From Smithellaceae bacterium (GTDB lineage: Bacteria; Desulfobacterota; Syntrophia; Syntrophales; CAMTWB01), in assembly GCA_034368785.1 (NCBI GenBank), contig JAXMLI010000124.1:1-36137 (forward strand): a stretch of DNA of 36,137 nucleotides, in the 5' to 3' direction. The notes beneath the pieces are model-generated. The model searched no databases. It was not told the origin of the DNA and worked only from the letters and a program-made list of their open reading frames with translations. The position numbers and the translations under genes were made by a program. This document shows, piece by piece, positions 1-36,137 of the stretch (position 1 is its first letter; the number at the start of each line of letters is the position of its first letter).

Positions 1-222
1 TCCAAAGAAAATCAATGCTGCCTTGTGTGCCAGATCACTGGTGGATGCAAAAGCCGTAACGGTTGCTTCAATTCCATATGGAGTATTGCGTAATTCTACA
101 TTACTATAGAAAGGATGATTATTTACGCGAAAGCCTTTAAATATTTCAAGTTTCTGAGTCCCTATAACTTTTATTGAACCATGGACGGATAGTTGAACTG
201 CCCAAGTTGCAATTTTCGGCAT
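1..222 (-). CDS. hypothetical protein, N-terminal part only (ORF runs off the left window edge)
   Basis: Hand translation of the minus strand from ATG at 222-220 gives MPKIATWAVQLSVHGSIKVIGTQKLEIFKGFRVNNHPFYSNVELRNTPYGIEATVTAF..., open to position 1. A GGAG (233-236) lies about 8 nt upstream of the ATG. It is absent from the ORF track because there is no stop inside the window. No family recognised. Confidence 0.4.
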   Translation of the reverse strand, partial: MPKIATWAVQLSVHGSIKVIGTQKLEIFKGFRVNNHPFYSNVELRNTPYGIEATVTAFASTSDLAHKAALIFFG

Positions 223-240
223 GGTCTTTTATCTCCTTTT

Positions 241-325
241 TTCCGTCATCAACATTATGATTGCATCCAACTACTGACCCTACCTTCGCCTGCTTTCAAG
301 CAAATCAAGCCTGAAAATCCCGGAA
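241..325. repeat. Left copy of an ~85-bp imperfect direct repeat (partner at 2821-2910)
   Basis: ttccgtcatc...ttatgattgcatccaactactgaccctaccttcgcctgctttcaagcaa... aligns with 2821-2910. By hand count the 66-nt core 255-320 vs 2834-2899 matches at about 54/66 positions, and the first 49 at about 44/49. Confidence 0.8.
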
Positions 326-543
326 TTCATTCTCCCAATGGGAAGCGAGCGACGAAATGCTGAACAATGGCTGATGGCTCATTTAAGAAAATTCCATTCG
401 TCAAGAAGGTTTTATCTGAAAAACCGAGCTATTCGCCAGGGCGGTTTTATGTACCTATGTCCCTTTGGCTGTGTATAAACATCTATGATAGCGGATGTGG
501 ATTCCCCGGGCCGAACGTATTTCCACTCATCATGTTGGCCTCG

Positions 544-1170
544 TTAGGATTTATTTTCAGGACGCCAGCGCTCAGGGCATATCAAAATATAGCCATCGGC
601 CTTTTCTACCTCCTGTGGGAACAGGCTTTTTGCTATGTTGGCCCTGCCAATCGTGAAAGTGGATCTTGCATGTTTATCGAGTTCCTTGGAAAAACGGTCC
701 GGGGGAAACGCAATGATTATGTTTTTTTCCGGGAAGAGAAGTCTTATTCTTTTGATTGGCGGAACCAGATCGCTGTCTGCGGAAATCAGGAAGGCCGTGT
801 CGTAGCGCTCCTGAAAGGCATCAGAAAGCAGTTCAACGGCGATATTGACGTCCGTCATCTTTTCATTGGGAACTTCATCCTCAAACCCGCATCGATTGCA
901 TTTCCTTGAAATATTCTGGTATTTGCCGAAATAGATCTGAAAATCGGGGAGCGTGGCCAGCGCTTCAAGATAGGTGTTTTGGCGCTTTTGCTTGTCTGCT
1001 GGTCCCGCAATCCTCGCCGTAAAGTATTTCGTGAAGACCAACTGATGATGTGGTTTCAGGAGATTTTGCACGAGTATTTGCTGATTCAACCAGTAATAAC
1101 GCCGCCAACCTTTCGATTTTAAACCAAAATAGAGATTAAACCCGTCGATATAAGCAATAACCCGCTGCAT
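544..1170 (-). CDS. NYN-domain (LabA-like, PIN-fold) predicted ribonuclease
   Basis: 208-aa ORF. It carries IAYIDGFNLYFG at the N-terminus and EKMTDVNIAVELLSDA ... FLISADSDLVPPI acidic motifs typical of NYN/LabA-like nucleases, with a CNRCG insert. GGAGA lies ~7 nt upstream of ATG 1170. The opposite-strand ORF 367-909 is a shadow. Confidence 0.8.
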   Translation of the reverse strand: MQRVIAYIDGFNLYFGLKSKGWRRYYWLNQQILVQNLLKPHHQLVFTKYFTARIAGPADKQKRQNTYLEALATLPDFQIYFGKYQNISRKCNRCGFEDEVPNEKMTDVNIAVELLSDAFQERYDTAFLISADSDLVPPIKRIRLLFPEKNIIIAFPPDRFSKELDKHARSTFTIGRANIAKSLFPQEVEKADGYILICPERWRPENKS

Positions 1171-1247
1171 ACCATAATCTCCGACCGACTGATTGAACGC
1201 CCCTGACAGGACAGTTCATTTGCTTATAACAGGACAAATAATTTTTC

Positions 1248-1276
1248 TTGACAACAAGACCGGACACCCTTATGGT
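1248..1276 (+). promoter_or_regulatory. sigma70-like promoter (TTGACA-17 nt-TATGGT) facing the hairpins at 1293-1344
   Basis: TTGACA at 1248-1253, a 17-nt spacer, and TATGGT at 1271-1276. The -35 lies within cttgacaacaag (1247-1258), which reads cttgttgtcaag on the opposite strand, so TTGTCA faces the NYN gene there. Two ACAGGACA direct repeats sit at 1206-1213 and 1229-1236. Confidence 0.3.
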
Positions 1277-1282
1277 CGAATC

Positions 1283-1344
1283 GTCAACAGCCCCGGAGAT
1301 AGCATCTCCGGCCCGACGTCCCCTCCACGAGGGGACGTTTTTTA
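1283..1344 (+). ncRNA. candidate ~60-nt small RNA (promoter to intrinsic terminator, no ORF)
   Basis: The predicted TSS is ~1283. Hairpin 1 is CCGGAGAU-agc-AUCUCCGG (1293-1311). Hairpin 2 is a terminator at 1316-1338 followed by a U-run. The only ORF here (1248-1439, 63 aa) reads through the hairpins and has no RBS. Confidence 0.3.
1316..1344 (+). terminator. rho-independent terminator (plus-strand orientation)
   Basis: Perfect 10-bp stem ACGUCCCCUC / GAGGGGACGU (1316-1325 / 1329-1338) with a 3-nt loop, followed by a T-run (1339-1343). On the minus strand the hairpin is followed by cgggcc, with no U-tract. Confidence 0.6.
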
Positions 1345-1409
1345 ATGACATCAAAACATCTATTCACAATGGCCGGATCGGCCTGTCTTGCACCGTACCC
1401 GAAGACCTT

Positions 1410-1694
1410 TTATATTACGATGATTTTCTTCTCCTTTAGCATGGACAGATAGTCCTCATAGCTCAGGGGGCAATCCAGAAGGTCATCGAGTTGCTTTCTG
1501 GATAGGTGCAGTTCTCTGGCTACAAAAGATAATAGATTGTCTCCGTATTCGCTACGGCCGTGACTGATTTTAGTGCGGACTCCGGATTTTTGACCTTCGA
1601 CGGAGAAAAATAGGTAGGTATGATCGCGTTGAACCGGGATGAAGCCTTTTTTAGTTAATCCCTCTTTAATCTCCCGCGCCTTCCTTGTCGCCAT
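1410..1694 (-). CDS. HicA-like (YcfA-type) putative toxin with a C-terminal extension
   Basis: 94-aa ORF. KKGFIPVQRDHTYLFF...TKISHGRSEYGDNLLSFVARELHLS follows the HicA pattern by eye (GF, conserved His, xHxxxEIxxxLLxxIxxQLxLS). GGAGG lies just upstream of ATG 1694. Its start overlaps the upstream ORF by 29 nt. Confidence 0.5.
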   Translation of the reverse strand: MATRKAREIKEGLTKKGFIPVQRDHTYLFFSVEGQKSGVRTKISHGRSEYGDNLLSFVARELHLSRKQLDDLLDCPLSYEDYLSMLKEKKIIVI

Positions 1695-2634
1695 GTACCT
1701 CCGCCTTTCTTACCAGTTCGATAAGTTTCCTTTTCAGTGAAAGGGCATCCCGGGTAAGCAGATTGTCTTCTTCCTGGGCGATAACATTCCAAAGAACCTC
1801 AAATTCGTTAGAGAATTCTCGCATGACATCTTCGCGAGTTTCACCGTAGGCGATTATGCCAAGGTTGGTGTCTTCTGAAAATAATAGATCATCCTGCTTT
1901 TCGATGACGCAAGCGATGGGGTGGACAAGGTGAAAAGTATTACCTTTTGCCTTGATTTTTTGGGGCCTCCAGACATGCTCGGGGTCGAGATTGAGTTCCG
2001 ATACCTCATGGGTTTCGACCCATTTCTTGATATCGCCATGTTCCATCTGAGCCATGCCTTTAGCCTCAACAAACTTAATTGTCGGCTCCGCAATTTTTTC
2101 GAAAGTGTCCGGTAGTGCCTCAAGTTTTTTTATGACGCCACTTGGCGGACGGACCAGCATCTTTTGCGGTCCGCCGTTAAAGCGGAAAGAAAGGCTATAG
2201 TCTGAGCCGTCTGCCGGGGCAATCGTGCAAATGCGGCTTATAACACGTCGCCTCAAGGAAGGATGAGGCAGGATCTGCTCCAGTTTGACAGTATCAACAT
2301 CTAAAAATGCATCTATCGCCTGCTGTGTATCTTCAATAATGTCTTCCGAAAAATCAGCTTCATCTGGAAAGAGAGTAGCCTCTTTTCCCGGTAGTTCCAA
2401 AACGGCGTTGAGACTCCCATGTTCCGTTTTTATCAAGAATAATTCACATTTTGCCTTAATGATAGCCGGAACAGGTCCCCTCATTTCACGTTTGAGCCGG
2501 GCTCCCGCTATCTGAAATACTATTTCTTGGACAGATTGTAGAGTTTTCGCAAAGAGTGAAACAGAAACCCTGCCATTCCGAACAGCGTCTCCGGCCAGAG
2601 TAACTTCGATCTTTCTGTTTTTGCCTTCGCTCAC
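1666..2634 (-). CDS. 322-aa protein: unknown ~230-aa N-terminal region fused to a HicB/UPF0150-like C-terminal domain
   Basis: GTG start at 2634-2632 with AAGGA ~9 nt upstream. The C-terminal IACVIEKQDDLLFSEDTNLGIIAYGETREDVMREFSNEFEVLWNVI matches the HicB N-domain pattern (..IEK..D....A..P.LG....G.T.EEA......A....). The N-terminal part is unrecognised. Confidence 0.55.
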   Translation of the reverse strand: MSEGKNRKIEVTLAGDAVRNGRVSVSLFAKTLQSVQEIVFQIAGARLKREMRGPVPAIIKAKCELFLIKTEHGSLNAVLELPGKEATLFPDEADFSEDIIEDTQQAIDAFLDVDTVKLEQILPHPSLRRRVISRICTIAPADGSDYSLSFRFNGGPQKMLVRPPSGVIKKLEALPDTFEKIAEPTIKFVEAKGMAQMEHGDIKKWVETHEVSELNLDPEHVWRPQKIKAKGNTFHLVHPIACVIEKQDDLLFSEDTNLGIIAYGETREDVMREFSNEFEVLWNVIAQEEDNLLTRDALSLKRKLIELVRKAEVHGDKEGAGD

Positions 2635-2661
2635 TGTTTATGATCCTTCGTCCCTGGATAT

Positions 2662-2695
2662 AAAAACCCCGCTCTCTTCAAGCCGAGAAGCGGGG
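2662..2695 (-). terminator. intrinsic-terminator-like hairpin between repeat B and the 322-aa gene
   Basis: On the minus strand, CCCCGCU...AGCGGGG forms a 7-bp GC stem (2695-2689 / 2673-2667) with a 15-nt loop, followed by UUUUU (2666-2662). It lies only ~30 nt upstream of the GTG start at 2634. Confidence 0.45.
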
Positions 2696-2820
2696 TCCGT
2701 GATCTTTTCCTTCCATGGTTCTTTCCTTTCCGCTTTATGAAAAGATGGAACCGGGTCGTGTTCATATCTACCTTAACCGTAAGAGACGTTATATCCAGCC
2801 GTATTTTCCGTCAAGGTTTT

Positions 2821-2910
2821 TTCCGTTATCGTGTTATGATTGCATCCAACTCCTGAACCTGCCTTCTCCTGCTCTCAAGCAACTCGACAATGAAAACCTA
2901 CTACCCGGAT
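2821..2910. repeat. Right copy of the ~85-bp direct repeat (partner at 241-325)
   Basis: See 241-325. It ends 8 nt before the stop codon (2919-2921) of the metallophosphoesterase gene. GC content rises sharply to the right of this point, by eye. Confidence 0.8.
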
Positions 2911-2918
2911 CTCCTTGA

Positions 2919-4055
2919 TCAGGGCCGCACCAGGTCAAGCACCGTCACCTCGGGCGGGGCCAGGAAGCGGATCGGCGGCCCCCAGGTACCAGTTCCCCGG
3001 CTGGTGTAGAGGGACGAGCCTTTTGAAAGCCTGGCGAAACCCGTGGGATAGGGAAAAACCAGACGGGTCAGGAGATAAAAGGGGAAGATCTGGCCCCGGT
3101 GGGTATGGCCGGAGACCTGGAGATCAAAAAGGCCGAGGCTGTCCTCCTCCACCAGGGGCTGATGTTTCAAGAGCAGGGTAAAGCGGTCCCGGGGAAGCCC
3201 CGCGAGGAGCGTTTTTTCCTCCCCCGGCAAGGCCAGGCCAAACCGCTGCGCCGTGGGATCATCCGCCCCCGCCAGATTCACCAGCCCCCCCACCGTGACG
3301 GCTTCTCCCCGGAGCAGGGTGAACCCGGCCTCCTGGGTCAGGGCCAGGGCATAGGGCAGACCCACAAAATACTCGTGGTTGCCCGGGACGGCGTATTTGC
3401 CCAAGGGAGGCTGGTACTTGGCCAGGAGCGCCATGGACCCCTCCACATGGTTCAGCTGCCCGTCCACAAGATCCCCCAGGGAAATCAGGAGATCTGGCTT
3501 GGCCTCCTCGAGGACCCGCAGCACCCTTTTCACCCGGTCTTCGCCCACGATCACCCCCAGATGAAGATCGGAAATAAAGGCGATCCGCAGTCGGTCCACC
3601 CCGGCAGGGAGCTTTTCCGTGACCAGGGTATGGGTCTCCGTTTTGATCTGAAGCGCCGCGTAAAACCCATAGAAACCAATCAGGATGGACAGGAGACCGG
3701 GAAGGAAAAATGCGGTCCGCCGGGAGGGTCGGAGCGCCGAGAGATCCAGCCAGGGGGAGAGCCCCCAGAGAAGGAGGCGATAGAGATCAACGAGGAAGGA
3801 AAGGGAAAAGCAGAGGAACGCCACCCCCATCCAAATGTAGCCCGTATAGGCAAGGAGTCTGGCCAGGAGATCCAGCTCATGGCGCTCGGCCAGACGCACC
3901 AGGACGGGCGCGATGATCATGAAGATAAAAATCACCCCCAGGAGCGCCTTGCCAGGAGCGCCCGGTGCCAGGGCGCCGACTATTTTCCCGTAGAGATAGT
4001 AATGCAGCCCCGTGTAAAGGGTTAAAAAAATCGTGAGAAAAAGGGACATGGTCAT
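2919..4055 (-). CDS. membrane-anchored metallophosphoesterase (calcineurin-like, YkuE-type)
   Basis: 378 aa. There are about four N-terminal hydrophobic helices, then the phosphoesterase motifs ISDLHLG, GDLVDG, GNHEYF and GHTHRGQ. Confidence 0.85.
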   Translation of the reverse strand: MTMSLFLTIFLTLYTGLHYYLYGKIVGALAPGAPGKALLGVIFIFMIIAPVLVRLAERHELDLLARLLAYTGYIWMGVAFLCFSLSFLVDLYRLLLWGLSPWLDLSALRPSRRTAFFLPGLLSILIGFYGFYAALQIKTETHTLVTEKLPAGVDRLRIAFISDLHLGVIVGEDRVKRVLRVLEEAKPDLLISLGDLVDGQLNHVEGSMALLAKYQPPLGKYAVPGNHEYFVGLPYALALTQEAGFTLLRGEAVTVGGLVNLAGADDPTAQRFGLALPGEEKTLLAGLPRDRFTLLLKHQPLVEEDSLGLFDLQVSGHTHRGQIFPFYLLTRLVFPYPTGFARLSKGSSLYTSRGTGTWGPPIRFLAPPEVTVLDLVRP

Positions 4056-4111
4056 AATGAATCGCCTGGTAAGATGTCACAAAAGGAATCCCTTCCGGGA
4101 CGGTTTTTGCT

Positions 4112-4294
4112 GGGTGTGCGACAACTTTATGGGTAGAGCAGTTTTTCTCCCCTCTTTAGCAAAGAGGGGTTGGGGGAGATTTGAGGGAGAATAAATATCC
4201 TTTTGCTTTTTGTTACTAATCCCCCCTCCCCCCCTTTTCCAACGGGGGGATAAGTCTCTGCAAGAATATGATACCAACATTTTGTCGCACACCC
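4112..4294. mobile_element. 183-bp MITE-like element with perfect 13-bp terminal inverted repeats GGGTGTGCGACAA
   Basis: gggtgtgcgacaa at 4112-4124 and ttgtcgcacaccc at 4282-4294 are exact reverse complements. The interior has the hairpin cccctctttagcaaagagggg (4149-4169) and a C-rich/G-rich segment. Related ends recur at 9003, 14121, 14950, 15847, 16280 and 31993. Confidence 0.7.
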
Positions 4295-4302
4295 TTTTTG
4301 GC

Positions 4303-4329
4303 TGGTTCAATCTTGCAGATTGAACCAGT
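4303..4329. repeat. 12-bp-stem palindrome ctggttcaatct-tgc-agattgaaccag
   Basis: Perfect inverted repeat read directly. Related ttgaaccag / gcaagattga strings occur at 14905-14925 and 21575-21590. It is followed by an AATCCNC heptamer run (about 4345-4395). Confidence 0.6.
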
Positions 4330-4403
4330 CAAAAAGAATTGGGGTTGGGGTTTAATCCCCAATCCGCAATCCAGAATCAGTACATCCGCAATATCCAACG
4401 CCG

Positions 4404-5138
4404 TCACGGTTCCGGCCAGACCTCACGGACAAAGGCCGGATAGATGGCGCGCATCCTCTCTTTGACCCGCCCCCGCAGGATTGAGAGTTCCGCCTTCGTT
4501 GCTTGTGGTTCATATGGAACATCTCCTGTTCTCCCAAGGTCGAAACCGGTGTTCGCCGCCACCTCGGCATATGACGCACCCGGCAGCAGACTCTCCAGAA
4601 CAATCCGTTTCTCTGTTTCGTCGAAGCGCATTACGCACAGGGGCGTCACCACATGGCTGAGCCCTCCCCGCCGCCAGGGGAGAGTTTCCCCCTCGTCAAA
4701 GGCCGTGGCGGTTATAAAATCCACCCGGGGAACGAAGAGCCTCCTGTGATGGCCCGTAGTGAAAAGGATGGTGCGGCCGCTCAGGCAGTAGAGCATCGAC
4801 GAACCGGCCCCGCCGGGGAGACGGACCGTGGGATTCTCATAATCGCCGATTACGACAAGATTGATGCGGCCCTGCTGATCGATCTGGGCGCCCGAGAGGA
4901 AAAAGACATCGAGCCGCCCCTGCTGGGCGAGACCGAAGAGTTCATGGAGGCCCCCGGTAAGTCGCGCCTCGGGATCGCCGTAGATCAGGGGAACCAGCGC
5001 CGGGGCATGGGTTTCTCTCGCCAGCAGACAGGCCGCCGCAGGGATCGGGGACAGGGTGCCGGTGGCGGCCGTTTCACCGTTTTTGAGGAGACGGGAAATG
5101 GCCAGAATCATCAGTTCAAAGGAATGCGCGTTATTCAT
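4404..5138 (-). CDS. CoA-transferase subunit B (glutaconate CoA-transferase GctB-like, family I)
   Basis: The ORF track gives 4404-5195. The preferred start is ATG 5138-5136 (MNNAHSFELMILAISRLL...), 2 nt after the TAA of the alpha subunit. FFLSGAQIDQQGRINL and PGGAGSS are typical of beta subunits. Confidence 0.8.
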   Translation of the reverse strand: MNNAHSFELMILAISRLLKNGETAATGTLSPIPAAACLLARETHAPALVPLIYGDPEARLTGGLHELFGLAQQGRLDVFFLSGAQIDQQGRINLVVIGDYENPTVRLPGGAGSSMLYCLSGRTILFTTGHHRRLFVPRVDFITATAFDEGETLPWRRGGLSHVVTPLCVMRFDETEKRIVLESLLPGASYAEVAANTGFDLGRTGDVPYEPQATKAELSILRGRVKERMRAIYPAFVREVWPEP

Positions 5139-5982
5139 GGGGATCAAATCCCACAACCCGGAGATAGGCATCAAGGTCAGGAGGCCCGTAAACATATTTT
5201 TCCAGGTATTCTTTGAAGTCGCCCGGGGTTTTCGCTGCCTGGAGATATTCTTTCATGTGCCCCTCGTCCGTTTCGTATCGCCCGGGACAGGCGGTAGGGT
5301 GGGCGCCGCCGGGGGCAACCACCACGCCATCGATGTGAATGCCGGCAACATAGACCTCATCTCGTGCCGGAAGGAGGTCATCCGTTTCCACCAGCGCCTC
5401 CACCTGGGCGATGGTCTTTCTTGCCGCCATGGCCAGCAGCCGGTCGGTCCGGCCGCCAAGGGTGACCACGCCTCCCAGGCGATCCCCCCGGCGGCAATGG
5501 ATCAGCGCCACATCGGGGATGATCGGCGGCACCACCACATATTCGCCTTTGGTGTAGGGATCACGGAGGGTCTTGAGGTCCGGCCTGATCTTCATATAGT
5601 CGGAACCACGCAGGCCAAGGACCGGGATGAACGGAAGGTTATGGACTCCTGCCAGGAGTCCCAAAAGCAGGGCCGGTCAAATGGTCTCTTGGAGCTTGAG
5701 TTCCCCGGCCGTCGCCTTCTTCCGGAAAAAGGGGGCCATGCCGAATTCATCGAGTGCCACCTGGGGAAACTGGATCGTTTCCACCGCGCCCGCCCCGATG
5801 AGGAGATCCGCCACATAGCCGCCCGTCAAGACCGGCGTCAGGGTGAGTCCCCTGACCCCCCTTTTGATCACCTCCCGAATTACCGCCATGGGATTCATGG
5901 ACATGCCGGCCCCGACACCCAGATGGAGGCCGTCGGTTATCAAGCTGGCGGCCTCTGCCGCGGTCATGATCTTATCTTTCAT
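5131..5982 (-). CDS. CoA-transferase subunit A (GctA-like) interrupted by one in-frame TGA at 5677-5679: selenocysteine candidate or nonsense pseudogene
   Basis: ORFs 5677-5982 and 5131-5664 are in the same frame. The sequence reads ...AGELKLQETI-TGA-PALLLGLLAGVHNLPFIPVLG.... Together they give ~283 aa collinear with GctA/ScoA-type alpha subunits. The downstream part has no ATG or RBS. ATG 5982 overlaps the upstream stop (ATGA). Confidence 0.7.
5643..5661 (-). other. SECIS-like hairpin 15 nt 3' of the in-frame UGA
   Basis: The minus-strand RNA GGACUCCU-GGC-AGGAGUCC forms a perfect 8-bp stem (or 7 bp with loop UGGCA). G residues lie in the loop, and the loop is ~23 nt from the UGA. Confidence 0.4.
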
Positions 5983-7979
5983 TGCCGTTTCTCCTTCAAC
6001 CGGGGAGGCTTGAGCTGCCCTAATTTCCTATATTTTCTGCGGCGGCGGAGCCTTCTTATCAGATAAATCACCAGGGCCACGAGCAACAGGACGAAGACAA
6101 TGGCCCCCAGGGCCGCCCAGGTTACCCAGGTCCCGCGGGAGAGGAGGGAGATGGGATTGTAGCTGGCCTCGCTGACGATCCTCCCCAGTTTCCCCCGATA
6201 CTTCTCCGGCACCGTCGGGAGGCGATCGCCACCCTTGGCGGGGAATCCCGCCAGATATTCCATGATGACCACCCACTCTTTGACCTCCTGAATCCCCGAC
6301 TTGGTCTTGTCGGCATCGATCCGAAAATCCGCGAGCTCGGCAATCGGCTTCCCCTGGCGATCCTTGGGCACGATGGTGAGGATTTGATAGGTAAAGCCGC
6401 CGATAATCTTCAGAAAAGTGGCGTTGTAGATGTTTGCCACTACCCGGTAAAGCTCCCGGTTGCGCGCCGAGTAGTCCAGCGGCTTATAACCCTCCTCTTC
6501 GCTGCCGAGCCAGATCCCCGTCACCCGGTCGAAGAGCATCCGGCGGGGGTTGTAGGTGAATTTCACCCCCGAGACCTGAAGGAAATAGGAATCGCCCTTG
6601 AGGGGATAGACGCTGGTCAGCACCTCCAGTGCCTTTTTAATCTCCGAGGCATAGAGGTAGCAGGTGAGCAGGGGATAGCCCATAGTGTCATCCATGCCGA
6701 TCCCCAGCGGCACCGCCCTGAATATGTCGGTTACGGCCAGCCTTCCCGTCTTCCCCTTCAGGAGGTCCTCCCTGATGACCCCGTTGGATTCTATCGCCAT
6801 TACTACCTTGGTAACCGGGTCTTTGGGATCATAATCATATTTGTTGGCGTACCAGCGGATCCCGTCGGCAATCAGATTGCCCAACGGGGACTCCTCTTCT
6901 ATTACGGTCAGGTCAAAGTCTGTCCGGGCGATGGTCTGGTAAAAGCCATAGCCCTTTTCCTTCAGCACCCTTTTATCGATTTCCGCGATGAACCCTTCGA
7001 TCCGGGCCTGCATTTGGGCATCGCCCGCGATCGATCCATCCACGGGATGGAGCTTGTACTCCTTCAGGGCAACCTTGCCCTGCTCCAGCACCAGGTCCAT
7101 GACCCCCACATATTTCCCGTAACTTTCCGCCTGGACGATGAAGGTGGAGTTGACCTGGAGGGGCTGGTCCAGTTTGGTATGGCTGTGACCGCCGATGATC
7201 ACATCGATGCCGGGGACATTCTTCGCCAGGTTCTCATCTTCAGAGATCTTTTTCCGCTTGTTCACCCCGCTGTGGGAAAGGCAGACGACCAGGTCCACCC
7301 GCTCTTTTTCCCGCAGCTCCTGGACCATTCGGCGGGATACCTCCAGGGGATCGCCGAACTTTACGGGAGAGGCGAAGGGGGCCTTCTCGGCGGCATCCTT
7401 GCCCATGATCCCGAAGATGCCGATCCTGAGCCCGCCCCGTTCAATGACGATATAGGGTTTCACCCTCCCCTTTTTGAACTCCGCCTCCAGGGAATCATCT
7501 TTGTCGCTCTCGGCGCTGAAAATTGCGTTGGCCAGCACCAACTGGGGAAGCCCTCCCCTGGCCGCCGCCGCCTCGAGGATTTTGGCCAACCCCCGGGGTT
7601 TTAAATCGAACTCGTGATTTCCCGGAACGAGGGCGTCGTAACCCATCTCCTTCATCAGGACCAGCTCCATCGCCTCCTCCCTGGAGAGCATATGAAAGAG
7701 GGTCCCCATCAGAAAATCCCCGCCGTCCAGGGTCAGCACCGGAGAGGTCCGTCTCGCCCTTTCCCGGCTCAGGATGGCCGCCACGCGGGCGAGGCCTCCT
7801 CTGGTGGCATCGCCGCCGGCTACCTGCGGCTGGTAATCCAGGTTGGGGGAAAAGCCCAGCAGGTTCGAATGGAGGTCATTGGTGTGCAGGATGGTAAGCT
7901 CTCTTCCTTGCGCGGAAGGAGAGGATAGCGGCAGAATGGTGACAAACAGGGCAATAAGCAGGATACGGACAATCTTCAT
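5979..7979 (-). CDS. bifunctional metallophosphatase/5'-nucleotidase (UshA-like) with signal peptide and C-terminal TM anchor
   Basis: The preferred start is ATG 7979 (MKIVRILLIALFVTILPLSSPSAQG). The motifs HTNDLHS, GGDF, GNHEFD and GGHSHT are present, followed by a 5'-nucleotidase C-domain. The C-terminus is WVTWAALGAIVFVLLLVALVIYLIRRLRRRRKYRK. Confidence 0.85.
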   Translation of the reverse strand: MKIVRILLIALFVTILPLSSPSAQGRELTILHTNDLHSNLLGFSPNLDYQPQVAGGDATRGGLARVAAILSRERARRTSPVLTLDGGDFLMGTLFHMLSREEAMELVLMKEMGYDALVPGNHEFDLKPRGLAKILEAAAARGGLPQLVLANAIFSAESDKDDSLEAEFKKGRVKPYIVIERGGLRIGIFGIMGKDAAEKAPFASPVKFGDPLEVSRRMVQELREKERVDLVVCLSHSGVNKRKKISEDENLAKNVPGIDVIIGGHSHTKLDQPLQVNSTFIVQAESYGKYVGVMDLVLEQGKVALKEYKLHPVDGSIAGDAQMQARIEGFIAEIDKRVLKEKGYGFYQTIARTDFDLTVIEEESPLGNLIADGIRWYANKYDYDPKDPVTKVVMAIESNGVIREDLLKGKTGRLAVTDIFRAVPLGIGMDDTMGYPLLTCYLYASEIKKALEVLTSVYPLKGDSYFLQVSGVKFTYNPRRMLFDRVTGIWLGSEEEGYKPLDYSARNRELYRVVANIYNATFLKIIGGFTYQILTIVPKDRQGKPIAELADFRIDADKTKSGIQEVKEWVVIMEYLAGFPAKGGDRLPTVPEKYRGKLGRIVSEASYNPISLLSRGTWVTWAALGAIVFVLLLVALVIYLIRRLRRRRKYRKLGQLKPPRLKEKRQ

Positions 7980-8063
7980 GATGCACCTCGCTTCGGGGGA
8001 TATGTCTTTATTGCGGATTAACACCAAATCACCGCTCCTCCTGCTGGTAGAGATCGAAAAGGA

Positions 8064-8951
8064 TCATGTGCGGCCTTTCGCGGTCATTTTAATGGTATTT
8101 TCCAGCCAATCGAGGAGAAAGGCAAACACCTGGTCCTGTTCGGGCTCGTTGTGGATTTCGTGGTAGAGGCCGGGCCAGATTTTAAAGGTGCATTTCTCGC
8201 CGGCCCGGGCGGCGAATTCGGCGCTGGCCGCAGAGGAGGTCAACCGGTCTTCCCCGCCGTGCATGATCAGGAGGGGAAGACCAAACCGGTCAGCACACTC
8301 CAGATTCCTCCGGCCCGCCTCCAGCATGTCCATCCCCAGCTTGACCGACAGACGGTCATGAACCAGGGGGTCGTTGAGATAGGCATCCACCACCGCCTGA
8401 TCGCGGGAGATGGCCTGCGCGTCCAGTTCGCTGGGCAGGACGAGGGAGGGCCAGAGACGATACATGACCCGGGCCAGCGCCAGCTTCCAGCGGGGTGGGG
8501 CGAAGGCGGTCCGTAAAAGCGGACCGGTCACCACCACCCCGGCAAGGTTGGGAGAGGAAGAGAGGCAGTAATTGATGACGATCCCCCCGCCCAGGCTGTG
8601 TCCGTAGAGAAAAACAGGCAGACCGGGATGGAGCAAGGAGGCCATCTTGCTGAATAAATCGATGTCCTTGGACATAAAGCAGTCGTCGGGTGAGTGGCCC
8701 CGCAGACCTGGCGACCGGCCGTGACCACGGAGATCCAGGGCCAGGACGAGGAAACCATGCCGGTTCAGGAACGCCGCCAGGTGGTCATAACGCCGGCCAT
8801 GCTCTCCCAGACCATGGACCAGACAGAGAACGGCCCTGACCTCTCCGGGCGGCGCCCACCGGTGGACTGCCAGCGCGAGTCCATCTTCCGTGGTGAGAAA
8901 AGAAGCAGGGATCATCGGATACTCCTGAATAAGGGAGGTTATTTCCGGCAC
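8064..8951 (-). CDS. alpha/beta hydrolase (lysophospholipase / monoacylglycerol-lipase-like)
   Basis: 295 aa. VHGLGEHGRRY, the nucleophile elbow GHSLGG, and a late HGGED...H motif are present. The start could instead be M13. Confidence 0.8.
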   Translation of the reverse strand: MPEITSLIQEYPMIPASFLTTEDGLALAVHRWAPPGEVRAVLCLVHGLGEHGRRYDHLAAFLNRHGFLVLALDLRGHGRSPGLRGHSPDDCFMSKDIDLFSKMASLLHPGLPVFLYGHSLGGGIVINYCLSSSPNLAGVVVTGPLLRTAFAPPRWKLALARVMYRLWPSLVLPSELDAQAISRDQAVVDAYLNDPLVHDRLSVKLGMDMLEAGRRNLECADRFGLPLLIMHGGEDRLTSSAASAEFAARAGEKCTFKIWPGLYHEIHNEPEQDQVFAFLLDWLENTIKMTAKGRT

Positions 8952-9002
8952 GGGTCTTATCTATCAGAGCGGAGAGGGCTTTGCAAGGAGATAGGAATTA
9001 AA

Positions 9003-9275
9003 GGGTGTGCGACAATAAGATTTATATCCTTTTCTCCCCCCTTTGGAAAAGGGGGGCAGGGGGGATTTGGAGTGCTTGTTTTGGGCAGTGTCAAAAAATC
9101 TCCCCTAACCCCTCTTTTCCAAAGAGGGGGATGAGGGAGCAGAAGTGTGGCCTGTCGTCGAATATGTACGGAACCCCTCATGGTCGGGCCTGTTTTTCCT
9201 CCCCCCTTTTTCCCGTGTCCAGCGGGACTTATGGGTAAGGGTCAGTATAGCAAAGAGGGGAGAAAAACCGCTCCG
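9003..9275. repeat. cluster of MITE-family fragments and G/C hairpins
   Basis: gggtgtgcgacaa at 9003-9015. Hairpins cccccctttggaaaagggggg (9036-9056) and cccctcttttccaaagagggg (9109-9129). A second degenerate left end lies at ~9146 (gtgtggcctgtcgtcgaatatgtacgg), and tatagcaaagagggg at ~9245-9262. The ORFs here (8957-9181, 9005-9238) translate the repeats. Confidence 0.65.
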
Positions 9276-9281
9276 CCCCGA

Positions 9282-10634
9282 TCAGCCGCTGGGCTTGCCG
9301 AACCTCTCCCGAATGAAACGGCGGGCCTCTCCCCGGTCGGCCAATTGTTTTTCCAGTTGGGCATCCTCCAGGGCGTCCAGCATCTTTTTAAACTTCGGAC
9401 CGGGCGAGAACCCCATTTCCAGGAGATCCCGGCCGTTCAAGAGCGGCGGGGGATGGAGTTCCTCCCGCGACAGCAGGGCAAGCTTATCCCGGCAGAAATG
9501 ATAACTGTCCAGACGGCCATGACTCGCCAGACAGTCCAGGCGATGGAGCTCCAGATGCCGGGAAAAATCGGGGAGCCGGAGGAACCTTTTGAGTTTTGCC
9601 GGCCTTACCTGTTTTATCTTCTGGAAATACACGTGGTGGCGGATAAGGGCAAGAACCGAATCCATCACCTCGATAGAAAACCGCAGACGCCGCATGAGAT
9701 CCCGGGCCAGTTCCTCCCCCTTTTCCTCGTGGCCGTAGAAATGAATCCCCTTCTCATCCCGGAAACAGGCAGGGGGCTTGCCCACATCATGCAGCAGGGC
9801 GCCCCAGGCGAGGCGTTCATCCGCCCCCCACGCAAGGGGGTCAGAGGGCAAGAGGGCCAGCATCCGCAGGGTATGTTCCCGCACATCCCCTTCGGGATGA
9901 TAGGCGGGGTCCTGCAGAACCCCCGACATCGCGGAAACCTCTGGCAGGATATGCCGCAGAAGGCCGGAGGCCTCCAGGAGTTCCATCCCCCTTCTGGCCC
10001 CGCCCTGGGTGAGGAGCTTCGTCATTTCTATGCGGATGCGCTCGGCGCTGATCAGCAGGATTTTTTCCGCCTGATCCTTGATGGCCGAAAAGGTGTCGGG
10101 ATCCATCTCAAAACCGAAGGCCGCGGCAAAGCGAACCGCCCGGAGCATCCGCAGGTGATCCTCAGCAAAACGTTCGCGGGGCCGGCCGATCGCGCGGATA
10201 ATCCCCTTTTCGAGATCACTTCTCCCGCCGGAATAGTCGGTAATTTCGCCGGTGGTGGGGTCCAGCAGGAGGCCATTTATGGTAAAGTCCCGCCTCAGCA
10301 CATCTTCCCTGGCCGTGGCATACCTTACCTCCGATGGCCGCCGTCCATCCTGATAGGCCAGGTCCGAGCGGAAGGTGGCCACCTCGTAGCCCCGGCCATC
10401 CTCCAGCACCAGAATGACCCCGAAACTGGCCCCGATTGGCGCGGTGCGGGGGAATAATTTCTGCACCTCTTCCGGGCGGGCGGAGGTGGCGATGTCATAA
10501 TCTTCCGGCTCAACCTGGCGAAGGAGATCACGGACGCAGCCCCCCACGAGGTAGGCTTCATGACCCGCCTCAATCAACCTGGCCACCAGCGATTTTGCCG
10601 TATCCAGTGAGGACCGCGCTCCCATCAGTGTCAA
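9282..10634 (-). CDS. cca: CCA-adding tRNA nucleotidyltransferase with HD domain
   Basis: 450 aa. It has a PolyA-polymerase head domain (LVGGCVRDLL, DYDIAT), RRDFTINGL, and a C-terminal HD region (LLHDVGKP). Confidence 0.85.
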   Translation of the reverse strand: MTLMGARSSLDTAKSLVARLIEAGHEAYLVGGCVRDLLRQVEPEDYDIATSARPEEVQKLFPRTAPIGASFGVILVLEDGRGYEVATFRSDLAYQDGRRPSEVRYATAREDVLRRDFTINGLLLDPTTGEITDYSGGRSDLEKGIIRAIGRPRERFAEDHLRMLRAVRFAAAFGFEMDPDTFSAIKDQAEKILLISAERIRIEMTKLLTQGGARRGMELLEASGLLRHILPEVSAMSGVLQDPAYHPEGDVREHTLRMLALLPSDPLAWGADERLAWGALLHDVGKPPACFRDEKGIHFYGHEEKGEELARDLMRRLRFSIEVMDSVLALIRHHVYFQKIKQVRPAKLKRFLRLPDFSRHLELHRLDCLASHGRLDSYHFCRDKLALLSREELHPPPLLNGRDLLEMGFSPGPKFKKMLDALEDAQLEKQLADRGEARRFIRERFGKPSG

Positions 10635-10663
10635 CTCTCACTCCCTCTGGCTGGTCAAGGTCT

Positions 10664-10697
10664 GGTGCGTTACGCTTCGCTAACGCACCCTACATCT
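10664..10697. repeat. hairpin repeat GGTGCGTTA-cgcttcgc-TAACGCACC + ctacatc
   Basis: 9-bp stem read directly, lying between cca and thiC. Near-identical units occur at 27728-27811. Confidence 0.7.
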
Positions 10698-10735
10698 AAA
10701 AACCTTCCGCCTACAGCCTATCTACCTAAGTATCT

Positions 10736-12019
10736 TCAGTGGTGCCGGTAAACTTTACCAAGTTTAATCGCGCAGAACTCGCCGCACATGGTGCATCCTT
10801 CCTCGTGGGCGCTCGCGCTTACCTCCAGGAGTTCCCTGGCCTTCTGGGGGTCCAGGGAAATGGCAATCTGCCCCTCCCAGTCAAAATCCCGGCGGTACCT
10901 GGCCATCTGGAGGTTCCGCTCCCAGGCCCCCGGCAACCCCTTGGCGATATCCGCCACATGGGCGGCCAGCCTGGCGGCGATTACCCCTTCCCGCACATCC
11001 GCGAGGGTCGGCAACCGGAGATGCTCCGACGGGGTGACATAACAGAGAAAATCCGCCCCGGCCGCCCCGGCGATGGCCCCGCCGATGGCCGCGGTGATAT
11101 GATCATAGCCGGGGGCAATATCCGTGGGCAGGGGTCCCAGGACATAGAAGGGCGCGTCATTGCATAAACTCTTCTGGAGGACCACATTGGCCTCGATCTC
11201 CTTCAGAGGGACATGGCCGGGTCCCTCGATCATCACCTGGACCCCCCTGGCCCGGGCCCGCTTCGTCAGTTCCCCGAGGATAATCAGCTCCTGAACCTGG
11301 CTGCGGTCGGTAGAATCCGCCAGACAACCCGGACGCAGGCCGTCGCCGAGGCTCAAAACCATGTCATAACGACGGGAAATCTCCACGAGCCGGTCATACT
11401 GCTCGTAAAAGGGATTTTCCCGGTCGTTGAAGGACATCCAGTTTGCCGTGATCGAACCGCCGCGACTCACAATGCCCAGCACCCGCCCGGATTCACTGAG
11501 ACTGGCAATGCTTTTTTTTGTGATCCCGCAATGGACCGTAAGGAAATCCACCCCGTCCTCGCCGTTTTCCTCGATCACCCGGAACATATCTTCCGGATCG
11601 ATTTCCACCACGGCCTTCTGCTTGTTCAGGGTCTCCGCGGCGATCTGGTACATGGGCACGGTCCCCACGAGGACAGGCGAGGCCTCCATGATCTTCTTCC
11701 TGATCATCCGGAGGTCTCCGCCCGTGGACAAATCCATGATCGCGTCGGCCCCGGCCGCGGCTGATACCCGCACCTTCTCCAGTTCCAGATCAAGGTCGAA
11801 ATGGTCCCTGGAGGTACCAAGATTGGCATTCACCTTTGTCCTCAATCCCCTGCCGATGGCCGCGGGGGCGATATTACGATGGTTCACGTTTCTCACTACC
11901 ACGATATTGCCCTCTTCCACCCCCCGGCGGATAAATTCCGGCGATATCCCTTCCTGTTCGGCACAGAGGGTCATTTCCTCGGAAATTTTCCCGGCCCTCG
12001 CCATTTCTAATTGTGTCAT
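10736..12019 (-). CDS. thiC: phosphomethylpyrimidine synthase ThiC (short anaerobe-type form)
   Basis: 427 aa. The sequence is collinear with ThiC (MDLSTGG, TVPMYQ, FLTVHCG, SRGGS, PGHVP, GPLPTDIAPGYDHI, and C-terminal CTMCGEFC). ATG 12019 overlaps the thiD stop (ATGA). Confidence 0.9.
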   Translation of the reverse strand: MTQLEMARAGKISEEMTLCAEQEGISPEFIRRGVEEGNIVVVRNVNHRNIAPAAIGRGLRTKVNANLGTSRDHFDLDLELEKVRVSAAAGADAIMDLSTGGDLRMIRKKIMEASPVLVGTVPMYQIAAETLNKQKAVVEIDPEDMFRVIEENGEDGVDFLTVHCGITKKSIASLSESGRVLGIVSRGGSITANWMSFNDRENPFYEQYDRLVEISRRYDMVLSLGDGLRPGCLADSTDRSQVQELIILGELTKRARARGVQVMIEGPGHVPLKEIEANVVLQKSLCNDAPFYVLGPLPTDIAPGYDHITAAIGGAIAGAAGADFLCYVTPSEHLRLPTLADVREGVIAARLAAHVADIAKGLPGAWERNLQMARYRRDFDWEGQIAISLDPQKARELLEVSASAHEEGCTMCGEFCAIKLGKVYRHH

Positions 12020-12849
12020 CTCTCTCCTCCTATCTGCCTCTTGTCCCGCAAGACGGGCGCCAGGTGATTCGTCGGGCCATGGCCCGCCCCGAGCCTGAAG
12101 GCCCTTCTGATGGCCTCGGTTATATACTCTTTAGCCTCCCTTACCGCCAAGGGCAACGGCAACCCTAGGGCAAGCAGGGTGGCCAGGGCGGCCGAATAGG
12201 TGCAGCCGGTCCCGTGGGTGTCCTTGGTATCAATCCGGGGAGCGCGGAATTCGTAAAATTCCACGCCATCATAGAGGACGTCCACCAGTTCGGCGTAGGA
12301 TTCATCCAGATGTCCCCCCTTGACCAGCACGTTTTTCGGGCCGAGCTGCTTTATCGCCTGCGCCGCCTGCTTCATATGCTCTATCTTGTTAATCTTCATC
12401 CCCGCGAGGACCTCCGCCTCCGGTATGTTCGGGGTAAGGAGATAGGCCAGGGGGATCAGCTCTTTCACCATCGTTCTCACGGCTTCCTCCCCTATCAGCG
12501 AGGCGCCTCCCTTGGCCCTCATGACCGGATCTACCACCAAAAGCTCGATCCGGAATTCCCGGATCATGGCGGCCACCGCCGATGTTATCTCGGCATTTGC
12601 CAGCATCCCGGTCTTTACCGAGTCCACCCCGATATCGGAAACCACCGAGGTGATCTGTTTTTTGACGAAATCCGCGGGTATTTCATAAATTCCCTGGACC
12701 CCGAGGGTATTCTGGGCCGTGAGCGCGGTAATCGCACTCATGCCGAAACCGCCCAGGGCGGTAATGGTCTTGAGATCCGCCTGAATCCCGGCGCCGCCCC
12801 CTGAATCGGAACCGGCGATGGTCAATATTCTTTTCGGCTTAACCGTCAT
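12016..12849 (-). CDS. thiD: hydroxymethylpyrimidine/phosphomethylpyrimidine kinase ThiD
   Basis: 277 aa. ILTIAGSDSGGGAGIQADLKT, DPVM..KGG, LVKGGHL and GTGCT..SA motifs are present. Confidence 0.9.
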   Translation of the reverse strand: MTVKPKRILTIAGSDSGGGAGIQADLKTITALGGFGMSAITALTAQNTLGVQGIYEIPADFVKKQITSVVSDIGVDSVKTGMLANAEITSAVAAMIREFRIELLVVDPVMRAKGGASLIGEEAVRTMVKELIPLAYLLTPNIPEAEVLAGMKINKIEHMKQAAQAIKQLGPKNVLVKGGHLDESYAELVDVLYDGVEFYEFRAPRIDTKDTHGTGCTYSAALATLLALGLPLPLAVREAKEYITEAIRRAFRLGAGHGPTNHLAPVLRDKRQIGGER

Positions 12850-12902
12850 TATTCCCCCGCCTCAGATCAGGCGTAAATTCACGTTCAAAACAAAGGCCGG
12901 AT

Positions 12903-12942
12903 CAATAGAAAAGGGGACATACCAAAAGTATGACCCCTTCTT
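12903..12942 (-). terminator. terminator hairpin forming the expression platform of the TPP riboswitch
   Basis: Minus strand: AAGGGGUCAUAC-uuuug-GUAUGUCCCCUU (11/12 bp) followed by UUCUAUU. The plus-strand reading also ends in a T7 run, so it could act bidirectionally. Confidence 0.5.
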
Positions 12943-12967
12943 TTTTTAGGATAAGTAAAAACTTGTC

Positions 12968-13043
12968 GCTAATCCCTACGCTGGCATTACCCAGGTCAGG
13001 TTCAAAGGGTATCATCTCAGCCTTTCAGGCACCCCCGGCTACC
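12968..13043 (-). promoter_or_regulatory. TPP (THI-box) riboswitch upstream of thiD-thiC
   Basis: The minus strand reads GGGGUGCCUGAAAGGCUGAGAUGAUACCCUUUGAACCUGACCUGGGUAAUGCCAGCGUAGGGA. This carries the conserved GGGGUGC, CUGAGA, ACCUGA.CUGG.UAAUGCCAGCGUAGGGA blocks. Confidence 0.9.
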
Positions 13044-13099
13044 CTGTCAACTACTCCCTTGACCTCTTAAAATCAAGGGATTTTTTCTGCTGCGGACCG

Positions 13100-13867
13100 T
13101 CATTTCACGATTCTGAATATTTCCCGGGTATTTGCCAGGGTTGTTTCTCCCACGAGTTCCAGCGTCGTTTCCAGGATATCTGCCACAGCCTGGGCGGTGT
13201 GAACAACATAGGCAGGCTCATTCCTTTTGCCCCGGAAGGGCTGGGGGGCCAGGTATGGACAGTCGGTTTCCAGCAGGGTGCCTTCGAGGTGAATAAAACT
13301 GACCACCTCCCTGATGATATCCGCCTTTTGAAAGGTTACCGTTCCCGGAAGAGATATATAGAATCCCAGGTCAAGGCACCGCCTGGCCATATGGTAATCG
13401 CCGGAAAAGCAGTGGAGGATGCCACGCAGCCTTCCCCGCCAGGGGGTGAGCATCTCCAGGACCTCCCGATGGGCATCCCGGCTGTGCACAATGACCGGGA
13501 GATCCAGGTCCGAGGCCAGCTCAAGCTGCTCGCCGAAACGGGTAATCTGGATATTCCGGGGAGAAAGATTGTGAAAGAAATCCAGGCCTATTTCACCGTA
13601 GGCCACCACCTTCTCCATCCGGGCCAGGTTGGAAATCTCCTGATAGGTGTCCTTTTCAATCTCCCTCGCATGGTGGGGATGGACGCCCACGGCGGCGTAA
13701 ATCTCCTTATATTCAGCCGCCAGAGCAACGACCTTCCTGCAATCTTCGAGGGTAGTACCCACGGTTACAATCAGTTCCACCCCCGCCTCAACCGCCCGGG
13801 CAATCACCTCCGGCCGGTCTGAATCAAACTCCCCCATCTCCAGATGGGCATGGGAATCGGCAAACAT
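13100..13867 (-). CDS. tatD: TatD-family metal-dependent hydrolase
   Basis: 255 aa. The N-terminus has MFADSHAHL, and GVHPH, GEIGLD, IVHSRDA, HCFSG and ETDCPYL motifs are present. Confidence 0.9.
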   Translation of the reverse strand: MFADSHAHLEMGEFDSDRPEVIARAVEAGVELIVTVGTTLEDCRKVVALAAEYKEIYAAVGVHPHHAREIEKDTYQEISNLARMEKVVAYGEIGLDFFHNLSPRNIQITRFGEQLELASDLDLPVIVHSRDAHREVLEMLTPWRGRLRGILHCFSGDYHMARRCLDLGFYISLPGTVTFQKADIIREVVSFIHLEGTLLETDCPYLAPQPFRGKRNEPAYVVHTAQAVADILETTLELVGETTLANTREIFRIVK

Positions 13868-14044
13868 CTATTTATTGTTCACGGAAATGATCTTGACAAC
13901 AGGCTCAATCACCATCTCCCCCGCATTGTCCGCCACATCAGGCAGGCTCTCCAGGTAGTCATTGAATGCATCGGCGTTCATCGGTCTCCTTTCGAGGATC
14001 CTTTTATCCGTAACAGCCTTATAATCCTGTAACAATTTGTCCAT
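13868..14044 (-). CDS. small hypothetical protein (58 aa) abutting tatD
   Basis: The internal ATG 14044 of ORF 13868-14227 is preceded by GGGAGG ~5 nt upstream. The peptide is MDKLLQDYKAVTDKRILERRPMNADAFNDYLESLPDVADNAGEMVIEPVVKIISVNNK. Its TAG is directly adjacent to the tatD ATG. The upstream 61 codons of the tracked ORF are repeat-derived. Confidence 0.4.
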   Translation of the reverse strand: MDKLLQDYKAVTDKRILERRPMNADAFNDYLESLPDVADNAGEMVIEPVVKIISVNNK

Positions 14045-14120
14045 ACAACCTCCCTCAGGCAACGATTGGCGCACATAGTTTATGACACTTCTGATATTTT
14101 GGCAACGGGAAGCTTGGCTT

Positions 14121-14175
14121 GGGGTGCGGCAATAAGATTGATATCCTATTCTTCCCCCTTTGGAAAAGGGGACAA
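14121..14175. repeat. left-end type fragment of the GGTGTGCGACAA element
   Basis: ggggtgcggcaataagattgatatcctattcttccccctttggaaaagggg parallels 9003-9056 (gggtgtgcgacaataagatttatatcc...cccccctttggaaaagggggg). Confidence 0.6.
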
Positions 14176-14267
14176 GAACCGCTCCCCCCATAAATATGTC
14201 GCGCGCCCCTTGACTTGGAAAAGGCAATCAAATATCTCTTATGACCAGGGTTGGCAGGAGGGCGCTT

Positions 14268-14873
14268 ATGGAAGAGAATATCTATTTTTATGCGGGGGGA
14301 AATAGCATTGAAGGGCTATTGAGGCGAGGACGCCAGGAGTCAGGCGTAATCATCACCCATCCCCATCCGCTCTATGGCGGGGATATGCACAATAATGTAG
14401 TGACAACTATTACCAGGGCTTATCGGACGGCCGGATGGACCACCTTGCGGTTTAACTTCCGGGGGGTCGGCGGCAGTCAGGGAAGTTACGACCAGGGCCG
14501 GGGTGAGCAGCGGGACGTAGCGGCTGCGATCACCTTTCTCGCCGGACTCGGAATCGGCCGCGTGGACCTTGCCGGATATTCCTTCGGGGCCTGGGTGAAC
14601 GCACTCCTGCAGGCAGAGTCCCCGCCGGTCGGAAATATGATCATGGTCTCGCCGCCCCTGGCCTTTCTTGATTTCACGCCTATAGGCGAACTTGATCGCC
14701 TGAGGTTGGTCATCACCGGCAGTCACGATGAAATCGCCCCGGCGGATCTTATCCGTAAATCCATCTCCCGGTGGAACGCGGCAGCGCGCCTGGAGGTGAT
14801 CGAGGGGGCGGATCATTTCTACGGCGGCTATCAGGATCAGCTCGCGGCCGTTCTGGCGGACTATCTCAAGTAG
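14268..14873 (+). CDS. alpha/beta-fold hydrolase (small, COG2945-like)
   Basis: The preferred start is ATG 14268 (MEENIYFYAGG...), with GGAGGG 6 nt upstream. HPHPLYGG..., FNFRGVG.S.G, the nucleophile elbow GYSFGA, and a late D/H (GADHFY) are present. Confidence 0.75.
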   Translation: MEENIYFYAGGNSIEGLLRRGRQESGVIITHPHPLYGGDMHNNVVTTITRAYRTAGWTTLRFNFRGVGGSQGSYDQGRGEQRDVAAAITFLAGLGIGRVDLAGYSFGAWVNALLQAESPPVGNMIMVSPPLAFLDFTPIGELDRLRLVITGSHDEIAPADLIRKSISRWNAAARLEVIEGADHFYGGYQDQLAAVLADYLK

Positions 14874-14882
14874 GAATAGGGA

Positions 14883-14964
14883 TGCTTCCGCTGGTAAATC
14901 TTGCCGATTGAACCAGCGGAAGTCTCTGCAAGAATAGGATAGCCTCATTTTGGTCGCACACCCC
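14883..14964. repeat. right-end type fragment of the GGTGTGCGACAA element plus a 10-bp-stem hairpin
   Basis: Hairpin cttccgctgg...ccagcggaag. Then gtctctgcaagaataggatagcctcattttggtcgcacacccc parallels 4254-4294 (gtctctgcaagaatatgataccaacattttgtcgcacaccc). Confidence 0.65.
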
Positions 14965-15010
14965 TTTTACCAGCAGATTATTCCGCGCGGGGGACGACGA
15001 TCTCCCGCCC

Positions 15011-15820
15011 CTACAATAGCTCTTCCCGGAGCTTACGGGCCATGAGGCGCTCGTAGGTCACGGGCGCGAAGCGGCTGAGCCAGTAGGCCAGTTTCCCCAC
15101 CGGGGTCAGGACCAGCAGATTCCGGCGCTTCAGCGCGCCCCGGTAAACCTTCTCGGCCACGCTCGAAGCCGAAGTCGGCCTCCCCACCGTGGATTGCGGG
15201 CGGGTGGTGACCTGCCCGTCGGCGCCCAGCGCCCTGGTCTGGAGATTGGTCTGCACGAAGCCGGGGCAGACAAGCATCACATGCAGGCCCCTGCCCCGCA
15301 ATTCCGCCCGGAGCGAGGTGAAGAGTCCGTGCAGGGCATGTTTGCTCGCGCAGTAACCTGTCCGCCCGAGCAGGGGGGCCACCCCGGCCAGGCTTTCGAT
15401 CACGATCACCATCCCCCTTCGCACAAGCAGACTCACGATCGCCGCCTTGGTGCAGTAGAGCGACCCGAAGAAATTGACCTCCATCACCCGGCGGTAGACC
15501 GCTGTCTCGGTATCCACAAAAGCGCCTCGCTGAGTGATGCCGGCATTGTTGACCAGGACGTCTATTCCACGATAACGTTCCAGGACAACGCCAATTGCCT
15601 TCTGACATTCTTCCTCATGGGAGACGTCGCAACCGATGCCCACCGCCTCGACACCAACGGCATTGAGTTCCGCCGCAAAGGCCTTCACCGTCACCTCATC
15701 CTGGTCCAGCAGTCCCAGGCGGGCGCCATCCCTGGCAAACCGACGGCTGATAGCCTCACCAATGCCACTCGCCGCGCCCGTTACGACAATCACCTTTTTA
15801 TTAAACGACCTTGTTCTCAT
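15011..15820 (-). CDS. SDR-family oxidoreductase
   Basis: The preferred start is ATG 15820 (MRTRSFNKKVIVVTGAASGIGEA). NNAG and the YCASK catalytic motif are present. The tracked extension to 15871 enters repeat DNA. Confidence 0.85.
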   Translation of the reverse strand: MRTRSFNKKVIVVTGAASGIGEAISRRFARDGARLGLLDQDEVTVKAFAAELNAVGVEAVGIGCDVSHEEECQKAIGVVLERYRGIDVLVNNAGITQRGAFVDTETAVYRRVMEVNFFGSLYCTKAAIVSLLVRRGMVIVIESLAGVAPLLGRTGYCASKHALHGLFTSLRAELRGRGLHVMLVCPGFVQTNLQTRALGADGQVTTRPQSTVGRPTSASSVAEKVYRGALKRRNLLVLTPVGKLAYWLSRFAPVTYERLMARKLREELL

Positions 15821-15846
15821 TTGACACCCTTGATCGCCCCAAGAGA

Positions 15847-16293
15847 GGTGTGCAACAAAAATGTTGGGCAATCTTGCAGAGACTTACCCTCCCTTTGGAA
15901 AAGGGGGGCAGGGGGAATTTATCCTAAAATAGGCACGAATATCCGGTTAGGAAATTGCGCTTGTCCTTATCAGGTTATTTTTGAGGCATAATGACCGTCT
16001 TTGCCGGTCTTCTTCCTCTTTTCTTCCTCCCCCTGAAGGGGAGGCCTAAAACCCCATCCCCCTCCTAACCTCCCCCTTGAAGGGGGAGGAATTAAGTAGT
16101 GCCCCTCCCAAGGCCATCTATAAAGGGGGAGGAAGAAAACCCGAACCAAACAGAGTATTTATGGATGACGCAAAAAGCTAACCGGACATTGCTGAAAAAT
16201 AATGGACCATTTAGTATCCGTCAAATCTCCCCAACCCCTCTTTGCTAAAGAGGGGAGAGAAACTGCCCTGCCCGTTATTTTGTCGCGCGCCCC
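15847..16293. mobile_element. inverted-orientation copy of the GGTGTGCGACAA element carrying a nested ~257-bp element
   Basis: ggtgtgcaacaaaaatgttgggcaatcttgcagagacttaccc (15847-) is the reverse complement of the right-end type. cccctctttgctaaagagggg...ttgtcgcgcgccc (-16293) is the reverse complement of the left-end type. Confidence 0.6.
15936..16192. mobile_element. nested ~257-bp MITE-like element (TIR cgaatatccggttag / ctaaccggacattgc), copy 1
   Basis: Reverse-complement homologue of 32022-32259. For example, the reverse complement of 16141-16192 matches gcaatgtccggttagctttttgcgtcatccataaatactct.t.t.gttcgggtttt at 32022-32078. The interior has three CCCCTT(C/G)AAGGGG hairpins. Confidence 0.65.
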
Positions 16294-16429
16294 CCCTGCA
16301 GACAGGACCATCCTGACATTTTTCAGCTTGTCCTTCCTCACATCTTCCCCTCCCTGTCAACCCGAAAATGTGGTAGATAGGGCGATACTTAATCCCCTCT
16401 GTCACTGATGCAAGAAAGGAAGGACGACC

Positions 16430-17077
16430 ATGATTGAATTCGAAAAGGACAAGATAAGAAAGAGTGTGCCGAAAATACTGGAGGAAATGAAGAAAAGAAG
16501 GTTCGATCCCCATTTCTTTGAAACGGCCGCTGAGGCCAGGGATTTTATCGTGAGCCAGATCAATCCCGGGGAAACCGTCGGGATCGGCGGCAGCATTACC
16601 TTGCGGGAAGATCTGGCGGTAGTCGGGGAGCTGAGGAAAAAAGGGATAACCGTTGTGGATCACTGGGATTCCGGCGCCGATGCTGCTCTGAGACTGGAGC
16701 TGAAGCGTAAACAGCGGATGGCGGATGTTTTCCTCACCGGCGTAAACGCCGTTACGAGAGACGGGATACTGGTCAATATGGACGGAGGAGGAAACCGGGT
16801 GGCCGGCGCCTGTTCCGGACCAAAACGGGTCATCGCGGCCTTCGGGATGAACAAGCTCACGGACTCGCTGGAGCTGGCCATCCACCGGACCCGTCACCAT
16901 GCGGCAATCATCAATTCCATCCGGCTGGAACGCAAGGTTCCCTGCGCCCAGACGGGAATCTGCACCGATTGCCACGCCCCGGAAAGGATCTGCGCGGCCC
17001 TCTTGATTCTCTTCACCAAACCGGGCGATATCGACAAGTTCACCCTGGTGCTGGTGAATGAGGATTTGGGCCATTAG
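16430..17077 (+). CDS. LUD-domain (LutB/C, YkgG-like) protein
   Basis: 215 aa. ...GETVGIGGSITL..., VFLTGVNAVTRDGILVNMDGGGNRV and GPKRVIAAFGMNK are typical of lactate-utilisation LUD-domain proteins. The C-terminus has a Cys cluster, CAQTGICTDCHAPERIC. The antisense ORF 16211-17143 is a shadow. Confidence 0.75.
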   Translation: MIEFEKDKIRKSVPKILEEMKKRRFDPHFFETAAEARDFIVSQINPGETVGIGGSITLREDLAVVGELRKKGITVVDHWDSGADAALRLELKRKQRMADVFLTGVNAVTRDGILVNMDGGGNRVAGACSGPKRVIAAFGMNKLTDSLELAIHRTRHHAAIINSIRLERKVPCAQTGICTDCHAPERICAALLILFTKPGDIDKFTLVLVNEDLGH

Positions 17078-17081
17078 AGGA

Positions 17082-17114
17082 TTGTAGGGGCAGGTTTCAA
17101 ACCTGCCCCTACAA
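17082..17114. repeat. near-perfect 33-nt palindrome ttgtaggggcaggttt-c-aaacctgcccctacaa between convergent genes
   Basis: Read directly. It lies between the LUD stop (17077) and the PaaK-like stop (17214). There is no flanking U-tract, so it is a hairpin of unproven terminator function. Confidence 0.7.
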
Positions 17115-17213
17115 AGCGTTGCAGCGACGAGGGATGCAGCCAAAGCACAGCATCCGGACTTTGTACGGAGTCGTCAACCCTGGCATCAGGAACCATTTGC
17201 CCTTACCGGCGCC

Positions 17214-18497
17214 TCATTCCCAGGTGCGGGTGTCCTCGATCTTTTTCGAACCCTTGGGAATGACGCCGCTCGCGAGCAGTTCCACCTCGCCCCTGACCCG
17301 CAATATATCCTGCATGGCCAGCGCAATCCTGTCGGCCAATTCCCGGGAACGGGCGCAGCCTTCCGTCACTTCCGCCCGGAAGAGCATCTTGTCCTGGTGC
17401 CTTTCCCTGGTCACTACCACCTGACAGGCGCAGATTTCGGGGAATTTCGCCGCTACCGCATCAACTTGACCCGGATGGATAAACATCCCCTTCACCTTGG
17501 TCACCTGGTCCACCCGGCCCACGATTTTGACCAGCCTGGCGGAGGTCCGGCCGCATTTGCAGGGTTCATCGGTAAAATAGGAAAGATCGCCCGAACCAAA
17601 GCGAATCAGCGGATAGACCTTGTTAAAACAAGTCCCCGCCACTTCTCCCACTTCACCTGGGCCCAGTTGTTTTCCCGTCGCGGGATCTACAATTTCCACG
17701 ATACAGTCATCCGGTATGTGCATCCCGTTCTTCTCGACGCATTCGTAACCCAGGCAGCCGATGTCCGCCGTACCATAGCTCTGGCGGACCATAATGCCCA
17801 GGTCCGACTCGAGCCGGTCACGGAGAGACTCCGGGAGCATCTCCGCCGCCACGAAGGCGGTCTTCAGGAAAAGGTCCTTTTTGAGGTTGAAATTCATCTC
17901 CCGGGCCTTCTCCAGGATGTTGTTCAGGAAGCTCGGGGTTCCGAGAAACCCGGTCACCTTCATGTCCTTGAGGAGCTGCACCTGGACCTCGGTATTTCCG
18001 AACCCCGCCGGAATTGAGCGGCAACCCAGCATCTTCAGGGACTCATCGAGCATGAAGGCAAAGGGCGTCAGATGGAAGCCGAAGGTGACCTGGGCGATGT
18101 CACCGGGGCGAAATCCACCGGCGTATAATCCCTGCGCCCAGCGGGTATCTTCATATTCCATTTCCCCTGGCTCATAGATCGGCCCGGGAGAGGCGAAGAT
18201 TCGCCGTAAAGCTTCGGGAGGAACGGCGTTTAATCCTCCGAAAGGGGGATTTTTCTTCTGCAGGGCGATCAAATCGGTTTTGGCCGTGACGGGTATCTTC
18301 TCCAGATCGCTGACGGTCCTGATATCCCCCGGGGACAAGCCGGCAATGTCCAGCTTATCCCTGAAGGCCGGGGCCTTTTCATAGGCGTACTTTACGATCT
18401 TGCGGAGTCTGCGTTGCAGATACTTCCTTCTCTCCCCCTCCGTCATGATCTCCCGTTCGGCCAGGAAGTAACCCTTTTTGCGATTCATCTGCGCCAT
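17214..18497 (-). CDS. phenylacetate-CoA ligase family protein (PaaK / coenzyme F390 synthetase-like)
   Basis: 427 aa, with a short adenylate-forming-enzyme layout. It starts MAQMNRKKGYFLAEREIMTEGERRKYL, and SYGTADIG, YPLIRFGSGD, the C-terminal GRVDQVTKVKGMFI and an ACT-like tail are present. AAGGAGG lies upstream. Confidence 0.8.
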   Translation of the reverse strand: MAQMNRKKGYFLAEREIMTEGERRKYLQRRLRKIVKYAYEKAPAFRDKLDIAGLSPGDIRTVSDLEKIPVTAKTDLIALQKKNPPFGGLNAVPPEALRRIFASPGPIYEPGEMEYEDTRWAQGLYAGGFRPGDIAQVTFGFHLTPFAFMLDESLKMLGCRSIPAGFGNTEVQVQLLKDMKVTGFLGTPSFLNNILEKAREMNFNLKKDLFLKTAFVAAEMLPESLRDRLESDLGIMVRQSYGTADIGCLGYECVEKNGMHIPDDCIVEIVDPATGKQLGPGEVGEVAGTCFNKVYPLIRFGSGDLSYFTDEPCKCGRTSARLVKIVGRVDQVTKVKGMFIHPGQVDAVAAKFPEICACQVVVTRERHQDKMLFRAEVTEGCARSRELADRIALAMQDILRVRGEVELLASGVIPKGSKKIEDTRTWE

Positions 18498-18511
18498 TTA
18501 CCAACCTCCTT

Positions 18512-18647
18512 GGTCAGAAGTCAGAAATCAGGAGTCAGAATAGAAACAGGGTCTTTCTCCCTTAACCTGCTGACCTTTGCCAGGCACGAAAAGCCTGGTC
18601 GGCTGTCTTTCTCATTCTGAATTCTGAATACTGAATACTGAATACTG
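18512..18647. repeat. two oppositely oriented heptamer tandem arrays flanking a small hairpin
   Basis: GTCAGAA GTCAGAA ATCAGGA GTCAGAA TAGAAAC (18513-18547) and ATTCTGA ATTCTGA ATACTGA ATACTGA ATACTG (18614-18647). The central hairpin is ccaggc-acgaaaa-gcctgg. The region is immediately 5' of the PaaK-like RBS. Confidence 0.7.
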
Positions 18648-18662
18648 TCTCCTGAGCGTTAT

Positions 18663-18700
18663 AAAAAAAGGACCGGTTGCCATGACGGGCCGGCCCTTTC
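18663..18700 (-). terminator. rho-independent terminator after the liv-type operon
   Basis: Minus strand: AAAGGGCCGG-cccgucauggcaa-CCGGUCCUUU (one G.U pair) followed by UUUUUUAU, 18 nt after the stop at 18718. Confidence 0.6.
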
Positions 18701-18717
18701 TTCTTAACTTTCCCTGA

Positions 18718-19359
18718 TCATTTCTTCGGCGAGAAGATCCCCTCGAAGGAAGCCCGTATTACCTGCCCCTTCGGATCCTCAAAGGTTGCCGTGCCGTTTC
18801 TCACAGAAATGGGGAAGGTGAAATCCGACACCCCTTTCCACCACTTTTCCAGGAGATCATGGGACTTGGTAATTTCTTTTCGTTCGATCATTTCGATCAA
18901 TGTATGTCCCCTGCTGACCAGCAGCATCCCGTTGGCGACTGCGGAATCCAGGACAACGTTGACCCTCAGGTAGTCTGTTTTTCCCCCGGGGACATAGTTG
19001 TCGTCATAATACATTACCGTATTGACCTCGAAGTCCTCGAAGGCCACGGTGAACTTCAGATCGTCCAGCATGACCATTGTCTTGTTCGGGTTTTCCAGGG
19101 CAAAGACAAAGGCCAGGACGAGCGGGGTCGAACTCTTTGCCGGGTCAATCCATCCCCAGTAGCTGGCGATTTCCACCCGCTCCAGTTTGATGACCGGTGG
19201 TTTCAGTGCCTCCTGTTTCTTGGCCATCATGGGCTTTTTGTCCATCATGGGTTTCTTGTCCGTTCCCTCTGCCTTTCCGTGCGAGGTAGCGCCGCAGGGA
19301 GCCACCGCCAATCCAATGATTACAAACACCATCAAAATGGTTATCCATATCTTTTTCAT
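18718..19359 (-). CDS. secreted/lipoprotein-like hypothetical protein, possible LEA14/NDR1-like beta-sandwich
   Basis: The preferred start is ATG 19359 (MKKIWITILMVFVIIGLAVAPCGA). There is a KKPMMDKKPMMAKK tandem motif. IKLERVEIASYW...LKFTVAFEDFEVN resembles LEA_2-type domains by eye only. Confidence 0.5.
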   Translation of the reverse strand: MKKIWITILMVFVIIGLAVAPCGATSHGKAEGTDKKPMMDKKPMMAKKQEALKPPVIKLERVEIASYWGWIDPAKSSTPLVLAFVFALENPNKTMVMLDDLKFTVAFEDFEVNTVMYYDDNYVPGGKTDYLRVNVVLDSAVANGMLLVSRGHTLIEMIERKEITKSHDLLEKWWKGVSDFTFPISVRNGTATFEDPKGQVIRASFEGIFSPKK

Positions 19360-19372
19360 ACATTCCCTCCCT

Positions 19373-20182
19373 TCAGGTGAGCCAACGTTTCCTGCGTTTA
19401 TAATGTTTAACATCCTTAAAGCTCTTTCTGGTCCCCAAATCCGTAAGGCCCAGATAGAAATCCTTGATATCCGGATTCTTGGACAGTTCCTCGGCGGTGT
19501 TATCCATCACGATACGGCCATTCTCCATCACATAGGCATAGGGCGCCACATTGAGGGCCAGCTTGGCATTCTGCTCCACCAGGAGAATGGCTATTTTCGA
19601 TTCCTCATGCAGACGGGTAATGATGTTAAAAATCTCGCCGATAAGCAGGGGGGCCAGCCCCATCGATGGCTCATCCAGCAGTATCAGCTTAGGATCGGCC
19701 ATCAGGGCGCGGCCCACGACGGTCATCTGCTGCTCCCCGCCGCTGATGAGTCCGGCCGTTTCACCCCTCTTCTCCTTAAGACGGGGGAAGTAATTGTAGA
19801 CCATCTCCAGACCTCTTTTGATGGCCCCCCGATCCTTTCTCAGGTGACCGCCCACAATGAGATTCTGTTCCACCGTCAGGTGTTCGAAGACTAGCCGGCC
19901 TTCGATCACCTGAATAATCCCCGACTTGGCGATGTCTTCGGCGTTTTTCCTGTCGATGCGTTCCCCCATGAAGAGGATGTTGCCGTCCGTTACCTTCCCC
20001 TCTTCATGTTTGAGCAGACCGGAGATGGCCTTTAATGTGGTACTCTTACCCGCCCCATTGGCCCCCAGGAGGGCCACAATCCCCCCGGCGGGGATAGAAA
20101 TGGACACCCCTTTGAGTACCAGGATCACCTCATGGTACTTAACCTCGATACTGTTTATCTGTAATATGGGCTCTCCAGTCAA
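19373..20182 (-). CDS. livF: ABC transporter ATP-binding protein, LivF-type
   Basis: Walker A GANGAGKST, signature ISGGEQQM, and Walker B LILLDEPS are present. A basic C-terminal tail follows. Confidence 0.85.
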   Translation of the reverse strand: MTGEPILQINSIEVKYHEVILVLKGVSISIPAGGIVALLGANGAGKSTTLKAISGLLKHEEGKVTDGNILFMGERIDRKNAEDIAKSGIIQVIEGRLVFEHLTVEQNLIVGGHLRKDRGAIKRGLEMVYNYFPRLKEKRGETAGLISGGEQQMTVVGRALMADPKLILLDEPSMGLAPLLIGEIFNIITRLHEESKIAILLVEQNAKLALNVAPYAYVMENGRIVMDNTAEELSKNPDIKDFYLGLTDLGTRKSFKDVKHYKRRKRWLT

Positions 20183-20227
20183 TGACCTTACCTCCTTTTG
20201 GAGATTATTACCTGGCGAAGGGGGCTG

Positions 20228-21487
20228 TTACCACCCGAACCACTCTTTTTCCCACTTCTCCGGCCAGCGTTTTTTCAGATCCACGGCCTCGACAAAGACA
20301 AACTTCCCCTTTTCGATCTTGTAGATCATGCTGACGGATGCGGCCCGATGATCGGTAGCCGTATAGCTCACCGGCGCCCCACCGAGACCGAGGTCCTTGT
20401 CGCGGATCGTCTCCAGGGCCTTCACGATGCCAGGGCCCGTGAGATCGCCGGCCTTGTCGGCAATCTTCATGCCTTCCGCCAGGATCAGCGCCGCCCCCCA
20501 GGCCTTGGTGGTATGAATGAGGCGCTTCTCCAGGGGCACGCCGGGGTTCATCTTTTTGGCATAGTTCATTATGGTGTCCATGAGCGGGGCCTTGCCGCCG
20601 AAGAAGGCCGAGGGCGCGGCGCCCATGACTCCCTCGGCTGCCGGGCCGGCCAACCGGGGAAGGTTTTCATCGTAACCATAGGTATTTGAGAGATGATCGG
20701 CGCCCAGACCCAGCGCCCGGGCATCCTTCAGGGCCGTGGCCACCGACATGGTGGTGTTGCCATGCCAAACTACATCAGGGGCGAAGGCCTTCGCCGCCAA
20801 AACCTGGCTCTTCGTATCGAGCGCGGTAAGCGACACATCCTGATCGGGTCCGACTTCAAAGCCCAGCATCACGGCCTGGTCCTTCATGGCCTTGATGGGG
20901 GCGCTGCCATAGGGGGAGGCGAACATGTAGAAACAGACCATCCGGGGCTTATCCCCCTTATCCCGGCGTTCCTTGAAACGGGGCTCCTTTTTCCAGACAT
21001 GATCAAACCAGGCCGTGAGGGCCGAGCGGGCATTGCTGGAATAATCGGCGGGGAAAAAGAGATTATAAGGGGTCTTTTTCGGATCATTCAGATGGGCCGA
21101 ATAGGAGGCCGAGACGTAGGGTATTTTATCCTTCGTAATCGTGGGCGAAAGGGCCTCCGTGTCTCCGGTTCCCCAGCCCAGCACGGCTACGACCTTGTCA
21201 AAATCCCGGAATCTCTTGTAGGTGGTAATCGCCTCGGGGATGCGGTAGCCGTAGTCGTACTGGAAGAGCTTGATTCTCTTGCCGTTGATGCCGCCCGTAT
21301 CATTGATATAGGCAATGGCCTCCTGTATCCCCATCGCATAGTCCTTGCCCACGTCCGAGGTGGCGCCGGTGGTGTCATTGAGCGACCCCACCCGGACTTC
21401 CCCTTTGGCCTGCGCCCAGGCCATACCGCCTGCCCCGCAAAGGATCAAGGCTACTGCCGCTAAAAAAATTATCAATCTGTTCTTCAT
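20228..21487 (-). CDS. ABC transporter periplasmic substrate-binding protein (LivK/Peripla_BP_6-like)
   Basis: The preferred start is ATG 21487 (MKNRLIIFLAAVALILCGAGGMAWAQ signal peptide). The mature part starts KGEVRVGSLNDTTG, typical of type-I SBPs of the HAAT family. Confidence 0.8.
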   Translation of the reverse strand: MKNRLIIFLAAVALILCGAGGMAWAQAKGEVRVGSLNDTTGATSDVGKDYAMGIQEAIAYINDTGGINGKRIKLFQYDYGYRIPEAITTYKRFRDFDKVVAVLGWGTGDTEALSPTITKDKIPYVSASYSAHLNDPKKTPYNLFFPADYSSNARSALTAWFDHVWKKEPRFKERRDKGDKPRMVCFYMFASPYGSAPIKAMKDQAVMLGFEVGPDQDVSLTALDTKSQVLAAKAFAPDVVWHGNTTMSVATALKDARALGLGADHLSNTYGYDENLPRLAGPAAEGVMGAAPSAFFGGKAPLMDTIMNYAKKMNPGVPLEKRLIHTTKAWGAALILAEGMKIADKAGDLTGPGIVKALETIRDKDLGLGGAPVSYTATDHRAASVSMIYKIEKGKFVFVEAVDLKKRWPEKWEKEWFGW

Positions 21488-21636
21488 CACCATTCCCTCC
21501 TTTTTAGTTAGAATCGAAAACAACGCCTGATTCCCATCTTTTCTTGAACCCGTTAACCATTTCGGGGTGGTTTAATCTGCAAGATTGATCCGACGGATCA
21601 GTCGGATTTCCCTGACCCCCGACCCCTGACCCCCAA

Positions 21637-22704
21637 TCAGTACGAGAAGGGCCAGAGATTAAAGTAATTCTTGATCTGCCACCAGCGATAGGCCAGCCCA
21701 TTGGGTTCGTAGATCAAAAACAGGCAGATCGCCAGGCCGAAGGCCGCCTCCTTGAGGAAGAGGAACTTCATTGAAATTTCCGGATAGTAAGGCATAAGCG
21801 GGATGATGGCAAATTTCAGGCCTTCCAGGATCAAGACCATGAACAGAGAGCCGAAGAAAACCCCCTGAATGCTGCCCACCCCGCCGATCAGGATGACCCC
21901 CACGAGCCACAGGGACCAGGACCAGGGGAAATGCTCGGGGCTCAGGGCGGCCAGGGTGGAGACCCAATAGGCGCCGGCAATGCCGCCGATAAAACCGGCC
22001 ACGAAAAAGGCCAGCAGTTTGTATTTCACGATATTTATGCCCATGGTCTCGGCGGCAATGTCATTGTCGCGAATGGCGATCCAGGCCCGTCCCACCCGGG
22101 AGCGCAGGAGATTTACCACCCCCATGGTCAGAATGATCATCAGGATCACCCCGAGGAAATAGACCTTCACGTCCGTGTCGAGGACAATCGGGCCGATGCT
22201 AATGCTTCCCGGCGGCAGGGAAAAGGCCTGACCGCGGCCACCGATCTGGCTTACGTACTGGGTCAGGATGAAATCCACCGTCACGAACTGGGCGGCGAGC
22301 GAGGTCATAATGAGATAGAAACCCTTCACCTTCGCCGAAGGGAGGCCGAAGAGTACGGACCAGAGCCCCGCCACAACTCCGCCGATGAATATGCTGAGAA
22401 GATAGGGAACCTGGAGTTGCAGGATCAAAAGGGTGCTCGTATAGGCGCCTACGGCGAGAAAGGCCGCATGGCCCAGGGTCACCTGGCCGCAATAGCCGAT
22501 CAGCAGTTGCACCCCGAGGGCCCCCATGGCGGTGTAGATGATCAGGGTAGCCACCCCGACGAGGTAAAGGCCGCTCCAGAAGGGGATGACATAGAAGACG
22601 ATGATTGCGAGCAGGATCATTTTCCCCAGGATGAACTTCGTCTGCCACCAGGCGTGATCCTGGCGGTAAGATTCGTGATAGACGCCGCTTGGTAAGTAGG
22701 ACAT
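21637..22704 (-). CDS. livM: branched-chain amino acid-type ABC permease, LivM-type
   Basis: 355 aa and polytopic. GYCGQVTLGHAAFLAVGAY and RVGRAWIAIRDNDIAAETMGI motifs are present. Confidence 0.85.
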   Translation of the reverse strand: MSYLPSGVYHESYRQDHAWWQTKFILGKMILLAIIVFYVIPFWSGLYLVGVATLIIYTAMGALGVQLLIGYCGQVTLGHAAFLAVGAYTSTLLILQLQVPYLLSIFIGGVVAGLWSVLFGLPSAKVKGFYLIMTSLAAQFVTVDFILTQYVSQIGGRGQAFSLPPGSISIGPIVLDTDVKVYFLGVILMIILTMGVVNLLRSRVGRAWIAIRDNDIAAETMGINIVKYKLLAFFVAGFIGGIAGAYWVSTLAALSPEHFPWSWSLWLVGVILIGGVGSIQGVFFGSLFMVLILEGLKFAIIPLMPYYPEISMKFLFLKEAAFGLAICLFLIYEPNGLAYRWWQIKNYFNLWPFSY

Positions 22705-22706
22705 GG

Positions 22707-23591
22707 CTATACCCTCTCAATCCTTTCCCATCCCCAGAGGCCGTAAGGCTTGAACAGGAGGATGATGACCATAAAGACAAAGGGGGCGATTTCCTTCACG
22801 CCCCCGGGGGTGAACTGGTCCAGATAGGCGCCGCTCAAATTCTGCAGCACCCCGATGATGATGCCGCCCACAATCGCGCCGGGAATGGAATTAAGCCCCC
22901 CGAGAACGACGGCGGGTAAAACCAGGAGCCCCAAATGACCGACCGAGATATTGATCCCGTTGATATTTCCCAGCAAGGCCCCGCCTACCCCGGCGGCGAT
23001 GAAGGCGATCCCCCAGGCCGTGGCATATACGTAGCGGGCGCTGATCCCCAGGGACAGGGCCGCCATCTCCCTGTCCGCCGTGGCCTGCATGGCCAGTCCC
23101 CAGCGGGTGAAGTGGAAGAAGGCCACAAAGACAACCAGCAGCAAAATGGCCGCGACAAAACTCCAGATATATACCTGACCGATGACGATCCCGGCGATAT
23201 TCACGGGCGCGTCGGGGAAGATCGGCGGCGTAAAGACCACCGTATCGGTTCCCCAGATGAACATCACGATGCCGCGGAAAAAGAAGGACAGGCCCACGGT
23301 AACCATAATCACCGTCAAAACGGGCTCGCCGATGAGCTTATCGAGGAATATCCGTTCGGTCAGCAGTCCCAGGATAAACCCGATGATCATCGTAATCAGG
23401 ACGGCCAGCCAGAAGGGAAAGCCCCAGGTGTAGAAACTCAGGCAGACGTAGGCGCCAATCAGCACCAGCTCGCCCATGGCCAGGTTCAGCACGCCTGAGC
23501 ATTTATAGATAATCGTCCAGCCCAGGGCGACCAGGGCGTAAATTCCCCCCACCATAATCCCCGTTATGATGGCCTGCATAAAAAGCTCCAT
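22707..23591 (-). CDS. livH: branched-chain amino acid-type ABC permease, LivH-type
   Basis: 294 aa. GVLNLAMGE and GLAMQATADREMAALSLGI motifs are present. It lies 2 nt upstream of livM. Confidence 0.85.
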   Translation of the reverse strand: MELFMQAIITGIMVGGIYALVALGWTIIYKCSGVLNLAMGELVLIGAYVCLSFYTWGFPFWLAVLITMIIGFILGLLTERIFLDKLIGEPVLTVIMVTVGLSFFFRGIVMFIWGTDTVVFTPPIFPDAPVNIAGIVIGQVYIWSFVAAILLLVVFVAFFHFTRWGLAMQATADREMAALSLGISARYVYATAWGIAFIAAGVGGALLGNINGINISVGHLGLLVLPAVVLGGLNSIPGAIVGGIIIGVLQNLSGAYLDQFTPGGVKEIAPFVFMVIILLFKPYGLWGWERIERV

Positions 23592-25543
23592 TACCTGCCC
23601 TCCTCCACCTTTATTTTTTGAATATGGAGATCCGCCTTGATCTGGATTACCCGGCCATCCTCATAGGTGATGGTGGTGTCCATCCTCATATCGTCCTTGT
23701 CGTCGTAGATCGCCGTGAGAATGTCCTGGTAGCGGTTTTCCACGAAGGCCCGCCTAAATTTCCTGGTCCTGGTCAGCTCCTCGTCATCGGCGTCAAATTC
23801 CTTGAACATGTTGACGAAGCGGTGGATTTTTGCCGCCGGCTTGAGCCCCTTGTTGGCTTCCACGATCTGTTTTTCCACCAGATCATAGACCTCCCTCTTC
23901 TGGGAAAGCTCCTGGTAGCTGGTATAATTAAGTTTCTTTTCGTCCGCCCATTTCCCCACCACCGCATAGTCAATGCAGATGGCCGTGGCCATGAAGGGCC
24001 GCTGCTGACCGATTACCCAGGCGTCCTTGATGTAGGGGCTGAACTTCAGGCGGGTTTCCAGATACTGGGGGGCGAAAATGCTGTTATCACTCAGGGTCAT
24101 CACGTCGGCGGTGCGATCGAAGACCACGAGGTGGCCGTCGTCATCGATGAATCCCTTATCGCCGGAATAGAGCCAGCCGTCCCGGAGGGATTTGGCCGTG
24201 GCCTCGGGATTTTTATAATACCCCAGAAACACCGAGGGACTCCGCGAAATGATCTCCCCGTCTTCCGTTATTTTCAATTCCGTCTGGGGGATAGGCGTTC
24301 CCACCGTATCGAACTTCACATCGCCGTTGCGGTGTACGATGGAGATGCCGGCGATTTCCGTCTGGCCATAGATCTGCTTCAGATTGACCCCCATGGCGTG
24401 GAAGAAGCGGAAATGATCGGGCCCCATCGCCGCGCCGCCCGTATAGGCATTGCGGATGTTGGTCAAACCCAGGTGATCCCGCAGTTTTTTAAACACCGTA
24501 ATATGGGCCAGCCACTGGAGAAAGCTGACGTAAAAGGGAATATATTTCTTTTCGAACTTCAGATCGGCCGCATAATAACCGATCTTCATCGCCAGATTGA
24601 ACAGGCTCCGCTTAATCCAGGAGGCGTCAAGATGCTTCACCTGGACCGTCCGGGTCATCTGCTCATACATGCGGGGAGGGGCGAACATCACATGGGGCGC
24701 TATTTCCCTGATGTTTTCCTGGTTGGTCTCGGGCTCTTCGGGGAAATTGATGGTAAAACCCACCTTGAGCCCGGAAGATACGGACATCATCTGCTCGCCG
24801 ATCCAGGCAAAGGGCAGGTAGGAGACGAAGTCGTCCTCGGGATAACAGGGATCGACGGCCATCAGGTTTTCTCCCATGCAGATCATATTGGCGTGCGAAA
24901 GGAGGACCCCCTTGGGCAGGGCGGTGGTGCCGGAGGTGTAGAAGAGGAGGGCCACATCTCCGGAATTGCCTTCGGCAATCGCCCGTTCGAAGAGGCCAGG
25001 CTCCCTCTCCTCCAATTCCTTCCCCAGTGCGAGGAGATTCTTGAAACTCAACAGAATCGGATCATGATAGTCTCGCATCCCCTTGGGATCATCCCAGATG
25101 ATCCGCTTGAGCCCGGGACATTTTTCCCGGATGGCGAGGGCCTTATCCACCTCTTCCTGACCTTCGGCAAAGAGGAAAAGGGCGTCCGAATGGTTGATGA
25201 TGTAGGCCACCTCATCGAGCAGGCAGTCCTGGAATAGCCAGACGGCCACGCCGCCGGCGCACATGGTCCCCATTTCGGCCCAGAGCCCCTCGGGCCGGTT
25301 GTCGCCGATCATGGCCACCTTGTCGTCCCTTTTCAGGCCCAGGCTGACCAACCCCAGGGAAATGTAACGGACATTGTCCAGATATTGCTGCCAGGTGATG
25401 GGTCGCCAGATGCCGAACTCCTTTTCCCGGAGGGCCACCCGCTCGGCGCCGAACCTCGCGGCGGCGGCGACGAACATCTTGGGCAGGGTCAAGTTCGCGG
25501 CTGTTTCGCCCTTCACGTTGCGGTCCTTATCTTCGTGTGGCAT
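23591..25543 (-). CDS. AMP-dependent synthetase/ligase (long-chain acyl-CoA synthetase-like) embedded in the ABC operon
   Basis: 650 aa. The AMP-binding motif is LLFYTSGTTALPKGVLLSH, and YGQTE, GWLYSGDKG and a C-terminal lid are present. It overlaps livG by 17 nt and the livH start by 1 nt. Confidence 0.85.
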   Translation of the reverse strand: MPHEDKDRNVKGETAANLTLPKMFVAAAARFGAERVALREKEFGIWRPITWQQYLDNVRYISLGLVSLGLKRDDKVAMIGDNRPEGLWAEMGTMCAGGVAVWLFQDCLLDEVAYIINHSDALFLFAEGQEEVDKALAIREKCPGLKRIIWDDPKGMRDYHDPILLSFKNLLALGKELEEREPGLFERAIAEGNSGDVALLFYTSGTTALPKGVLLSHANMICMGENLMAVDPCYPEDDFVSYLPFAWIGEQMMSVSSGLKVGFTINFPEEPETNQENIREIAPHVMFAPPRMYEQMTRTVQVKHLDASWIKRSLFNLAMKIGYYAADLKFEKKYIPFYVSFLQWLAHITVFKKLRDHLGLTNIRNAYTGGAAMGPDHFRFFHAMGVNLKQIYGQTEIAGISIVHRNGDVKFDTVGTPIPQTELKITEDGEIISRSPSVFLGYYKNPEATAKSLRDGWLYSGDKGFIDDDGHLVVFDRTADVMTLSDNSIFAPQYLETRLKFSPYIKDAWVIGQQRPFMATAICIDYAVVGKWADEKKLNYTSYQELSQKREVYDLVEKQIVEANKGLKPAAKIHRFVNMFKEFDADDEELTRTRKFRRAFVENRYQDILTAIYDDKDDMRMDTTITYEDGRVIQIKADLHIQKIKVEEGR

Positions 25544-26339
25544 ACATATCCTCCTCGCCCAGGTAGGCTTTCACAACAGCAGGATTGGCCTGAATCTCCG
25601 CCGGCGTCCCTTCGGCGATCTTGTAACCGAAATTGAGGACCGACACCCGGGTGGAAATATCCATCACCACGCCCATATCATGCTCCACGAGGATGCAGGT
25701 GACCTTCCAACGCTCTTCCTGGTTGATATCGAGGATGAACCGGGCCATATCCTCCACCTCCTCCAGATTCAGCCCCGCCAGGGGCTCGTCCAGCAGGAGC
25801 AGCGTGGGATTCAGGGCCAGTGCCCGGCCCAGTTCCACCCGTTTCTGCAAACCGTAGGGAAGCATGGCCACCGTCTTATTCCGGATATGCGCGATTTCCA
25901 GGAGATCGATAATCTCCTCTTCGATAAACTCCCTGGCCTTGATCTCTTCCCGGGCGGTCTTCCCGAGATAAATAATCCCGCCCAGAATGCCCGATTTAAG
26001 ATGGATATGCCGGCCCAGGCGGATATTGTCGAGAACGGTCATCCCCCGAAAAAGCTCGAGCTTCTGAAAGGTCCGGGCAATCCCCAGCTCGGCGCGACGG
26101 TGGGGTTTCTGACCGGTAATATCTTCTCCCTGGAAACTTATCCGGCCCTGCTGGGGATGGTAGAGTCCATTAATGCAGTTCAGCATTACCGTCTTTCCCG
26201 CCCCGTTGGGTCCGATGATGGAATGAATCCCCCCGGCCTGCACATCGATGCCGACATCAGTAAGGGCCGCCACCTTGCCGAAATACATATGGATGTCGCT
26301 AACGGACAACATCGCCTCTCCCGGTCGTTCCTCCGCCAT
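25527..26339 (-). CDS. livG: ABC transporter ATP-binding protein, LivG-type
   Basis: Walker A GPNGAGKT, signature LPYGLQKRVELGRAL, and Walker B LLLLDEPLAG are present. Confidence 0.85.
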   Translation of the reverse strand: MAEERPGEAMLSVSDIHMYFGKVAALTDVGIDVQAGGIHSIIGPNGAGKTVMLNCINGLYHPQQGRISFQGEDITGQKPHRRAELGIARTFQKLELFRGMTVLDNIRLGRHIHLKSGILGGIIYLGKTAREEIKAREFIEEEIIDLLEIAHIRNKTVAMLPYGLQKRVELGRALALNPTLLLLDEPLAGLNLEEVEDMARFILDINQEERWKVTCILVEHDMGVVMDISTRVSVLNFGYKIAEGTPAEIQANPAVVKAYLGEEDMYATRR

Positions 26340-26460
26340 ATGGCCATTCTCCTTCCCTGAAAAAAATATCTTAGAAAACCCGCGCTCGACAAGATCAGCA
26401 ACAATGGGCGCTGGAGGTAATACTCTCCCTGCTTTTTTCTCTTATCTTTGTTATTGAATT

Positions 26461-26496
26461 TTCCCGTAAAGGGACAGACCCATTCCCGTAAAGGCC
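26461..26496. promoter_or_regulatory. two 12-bp perfect direct repeats TTCCCGTAAAGG spaced 23 bp apart, upstream of the liv-type operon
   Basis: The repeats lie at 26461-26472 and 26484-26495, read directly, ~125-155 bp upstream of the livG ATG. Function unknown; possibly an operator. Confidence 0.3.
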
Positions 26497-26824
26497 GGGG
26501 GATTCCTGCCTCTTGTATGGAAAAGATGGTAGTTTGTGGTGTTAAAGTAACTGCCAGGCCCGGGTCGAGAAGGAGGCCTGTGTTTCAGACAGCTGGGCGC
26601 CGAAAGAAATCACCATGAAGCGGGGATAAAGCTTCAACCTGTACAGGGGTACCAAAACAGGATCTGCGTTAGCGGGGTAGCGTGAAGAGAGAGGGGAAAA
26701 GCACCCTGAGTGTAAGAACGGCTACTGAGGAGCGGCTATATTATAGTGATTTGCCGATGTCAAGAATTTTTATAATTCCCCAATCCACAGCAATCTCATC
26801 ATTCTTCGGCAAATAACTTTATTA

Positions 26825-26852
26825 TTGACACCCAGGCGCCGAAAAATATATA
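26825..26852 (+). promoter_or_regulatory. sigma70-like promoter for the CBS-domain gene
   Basis: TTGACA at 26825-26830, a 16-nt spacer, and TATATA at 26847-26852, ~100 nt upstream of ATG 26951 (AAGGAGG RBS at 26939-26945). Confidence 0.4.
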
Positions 26853-26950
26853 GGAGGCCCTGACGGCTTCGACACCTATATCCGCTCCCCCCTCTAATTG
26901 TCTTTTTATGCGGCACCAGTCCCTGGATTACTAACGATAAGGAGGCAGCA

Positions 26951-27592
26951 ATGTACGTAAAGGACATCATGACCACAAATGTAGTGACCGTTCCCAGCAG
27001 CATGTCCATCGCGGACGCCAAGAGGATAATGATGGCCCATAAATGCCGTCGCCTACCCGTAGTGGACAAGGGAAGATTGGTGGGAATCGTGACGGAAAAT
27101 CGACTGGAACAGGTCTCCCCTTCCAAGGCCACCTCTCTTACCGTATGGGAAATGGGGTATCTCCTGGAGAAGACAACGGTAAAGGAGATCATGGAAAAGC
27201 ATGTGGTCACCGTGGAGCCCGACATGACCGTCGAGGAAGGACTGGCGATCGCCCAGAGCAACAAGGTCGGGGCGGTAGTCGTCGTGGTGGAAGGGCGGGT
27301 GGAGGGGATTATCACCACCAATGACTTTTTCTACAAGATTGCCAACAAGATCCTGGGCATTGGCGAGCCCGGGGTTCGGGTCGAGGTTACGGACGGGGGA
27401 GAGGGACCGGCCCTGGAAGAAATAATATCGGCAGTTAACAAGCACAATTTGAGGATTGTCACCCTCCATGTAATCGCCCCGCCCGACAAGGACAAAAAGG
27501 ACGTGGTGGTGCATATCGAAAGCAACAACACGGAAAAACTGGTGGAAGAGCTGCGAGGCAAGGGTTTCACCGTATCCGTCCGGAAAAGATAA
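26951..27592 (+). CDS. CBS-pair protein with C-terminal ACT-like domain (AcuB-like)
   Basis: 213 aa. There are two CBS repeats (VKDIMTTNVVTV...LPVVDKGRLVGIVT and VKEIMEKHVVTV...VVVVEGRVEGIITT), followed by a ~70-aa beta-alpha-beta tail. Confidence 0.8.
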   Translation: MYVKDIMTTNVVTVPSSMSIADAKRIMMAHKCRRLPVVDKGRLVGIVTENRLEQVSPSKATSLTVWEMGYLLEKTTVKEIMEKHVVTVEPDMTVEEGLAIAQSNKVGAVVVVVEGRVEGIITTNDFFYKIANKILGIGEPGVRVEVTDGGEGPALEEIISAVNKHNLRIVTLHVIAPPDKDKKDVVVHIESNNTEKLVEELRGKGFTVSVRKR

Positions 27593-27653
27593 ACGACTTG
27601 CCGATTGCGGATTTCGGATTGTGGATTAGAAAGCAATCCGCAATGAAGACATG

Positions 27654-27811
27654 TTGGAGGGCCACGCTCCGTCGTGGCCGCTGTGACTGAGGCCGGACGC
27701 GACAGAGCGCGTCCCTCCTGAATTCAGATATGTAGGGTGCGTTAGGCGTTTTTTTGCCGCAACGCACCGTAAAATTGGTGCGTTACGCTTCGCTAACGCA
27801 CCCTACATCTG
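27654..27811. repeat. composite repeat block: partial copy of the 119-bp MITE core plus a large GCACCCTAC palindrome
   Basis: 27654-27726 has ggagggccacgctccgtcgtggcc...ggacgcgacagagcgcgtccctcc (compare 34141-34220). 27728-27811 has atgtagggtgcgtt...ggtgcgttacgcttcgctaacgcaccctacat (compare 10664-10697). It is preceded by GATTGCG-type heptamers (27597-27650). Confidence 0.7.
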
Positions 27812-29117
27812 CATCTGACTCCACCGTCTGACGGCAATGGGTTTCCCTCGTAAAATATATCAGCGCAAAGGCGAGGAGAGACCAGAGCATCATCAGGGCG
27901 AAACCCTGCCGGTAGGCAGCCAACCCGTAAATCCTCACCCCGCCGACCATCTCGCCCCGCCAGCCGAGATCCAGGATAAGTCCCACCGCGGGCTGCAGAA
28001 TCATTGGCCCCATCATCACCCCGGCGTTGCATACCCCGGAAGCGGTGCCTCCCAGAAAGGGCGGGACCGATTCCTTTATAAACGCGAAACCCAGCACCAT
28101 CGAGCCCGAACCGAAACCGATCATGATCACGAGCACCGTCAGGAGGGCCAGGGGCAGCCCCGGGGTAAAGAGGACAACCGCCCAGCCAGCGGCAGCCACA
28201 CCGGCCCCCACCAGGTATACCGGCCGCCTTTTGCCTATCCGGTCTGAAAGGGCGCCCATGCATGGCCCCCCCGCGGCCCAGGCAATAAGGAGAGATGAGG
28301 TTATCGCGGCCCCTTCGGTGGGCGTAAGGCCGTAATGGGTGGTGAGGAAGGGCACCCCCCAGAGGCCGGAAAAGGCCAGCAGCGGACCGACGATCCCGCT
28401 GGGGGCGACAACAAGCAGCCAGGCATTGCGATAGCTGAAGATCTGACGGAGGCTCGCCAGAACCCGCGGTCGTTCCTTTTCCACCTCGGAATTATTCGGC
28501 GTCAGAAAATAACTCCGGAAGCCCTTTTCCGTTGGATCATCCCGGACCATAAGCCAGATGGCCAGCGTGAGAATAAACGTAACCAGGCCGGAGAAGAAAA
28601 ATACCGATCGCCAACCGTAGGCGTCTATCAGAAAACGGAGGGGCACCCCCGCCGTCACGGCCCCGATAACGCCGCAACAAAGCGCAATGCCCGTTACCGT
28701 GGCGAACCGGCTCGGTGGAAACCAGTGGGAGGCCAGTTTCAGCATGGCCACCCAGGCCACGGCCACGGAACCACCGATCAGGAAGCGACCAAGATTAGCC
28801 AGGTAAATGCTCGGCGCCAGGGCAAAAAGAAAGATCCCGAGGGAGGCGATCAGAGACCCCGTGGTGAGGAGTTTGCGGGGTCCCCATCGATCGGCAATGA
28901 TCCCGGTAGGAACCTGCATGGCCACATAGCTGTAGAAGTAAAAAGCCGACAGATTGCCCAGCGCCGCGGCGCCGATCTGAAAATCAAGCATCAGCAGGTC
29001 CGTCATGACTGCCGGGGCCACCCGCTGGTAAAAGCCGGTAAAGTAGAGAACAGCGCCCAGACCCCAGACCAGCCAGGCGAGATAGATCGGCGGGTAGGCA
29101 TTTGTTTTGTCGCTCAT
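27783..29117 (-). CDS. MFS transporter
   Basis: The preferred start is ATG 29117 (MSDKTNAYPPIYLAWLVWGLG); the tracked start at 29138 is TTG. There are about 12 hydrophobic segments and a G.IADRWGPRK loop motif. The last ~8 codons (DVGCVSEA) are encoded by the 27781-27811 repeat. Confidence 0.8.
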   Translation of the reverse strand: MSDKTNAYPPIYLAWLVWGLGAVLYFTGFYQRVAPAVMTDLLMLDFQIGAAALGNLSAFYFYSYVAMQVPTGIIADRWGPRKLLTTGSLIASLGIFLFALAPSIYLANLGRFLIGGSVAVAWVAMLKLASHWFPPSRFATVTGIALCCGVIGAVTAGVPLRFLIDAYGWRSVFFFSGLVTFILTLAIWLMVRDDPTEKGFRSYFLTPNNSEVEKERPRVLASLRQIFSYRNAWLLVVAPSGIVGPLLAFSGLWGVPFLTTHYGLTPTEGAAITSSLLIAWAAGGPCMGALSDRIGKRRPVYLVGAGVAAAGWAVVLFTPGLPLALLTVLVIMIGFGSGSMVLGFAFIKESVPPFLGGTASGVCNAGVMMGPMILQPAVGLILDLGWRGEMVGGVRIYGLAAYRQGFALMMLWSLLAFALIYFTRETHCRQTVESDADVGCVSEA

Positions 29118-29141
29118 GTATTTTCCTTCAATCCGCAATCG

Positions 29142-29978
29142 TCAATCTTTGAGGCGCGGATCCATGGTATCCCTGATCCCTTCGCCCAGGAGGTTGTAAC
29201 CCAGGACGGTGATGAGGATGGCCAGCCCCGGATAGAGGGAAAGCCACCAGGCGATATCGATATTGTCCTTCCCGGCGGTGAGGATATTCCCCCAGCTGGG
29301 CGTCGGGGGCTGGACGCCAATCCCCAGAAAACTGAGGGCCGATTCCGTCAGGATCGCCCCGGCCACCCCCAACGTGGCCGTGACCAGCACCGAGGCCAGG
29401 GCGTTGGGAAGGATATGGATGAAGATGATCCGGAAGTCACCGGCGCCAATCGTCCGGGCCGCCTGGACAAAATCCCGTTCCCGGAGCGAGATGAAATCGG
29501 CCCGGACCAACCTTGTAATCCCCATCCAACCGGTAAGGCCGATGATGATCATGATATTCCAGATGGACGGCTCCAGAAAGGCGATTACCGCCAGGATCAG
29601 AAAAAAGGCGGGAAAACAGAGCATGATGTCCACGAGCCGCATGATCAGGGCATCCACCCAGCGGCCATAGAAGCCGGAAATGGCCCCCAGGATCATGCCG
29701 ATCAGCACGGCAATGCCGGTGGCCACGAATCCCACCTTGAGGGATATCCTGGTGCCCCAGATCATTCTGCTCAGGACATCGCGACCAAGCTGATCCGTCC
29801 CGAAGAGATGGTCCAGCGAGGGAGGCAAGAGCATCTTCTCCAGGTTGATATCATTGGGATCATAAGGAGATATCCAGGGTGCGAGCAGGGAAACCACAAA
29901 TAGTGATACGACGACAAAGGCCCCCGCCATGGCCATCTTGTTTTCGTAAAATCTTTTTAAAAGCTCGTTTTTAATCAT
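29142..29978 (-). CDS. ABC transporter permease, OppC/DppC-type
   Basis: 278 aa with the BPD_transp_1 layout. The EAA-like loop FVQAARTIGAGDFRIIFIHILPN and C-terminal GEGIRDTMDPRLK are present. Confidence 0.85.
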   Translation of the reverse strand: MIKNELLKRFYENKMAMAGAFVVVSLFVVSLLAPWISPYDPNDINLEKMLLPPSLDHLFGTDQLGRDVLSRMIWGTRISLKVGFVATGIAVLIGMILGAISGFYGRWVDALIMRLVDIMLCFPAFFLILAVIAFLEPSIWNIMIIIGLTGWMGITRLVRADFISLRERDFVQAARTIGAGDFRIIFIHILPNALASVLVTATLGVAGAILTESALSFLGIGVQPPTPSWGNILTAGKDNIDIAWWLSLYPGLAILITVLGYNLLGEGIRDTMDPRLKD

Positions 29979-29996
29979 GATGAGACCGCCGTTCTT

Positions 29997-30086
29997 CAGG
30001 GGACACGTACCGATCCGCTTCGCGGCTTCCGGTACATGTCCCCTTTACGTACCGATCCGCTTCGCGGCTTCATATGTCCCCTCAGG
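29997..30086. repeat. hairpin repeat GGGGACACGTACCG-N17-CGGTACATGTCCCC plus a second partial unit, filling the oppB-oppC spacer
   Basis: The 13/14-bp stem lies at 29999-30012 / 30030-30043. A partial unit lies at 30046-30086. An inverted copy lies at 31079-31123. Confidence 0.75.
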
Positions 30087-31056
30087 ACACGCGGATCCTC
30101 GGATCGGCCAGGGCGTAGGAGATATCCGCCAGGAGATTGCCGATCAGGGTAAGCACCGCGCCGATAAAAAGAATTCCCATGACCACCGGATAATCCCGGG
30201 ACATGACGGACATGTAGAAGAGCTGTCCCATGCCGGGAATGGCAAAGATCGTTTCAAAAATTACACTCCCGCCGATCAGCCCGGGCACGGAGAGGCCCAG
30301 GATCGTAATCACGGGCAAAAGGGCGTTGCGCAGGGCGTGTTTGTAGATCACCATCCCTTCGCTTAGGCCCTTGGCCCGGGCGGTCATGATATAGTCCTGC
30401 CTGACCACCTCCAGCATATTGGCCCGCATGTACCGCGACAGGCCGGCCAGGCCGCCGAAGGCGGAGATAAATACCGGCAGGATCAGGTGTTTGATAAGAT
30501 CCAAGAACGCCGTCACGGGGGCCATATACTCGTAATTGAGGGACCGGATCCCGGAAATGGGCAGCCAGCCCAGATGGATGCCGAAAAATATCATGAGGAT
30601 CAGGGCCAGCCAGAAACTTGGCGTGGCAAAACCGACAAAGACGAAAATGGTAGTGGCCTTGTCGAACCAGGAGTTCTGATGGACCGCCGACAGCACCCCC
30701 AGGGGAATCGCAATGGCCATAATGAGAAACAAAGAGAGACAGTTGATCAGGATCGTAATGGGAAGCCTTTCGAGGATCTTGTCCGCCACCGGCCGCCCGT
30801 CGGGCATGAATGACCGGCCCAGGTCCAGAACGGCAAGCCGCTTCAACCAGGAAAAATACTGTTCGTGAAGGGGTTTATCCAGTTCATAGAGAACCCGGAG
30901 ACGTTCCTGCAGTTCCACCGAAGATTTGGGGTTCATCTGGGTCTGCAGATCCGTGGGGGAGCCAGGGGCCAGGCGCATGACGACAAAGCAGATCACCGTA
31001 ATTCCCAGGAGCAGAGGGATCATAAAAAGCAGGCGTTTTCCCAGGTACCTGATCAT
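30082..31056 (-). CDS. ABC transporter permease, OppB/DppB-type
   Basis: The preferred start is ATG 31056 ([21 protein letters not shown]...). The EAA loop [25 protein letters not shown] and C-terminal [10 protein letters not shown] are present. The tracked 10-codon N-terminal extension is repeat DNA. Confidence 0.85.
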
Positions 31057-31919
31057 GAGAGCCCCCGTCCCGGTGGGAGGGGACATGTACCGGAAGCCGC
31101 GCAGCGGATCGGTACGTGTCCCCTGAGCAGTTCATGATAGTTCTTAAGCGCCCGCTGAAGCCGCTCTCTGGTATGGGCCTCCAGGGTGATTACCGGCGCA
31201 TCCTCCCGTTCGGTCAGGGCCGCCATGAGCTTCGAAAAGGGGAAGGTCCCTTCTCCAATCGGGAGATGCTGATCCTGCGAACCGTCGTTGTCATGAAGGT
31301 GGAGCTGCCCCAGATATCCGCCCAGACGGTTCAGCCACTGCTCCAGGGGGGTCCGGGAGAAGACGTTGAAGTGACCCGTATCCAGACAGAAGCAGACCCG
31401 GGGAGAATTGAGGGCGGAGAAAAGGAGGGCGAGTTGATGAGGGTCCTTTTCATAGACATTCTCCAGGGAGATCGTGGTACTCATCTCCTCGGCGAGACGG
31501 GCAAAATGCCGCCAGGTGTCCAGGCTGTTCTCAAGCCACCGCTCTTCCGCCCCCGTGTAGTATTTGGCATCGAAAGAGGGATGACAAACCACCCTTTCCG
31601 GCTGGAACAGGGGGACGAGATCAAAGACCTGAGACAGCCGGTCCATCGTTACCCGGCGGATCTTCGGATCCAGGGCGCCGGGACGCAGATCCAGAAAGGG
31701 GGCGTGAAAGGTAATCCGCCGTCCCGCCTCCCTCAGACGCCGGGCCACCTCAATATAATCCTCTCTTTTCGTTTCATCCAGCGTTGTCTGATTGAAACCT
31801 ATTTCGGGGTTCAGCCCCTCCGAGATCACCACGGACAGGTGATCGTCCCTAAGGAGCCCGAAGGGCACATGCACCTGGGGATTTTCTTTTCGTTTGTCCA
31901 TGATCTCCCGCTTGTTCAT
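31053..31919 (-). CDS. sugar phosphate isomerase/epimerase (xylose isomerase-like TIM barrel)
   Basis: The preferred start is ATG 31919 ([13 protein letters not shown]...). [18 protein letters not shown] and HLHDNDG motifs are present. The last ~24 codons ([24 protein letters not shown]) read through the hairpin repeat. The TGA overlaps the oppB ATG (ATGA). Confidence 0.75.
31079..31123. repeat. inverted copy of the GGGGACA.GTACCG hairpin repeat, lying inside the 3' end of the isomerase ORF
   Basis: ggggacatgtaccggaagccgcgcagcggatcggtacgtgtcccc, the reverse-orientation homologue of 29999-30043. Confidence 0.75.
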
Positions 31920-31992
31920 TAATATATTCCCCTTATCCAGACTGGATCGTCTACCACAAGGGGTTGTTTTTGACAATTGCCTTTTTCGGCGC

Positions 31993-32300
31993 GGTGTGCG
32001 ACGAATTTATGGGTAGAATAGGCAATGTCCGGTTAGCTTTTTGCGTCATCCATAAATACTCTTTTTAGTTCGGGTTTTGTTCCTCCCCCTTCAAGGGGAG
32101 CCTGAGGTGGGGCCGCGCCAGATTCCTCCCCTTGAAGGGGAGGGAGGTTGGGGCTTTAGGTTTCACCTTGAAGGGAAGGGAGACGGCCCGGTAAAGACGG
32201 CCATTATACCCCCCAAAAAACCTGTTAAGGACAGGCACAATTTTCTAACCAGACATTCGTGGGGTAGAATAGTTTTTAGGCCCCTCTTTAGCAAAGAAAT
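31993..32300. mobile_element. truncated GGTGTGCGACAA-family element interrupted by a nested element
   Basis: ggtgtgcgacgaatttatgggtagaatag (31993-32021), then the insertion, then tttttaggcccctctttagcaaaga (32273-). This is collinear with the uninterrupted 4113-4165 (ggtgtgcgacaactttatgggtagagcagtttttctcccctctttagcaaaga). Confidence 0.65.
32022..32259. mobile_element. nested 238-bp MITE-like element, copy 2, with TIRs and an 11-bp flanking duplication
   Basis: The TIRs are gcaatgtccggttag (32022-32036) and ctaaccagacattcg (32245-32259), matching at 12/15. The flanking direct repeat gggtagaatag lies at 32011-32021 and 32262-32272. Confidence 0.7.
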
Positions 32301-32452
32301 GAAGTTCACTTGCAATCCCCGGCAACGCTGGTTGGCGGCCATGCGGGGCGTACCTGCCAGGAAATAGAAATATTACTGGTTTGTTTCCGTTAAAATATGA
32401 TAGGTTGACCGCCTATAAGACAGTCGATCATCAGACGAAAAGGGGGTATTTT

Positions 32453-32854
32453 TTGGGTAATCAGGAAAAGGACACGGGAAAAGGATTAGTTCTCTGCGTA
32501 AACGCTATCCTGGAGAAGAAGGGCAAGGACCTCACGGTGATGAAAGTCCGGGAGCTTTCCTCCTTTGCCGATTATTTCCTTATCTGCTCCGGCACCTCGG
32601 TCCGTCAAACTCAGGCTATCGCCGAGTCTATCCAGCTAACCATGAAGACGGCGGGGCGCCTCCCCCGGGGAGTGGAAGGCGAGCAGGGGGGGACATGGAT
32701 CCTCCTGGACTATCATGATATTATTGTTCACGTGTTTTATGAACCAACCCGTGAATTCTACGGGCTGGAAAATCTCTGGTCCGACTCTCCCACCGTCCGG
32801 ATCGGCGATGACACCATCTCGATCACCGCTCTTCCGGGAGAAGTTTTCCCTTGA
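32453..32854 (+). CDS. rsfS: ribosome silencing factor RsfS (iojap-like)
   Basis: VMKVRELSSFADYFLICSGTSVRQTQAIAESI...WILLDYHDIIVHVFYEPTREFYGLENLW is the RsfS signature. The likely start is TTG 32453 (AAGGGGG 7 nt upstream), not the tracked TTG 32381. Confidence 0.8.
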   Translation: MGNQEKDTGKGLVLCVNAILEKKGKDLTVMKVRELSSFADYFLICSGTSVRQTQAIAESIQLTMKTAGRLPRGVEGEQGGTWILLDYHDIIVHVFYEPTREFYGLENLWSDSPTVRIGDDTISITALPGEVFP

Positions 32855-33573
32855 AAGACCTCCTGGCAGGTCTTGCCGACCTTGTCTTTCCACCATTATG
32901 CGCCGGCTGCAATTCCGTCCTCGACGGCCGGCGGCAATTACCCCTCTGCCCGTCCTGTCTCGACCTCGTGAGGCGGATAAATTCCCCCCTCTGCTCCGCC
33001 TGCGGGATACCATTCGCTACGGAGGCAGACGAAGACCACCTGTGCGGGGAATGTGCCATCGCGCCGCCGCCTTTCCAGCTCGCCCGCTCCTGGGCGCGCT
33101 ACGAAACGCATGTCATGACGGCAATCCACCAATTCAAATACCAGGGCAAGACCTTCTGGGGAAAGATCCTGGGGCAGGTCATGGCCGAGGCGGCATATCC
33201 CGGATTTAACCCTGCCGACTACTCCCTCGTGCTGCCCGTTCCCCTCCACCGCCGGCGGCTCCGGGAAAGGGGGTTCAACCAGTCTTTGCTTCTCGCCAGA
33301 GTGATCGCCTCCTTTCACCGTCTCCGCCTGGATGTGACCAGCCTGCGGCGGATCATCCACACGCCGGAACAAACCAAGCTCGGGCGGGAGGAACGGGTGC
33401 AAAACGTCCGCCGGGCCTTCGCGGTGAATGATCCCCGGCAGATCAAGGGAGAACGCATCATCCTCGTGGATGACGTATATACCACCGGCAGCACCGTCCG
33501 GGAATGCAGCCGTATCCTCCTGGGGAGCCAGGCGGAAAGGGTGGCGGTTCTCACCGCCGCCAGGGCAGTTTAG
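32851..33573 (+). CDS. comF: ComF-family phosphoribosyltransferase-like protein
   Basis: The TTG start overlaps the rsfS stop (TTGA). There is an N-terminal 4-Cys zinc ribbon (CAGC...CPSC...CSAC...CGEC) and a C-terminal PRTase motif ILVDDVYTTGST. Confidence 0.85.
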   Translation: MKDLLAGLADLVFPPLCAGCNSVLDGRRQLPLCPSCLDLVRRINSPLCSACGIPFATEADEDHLCGECAIAPPPFQLARSWARYETHVMTAIHQFKYQGKTFWGKILGQVMAEAAYPGFNPADYSLVLPVPLHRRRLRERGFNQSLLLARVIASFHRLRLDVTSLRRIIHTPEQTKLGREERVQNVRRAFAVNDPRQIKGERIILVDDVYTTGSTVRECSRILLGSQAERVAVLTAARAV

Positions 33574-33591
33574 CAGTTCAGGGGGAAACAG

Positions 33592-34074
33592 ATGGGCAAG
33601 ATTCTTTCCAAAGAAGCGCTTAAGGTGGAGTTGGACCGCCTCCGGGGAGAGGGGAAGAGGATTTCCTTTACCAACGGCTGTTTCGATATCCTCCATGTGG
33701 GCCACGTAACTTACCTCAAGGAGGCAAAGAAAACCGGGGATATCCTGATTCTCGCCCTCAACAGCGACTCATCCGTTCGCGCGATCAAGGGCGAAAAGCG
33801 CCCCCTGGTGTCCGAGGATCAGCGGGCAGAGGTGGTAGCGGCCCTGGAGTGTGTGGATTATGTCACCATCTTCCCGGAGGACACCCCGCGGGAATTGATC
33901 CGCTACCTCACGCCCCAGGTCCTCGTCAAGGGCGGGGACTGGTCAGAAGATCAGCTCGCCGGCGGCAGCGACGTTAAAAGCTGGGGCGGCGAGGTGGTGC
34001 TCATTCCGGTGGTTGCCGGGGTTTCCACCACCAATATCGTGGAGAAAATCAAAGAAATCTATGGGTTGACCTGA
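33592..34074 (+). CDS. rfaE2: D-glycero-beta-D-manno-heptose 1-phosphate adenylyltransferase (RfaE domain II type cytidylyltransferase)
   Basis: 160 aa. ISFTNGCFDILHVGHVTYL, the (T/H)xGH nucleotidyltransferase motif, and C-terminal VSTTNIVEKI are present. Confidence 0.85.
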   Translation: MGKILSKEALKVELDRLRGEGKRISFTNGCFDILHVGHVTYLKEAKKTGDILILALNSDSSVRAIKGEKRPLVSEDQRAEVVAALECVDYVTIFPEDTPRELIRYLTPQVLVKGGDWSEDQLAGGSDVKSWGGEVVLIPVVAGVSTTNIVEKIKEIYGLT

Positions 34075-34122
34075 TGACAACCCCTCCAGCCTTGCGGTTG
34101 CAGATCAGCGCGACAGAGGCTC

Positions 34123-34241
34123 TTGCAAAACTCACCCGGCCGCGACGGAGCGCGTCCCCTCCAGTCTCCAAAACTTGCCGTTTCCCACGCCTTTTGGAGG
34201 GCCACGCTCCGTCGTGGCCGTCTTTGCCGTGAGTTTTGCAA
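34123..34241. mobile_element. 119-bp MITE-like element with 13-bp TIRs TTGCAAAACTCAC, copy 1
   Basis: ttgcaaaactcac at 34123-34135 and gtgagttttgcaa at 34229-34241. The interior has the hairpins gcgacggagcgcgtc and ggccacgctccgtcgtggcc. An inverted copy lies at 35419-35536. Confidence 0.75.
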
Positions 34242-34254
34242 TTGGCTCGACAGA

Positions 34255-34548
34255 CTATAATTTCTCCTCCACCGACCGGACCTTCCCCTCCAGCCGGCCA
34301 TTCTTACCCGCTTGATAATCGGCCCTCATGTTGATGATAATCCTGCTGGAATCCTTCTTCAGCTCTTCCAGACATTTATTGACCACGGCCATCACTTCGG
34401 CCCATTCCCCTTCGATACAGGTCCCCATCGGGCCAAGCTGATAGGGCAGACCGCTTTCCTTCACGATCCTTACGGCCCGGGAAACGTAGGGACTCAGGCT
34501 GGATCCCTTGTCCATCGGGAAAATCGACAGCTCAACAATGACACTCAT
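34255..34548 (-). CDS. MTH1187/YkoF-family (UPF0045) thiamine-binding-like protein
   Basis: 97 aa. MSVIVELSIFPMDKGSSLSPYV...LGPMGTCIEGEW..V is the classic MTH1187-family N-terminal pattern. Confidence 0.8.
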   Translation of the reverse strand: MSVIVELSIFPMDKGSSLSPYVSRAVRIVKESGLPYQLGPMGTCIEGEWAEVMAVVNKCLEELKKDSSRIIINMRADYQAGKNGRLEGKVRSVEEKL

Positions 34549-34661
34549 AAAATCTCCTTCTCAAAAAACGAAAGGTCAAAAGTAACGATGAACCCGGGAA
34601 CCCAAACTACACTGAAGGCGCCGGGGCTGTCAATATCCCCGGGAAGGAAATGTTTTCGTCC

Positions 34662-34690
34662 TTGACATCAGCGCCCTGGTTGCCTATATT
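34662..34690 (+). promoter_or_regulatory. sigma70-type promoter of ssrA
   Basis: TTGACA at 34662-34667, a 17-nt spacer, and TATATT at 34685-34690. The predicted TSS is ~30 nt upstream of the mature tmRNA 5' end. Confidence 0.6.
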
Positions 34691-34725
34691 GTACTCAAAT
34701 TATAAGCATTTCCGCCAGAGAGAAA

Positions 34726-35079
34726 GGGGGCGTCACGGTTTCGACGGGGATAGTGAAGCTGTAGCAGCGTACCGAGGTTCCTGCAGGCCTCGTTAAACAG
34801 GCAGGAAAACATAATCGCAGACAACTACGATTACGCTTTAGCCGCTTAGACGGCTAACGTCTCCCTGACATTGCCTGTCGTGTCAGATCGGGGCGTCAAA
34901 CAGACAGGAAAGCCTTCCGGTCCCGCCTGGTGACCGGTGGGTTAAACTTACAGGCTAGGGTCCGGCTGATCCTGCCCCTTCGGGAGCTGCCAGAACCGAA
35001 ATCCAAAACACGGGCTACGTACGTAGACACTGCAGTGAAACATTTTCGGACGCGGGTTCGACTCCCGCCGCCTCCACCA
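34726..35079 (+). ncRNA. ssrA: tmRNA (SsrA), tag reading frame ADNYDYALAA-stop at 34817-34849
   Basis: The 5' end is GGGGGCGUCACGGUUUCGACGGGG. The 3' end is GGACGCGGGUUCGACUCCCGCCGCCUCCACCA, a tRNA-Ala-like acceptor/T-arm with CCA. The tag is GCA GAC AAC UAC GAU UAC GCU UUA GCC GCU UAG. ORFs 34896-35357 and 34930-35130 overlapping it are spurious. Confidence 0.95.
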
Positions 35080-35100
35080 AGTGACAATAGACCACAGAAT

Positions 35101-35148
35101 ACCCGCCTTTCCGGATTATCTCCGGGATGACGGGTTTTCTTTTCCTGC
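35101..35148 (+). terminator. probable ssrA terminator
   Basis: A compound hairpin with ACCCG...CGGGU outer pairs (35101-35105 / 35131-35135) and an inner CCGGA-uuauc-UCCGG, followed by UUUUCUUUUCC. Confidence 0.45.
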
Positions 35149-35418
35149 CTCAGCTCATCTGCCTTCCGGCCGACGGGGTCGGGAGACGAGAGGAATCGTC
35201 CAGAATACGGCCACTTCGTATCACTAATACCAAATGGTCCATGTCGTCTACTTCCAGGGGATGAGGGTCTCGGAAGGGAAAATCCAACCGCGGCCGCAAT
35301 ATCTGCCACCTCTTCCCCTGCTGATGGAAGGCGAAAATAAGCGAAGCCGCCAGACAAAGATCATGTTCTTACCATGCACTTGCCATTAAGCAATATATCT
35401 TCTAGTTAATAGAGGTAA

Positions 35419-35536
35419 TTGCAAAACTCACGGTAAAGACGGCCACGACTTCGCTAGTCCCTCCAAAAGGCGAGGAAAACGGCACGTTTGGGTGACTGGA
35501 GGGACGCGCTCCGTCGCGTCCGCAGGAGTTTTGCAA
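35419..35536. mobile_element. 119-bp MITE-like element, copy 2 (inverted relative to 34123-34241)
   Basis: ttgcaaaactcacggtaaagacggccacgac...ggagggacgcgctccgtcgcgtccgcaggagttttgcaa. It is collinear with the reverse complement of copy 1. Confidence 0.75.
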
Positions 35537-35596
35537 TTGCCTCAATATTGATTATTTTGCGGAAGCCCAAGATAATCGAACCCACGTTGCCGGTTT

Positions 35597-35875
35597 TTAA
35601 TTTTTGTTGATCTGGTCTCCGTAAACGTCTTTTCTATCTGCTATTCTTAAAATCAGAATCACCACTGACCCTCTGTCTACAGCGTAAATAATCCGGAAAT
35701 ATCCGTAGCGGTAACGATAAAGGCCCTTGAAGATTCCCTTGAGCGGCTTGCCCAGGCTGATGGGATCTTTGGAAAGATAATCTTTTACCCTGGCGATGAT
35801 CTTCTTCTGCGTTTGCCGATCAATATGCTTGAGATCGTTTATTGCTTCTTCATGCCATTGGACACTATAGGTCAA
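35597..35875 (-). CDS. RelE/ParE-family toxin
   Basis: Proposed TTG start at 35875-35873, overlapping the antitoxin end by 11 nt. (M)TYSVQWHEEAINDLKHIDRQTQKKIIARVKDYLSKDPISLGKPLKGIFKGLYRYRYGYFRIIYAVDRGSVVILILRIADRKDVY fits the RelE/ParE pattern. The tracked 151-aa ORF is an upstream extension. Confidence 0.8.
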   Translation of the reverse strand: MTYSVQWHEEAINDLKHIDRQTQKKIIARVKDYLSKDPISLGKPLKGIFKGLYRYRYGYFRIIYAVDRGSVVILILRIADRKDVYGDQINKN

Positions 35876-36083
35876 GAATCTTCTCCATGTCCTCTGTGGA
35901 GTAGTATTTGGCGTTCCTGTCGTTGAGACGATCAAGGGCAAGATAGGCGTCTTCATACTCCGGAAGGTGACGGAGAAGAATCTCCCTGATATAGAAGCTT
36001 TTGGGACGTTTCGTTTTGTCGGCAAGAAAATCGAGACGCGATGATAGGTCATCCGTAAGCCGGACGTTTAATATTTTAGACAT
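35865..36083 (-). CDS. ribbon-helix-helix (CopG/RelB-like) antitoxin
   Basis: The preferred start is ATG 36083 (GAGG 8 nt upstream). MSKILNVRLTDDLSSRLDFLADKTKRPKSFYIREIL is a typical RHH N-terminus. A TGTGTTA-gcgtg-TAACACA inverted repeat lies upstream at 36119-36137. Confidence 0.8.
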   Translation of the reverse strand: MSKILNVRLTDDLSSRLDFLADKTKRPKSFYIREILLRHLPEYEDAYLALDRLNDRNAKYYSTEDMEKILDL

Positions 36084-36137
36084 TTGTTCAACCTCAATAT
36101 AGAGATGCATTGGTTACTTGTGTTACACGCTAACACA

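Follow-up and report, generated by a model that had tools for sequence, protein, structure and literature searches.

A probable decayed composite defence island with class 8 hicBA genes, a HEC-09-type NYN gene and a small RNA behind a metallophosphoesterase gene

The segment and its native flank

The window, which is the whole stretch of 36,137 nucleotides analysed, carries at its left end a segment (positions 1–2910) with genes for an NYN-domain nuclease, a HicA-like and a HicB-like protein, a small RNA, a leader with its own promoter and terminator, the relic of a methyltransferase gene and the beginning of a further gene (Table 1). Its GC content is 0.457 (45.7%) against 0.567 for the remaining window, where the lowest value in any other 2910-nt stretch is 0.535. 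Third codon positions give the same picture, with GC3 of 0.46–0.52 in the NYN, hicA and hicB genes versus 0.70–0.76 in the adjacent housekeeping genes; the neighbouring metallophosphoesterase gene has a GC content of 0.613 and a GC3 of 0.75. AT content is higher still in the open reading frame 222..1 beyond the left repeat (GC 0.387, GC3 0.27), and no part of the window is richer in AT, so that the composition anomaly extends past this repeat.

Table 1. Positions of the features at the left end of the window
Feature	Position	Strand	Basis or remark
MauJ/HEPN-like gene, 5' part, 74 codons of about 271 aa	1..222	-	homologue P0192
Left repeat copy	237..317	.	local alignment with right copy; weaker similarity to about 340
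Type III Mod methyltransferase 5'-end remnant, 16 codons plus stop, MMSGNTFGPGNPHPLS	483..533	-	read from sequence
NYN-domain (PIN-like) nuclease gene, 208 aa, HEC-09 family	544..1170	-	Pfam NYN 8.3e-10
Sigma-70-type promoter of small RNA, TTGACA-17 nt-TATGGT	1248..1276	+	promoter scan; conserved hexamers
Small RNA, about 61 nt	1283..1343	+	covariance models, covariation
hicA-like gene of class 8 (predicted toxin), 94 aa	1410..1694	-	profile match (hhalign) to Thermococcus litoralis class 8 HicA
hicB-like gene of class 8 (predicted antitoxin), 322 aa	1666..2634	-	profile match (hhalign) to T. litoralis class 8 HicB
Conserved hicBA leader unit	2661..2814	-	aligns in 11 loci
Leader intrinsic terminator, stem and U-run	stem 2695..2667	-	ends 27 nt before hicB start
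Leader SD and short ORF, 12 codons here	ATG 2716..2714	-	alignment
Leader -10, TATAAC	2793..2788	-	conservation
Leader -35, TTGACG	2814..2809	-	conservation
Right repeat copy	2817..2896	.	local alignment with left copy; weaker similarity to about 2915
Metallophosphoesterase gene, membrane-anchored, YaeI/LpxG-like	2919..4055	-	Pfam Metallophos 6.3e-15; native flank of island

The metallophosphoesterase gene and the genes upstream of it are syntenic in four other genomes (L028, L031, L038, L042), three of which are informative for the downstream side, L038 being uninformative. In these three the gene is followed by high-GC DNA and a conserved gene for 530–570 amino acids, and no such island is present. 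The metallophosphoesterase identity in the closest syntenic genomes is 50–56%, which makes this a coarse form of the empty-site comparison that the sequence-only reading had called for. The modules of the segment occupy other chromosomal sites in other genomes. The composition anomaly together with the missing island in three syntenic relatives supports the view, already held in that reading along with the AT-richness, that the segment is foreign DNA of a defence or toxin-antitoxin type.

At the left, the 16-codon remnant MMSGNTFGPGNPHPLS matches the Mod N-termini of loci L003 (..YGPGNPHPLSQMRTELVW) and L137, an 83-aa remnant which follows the NYN gene in L026, and the Mod start of L018; blastn also gave matches to L113 and L026 and to the beginning of the L003 Mod gene. 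The frame 222..1 is 96% identical over all its 74 residues to P0192, a protein of 271 amino acids. Pfam MauJ scores just under the cut-off in nine of nine full-length homologues, one of which or a further one has a match to Csx1 at 4e-6. In L137 the gene for the 271-aa protein is followed by an overlapping type III Mod gene (PADLOC MTase_III 1.5e-118). An island that continues to the left through frame 222..1, as the start of an operon linked to type III restriction-modification, fits this arrangement by analogy, and so does the earlier suggestion of an array reaching beyond the window; as the window ends inside the island, the mod-res continuation is taken from this one contig of 1.9 kb. The remnant behind the NYN gene and the mod gene of L137 share one Mod family (N-terminus GPGNPHPLSQMRTELVW), and in L003 hicBA lies directly upstream of mod and res. 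Unlike a full type III restriction-modification system, the first mod gene in the window is a relic and no res gene is in view, so that any restriction-modification activity would need genes left of the window.

The hicBA pair and its leader

By profile comparison, the genes for 322 and 94 amino acids are hicBA of class 8, which is a bioinformatic class only and is represented by T. litoralis WP_004069339.1 and WP_004069337.1 (Gerdes, bioRxiv 10.1101/2023.12.08.570793); the roles as antitoxin and toxin are predicted. The assignment is based on the fit of architecture, lengths, gene order and overlap with the description by Gerdes and on hhalign probabilities of 97–98% against the sequences of his Table S1. 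The 322-aa protein matched T. litoralis class 8 HicB with a probability of 97% (E 8.8e-11, 289 columns) and the 94-aa protein the corresponding HicA with 98.3% (E 1.3e-14, 88 columns). It was solely this comparison with published class 8 sequences that confirmed the HicB-like and HicA-like identities seen in the sequence-only reading, which had not recognised the composition as a named system.

The 322-aa protein has three domains. The N-terminal one is of unknown function, the middle one is rich in beta structure and the C-terminal one has a HicB fold; a DNA-binding domain is absent. Sequence searches of Pfam, NCBIfam and PDB gave no match for it, and 27 homologues have at least 50% identity. 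Its AlphaFold model reaches a pLDDT of 73, and the C-terminal part is predicted as beta-beta-beta-alpha...beta. For the 94-aa protein, comparison with E. coli HicA yielded a P value of 3.3e-4, and the best coherent Foldseek matches were 1whz and 6g26_E (TM 0.62 each, E-values not significant), which we take to be HicA-family structures. Histidine 25 and the TKISHG motif are invariant. As in class 8, hicB lies upstream of hicA and overlaps it, here by 29 nucleotides, HicB has three domains in 322–343 amino acids, of which the C-terminal one is a HicB fold, and lacks a DNA-binding domain, and profile homology is significant for both proteins. In contrast to the archaeal representative the pair belongs to a bacterial (Desulfobacterota-type) subfamily with about 27–35% identity to it, and it falls slightly short of the published class 8 range of 331–356 residues.

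The pair was found together in all 21 loci which hold both ends, in contexts as varied as type III restriction-modification, a toxin-antitoxin/Abi island and a primase-helicase element. No NYN gene is adjacent in the roughly ten loci with readable downstream sequence. The pair is a self-contained two-gene module with a conserved promoter, leader and terminator of its own, usually without NYN.

The consensus of the leader contains a hairpin which sequesters the SD sequence, and the terminator. The leader promoter had been missed by the promoter scan due to its 15-nt spacer and is deduced from conservation. In the translated alignment the short open reading frame varies from 2 to 26 codons across the loci, which weakens a simple leader-peptide model. 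Such a combination of promoter, leader and terminator upstream of class 8 hicBA is not described by Gerdes, who explicitly left open how modules of this class lacking a DNA-binding domain are regulated (bioRxiv 10.1101/2023.12.08.570793).

The NYN gene and the small RNA

The NYN protein matched the PADLOC model HEC-09 at 3.4e-87 over 203 of 203 profile positions, and phrog_7929 at 6e-33. Among 5489 homologues at E<=1e-20, aspartates 9, 132 and 134 are invariant and aspartate 107 nearly so. The gene is thereby a member of HEC-09 and encodes a predicted RNase. HEC-09 (Hma-embedded candidate 09, PADLOC PDLC04163) is a candidate defence gene which on testing did not protect from any phage that was used (Payne et al., bioRxiv 10.1101/2024.01.29.577857), so that the function of the family is itself unproven; the passages on HEC-09 and NYN in that paper report no toxicity and mention no small RNA. 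Like HEC-09, the gene stands for a single-gene NYN/PIN-like predicted RNase of about 203–208 amino acids with conserved aspartates, embedded among other defence genes, which here are hicBA on one side and the type III mod remnant on the other. A Thermus homologue is located after a helicase-related gene. The small RNA gene of about 60 nt beside the NYN gene, transcribed divergently from it and convergently with hicA, distinguishes the locus from HEC-09 as these passages of Payne et al. describe it.

This RNA had been noticed as a promoter-hairpin-terminator unit, and the unit proved to be conserved. Its 5' tail leads into an 8-bp hairpin (CCGGAGAU-AGC-AUCUCCGG), after which the conserved linker CCCGACG connects to a terminator hairpin with a U-run behind it. 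Covariance models R1 and R2 scored 85.6 and 75.7 bits at its position, whereas 896 kb of control DNA contained nothing that matched strongly. In 13 sequences of the RNA 97% of the cells are paired and both sides have changed in 8 of 16 pairs, a level of covariation reached by none of 500 shuffles. On inspection, the promoter hexamers are kept while the spacers diverge (TTGACA-17-TATTGT in L026, with TATTCT in L113, TACAAT in L114 and TTGACA-17-CATAAT in L138). The gathering score of no Rfam family is reached. On this sequence evidence the unit is a small-RNA family of about 60 nt absent from Rfam.

Within the explanation preferred below, and not as an alternative to it, the RNA may tentatively be read as an antitoxin or inhibitor of the NYN RNase, the two forming a type III-like (RNA-protein) or a type I-like (antisense) toxin-antitoxin or abortive-infection pair. 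This idea is favoured by the covarying structure and by the presence of the RNA, with its own conserved promoter and terminator, beside nine of nine NYN homologues with at least 38% identity and upstream sequence, which span Desulfobacterota, Deinococcota, Actinomycetota plasmids and phage contigs. Four phage contigs and one isolated phage also carry the RNA by itself, and there it would act as a decoy holding the nuclease off; pseudo-ToxI RNA has reportedly been found in phages escaping ToxIN and would be a precedent for antitoxin-like RNA in phages. As in the type III systems ToxIN, CptIN and TenpIN, a gene of endoribonuclease type is linked to a small structured non-coding RNA whose terminator lies immediately in front of that gene or next to it, in the context of plasmids, phages or defence islands. 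The NYN fold is unrelated to ToxN, however, and the RNA is present in a single copy instead of the tandem array of repeats typical of known type III antitoxins, has no evident processing site or pseudoknot, and is usually divergent with its own promoter, whereas type III antitoxin RNA is co-transcribed upstream. Its orientation to NYN is also variable, both lying on the same strand in a Streptomyces plasmid, and with the translation-initiation region of NYN it shows no consistent complementarity (z -1.7 to +1.7). At NYN homologues of 37% identity or less no copy is detectable. In L017 and L018 the RNA lies beside type III mod with no NYN, and the plasmid pSTJ2 carries it without NYN. The RNA is found without NYN in about seven lineages, so that a dedicated partnership with NYN is not proven. 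The silence on toxicity in the passages cited above likewise counts against an antitoxin.

The direct repeats and the composite island

The two repeats were seen correctly in the sequence-only reading. Their core (255–317 and 2834–2896) is 63 nt long with 84% identity (53/63) in a repeat search of the window, for which the binomial expectation anywhere in the window is 5.6e-12. A local alignment lengthens the copies to 81 columns, 66 of them identical, with one gap, and beyond it weaker similarity interrupted by indels can be followed by inspection to about 340 and 2915, where it reaches the metallophosphoesterase stop codon. The left copy lies 18 nt from the ATG (222) of frame 222..1, and the right copy ends a few bases from the metallophosphoesterase stop codon (2919–2921), its inner end abutting the -35 box of the hicBA leader. 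A third copy makes up the first 61 nt of L137 (57/62 against the left and 40/45 against the right one), directly upstream of the 96% identical homologue of the next gene. This third copy shows the left repeat to be a conserved flank on the 5' side of the next gene, which is just as foreign, and not the edge of the island.

The repeats were regarded at first as brackets of a mobile cassette, in which they would be attL-like and attR-like products of site-specific integration, either through tandem accretion at a single att site or through mobilisation in trans, with the recombinase encoded to the left of the window. We consider this improbable as an account of the 2.5-kb segment. The repeats flank the segment exactly, its composition differs from that of the native flank, and homology to the element elsewhere sets in at the inner end of the right copy. 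In addition, the repeat begins right past the stop codon of a gene, a common position for att sites. Against this stand the absence of a recombinase gene from the window, a longest identical run of only 18 nt with evenly spread mismatches and no core-plus-arms pattern, and the lack of secondary structure, as both strands of both copies fold no better than their shuffled counterparts (z -0.17 to +0.38). Upstream of the leader in L003, L004 and L026, including the same element at an ilvC site, there is no repeat-like sequence and homology begins at GAAAAAA/CTTGACG. Searches of 596 Gb of genomes and of a metagenome collection gave no further copy. The left copy is a conserved 5' region in L137, and a segment with visible decay, as in the mod remnant, is no clean cassette. 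The part of the claim which stands is the right repeat at the start of homology; the left repeat is no boundary of foreign DNA.

Loci L026 and L110–112 carry, between ilvC and a lactamase_B gene, the leader, a deleted hicB, a hicA remnant, the small RNA, NYN and a mod remnant; a hicBA-mod-res arrangement occupies the same site in L003, and L017 and L018 combine hicBA, the small RNA and mod. The NYN gene and the RNA are intact in L026 and L110–112, while internal deletion has cost hicB about 220 codons and little of hicA is left. Elsewhere a second chromosomal site shows hicBA, small RNA, NYN and mod remnant in this order again, which points to a decayed composite element and not to a three-gene system. 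A single nuclease-based toxin-antitoxin or defence system of NYN, 322-aa and 94-aa proteins with the RNA as fourth part, as first proposed, is therefore quite unlikely. The recurrence of the order hicB, hicA, small RNA, NYN at two chromosomal sites (the window and L026/L110) and the co-oriented, closely spaced protein genes would agree with it. However, the two modules have separate promoters with a terminator between them, NYN persists in L026/L110–112 where the pair is gutted, the pair occurs without an adjacent NYN gene as stated, and at least seven contexts have NYN but lack the pair (Thermus, Microbacterium and Streptomyces plasmids, phage contigs, L114). Integron attC sites or dispersed intergenic REP-like repeats can practically be dismissed as the nature of the direct repeats: the genes are co-oriented with repeats between modules and a REP-like palindromic family does occur in the window, but the repeats are unrelated to it, are present in only two copies in 36 kb, fold no better than shuffled sequence and on inspection do not have the paired R''/R' (RYYYAAC...GTTRRRY) arrangement, so neither are they the generic scattered repeat that had been considered.

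Positions 1–2910 are probably (about 0.7) the right-hand end of a horizontally acquired, decayed composite defence island, which in a Syntrophales-like (Desulfobacterota) genome would have been inserted after the resident metallophosphoesterase gene. Its full form, pieced together from several loci none of which has all parts, would comprise leader, hicB, hicA, small RNA, NYN, type III mod and res, the mod gene once following NYN and here being cut down to 16 codons. The repeat, of about 80–100 nt, would be the 5' flank of the module with the 271-aa MauJ/HEPN-like protein, and at its outer edge the island would bear another copy with 82% identity. Recombination at this sequence may have stacked two modules side by side, a step for which the evenly spread mismatches and a view without any recombinase gene leave no direct support.

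In such an island the HicA-like protein would be the presumed mRNA-cleaving toxin of a class 8 type II toxin-antitoxin operon and would be neutralised by the HicB-like protein via its C-terminal HicB fold. As the pair has no DNA-binding domain and the leader contains a promoter, an SD sequence with a very short open reading frame and an intrinsic terminator, expression of hicBA may be set by the upstream leader through attenuation. The HEC-09-type PIN-like RNase and the divergent 60-nt RNA would travel as a unit embedded among defence genes, in which the small RNA may control or partner the NYN nuclease.

Composition and insertion site of the island

The AT-rich stretch at the left end of the window is a true defence island gained by horizontal transfer, which is built from catalogued modules and partly eroded. 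The sequence-only reading had described it as AT-richer, and this was borne out by a GC content of 0.457 for positions 1-2910 compared with a minimum of 0.535 among all other windows of 2910 nt, and by a GC3 of 0.46-0.52 in its three genes (a HicB-like/HicA-like pair and an NYN nuclease gene) versus 0.70-0.76 in the neighbouring genes. The closest relatives of the resident metallophosphoesterase are at most 56% identical and come from metagenome-assembled genomes of Syntrophales and other Deltaproteobacteria. Four relatives keep the upstream synteny, consisting of genes for proteins of 682, 101, 177, and 263 amino acids followed by the metallophosphoesterase. Neither the NYN protein, nor the pair, nor the product of the partial reading frame at the left edge (222..1) was found in any of these four, and in three of them GC is equally high on both sides of the metallophosphoesterase, and the DNA beyond it codes for a conserved protein of 530-570 amino acids. 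This island-free, high-GC DNA supports an insertion after the metallophosphoesterase, the relatives used for comparison being distant, and together with the composition it sustains the horizontal acquisition proposed earlier. An exact look-up of the 322-amino acid HicB-like protein gave no match, and look-ups of the NYN and metallophosphoesterase genes gave only short Logan contigs, none of which extends the window.

Features of the island, their counterparts in loci from other genomes (L-numbers), and other repeats in the window
Feature	Locus	Position	Strand	Description
hicB	window	2634..1666	minus	322 aa
hicA	window	1694..1410	minus	94 aa; predicted structure (model) H6-15, E18-22, E26-32, E35-40, H51-61, H66-74, H79-88
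NYN gene	window	544..1170	minus	208 aa
Leader	window	2661-2814	minus	-35 TTGACG, -10 TATAAC, SD-sequestering hairpin, SD and short ORF, terminator; from alignment
Leader copy	L003	~9838-9995		
Leader copies	L004, L011, L015-L018, L026			
Hairpin unit	window	1248-1343	plus	sigma-70 promoter TTGACA-17-TATGGT and terminator
Small RNA	window	1283-1343	plus	~60 nt; hairpin, CCCGACG linker, terminator
Small-RNA copy	L126	1387-1441		
Small-RNA copy	L138	2501-2559		
Small-RNA copy	L139	2501-2560		
Small-RNA copies	L132, L134, L135, L136			
mod remnant	window	533..483	minus	51 nt directly after the NYN stop; translation MMSGNTFGPGNPHPLS*, Mod N-terminus
Deleted hicB	L026	6025-6345		~220 internal codons lost in frame; first 13 residues fused to C-terminal HicB fold
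Direct repeats, 63 nt	window	255-317 and 2834-2896		84% identity
Direct repeats, widened	window	237-317 and 2817-2896		66/81 columns identical
REP-like palindromes	window	4100-4260, 9000-9130, 14121-14210, 15872-15924, 16019-16290, 32022-32146		intergenic
Inverted repeat, 49 nt	window	29996-30071 and 31078-31126		98% complementary; arms ~1 kb apart
tmRNA gene	window	34726-35079		tag ADNYDYALAA; then a second, dubious ARAGORN tmRNA call; within 34116-35543
Inverted repeat, 100 nt	window	34157-34260 with 35400-35503		flanks tmRNA region
Inverted repeat, 43 nt	window	34116-34158 with 35501-35543		flanks tmRNA region

A hicBA pair of class 8, HEC-09, and a decayed composite element

Class 8 of the hicBA modules as defined by Gerdes (bioRxiv 10.1101/2023.12.08.570793) has hicB upstream of and overlapping hicA, a HicA of about 95 amino acids with two extra C-terminal helices, and a HicB of 331-356 amino acids in which an N-terminal domain of unknown kind and a middle domain precede the HicB fold at the C-terminus, with no DNA-binding domain. 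The pair in the window shares the order of the genes, which overlap by 29 nt in an arrangement identical in all related loci, a HicA that fits the class in length (94 amino acids) and modelled structure, the three-domain HicB with its C-terminal HicB fold (beta-beta-beta-alpha...beta in the model), and the lack of any match to a DNA-binding domain family in the 322-amino acid protein. The length of the latter falls just below the published range of 331-356 codons, and most of its homologues have 312-343 amino acids. Profiles of the two window families were compared by hhalign with the class 8 sequences of Thermococcus litoralis (Table S1 of Gerdes), yielding a probability of 98.3% for HicA (E 1.3e-14, 88 columns) and of 97% for HicB (E 8.8e-11, 289 columns). 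Histidine 25 is invariant in the HicA-like family and aligns with the histidine of class 8 HicA. These matches and the aligned histidine show that the earlier assignment as HicB-like and HicA-like was right, and the two genes are a class 8 hicBA module, a bioinformatic class of predicted toxin-antitoxin systems.

The identity of the pair was derived from the literature and from hhalign. Both proteins form small, tight families (27 members for the 322-amino acid protein, 44 for the 94-amino acid protein) with no Pfam domain, and the pair gave no significant match in Pfam, NCBIfam, or PHROGs, no match among PDB sequences, and only a weak PDC-M63B match in PADLOC (E 0.0047). The Pfam HicA_toxin model matches one of 25 family members (E 0.12), and comparison of the 94-amino acid protein with Escherichia coli HicA gave a P of 3.3e-4. 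A Foldseek search with the full 322-amino acid model returned no significant match (best E 0.19). For the 94-amino acid protein the only coherent Foldseek matches were 1whz and 6g26_E, which we take to be HicA-family structures, with a TM score of 0.62 each and E-values that are not significant.

The 208-amino acid protein matches HEC-09 of PADLOC (PDLC04163) with an E-value of 3.4e-87 over profile positions 1-203 of 203 and scores 39.8 bits against Pfam NYN, where the cut-off is 24.2; its description as an NYN nuclease gene was therefore upheld. Its family comprises more than 5000 proteins, and in an alignment of 25 homologues aspartates 9, 132, and 134 are invariant and aspartate 107 nearly so. 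By its profile match the gene is assigned to HEC-09, a candidate defence gene and a module independent of the pair. The view that the composition did not correspond to any named system had to be given up, as the pair is the published class 8 hicBA and the NYN gene is HEC-09.

The pair and the NYN gene do not form a conserved trio. Without NYN, the pair lies next to a type III restriction-modification system in L003, within a toxin-antitoxin/Abi island in L004-L009, and within a primase-helicase element in L010, and NYN occurs without the pair on plasmids of Thermus, Microbacterium, and Streptomyces, on phage contigs, and in L114. On the Thermus plasmid pTHEOS01 the NYN homologue comes after a helicase-related gene; scans of viral contigs for NYN gave few loci. 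The proposal of one three-gene system is contradicted by these loci, and the co-occurrence across genomes suggested as a check of it is not conserved. A plasmid of 3.4 kb, E. coli pKMi006_5 (L127), carries as its main cargo an NYN-domain gene 36% identical to that of the window and a gene for a VbhA-family antitoxin, and plasmids of this type, identical over 3461 bp, are found in E. coli and Serratia rubidaea.

In other organisms the same modules are found together at an ilvC/lactamase_B site. There L003 has the leader of hicBA, hicB, hicA, mod, and res, and L026 and L110-L112 have the leader, an internally deleted hicB (106 amino acids), a hicA relic, the hairpin unit, an NYN gene 82% identical to that of the window, and a mod relic of 83 amino acids. 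In this latter lineage, which is present in several samples, hicA is almost gone and the small RNA and NYN are intact. L017 and L018 have hicBA, the hairpin unit, and mod. In the window the stretch holding the mod remnant is linked by blastn to L113, L026, and the mod start of L003. From the order shared elsewhere and this remnant it follows that the window carries a composite element (leader, hicBA, small RNA, NYN, mod...) in the form of a decayed copy; relatives of the element lie at a different chromosomal site in other organisms. Payne et al. (bioRxiv 10.1101/2024.01.29.577857) describe HEC-09 as embedded in Hma defence systems and its representative as giving no protection against any phage tested there; in the window and in L026, NYN is likewise embedded, flanked on one side by hicBA and on the other by the remnant of a type III mod gene. 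Set beside L003, L017/L018, and L026, the window illustrates cleanly how in nature embedded defence genes insert into, and erode, an operon linked to type III restriction-modification.

The direct repeats and the left edge

The direct repeats described in the sequence-only reading exist as one two-copy family, which local alignment widens beyond a 63-nt core, the chance expectation for such a match within the window being 5.6e-12. Weaker similarity with indels, judged by eye, reaches the stop codon of the metallophosphoesterase. What did not hold is that they bracket a clean cassette. The lowest GC of all (0.387, with a GC3 of 0.27) belongs to the reading frame 222..1 on the far side of the left repeat, so that foreign DNA runs on past this repeat. 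The product of this frame matches residues 1-74 of P0192, a 271-amino acid MauJ/HEPN-like protein encoded on L137, with 96% identity, a match which was obtained solely through an exhaustive representative search; tblastn of the 74-amino acid fragment against plasmids and phages gave none. P0192 and its homologues score slightly under the Pfam MauJ cut-off, and one homologue matches Csx1 at 4e-6, the remaining matches of Csm6/HEPN type being marginal. In L137 the P0192 gene overlaps a downstream type III mod gene (PADLOC MTase_III, 1.5e-118) of the same Mod family. The 61 nt upstream of the P0192 gene are a third version of the repeat, identical at 57 of 62 positions to the left copy and at 40 of 45 to the right copy, which makes the left repeat the ordinary 5' flank of the module that comes next. 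Pattern scans for the repeat in two large collections, of genome contigs and of metagenome contigs, gave no copy.

The right repeat forms the outer margin of the island and ends exactly where homology to the hicBA element starts, and in every other genome compared it is absent upstream of the hicBA leader. A stretch of 137 nt (~346-482) that separates the mod remnant from the left repeat matches none of the compared sequences. Readings of the repeats as integron attC sites or as REP elements were rejected, since in each copy both strands fold with a z-score of about 0, so that the repeats are without secondary structure; for attC, inspection also gave no complementary R''/R' core-site pair. 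No convincing sigma-70 or sigma-54 motif was seen inside the repeat by inspection, and a promoter scan called none. Recombination at the repeat sequence, either site-specific or homologous, is the most likely but unproven origin; the two copies have no long identical core, no recombinase is in view near them, and a non-systematic check of reading frames identified no integrase-like gene in the window.

Repeats of other kinds also occur in the window. A REP-like family of palindromes (e.g., GGGGTGCGACAATAAG...CCCCTTTGGAAAAGGGG), unrelated to the direct repeats, is scattered between housekeeping genes. The arms of the 49-nt inverted repeat may be the two ends of a small insertion element or of an invertible segment, and the tmRNA region at the right end of the window, with a GC content of 0.456 and flanking inverted repeats, may be another integration hotspot.

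The hicBA leader and a small RNA beside HEC-09

The leader, which in the window lies directly inside the right repeat, is conserved in 11 loci from other genomes. Its short reading frame starts, after a Shine-Dalgarno sequence (SD), with ATG-AAC-GGA (MNG...) and has 12 codons in the window and 2-26 across loci in the translated alignment. A hairpin is able to sequester the SD, and an intrinsic terminator (ACCCCGC...GCGGGGUUUUU) ends 27 nt short of the hicB start codon; for proof of a structure the covariation is too sparse. From this layout we infer that the leader may be an attenuator of the class 8 hicBA. How HicBA modules lacking a DNA-binding domain are regulated is a question raised by Gerdes (bioRxiv 10.1101/2023.12.08.570793), and an attenuator would answer it.

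The hairpin unit between hicA and NYN has the promoter and terminator previously described, and is conserved near NYN homologues. In aligned units upstream of NYN homologues from unrelated contexts the promoter hexamers are kept, the spacers have diverged, and compensatory changes are seen in both hairpins. A covariance model, built first from three sequences and rebuilt from 13, placed the small RNA next to every one of the nine NYN homologues that have upstream sequence and an identity of at least 38%, among them those on Thermus oshimai JL-2 pTHEOS01 (near 205.8 kb), on plasmids of Microbacterium and Streptomyces (in Streptomyces on the same strand), and on phage contigs. It is single-copy and in eight of the nine loci divergent from NYN, with its own promoter. 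The best score in 896 kb of control loci was 18 bits. In the 13 sequences, whose alignment was fitted to the model, 97% of cells pair and eight of 16 pairs change on both sides, a result equalled by no shuffle. Neither the small RNA nor the leader reached the gathering score of any Rfam family; the few matches listed (E of 1 or less across 1-4400, of 10 or less across 1230-1365), to miRNA models and to Hammerhead_II with 12 bits against 37, lie far under the threshold and look like chance.

The small RNA is genuine, and it is mobile. Its association with NYN holds strongly in just one direction, a close NYN always being accompanied by the RNA and the RNA not always by NYN. A sequence-pattern scan and BLAST found it without NYN in four phage contigs, where it adjoins genes for a holin, gp25 baseplate, DUF3310, and AAA_5, in Dolichospermum phage Dfl-JY45 (near 74.5 kb), and on the Sulfuricystis multivorans plasmid pSTJ2 (near 9.3 kb), there with a textbook promoter (TTGACA-17-CATAAT). 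No copy of the RNA was detectable beside NYN homologues of at most 37% identity, which come from Leptospira, Methylobacterium, several viral contigs, and the 3.4-kb plasmid of E. coli and Serratia. On L132, a phage contig with the small RNA alone, a UPF0150/HicB-like protein is encoded about 1 kb away (2516-2875, minus strand; Pfam UPF0150-like, E 0.003).

Pairing of the RNA with the NYN ribosome-binding site was considered and rejected: a complementarity of 13 of 14 nt, seen by eye in the window, is not conserved, and duplex energies between RNA and NYN start region were no better than shuffled in nine loci (z -1.67 to +1.74). The unit differs from type I toxin-antitoxin systems in lacking such an antisense relation, its orientation also being different in L128, and from type III systems, which have a tandem-repeat antitoxin upstream of and co-transcribed with the toxin gene, in being single-copy with its own promoter; the aligned sequences show no tandem array. 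That the small RNA is a regulator or inhibitor of the NYN nuclease is a tentative and rather unlikely proposal. A joint reading, to which we give a probability of roughly one in five, would make the RNA the missing component of HEC-09, holding NYN inactive or licensing it, with the phage copies as decoys and the leader as attenuator.

As a gene cassette the island is ordinary, its modules having been catalogued in 2023-2024 and being partly decayed, and its value lies in the small-RNA family and the hicBA leader. The small-RNA family, absent from Rfam and with conserved promoter, terminator, and covariation, accompanies every close HEC-09/NYN gene examined, in several phyla. If the joint reading is true, the missing RNA could explain the inactivity of HEC-09 in the published screen, and the pair of RNA and protein would be a new type of toxin-antitoxin or abortive-infection system with a PIN-like toxin. 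An RNA partner would offer a concrete reason for the undemonstrated activity of HEC-09 and possibly a new RNA-controlled nuclease system.

Follow-up and report, generated by a model that had tools for sequence, protein, structure and literature searches.

Classical CoA-transferases all have, to our knowledge, a glutamine as the defining residue of their (S/T)PQG motif, and in IpdA, a relative of the same fold, Glu105 is reportedly the catalytic base (2018 work of Crowe et al.). Glutaconate CoA-transferase (GctAB, PDB 1POI) and its family I kin AtoDA, ScoAB and SCOT have PF01144 in both subunits. IpdAB of Mycobacterium tuberculosis and Rhodococcus jostii (PDB 6CO6, 6CO9, 6COJ and 6CON) is a COCHEA-CoA ring-cleaving hydrolase, which has no CoA-transferase activity and a beta subunit without the catalytic glutamate (PMC5380842). 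The AibA/AibB pair of Myxococcus xanthus (PDB 5MZW-5N03) is a 3-methylglutaconyl-CoA decarboxylase in which the catalytic glutamate of the beta subunit is replaced (PMC7756340). The substituted residue is beta Cys56, which is dispensable, and the alpha-subunit column discussed below is occupied by glycine.

Bacteria insert selenocysteine (Sec) by a scheme of SECIS hairpin, SelB and Sec-tRNA(Sec). The catalogued bacterial selenoproteins include FdhA, SelD and a CTP-synthase-related glutamine-amidotransferase selenoprotein (Table 1 of PMC13188914), and most known prokaryotic selenoproteins are thiol-oxidoreductase-like (2026 review, PMC13188914). The PF01144 family is absent from the 2026 inventory of 119 prokaryotic selenoprotein families (PMC13188914). 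Here we describe a gene for an alpha subunit of this fold that contains an in-frame TGA, at 5679-5677, which from sequence comparisons we judge to be a selenocysteine codon with a probability of about 0.9.

The alpha-subunit gene and its neighbours

The window (the whole stretch of DNA analysed, 36,137 nucleotides) contains the following features.

2919..4055, minus strand: metallophosphoesterase gene, ~350 nt downstream of the beta gene (Pfam Metallophos)
4404..5138, minus strand: beta-subunit gene, 244 aa (PF01144 match; pairing with the alpha gene; relatives GctB, AibB and IpdB)
5131..5982, minus strand: alpha-subunit gene of a CoA-transferase-fold enzyme, 283 codons through one UGA, putatively Sec102 (translation, PF01144)
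5643..5661, minus strand: SECIS-type hairpin, 8-bp stem and GGC apical loop (covariation, RNAalifold, synonymous-codon resampling, bSECIS constraints)
5677..5679, minus strand: in-frame UGA, read here as selenocysteine, residue 102 (TGA conservation, Cys homologues, 101-aa clusters)
5979..8027, minus strand: UshA-like 5'-nucleotidase gene, upstream (Pfam 5_nucleotid_C and Metallophos)

As the original prediction stated, the open reading frames 5982-5677 and 5664-5131 lie in the same frame of the minus strand, with only the TGA (5679-5677) and the codons CCG GCC CTG CTT between them, and when joined they give an alpha subunit of normal length. The joined frame has 283 codons, with a near end-to-end match to PF01144 (CoA_trans; profile positions 2-216 of 217, E 1.5e-17). 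The gene has no stop besides the TGA and no frameshift. That the genetic code is not reassigned here was also borne out, as TGA ends other genes in the window, including those of the 5'-nucleotidase and the beta subunit. Of the translational coupling proposed on both sides, the ATGA overlap of the alpha start with the 5'-nucleotidase stop stands, but the 2-nt gap to the beta gene does not: the two genes share 8 nt (ATGAATAA), the beta ATG lying at 5138 and the alpha stop at 5133-5131.

The beta gene adjoins the alpha gene at 59 of 60 loci and is the sole near-universal neighbour, the remaining neighbourhoods differing between lineages. The 5'-nucleotidase gene was found upstream only in the window and at its closest relative (L008); it is local context, outside the conserved unit. 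A Metallophos gene recurs in the Syntrophales-type loci. It was detected in 19 loci, in almost every one of them directly downstream of beta, and it has the same position in L060. Across loci the neighbours comprise phosphoesterases, acyl-CoA ligases, other CoA_trans pairs and unrelated genes, and no consistent pointer to a pathway emerged from these neighbourhoods.

Conservation of the UGA and the downstream hairpin

Fifty-six loci were fetched, and the aligned codon was TGA in all 46 related TGA-carrying loci and TAA or TAG in none of these 46. Judged by record title, the carriers belong to at least seven lineages, the names given being Syntrophales or Syntrophaceae, Thermodesulfobacteriota, Rokuibacteriota, Methylomirabilota, Deferrimicrobia, Spirochaetota, Syntrophomonadaceae and Dehalococcoidia. 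In tblastn searches the matches span the TGA (57-72% identity, Syntrophales-type loci), and the 180 residues that follow the UGA stay conserved as protein, at ~40-72% identity and with many invariant positions. These identities exclude the notion that the related loci are copies of one contaminating sequence. Databases hold ~90 clusters of the N-terminal piece, most of which stop after exactly 101 aa, together with many distal fragments of ~180 aa, for which the called starts differ, giving products of 155-192 aa. The base after the UGA is C in most sequences.

Cysteine occupies the UGA column in full-length homologues, namely in P0002-P0005 and in forms from Paenibacillus, haloarchaea and others, and in a neighbor-joining tree the Sec and Cys forms are interleaved. 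Within the subfamily the alpha column is Cys or Sec, and TGA and hairpin recur at the same place in other genomes, two points on which the original prediction had suggested that its selenoprotein proposal would turn. Its caveat that the UGA falls on a conserved glutamine holds for GctA, where HMMER places U102 on the Gln of YSQD, but not for the close full-length homologues, which have Cys. The Sec lies in a local motif [E/D]-x-x-U-P and is not part of a UxxC or CxxU redox motif.

The predicted hairpin is present at 5661-5643 as GGACUCCU-GGC-AGGAGUCC, a perfect 8-bp stem beginning 15 nt past the UGA. The bSECIS model specifies an apical loop of 3-9 nt, an upper stem of 4-16 bp, a G within the first two loop positions, a UGA-to-loop distance of 16-37 nt and a minimum free energy (MFE) of -7.5 kcal/mol or lower (PMC13188914). 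With its 3-nt GGC loop, 8-bp stem, UGA-to-loop spacing of 23 nt and -12.4 kcal/mol, the hairpin lies within all of these limits (PMC13188914). Folded alone, however, the 44-nt stretch is thermodynamically ordinary (z-score -0.96); the hairpin is its centroid structure (-12.4 kcal/mol), and the MFE structure folds in another way. As the single-sequence fold is not significant, we relied on comparative tests. Among 47 sequences 94.9% of the stem cells are paired, compared with at most 55% for slid partners, and four of the eight stem pairs show compensatory changes. Pair 21/35 is GC in 24, AU in 13 and GU in 5 sequences and is never unpaired, and pair 26/30 is AU in 36, GC in 2 and UA in 2. RNAalifold recovered the same helix.

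The coding of Gly-Leu-Gln-Ala-Gly accounts for part of the hairpin. As a null, codons were resampled synonymously with the amino acids fixed. Against this null the number of stem pairs was 7.6 of 8 observed versus 4.83 expected, and full 8/8 pairing was seen in 35 of the 47 sequences versus 0.6% of samples, although the 47 sequences are phylogenetic relatives and the shuffle statistics therefore overstate their independence. The Cys forms retain 2-7 of the stem pairs, the closest of them (L057) 7 of 8. By these comparisons, selection at synonymous sites maintains the hairpin. Rfam gave no SECIS match, either over the window at gathering thresholds or in a permissive scan of 5560-5720; the sole matches, to a snoRNA and a miRNA family, were due to chance.

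Proposed recoding and its alternatives

In the mechanism we propose, the hairpin at 5661-5643, with its GGC loop 3' of the UGA, would act as a bacterial SECIS that brings SelB with Sec-tRNA(Sec) to the ribosome. The product would be a complete, 283-residue alpha subunit carrying Sec102, which would pair with the translationally coupled beta subunit. We found no selA, selB, selC or selD, no tRNA-Sec and no second TGA-split gene in the 36-kb window or at the related loci examined, and no second selenoprotein gene in the window. As the window lacks Sec machinery, Sec competence of the source genome is assumed from its relatives, by analogy with Syntrophus aciditrophicus, which has 19 selenoproteins, SelD among them (PMC1794560).

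The original prediction had weighed a new selenoprotein against a nonsense pseudogene. The former is upheld by the TGA shared by 46 loci at one codon, the conserved downstream protein, the Cys homologues, the covarying hairpin and its maintenance at synonymous sites, and the conserved C-terminal protein makes it very unlikely that the gene is decayed, misassembled or split. A once-intact alpha gene that was stopped by mutation and is now decaying would fit a single in-frame stop in a window that has no Sec machinery, but this is contradicted by the recurrence of that TGA across several phyla and by 180 downstream residues conserved at ~40-72% identity, and there are no further stops or frameshifts, the beta gene is still coupled and the hairpin is under synonymous-site selection. 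The chance of a pseudogene seems to us negligible. We would say much the same of a sequencing or assembly error at a true Cys codon: TGA is one base from TGC and TGT and Cys forms exist, yet the TGA is found in 46 independently assembled genomes, and many samples and assemblers contributed to the ~90 clusters of N-terminal fragments, mostly of 101 aa.

If instead translation stopped at the UGA and the distal 177 residues were re-initiated, the enzyme would consist of three chains and contain no selenium. Gene callers everywhere give two ORFs and a TTG lies four codons past the stop, but no start codon is conserved (the called distal products range over 155-192 aa), the stop is always TGA and never TAA or TAG, and continuous homologues have Cys exactly at the stop position. 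The break would also fall, in the predicted structure, between a strand and the helix that it caps in the active-site region, and a split gene has no need of a hairpin of SECIS geometry, although the hairpin is under selection. We consider this arrangement improbable, if not vanishingly so. Read-through without selenium, by a near-cognate tRNA (Trp or Cys) or a reassigned code, could draw on UGA being the leakiest stop and on the C that follows it in most sequences. Against it, TGA terminates neighbouring genes, the column is Cys in homologues rather than Trp or Gly, and the hairpin matches the SelB-type SECIS model; moreover, UGA reassignment is not known from the carrier lineages. Such read-through appears highly improbable.

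The putative active-site column and comparison with known enzymes

The solved structures nearest to the alpha subunit are IpdA, GctA and AibA. At the Sec102 column, 6co6_A and 6con_A have Glu, whereas 6coj_A, whose Foldseek title is 'IpdAB E105A COCHEA-CoA complex', has Ala. In the predicted monomer of a Cys homologue (P0004; pLDDT 94.3) Cys102 follows a strand and opens helix 102-114. Among 150 family representatives the column is Glu in 68, Cys in 27, Gly in 15, Asn in 13 and His in 7, a variety that suggests several undescribed functional types. In the beta subunit, the segment THAPDL-xPxIYGDPx has no invariant Glu or Asp in 22 sequences, and it is an insertion in the HMMER profile alignment, which makes the match to GctB Glu54 uncertain. 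In pairwise alignment the position of AibB Cys56 (equivalent to GctB Glu54) is taken by Ile or Tyr, a correspondence that the insertion in the HMMER profile leaves ambiguous.

As the column varies by functional type and the beta subunit appears to lack a conserved Glu equivalent, the enzyme is probably not a CoA-transferase. The label 'CoA-transferase alpha subunit' probably describes the fold rather than the activity, and the NCBIfam transferase models score far under their cut-offs (45 vs 315 bits and 41 vs 128.5 bits). Based on the IpdA alignment and the monomer model, we put at about even odds the proposal that this is a non-transferase with a catalytic Sec. Such an enzyme would hydrolyse, ring-open, hydrate, decarboxylate or isomerise an acyl-CoA thioester, with Sec (Cys in homologues) as nucleophile or acid/base. 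More tentatively, and with somewhat less than an even chance, it may be the first selenoenzyme of the CoA-transferase fold, with Sec or Cys in place of the IpdA Glu or transferase Gln and acting catalytically on acyl-CoA; within that reading a selenoester or Michael-type Se-C intermediate could, for example, be formed.

If true, this would be a third repurposing of the fold, following those of IpdAB and AibAB. It would also be one of few selenoproteins that are probably not redox enzymes, common among syntrophic and other anaerobic bacteria but missed by current annotation. The database labels on the 101-aa and ~180-aa fragments are 'glutaconate CoA-transferase subunit A' or 'hypothetical', which would be a systematic annotation error; the fragments should be merged and marked as selenoproteins. 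The family would stand outside the usual selenoprotein pattern, having another fold and a Sec at the position that decides the chemistry of related enzymes. It would thus offer a route to the role of selenium in non-redox catalysis and may point to an uncharacterised acyl-CoA reaction of syntrophic anaerobes.

With the catalogued selenoproteins the alpha subunit would share a single UGA-encoded Sec, Cys homologues, a bSECIS-type hairpin and occurrence in selenoprotein-rich anaerobes, but it differs from them in belonging to the uncatalogued PF01144 family and in having [E/D]-x-x-U-P instead of UxxC or CxxU. GctA is its best profile match (E 2e-49), and the alpha-beta gene order and coupling are the same; however, GctA has Gln at the Sec column, and an equivalent of the conserved GctB Glu54 is not seen here, the alignment being ambiguous. 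Among solved structures IpdA comes closest to the alpha subunit, in single-sequence search (E 3e-33) as well as in fold (TM 0.88), IpdAB is likewise a heteromeric alpha-beta enzyme of CoA-transferase fold, and its chemistry-defining residue occupies the same alpha column as Sec102. That residue is Glu105 in IpdA versus Sec or Cys here, identity is only ~29%, and no steroid-catabolism or KstR2-type context was present in the Pfam-annotated neighbourhoods; to judge by record titles, the carriers seem to be anaerobic lineages, often syntrophic ones. AibA, a strong profile match (E 7e-43), provides the parallel of a GctAB-like fold turned to a non-transferase reaction, but whereas the AibAB cysteine is in the beta subunit, here Ile or Tyr appears to fill the corresponding beta position, and it is the alpha subunit that has the Cys or Sec.

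The interrupted alpha gene and its homologues

As originally predicted, two ORFs on the minus strand share one frame and are separated by TGA (5679-5677) plus four sense codons, and the start of alpha shares an ATGA overlap with the stop of the 5'-nucleotidase gene upstream.

5982-5677, minus strand: upstream alpha ORF, 101 codons
5664-5131, minus strand: distal alpha ORF, in frame with 5982-5677
4404-5138, minus strand: beta subunit (PF01144), ATG at 5138

The joined alpha (283 codons) matched nearly the whole Pfam PF01144 (CoA_trans) profile (positions 2-216 of 217; E 1.5e-17). The 2-nt gap claimed between alpha and beta is absent, because the beta ATG and the alpha stop overlap by 8 nt. As the genes adjoining alpha terminate at TGA, the genetic code is standard and the argument against reassignment stands.

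A protein search with the joined alpha gave dozens of homologues of 55-72% identity that were only ~155-192 aa long and started just past the TGA position, together with a few full-length homologues (283-284 aa) that aligned with Cys at the TGA position, hereafter the Sec102 column (ES-I-C-PALLLGLQAG). When the 101-aa N-terminal piece was the query, 90 clusters were found, mostly of exactly 101 aa and annotated as 'glutaconate CoA-transferase subunit A' or 'hypothetical protein'. Public gene calls thus split the predicted selenoprotein into 101-aa and ~155-192-aa pieces (protein clusters P0008-P0072 and P0121-P0209), which carry these same two labels in JGI, ENA, NCBI and Logan records; the splitting is a systematic mis-annotation.

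Orthologues carry TGA at the same place, a check that the original prediction called for. Scanning genomes, one per species, yielded 56 loci, which were translated in frame; the aligned codon was TGA in 46 and never TAA or TAG. Record titles of the TGA loci name Syntrophales or Syntrophaceae, Thermodesulfobacteriota, Rokuibacteriota, Methylomirabilota, Deferrimicrobia, Spirochaetota, Syntrophomonadaceae and Dehalococcoidia; Cys is found at the column in Paenibacillus and haloarchaea. The tblastn matches span the stop (residues 1-279), hence protein-level conservation extends to the distal part. In a neighbour-joining tree Sec forms are interspersed with Cys forms (P0002 and P0005 beside locus L028, P0004 beside L044, the Paenibacillus clade beside L036 and L041), as is usual where Sec and Cys exchange.

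The SECIS-type hairpin and the reading of the TGA

The stem-loop proposed to follow the UGA was confirmed.

5661-5643, minus strand: hairpin GGACUCCU-GGC-AGGAGUCC, beginning 15 nt after the UGA

With a UGA-to-loop spacing of 23 nt it falls within the published bSECIS constraints (loop 3-9 nt, stem 4-16 bp, G in the first two loop positions, UGA-to-loop 16-37 nt, MFE -7.5 kcal/mol or lower; PMC13188914). Single-sequence folding of the region was unexceptional (z -0.96), and in the region folded alone the hairpin was the centroid structure (-12.4 kcal/mol). All 47 TGA-carrying sequences aligned gap-free with an invariant GGC loop, and RNAalifold independently predicted the same 8-pair helix, in which 94.9% of cells were paired versus 89.5% in column shuffles and at most 55% with slid partners. 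Both sides changed in four helix pairs. Pair 21/35, which links a synonymous Gly third position with an Ala/Val second position, was GC in 24 sequences, AU in 13, GU in five and never unpaired; in the window and L008, where CAG has become CTG (Gln to Leu), a synonymous GCT to GCA change matches it. As the helix overlaps Gly-Leu-Gln-Ala-Gly codons, we used synonymous-codon resampling, drawn from each gene's own usage, as the null. The mean number of pairs formed was 7.64 of 8 versus 4.83 expected, and all eight formed in 35 of the 47 sequences (0.6% expected). The hairpin is therefore conserved, as the original prediction needed, and its pairing exceeds synonymous-codon expectation. The nine Cys-form genes kept only 2-7 pairs, the closest, L057, keeping seven.

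These comparisons argue that the TGA is recoded as Sec at residue 102 (probability about 0.9), which would occur by canonical insertion directed by SelB and the SECIS. Other readings are that alpha is a pseudogene, that the TGA is an assembly error, that the gene is split and translation re-initiates, or that the stop is read through without selenium. Each of the four fails on several counts: only TGA is used, Cys homologues exist, the distal protein is conserved, no restart codon is, and the hairpin is under selection.

The May 2026 review of 119 prokaryotic selenoprotein families (PMC13188914, Table 1) contains no PF01144 or CoA-transferase family, nor do the main texts of the deep-Sep (2025) and BSepDB (2026) papers and the 2016 genome survey. 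Full-text literature searches for a link of selenocysteine or selenoproteins to glutaconate or CoA-transferases turned up nothing relevant, and NCBIfam (June 2026) offers no model specific to the alpha family. Given these absences we rate alpha a new selenoprotein family with an ordinary recoding mechanism. Sec at a chemistry-defining position of a fold without earlier link to selenium would add to its interest.

Genomic surroundings

Beta adjoins alpha in 59 of 60 loci, the exception being L029, where the contig ends within alpha. Downstream, the window and 19 Syntrophales-type loci have a Metallophos gene (in the window ~350 nt past the beta gene). The upstream UshA-like 5'-nucleotidase (5979-8027, minus strand), common to the window and L008 only, has no in-frame TGA; two UshA-like selenoprotein families, with CxU and CxxU motifs, are catalogued (PMC13188914, Table 1). 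L057 has an acyl-CoA ligase neighbour, and L061 a family III CoA-transferase and luciferase-like oxygenases; L062 is flanked by unrelated genes, and acyl-CoA dehydrogenase and ligase genes lie nearby on the opposite strand. In one Syntrophaceae genome (L058 6649-11302; L059 2558-7211) the Sec-type pair comes directly after an Amidohydro_2 gene and another CoA_trans pair, whose members are longer (352 and 272 aa); a sigma-54 activator with PAS domains is encoded upstream.

Neither sel genes nor a second TGA-split gene were found within the 36-kb window, nor tRNA-Sec in any locus examined. A relative, Syntrophus aciditrophicus, has 19 selenoproteins including SelD (PMC1794560).

About 70 nt past the beta stop is a 10-bp inverted repeat, GGTTCAATCT-GCA-AGATTGAACC (~4300-4335, minus strand), which has no T-rich tail and was unflagged by a terminator scan. 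Elsewhere in the window, a TPP riboswitch (12954-13046, minus strand; RF00059, 67 bits) precedes phosphomethylpyrimidine kinase (ThiD-like) and ThiC genes (12016-12849 and 10736-12019, minus strand) in what looks like an ordinary thiamine operon. A tmRNA gene (34726-35079, plus strand; tag ADNYDYALAA) was found by ARAGORN and Rfam (212 bits); an overlapping ARAGORN 'tmRNA*' (34987-35496) without Rfam support is probably spurious. Minus-strand ORFs 1666-2634, 16211-17143 and 18718-19413 (322, 310 and 231 aa) matched no Pfam family at E 1e-5 or better.

The Sec102 column in known enzymes

The best solved relatives of alpha ranked IpdA (6CO6, 6CO9, 6COJ, 6CON), GctA (1POI), AibA (5MZW and related) in a single-sequence search and GctA, AibA, IpdA in a family-profile search.

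Residue at the Sec102 column
IpdA chains 6co6_A and 6con_A: Glu
IpdA variant chain 6coj_A: Ala
GctA: Gln, in YSQD
AibA: Gly

The caveat that the UGA falls on a Gln thus holds for GctA and fails for the close full-length homologues, which have Cys. When P0004, a Cys homologue, was modelled with high confidence (pLDDT 94.3) and the model used as Foldseek query, 6coj_A, titled 'IpdAB E105A COCHEA-CoA complex', ranked first; from this title and its Ala, the column corresponds to Glu105 of IpdA. Crowe et al. 2018 are said to have assigned Glu105 as the catalytic base of IpdAB. In the model Cys102 opens helix 102-114 directly after strand 96-99, and such a position, first in a helix and right after a strand, is where reactive thiols and selenols typically sit. 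Among the best 150 representatives of the GctA/IpdA-like alpha family (P0210-P0359, 50% identity) the column is Glu in 68, Cys in 27, Gly in 15, Asn in 13, His in 7 and others in 20. The column appears to set functional type, and this mixture suggests several uncharacterised types besides the IpdA (Glu) and AibA (Gly) types.

IpdAB has no CoA-transferase activity and its beta subunit lacks the catalytic Glu (PMC5380842); AibAB is a decarboxylase in which Cys replaces that Glu (PMC7756340). In 22 beta subunits of the family studied here, the segment that corresponds to this Glu (THAPDL-xPxIYGDPx) has no invariant carboxylate; the profile alignment is ambiguous there. From sequence and model, we give roughly even odds that the enzyme would process an acyl-CoA without being a transferase, with Sec102 as a catalytic residue. 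Where IpdA has Glu, GctA Gln and AibA Gly, the window alpha would carry Sec.
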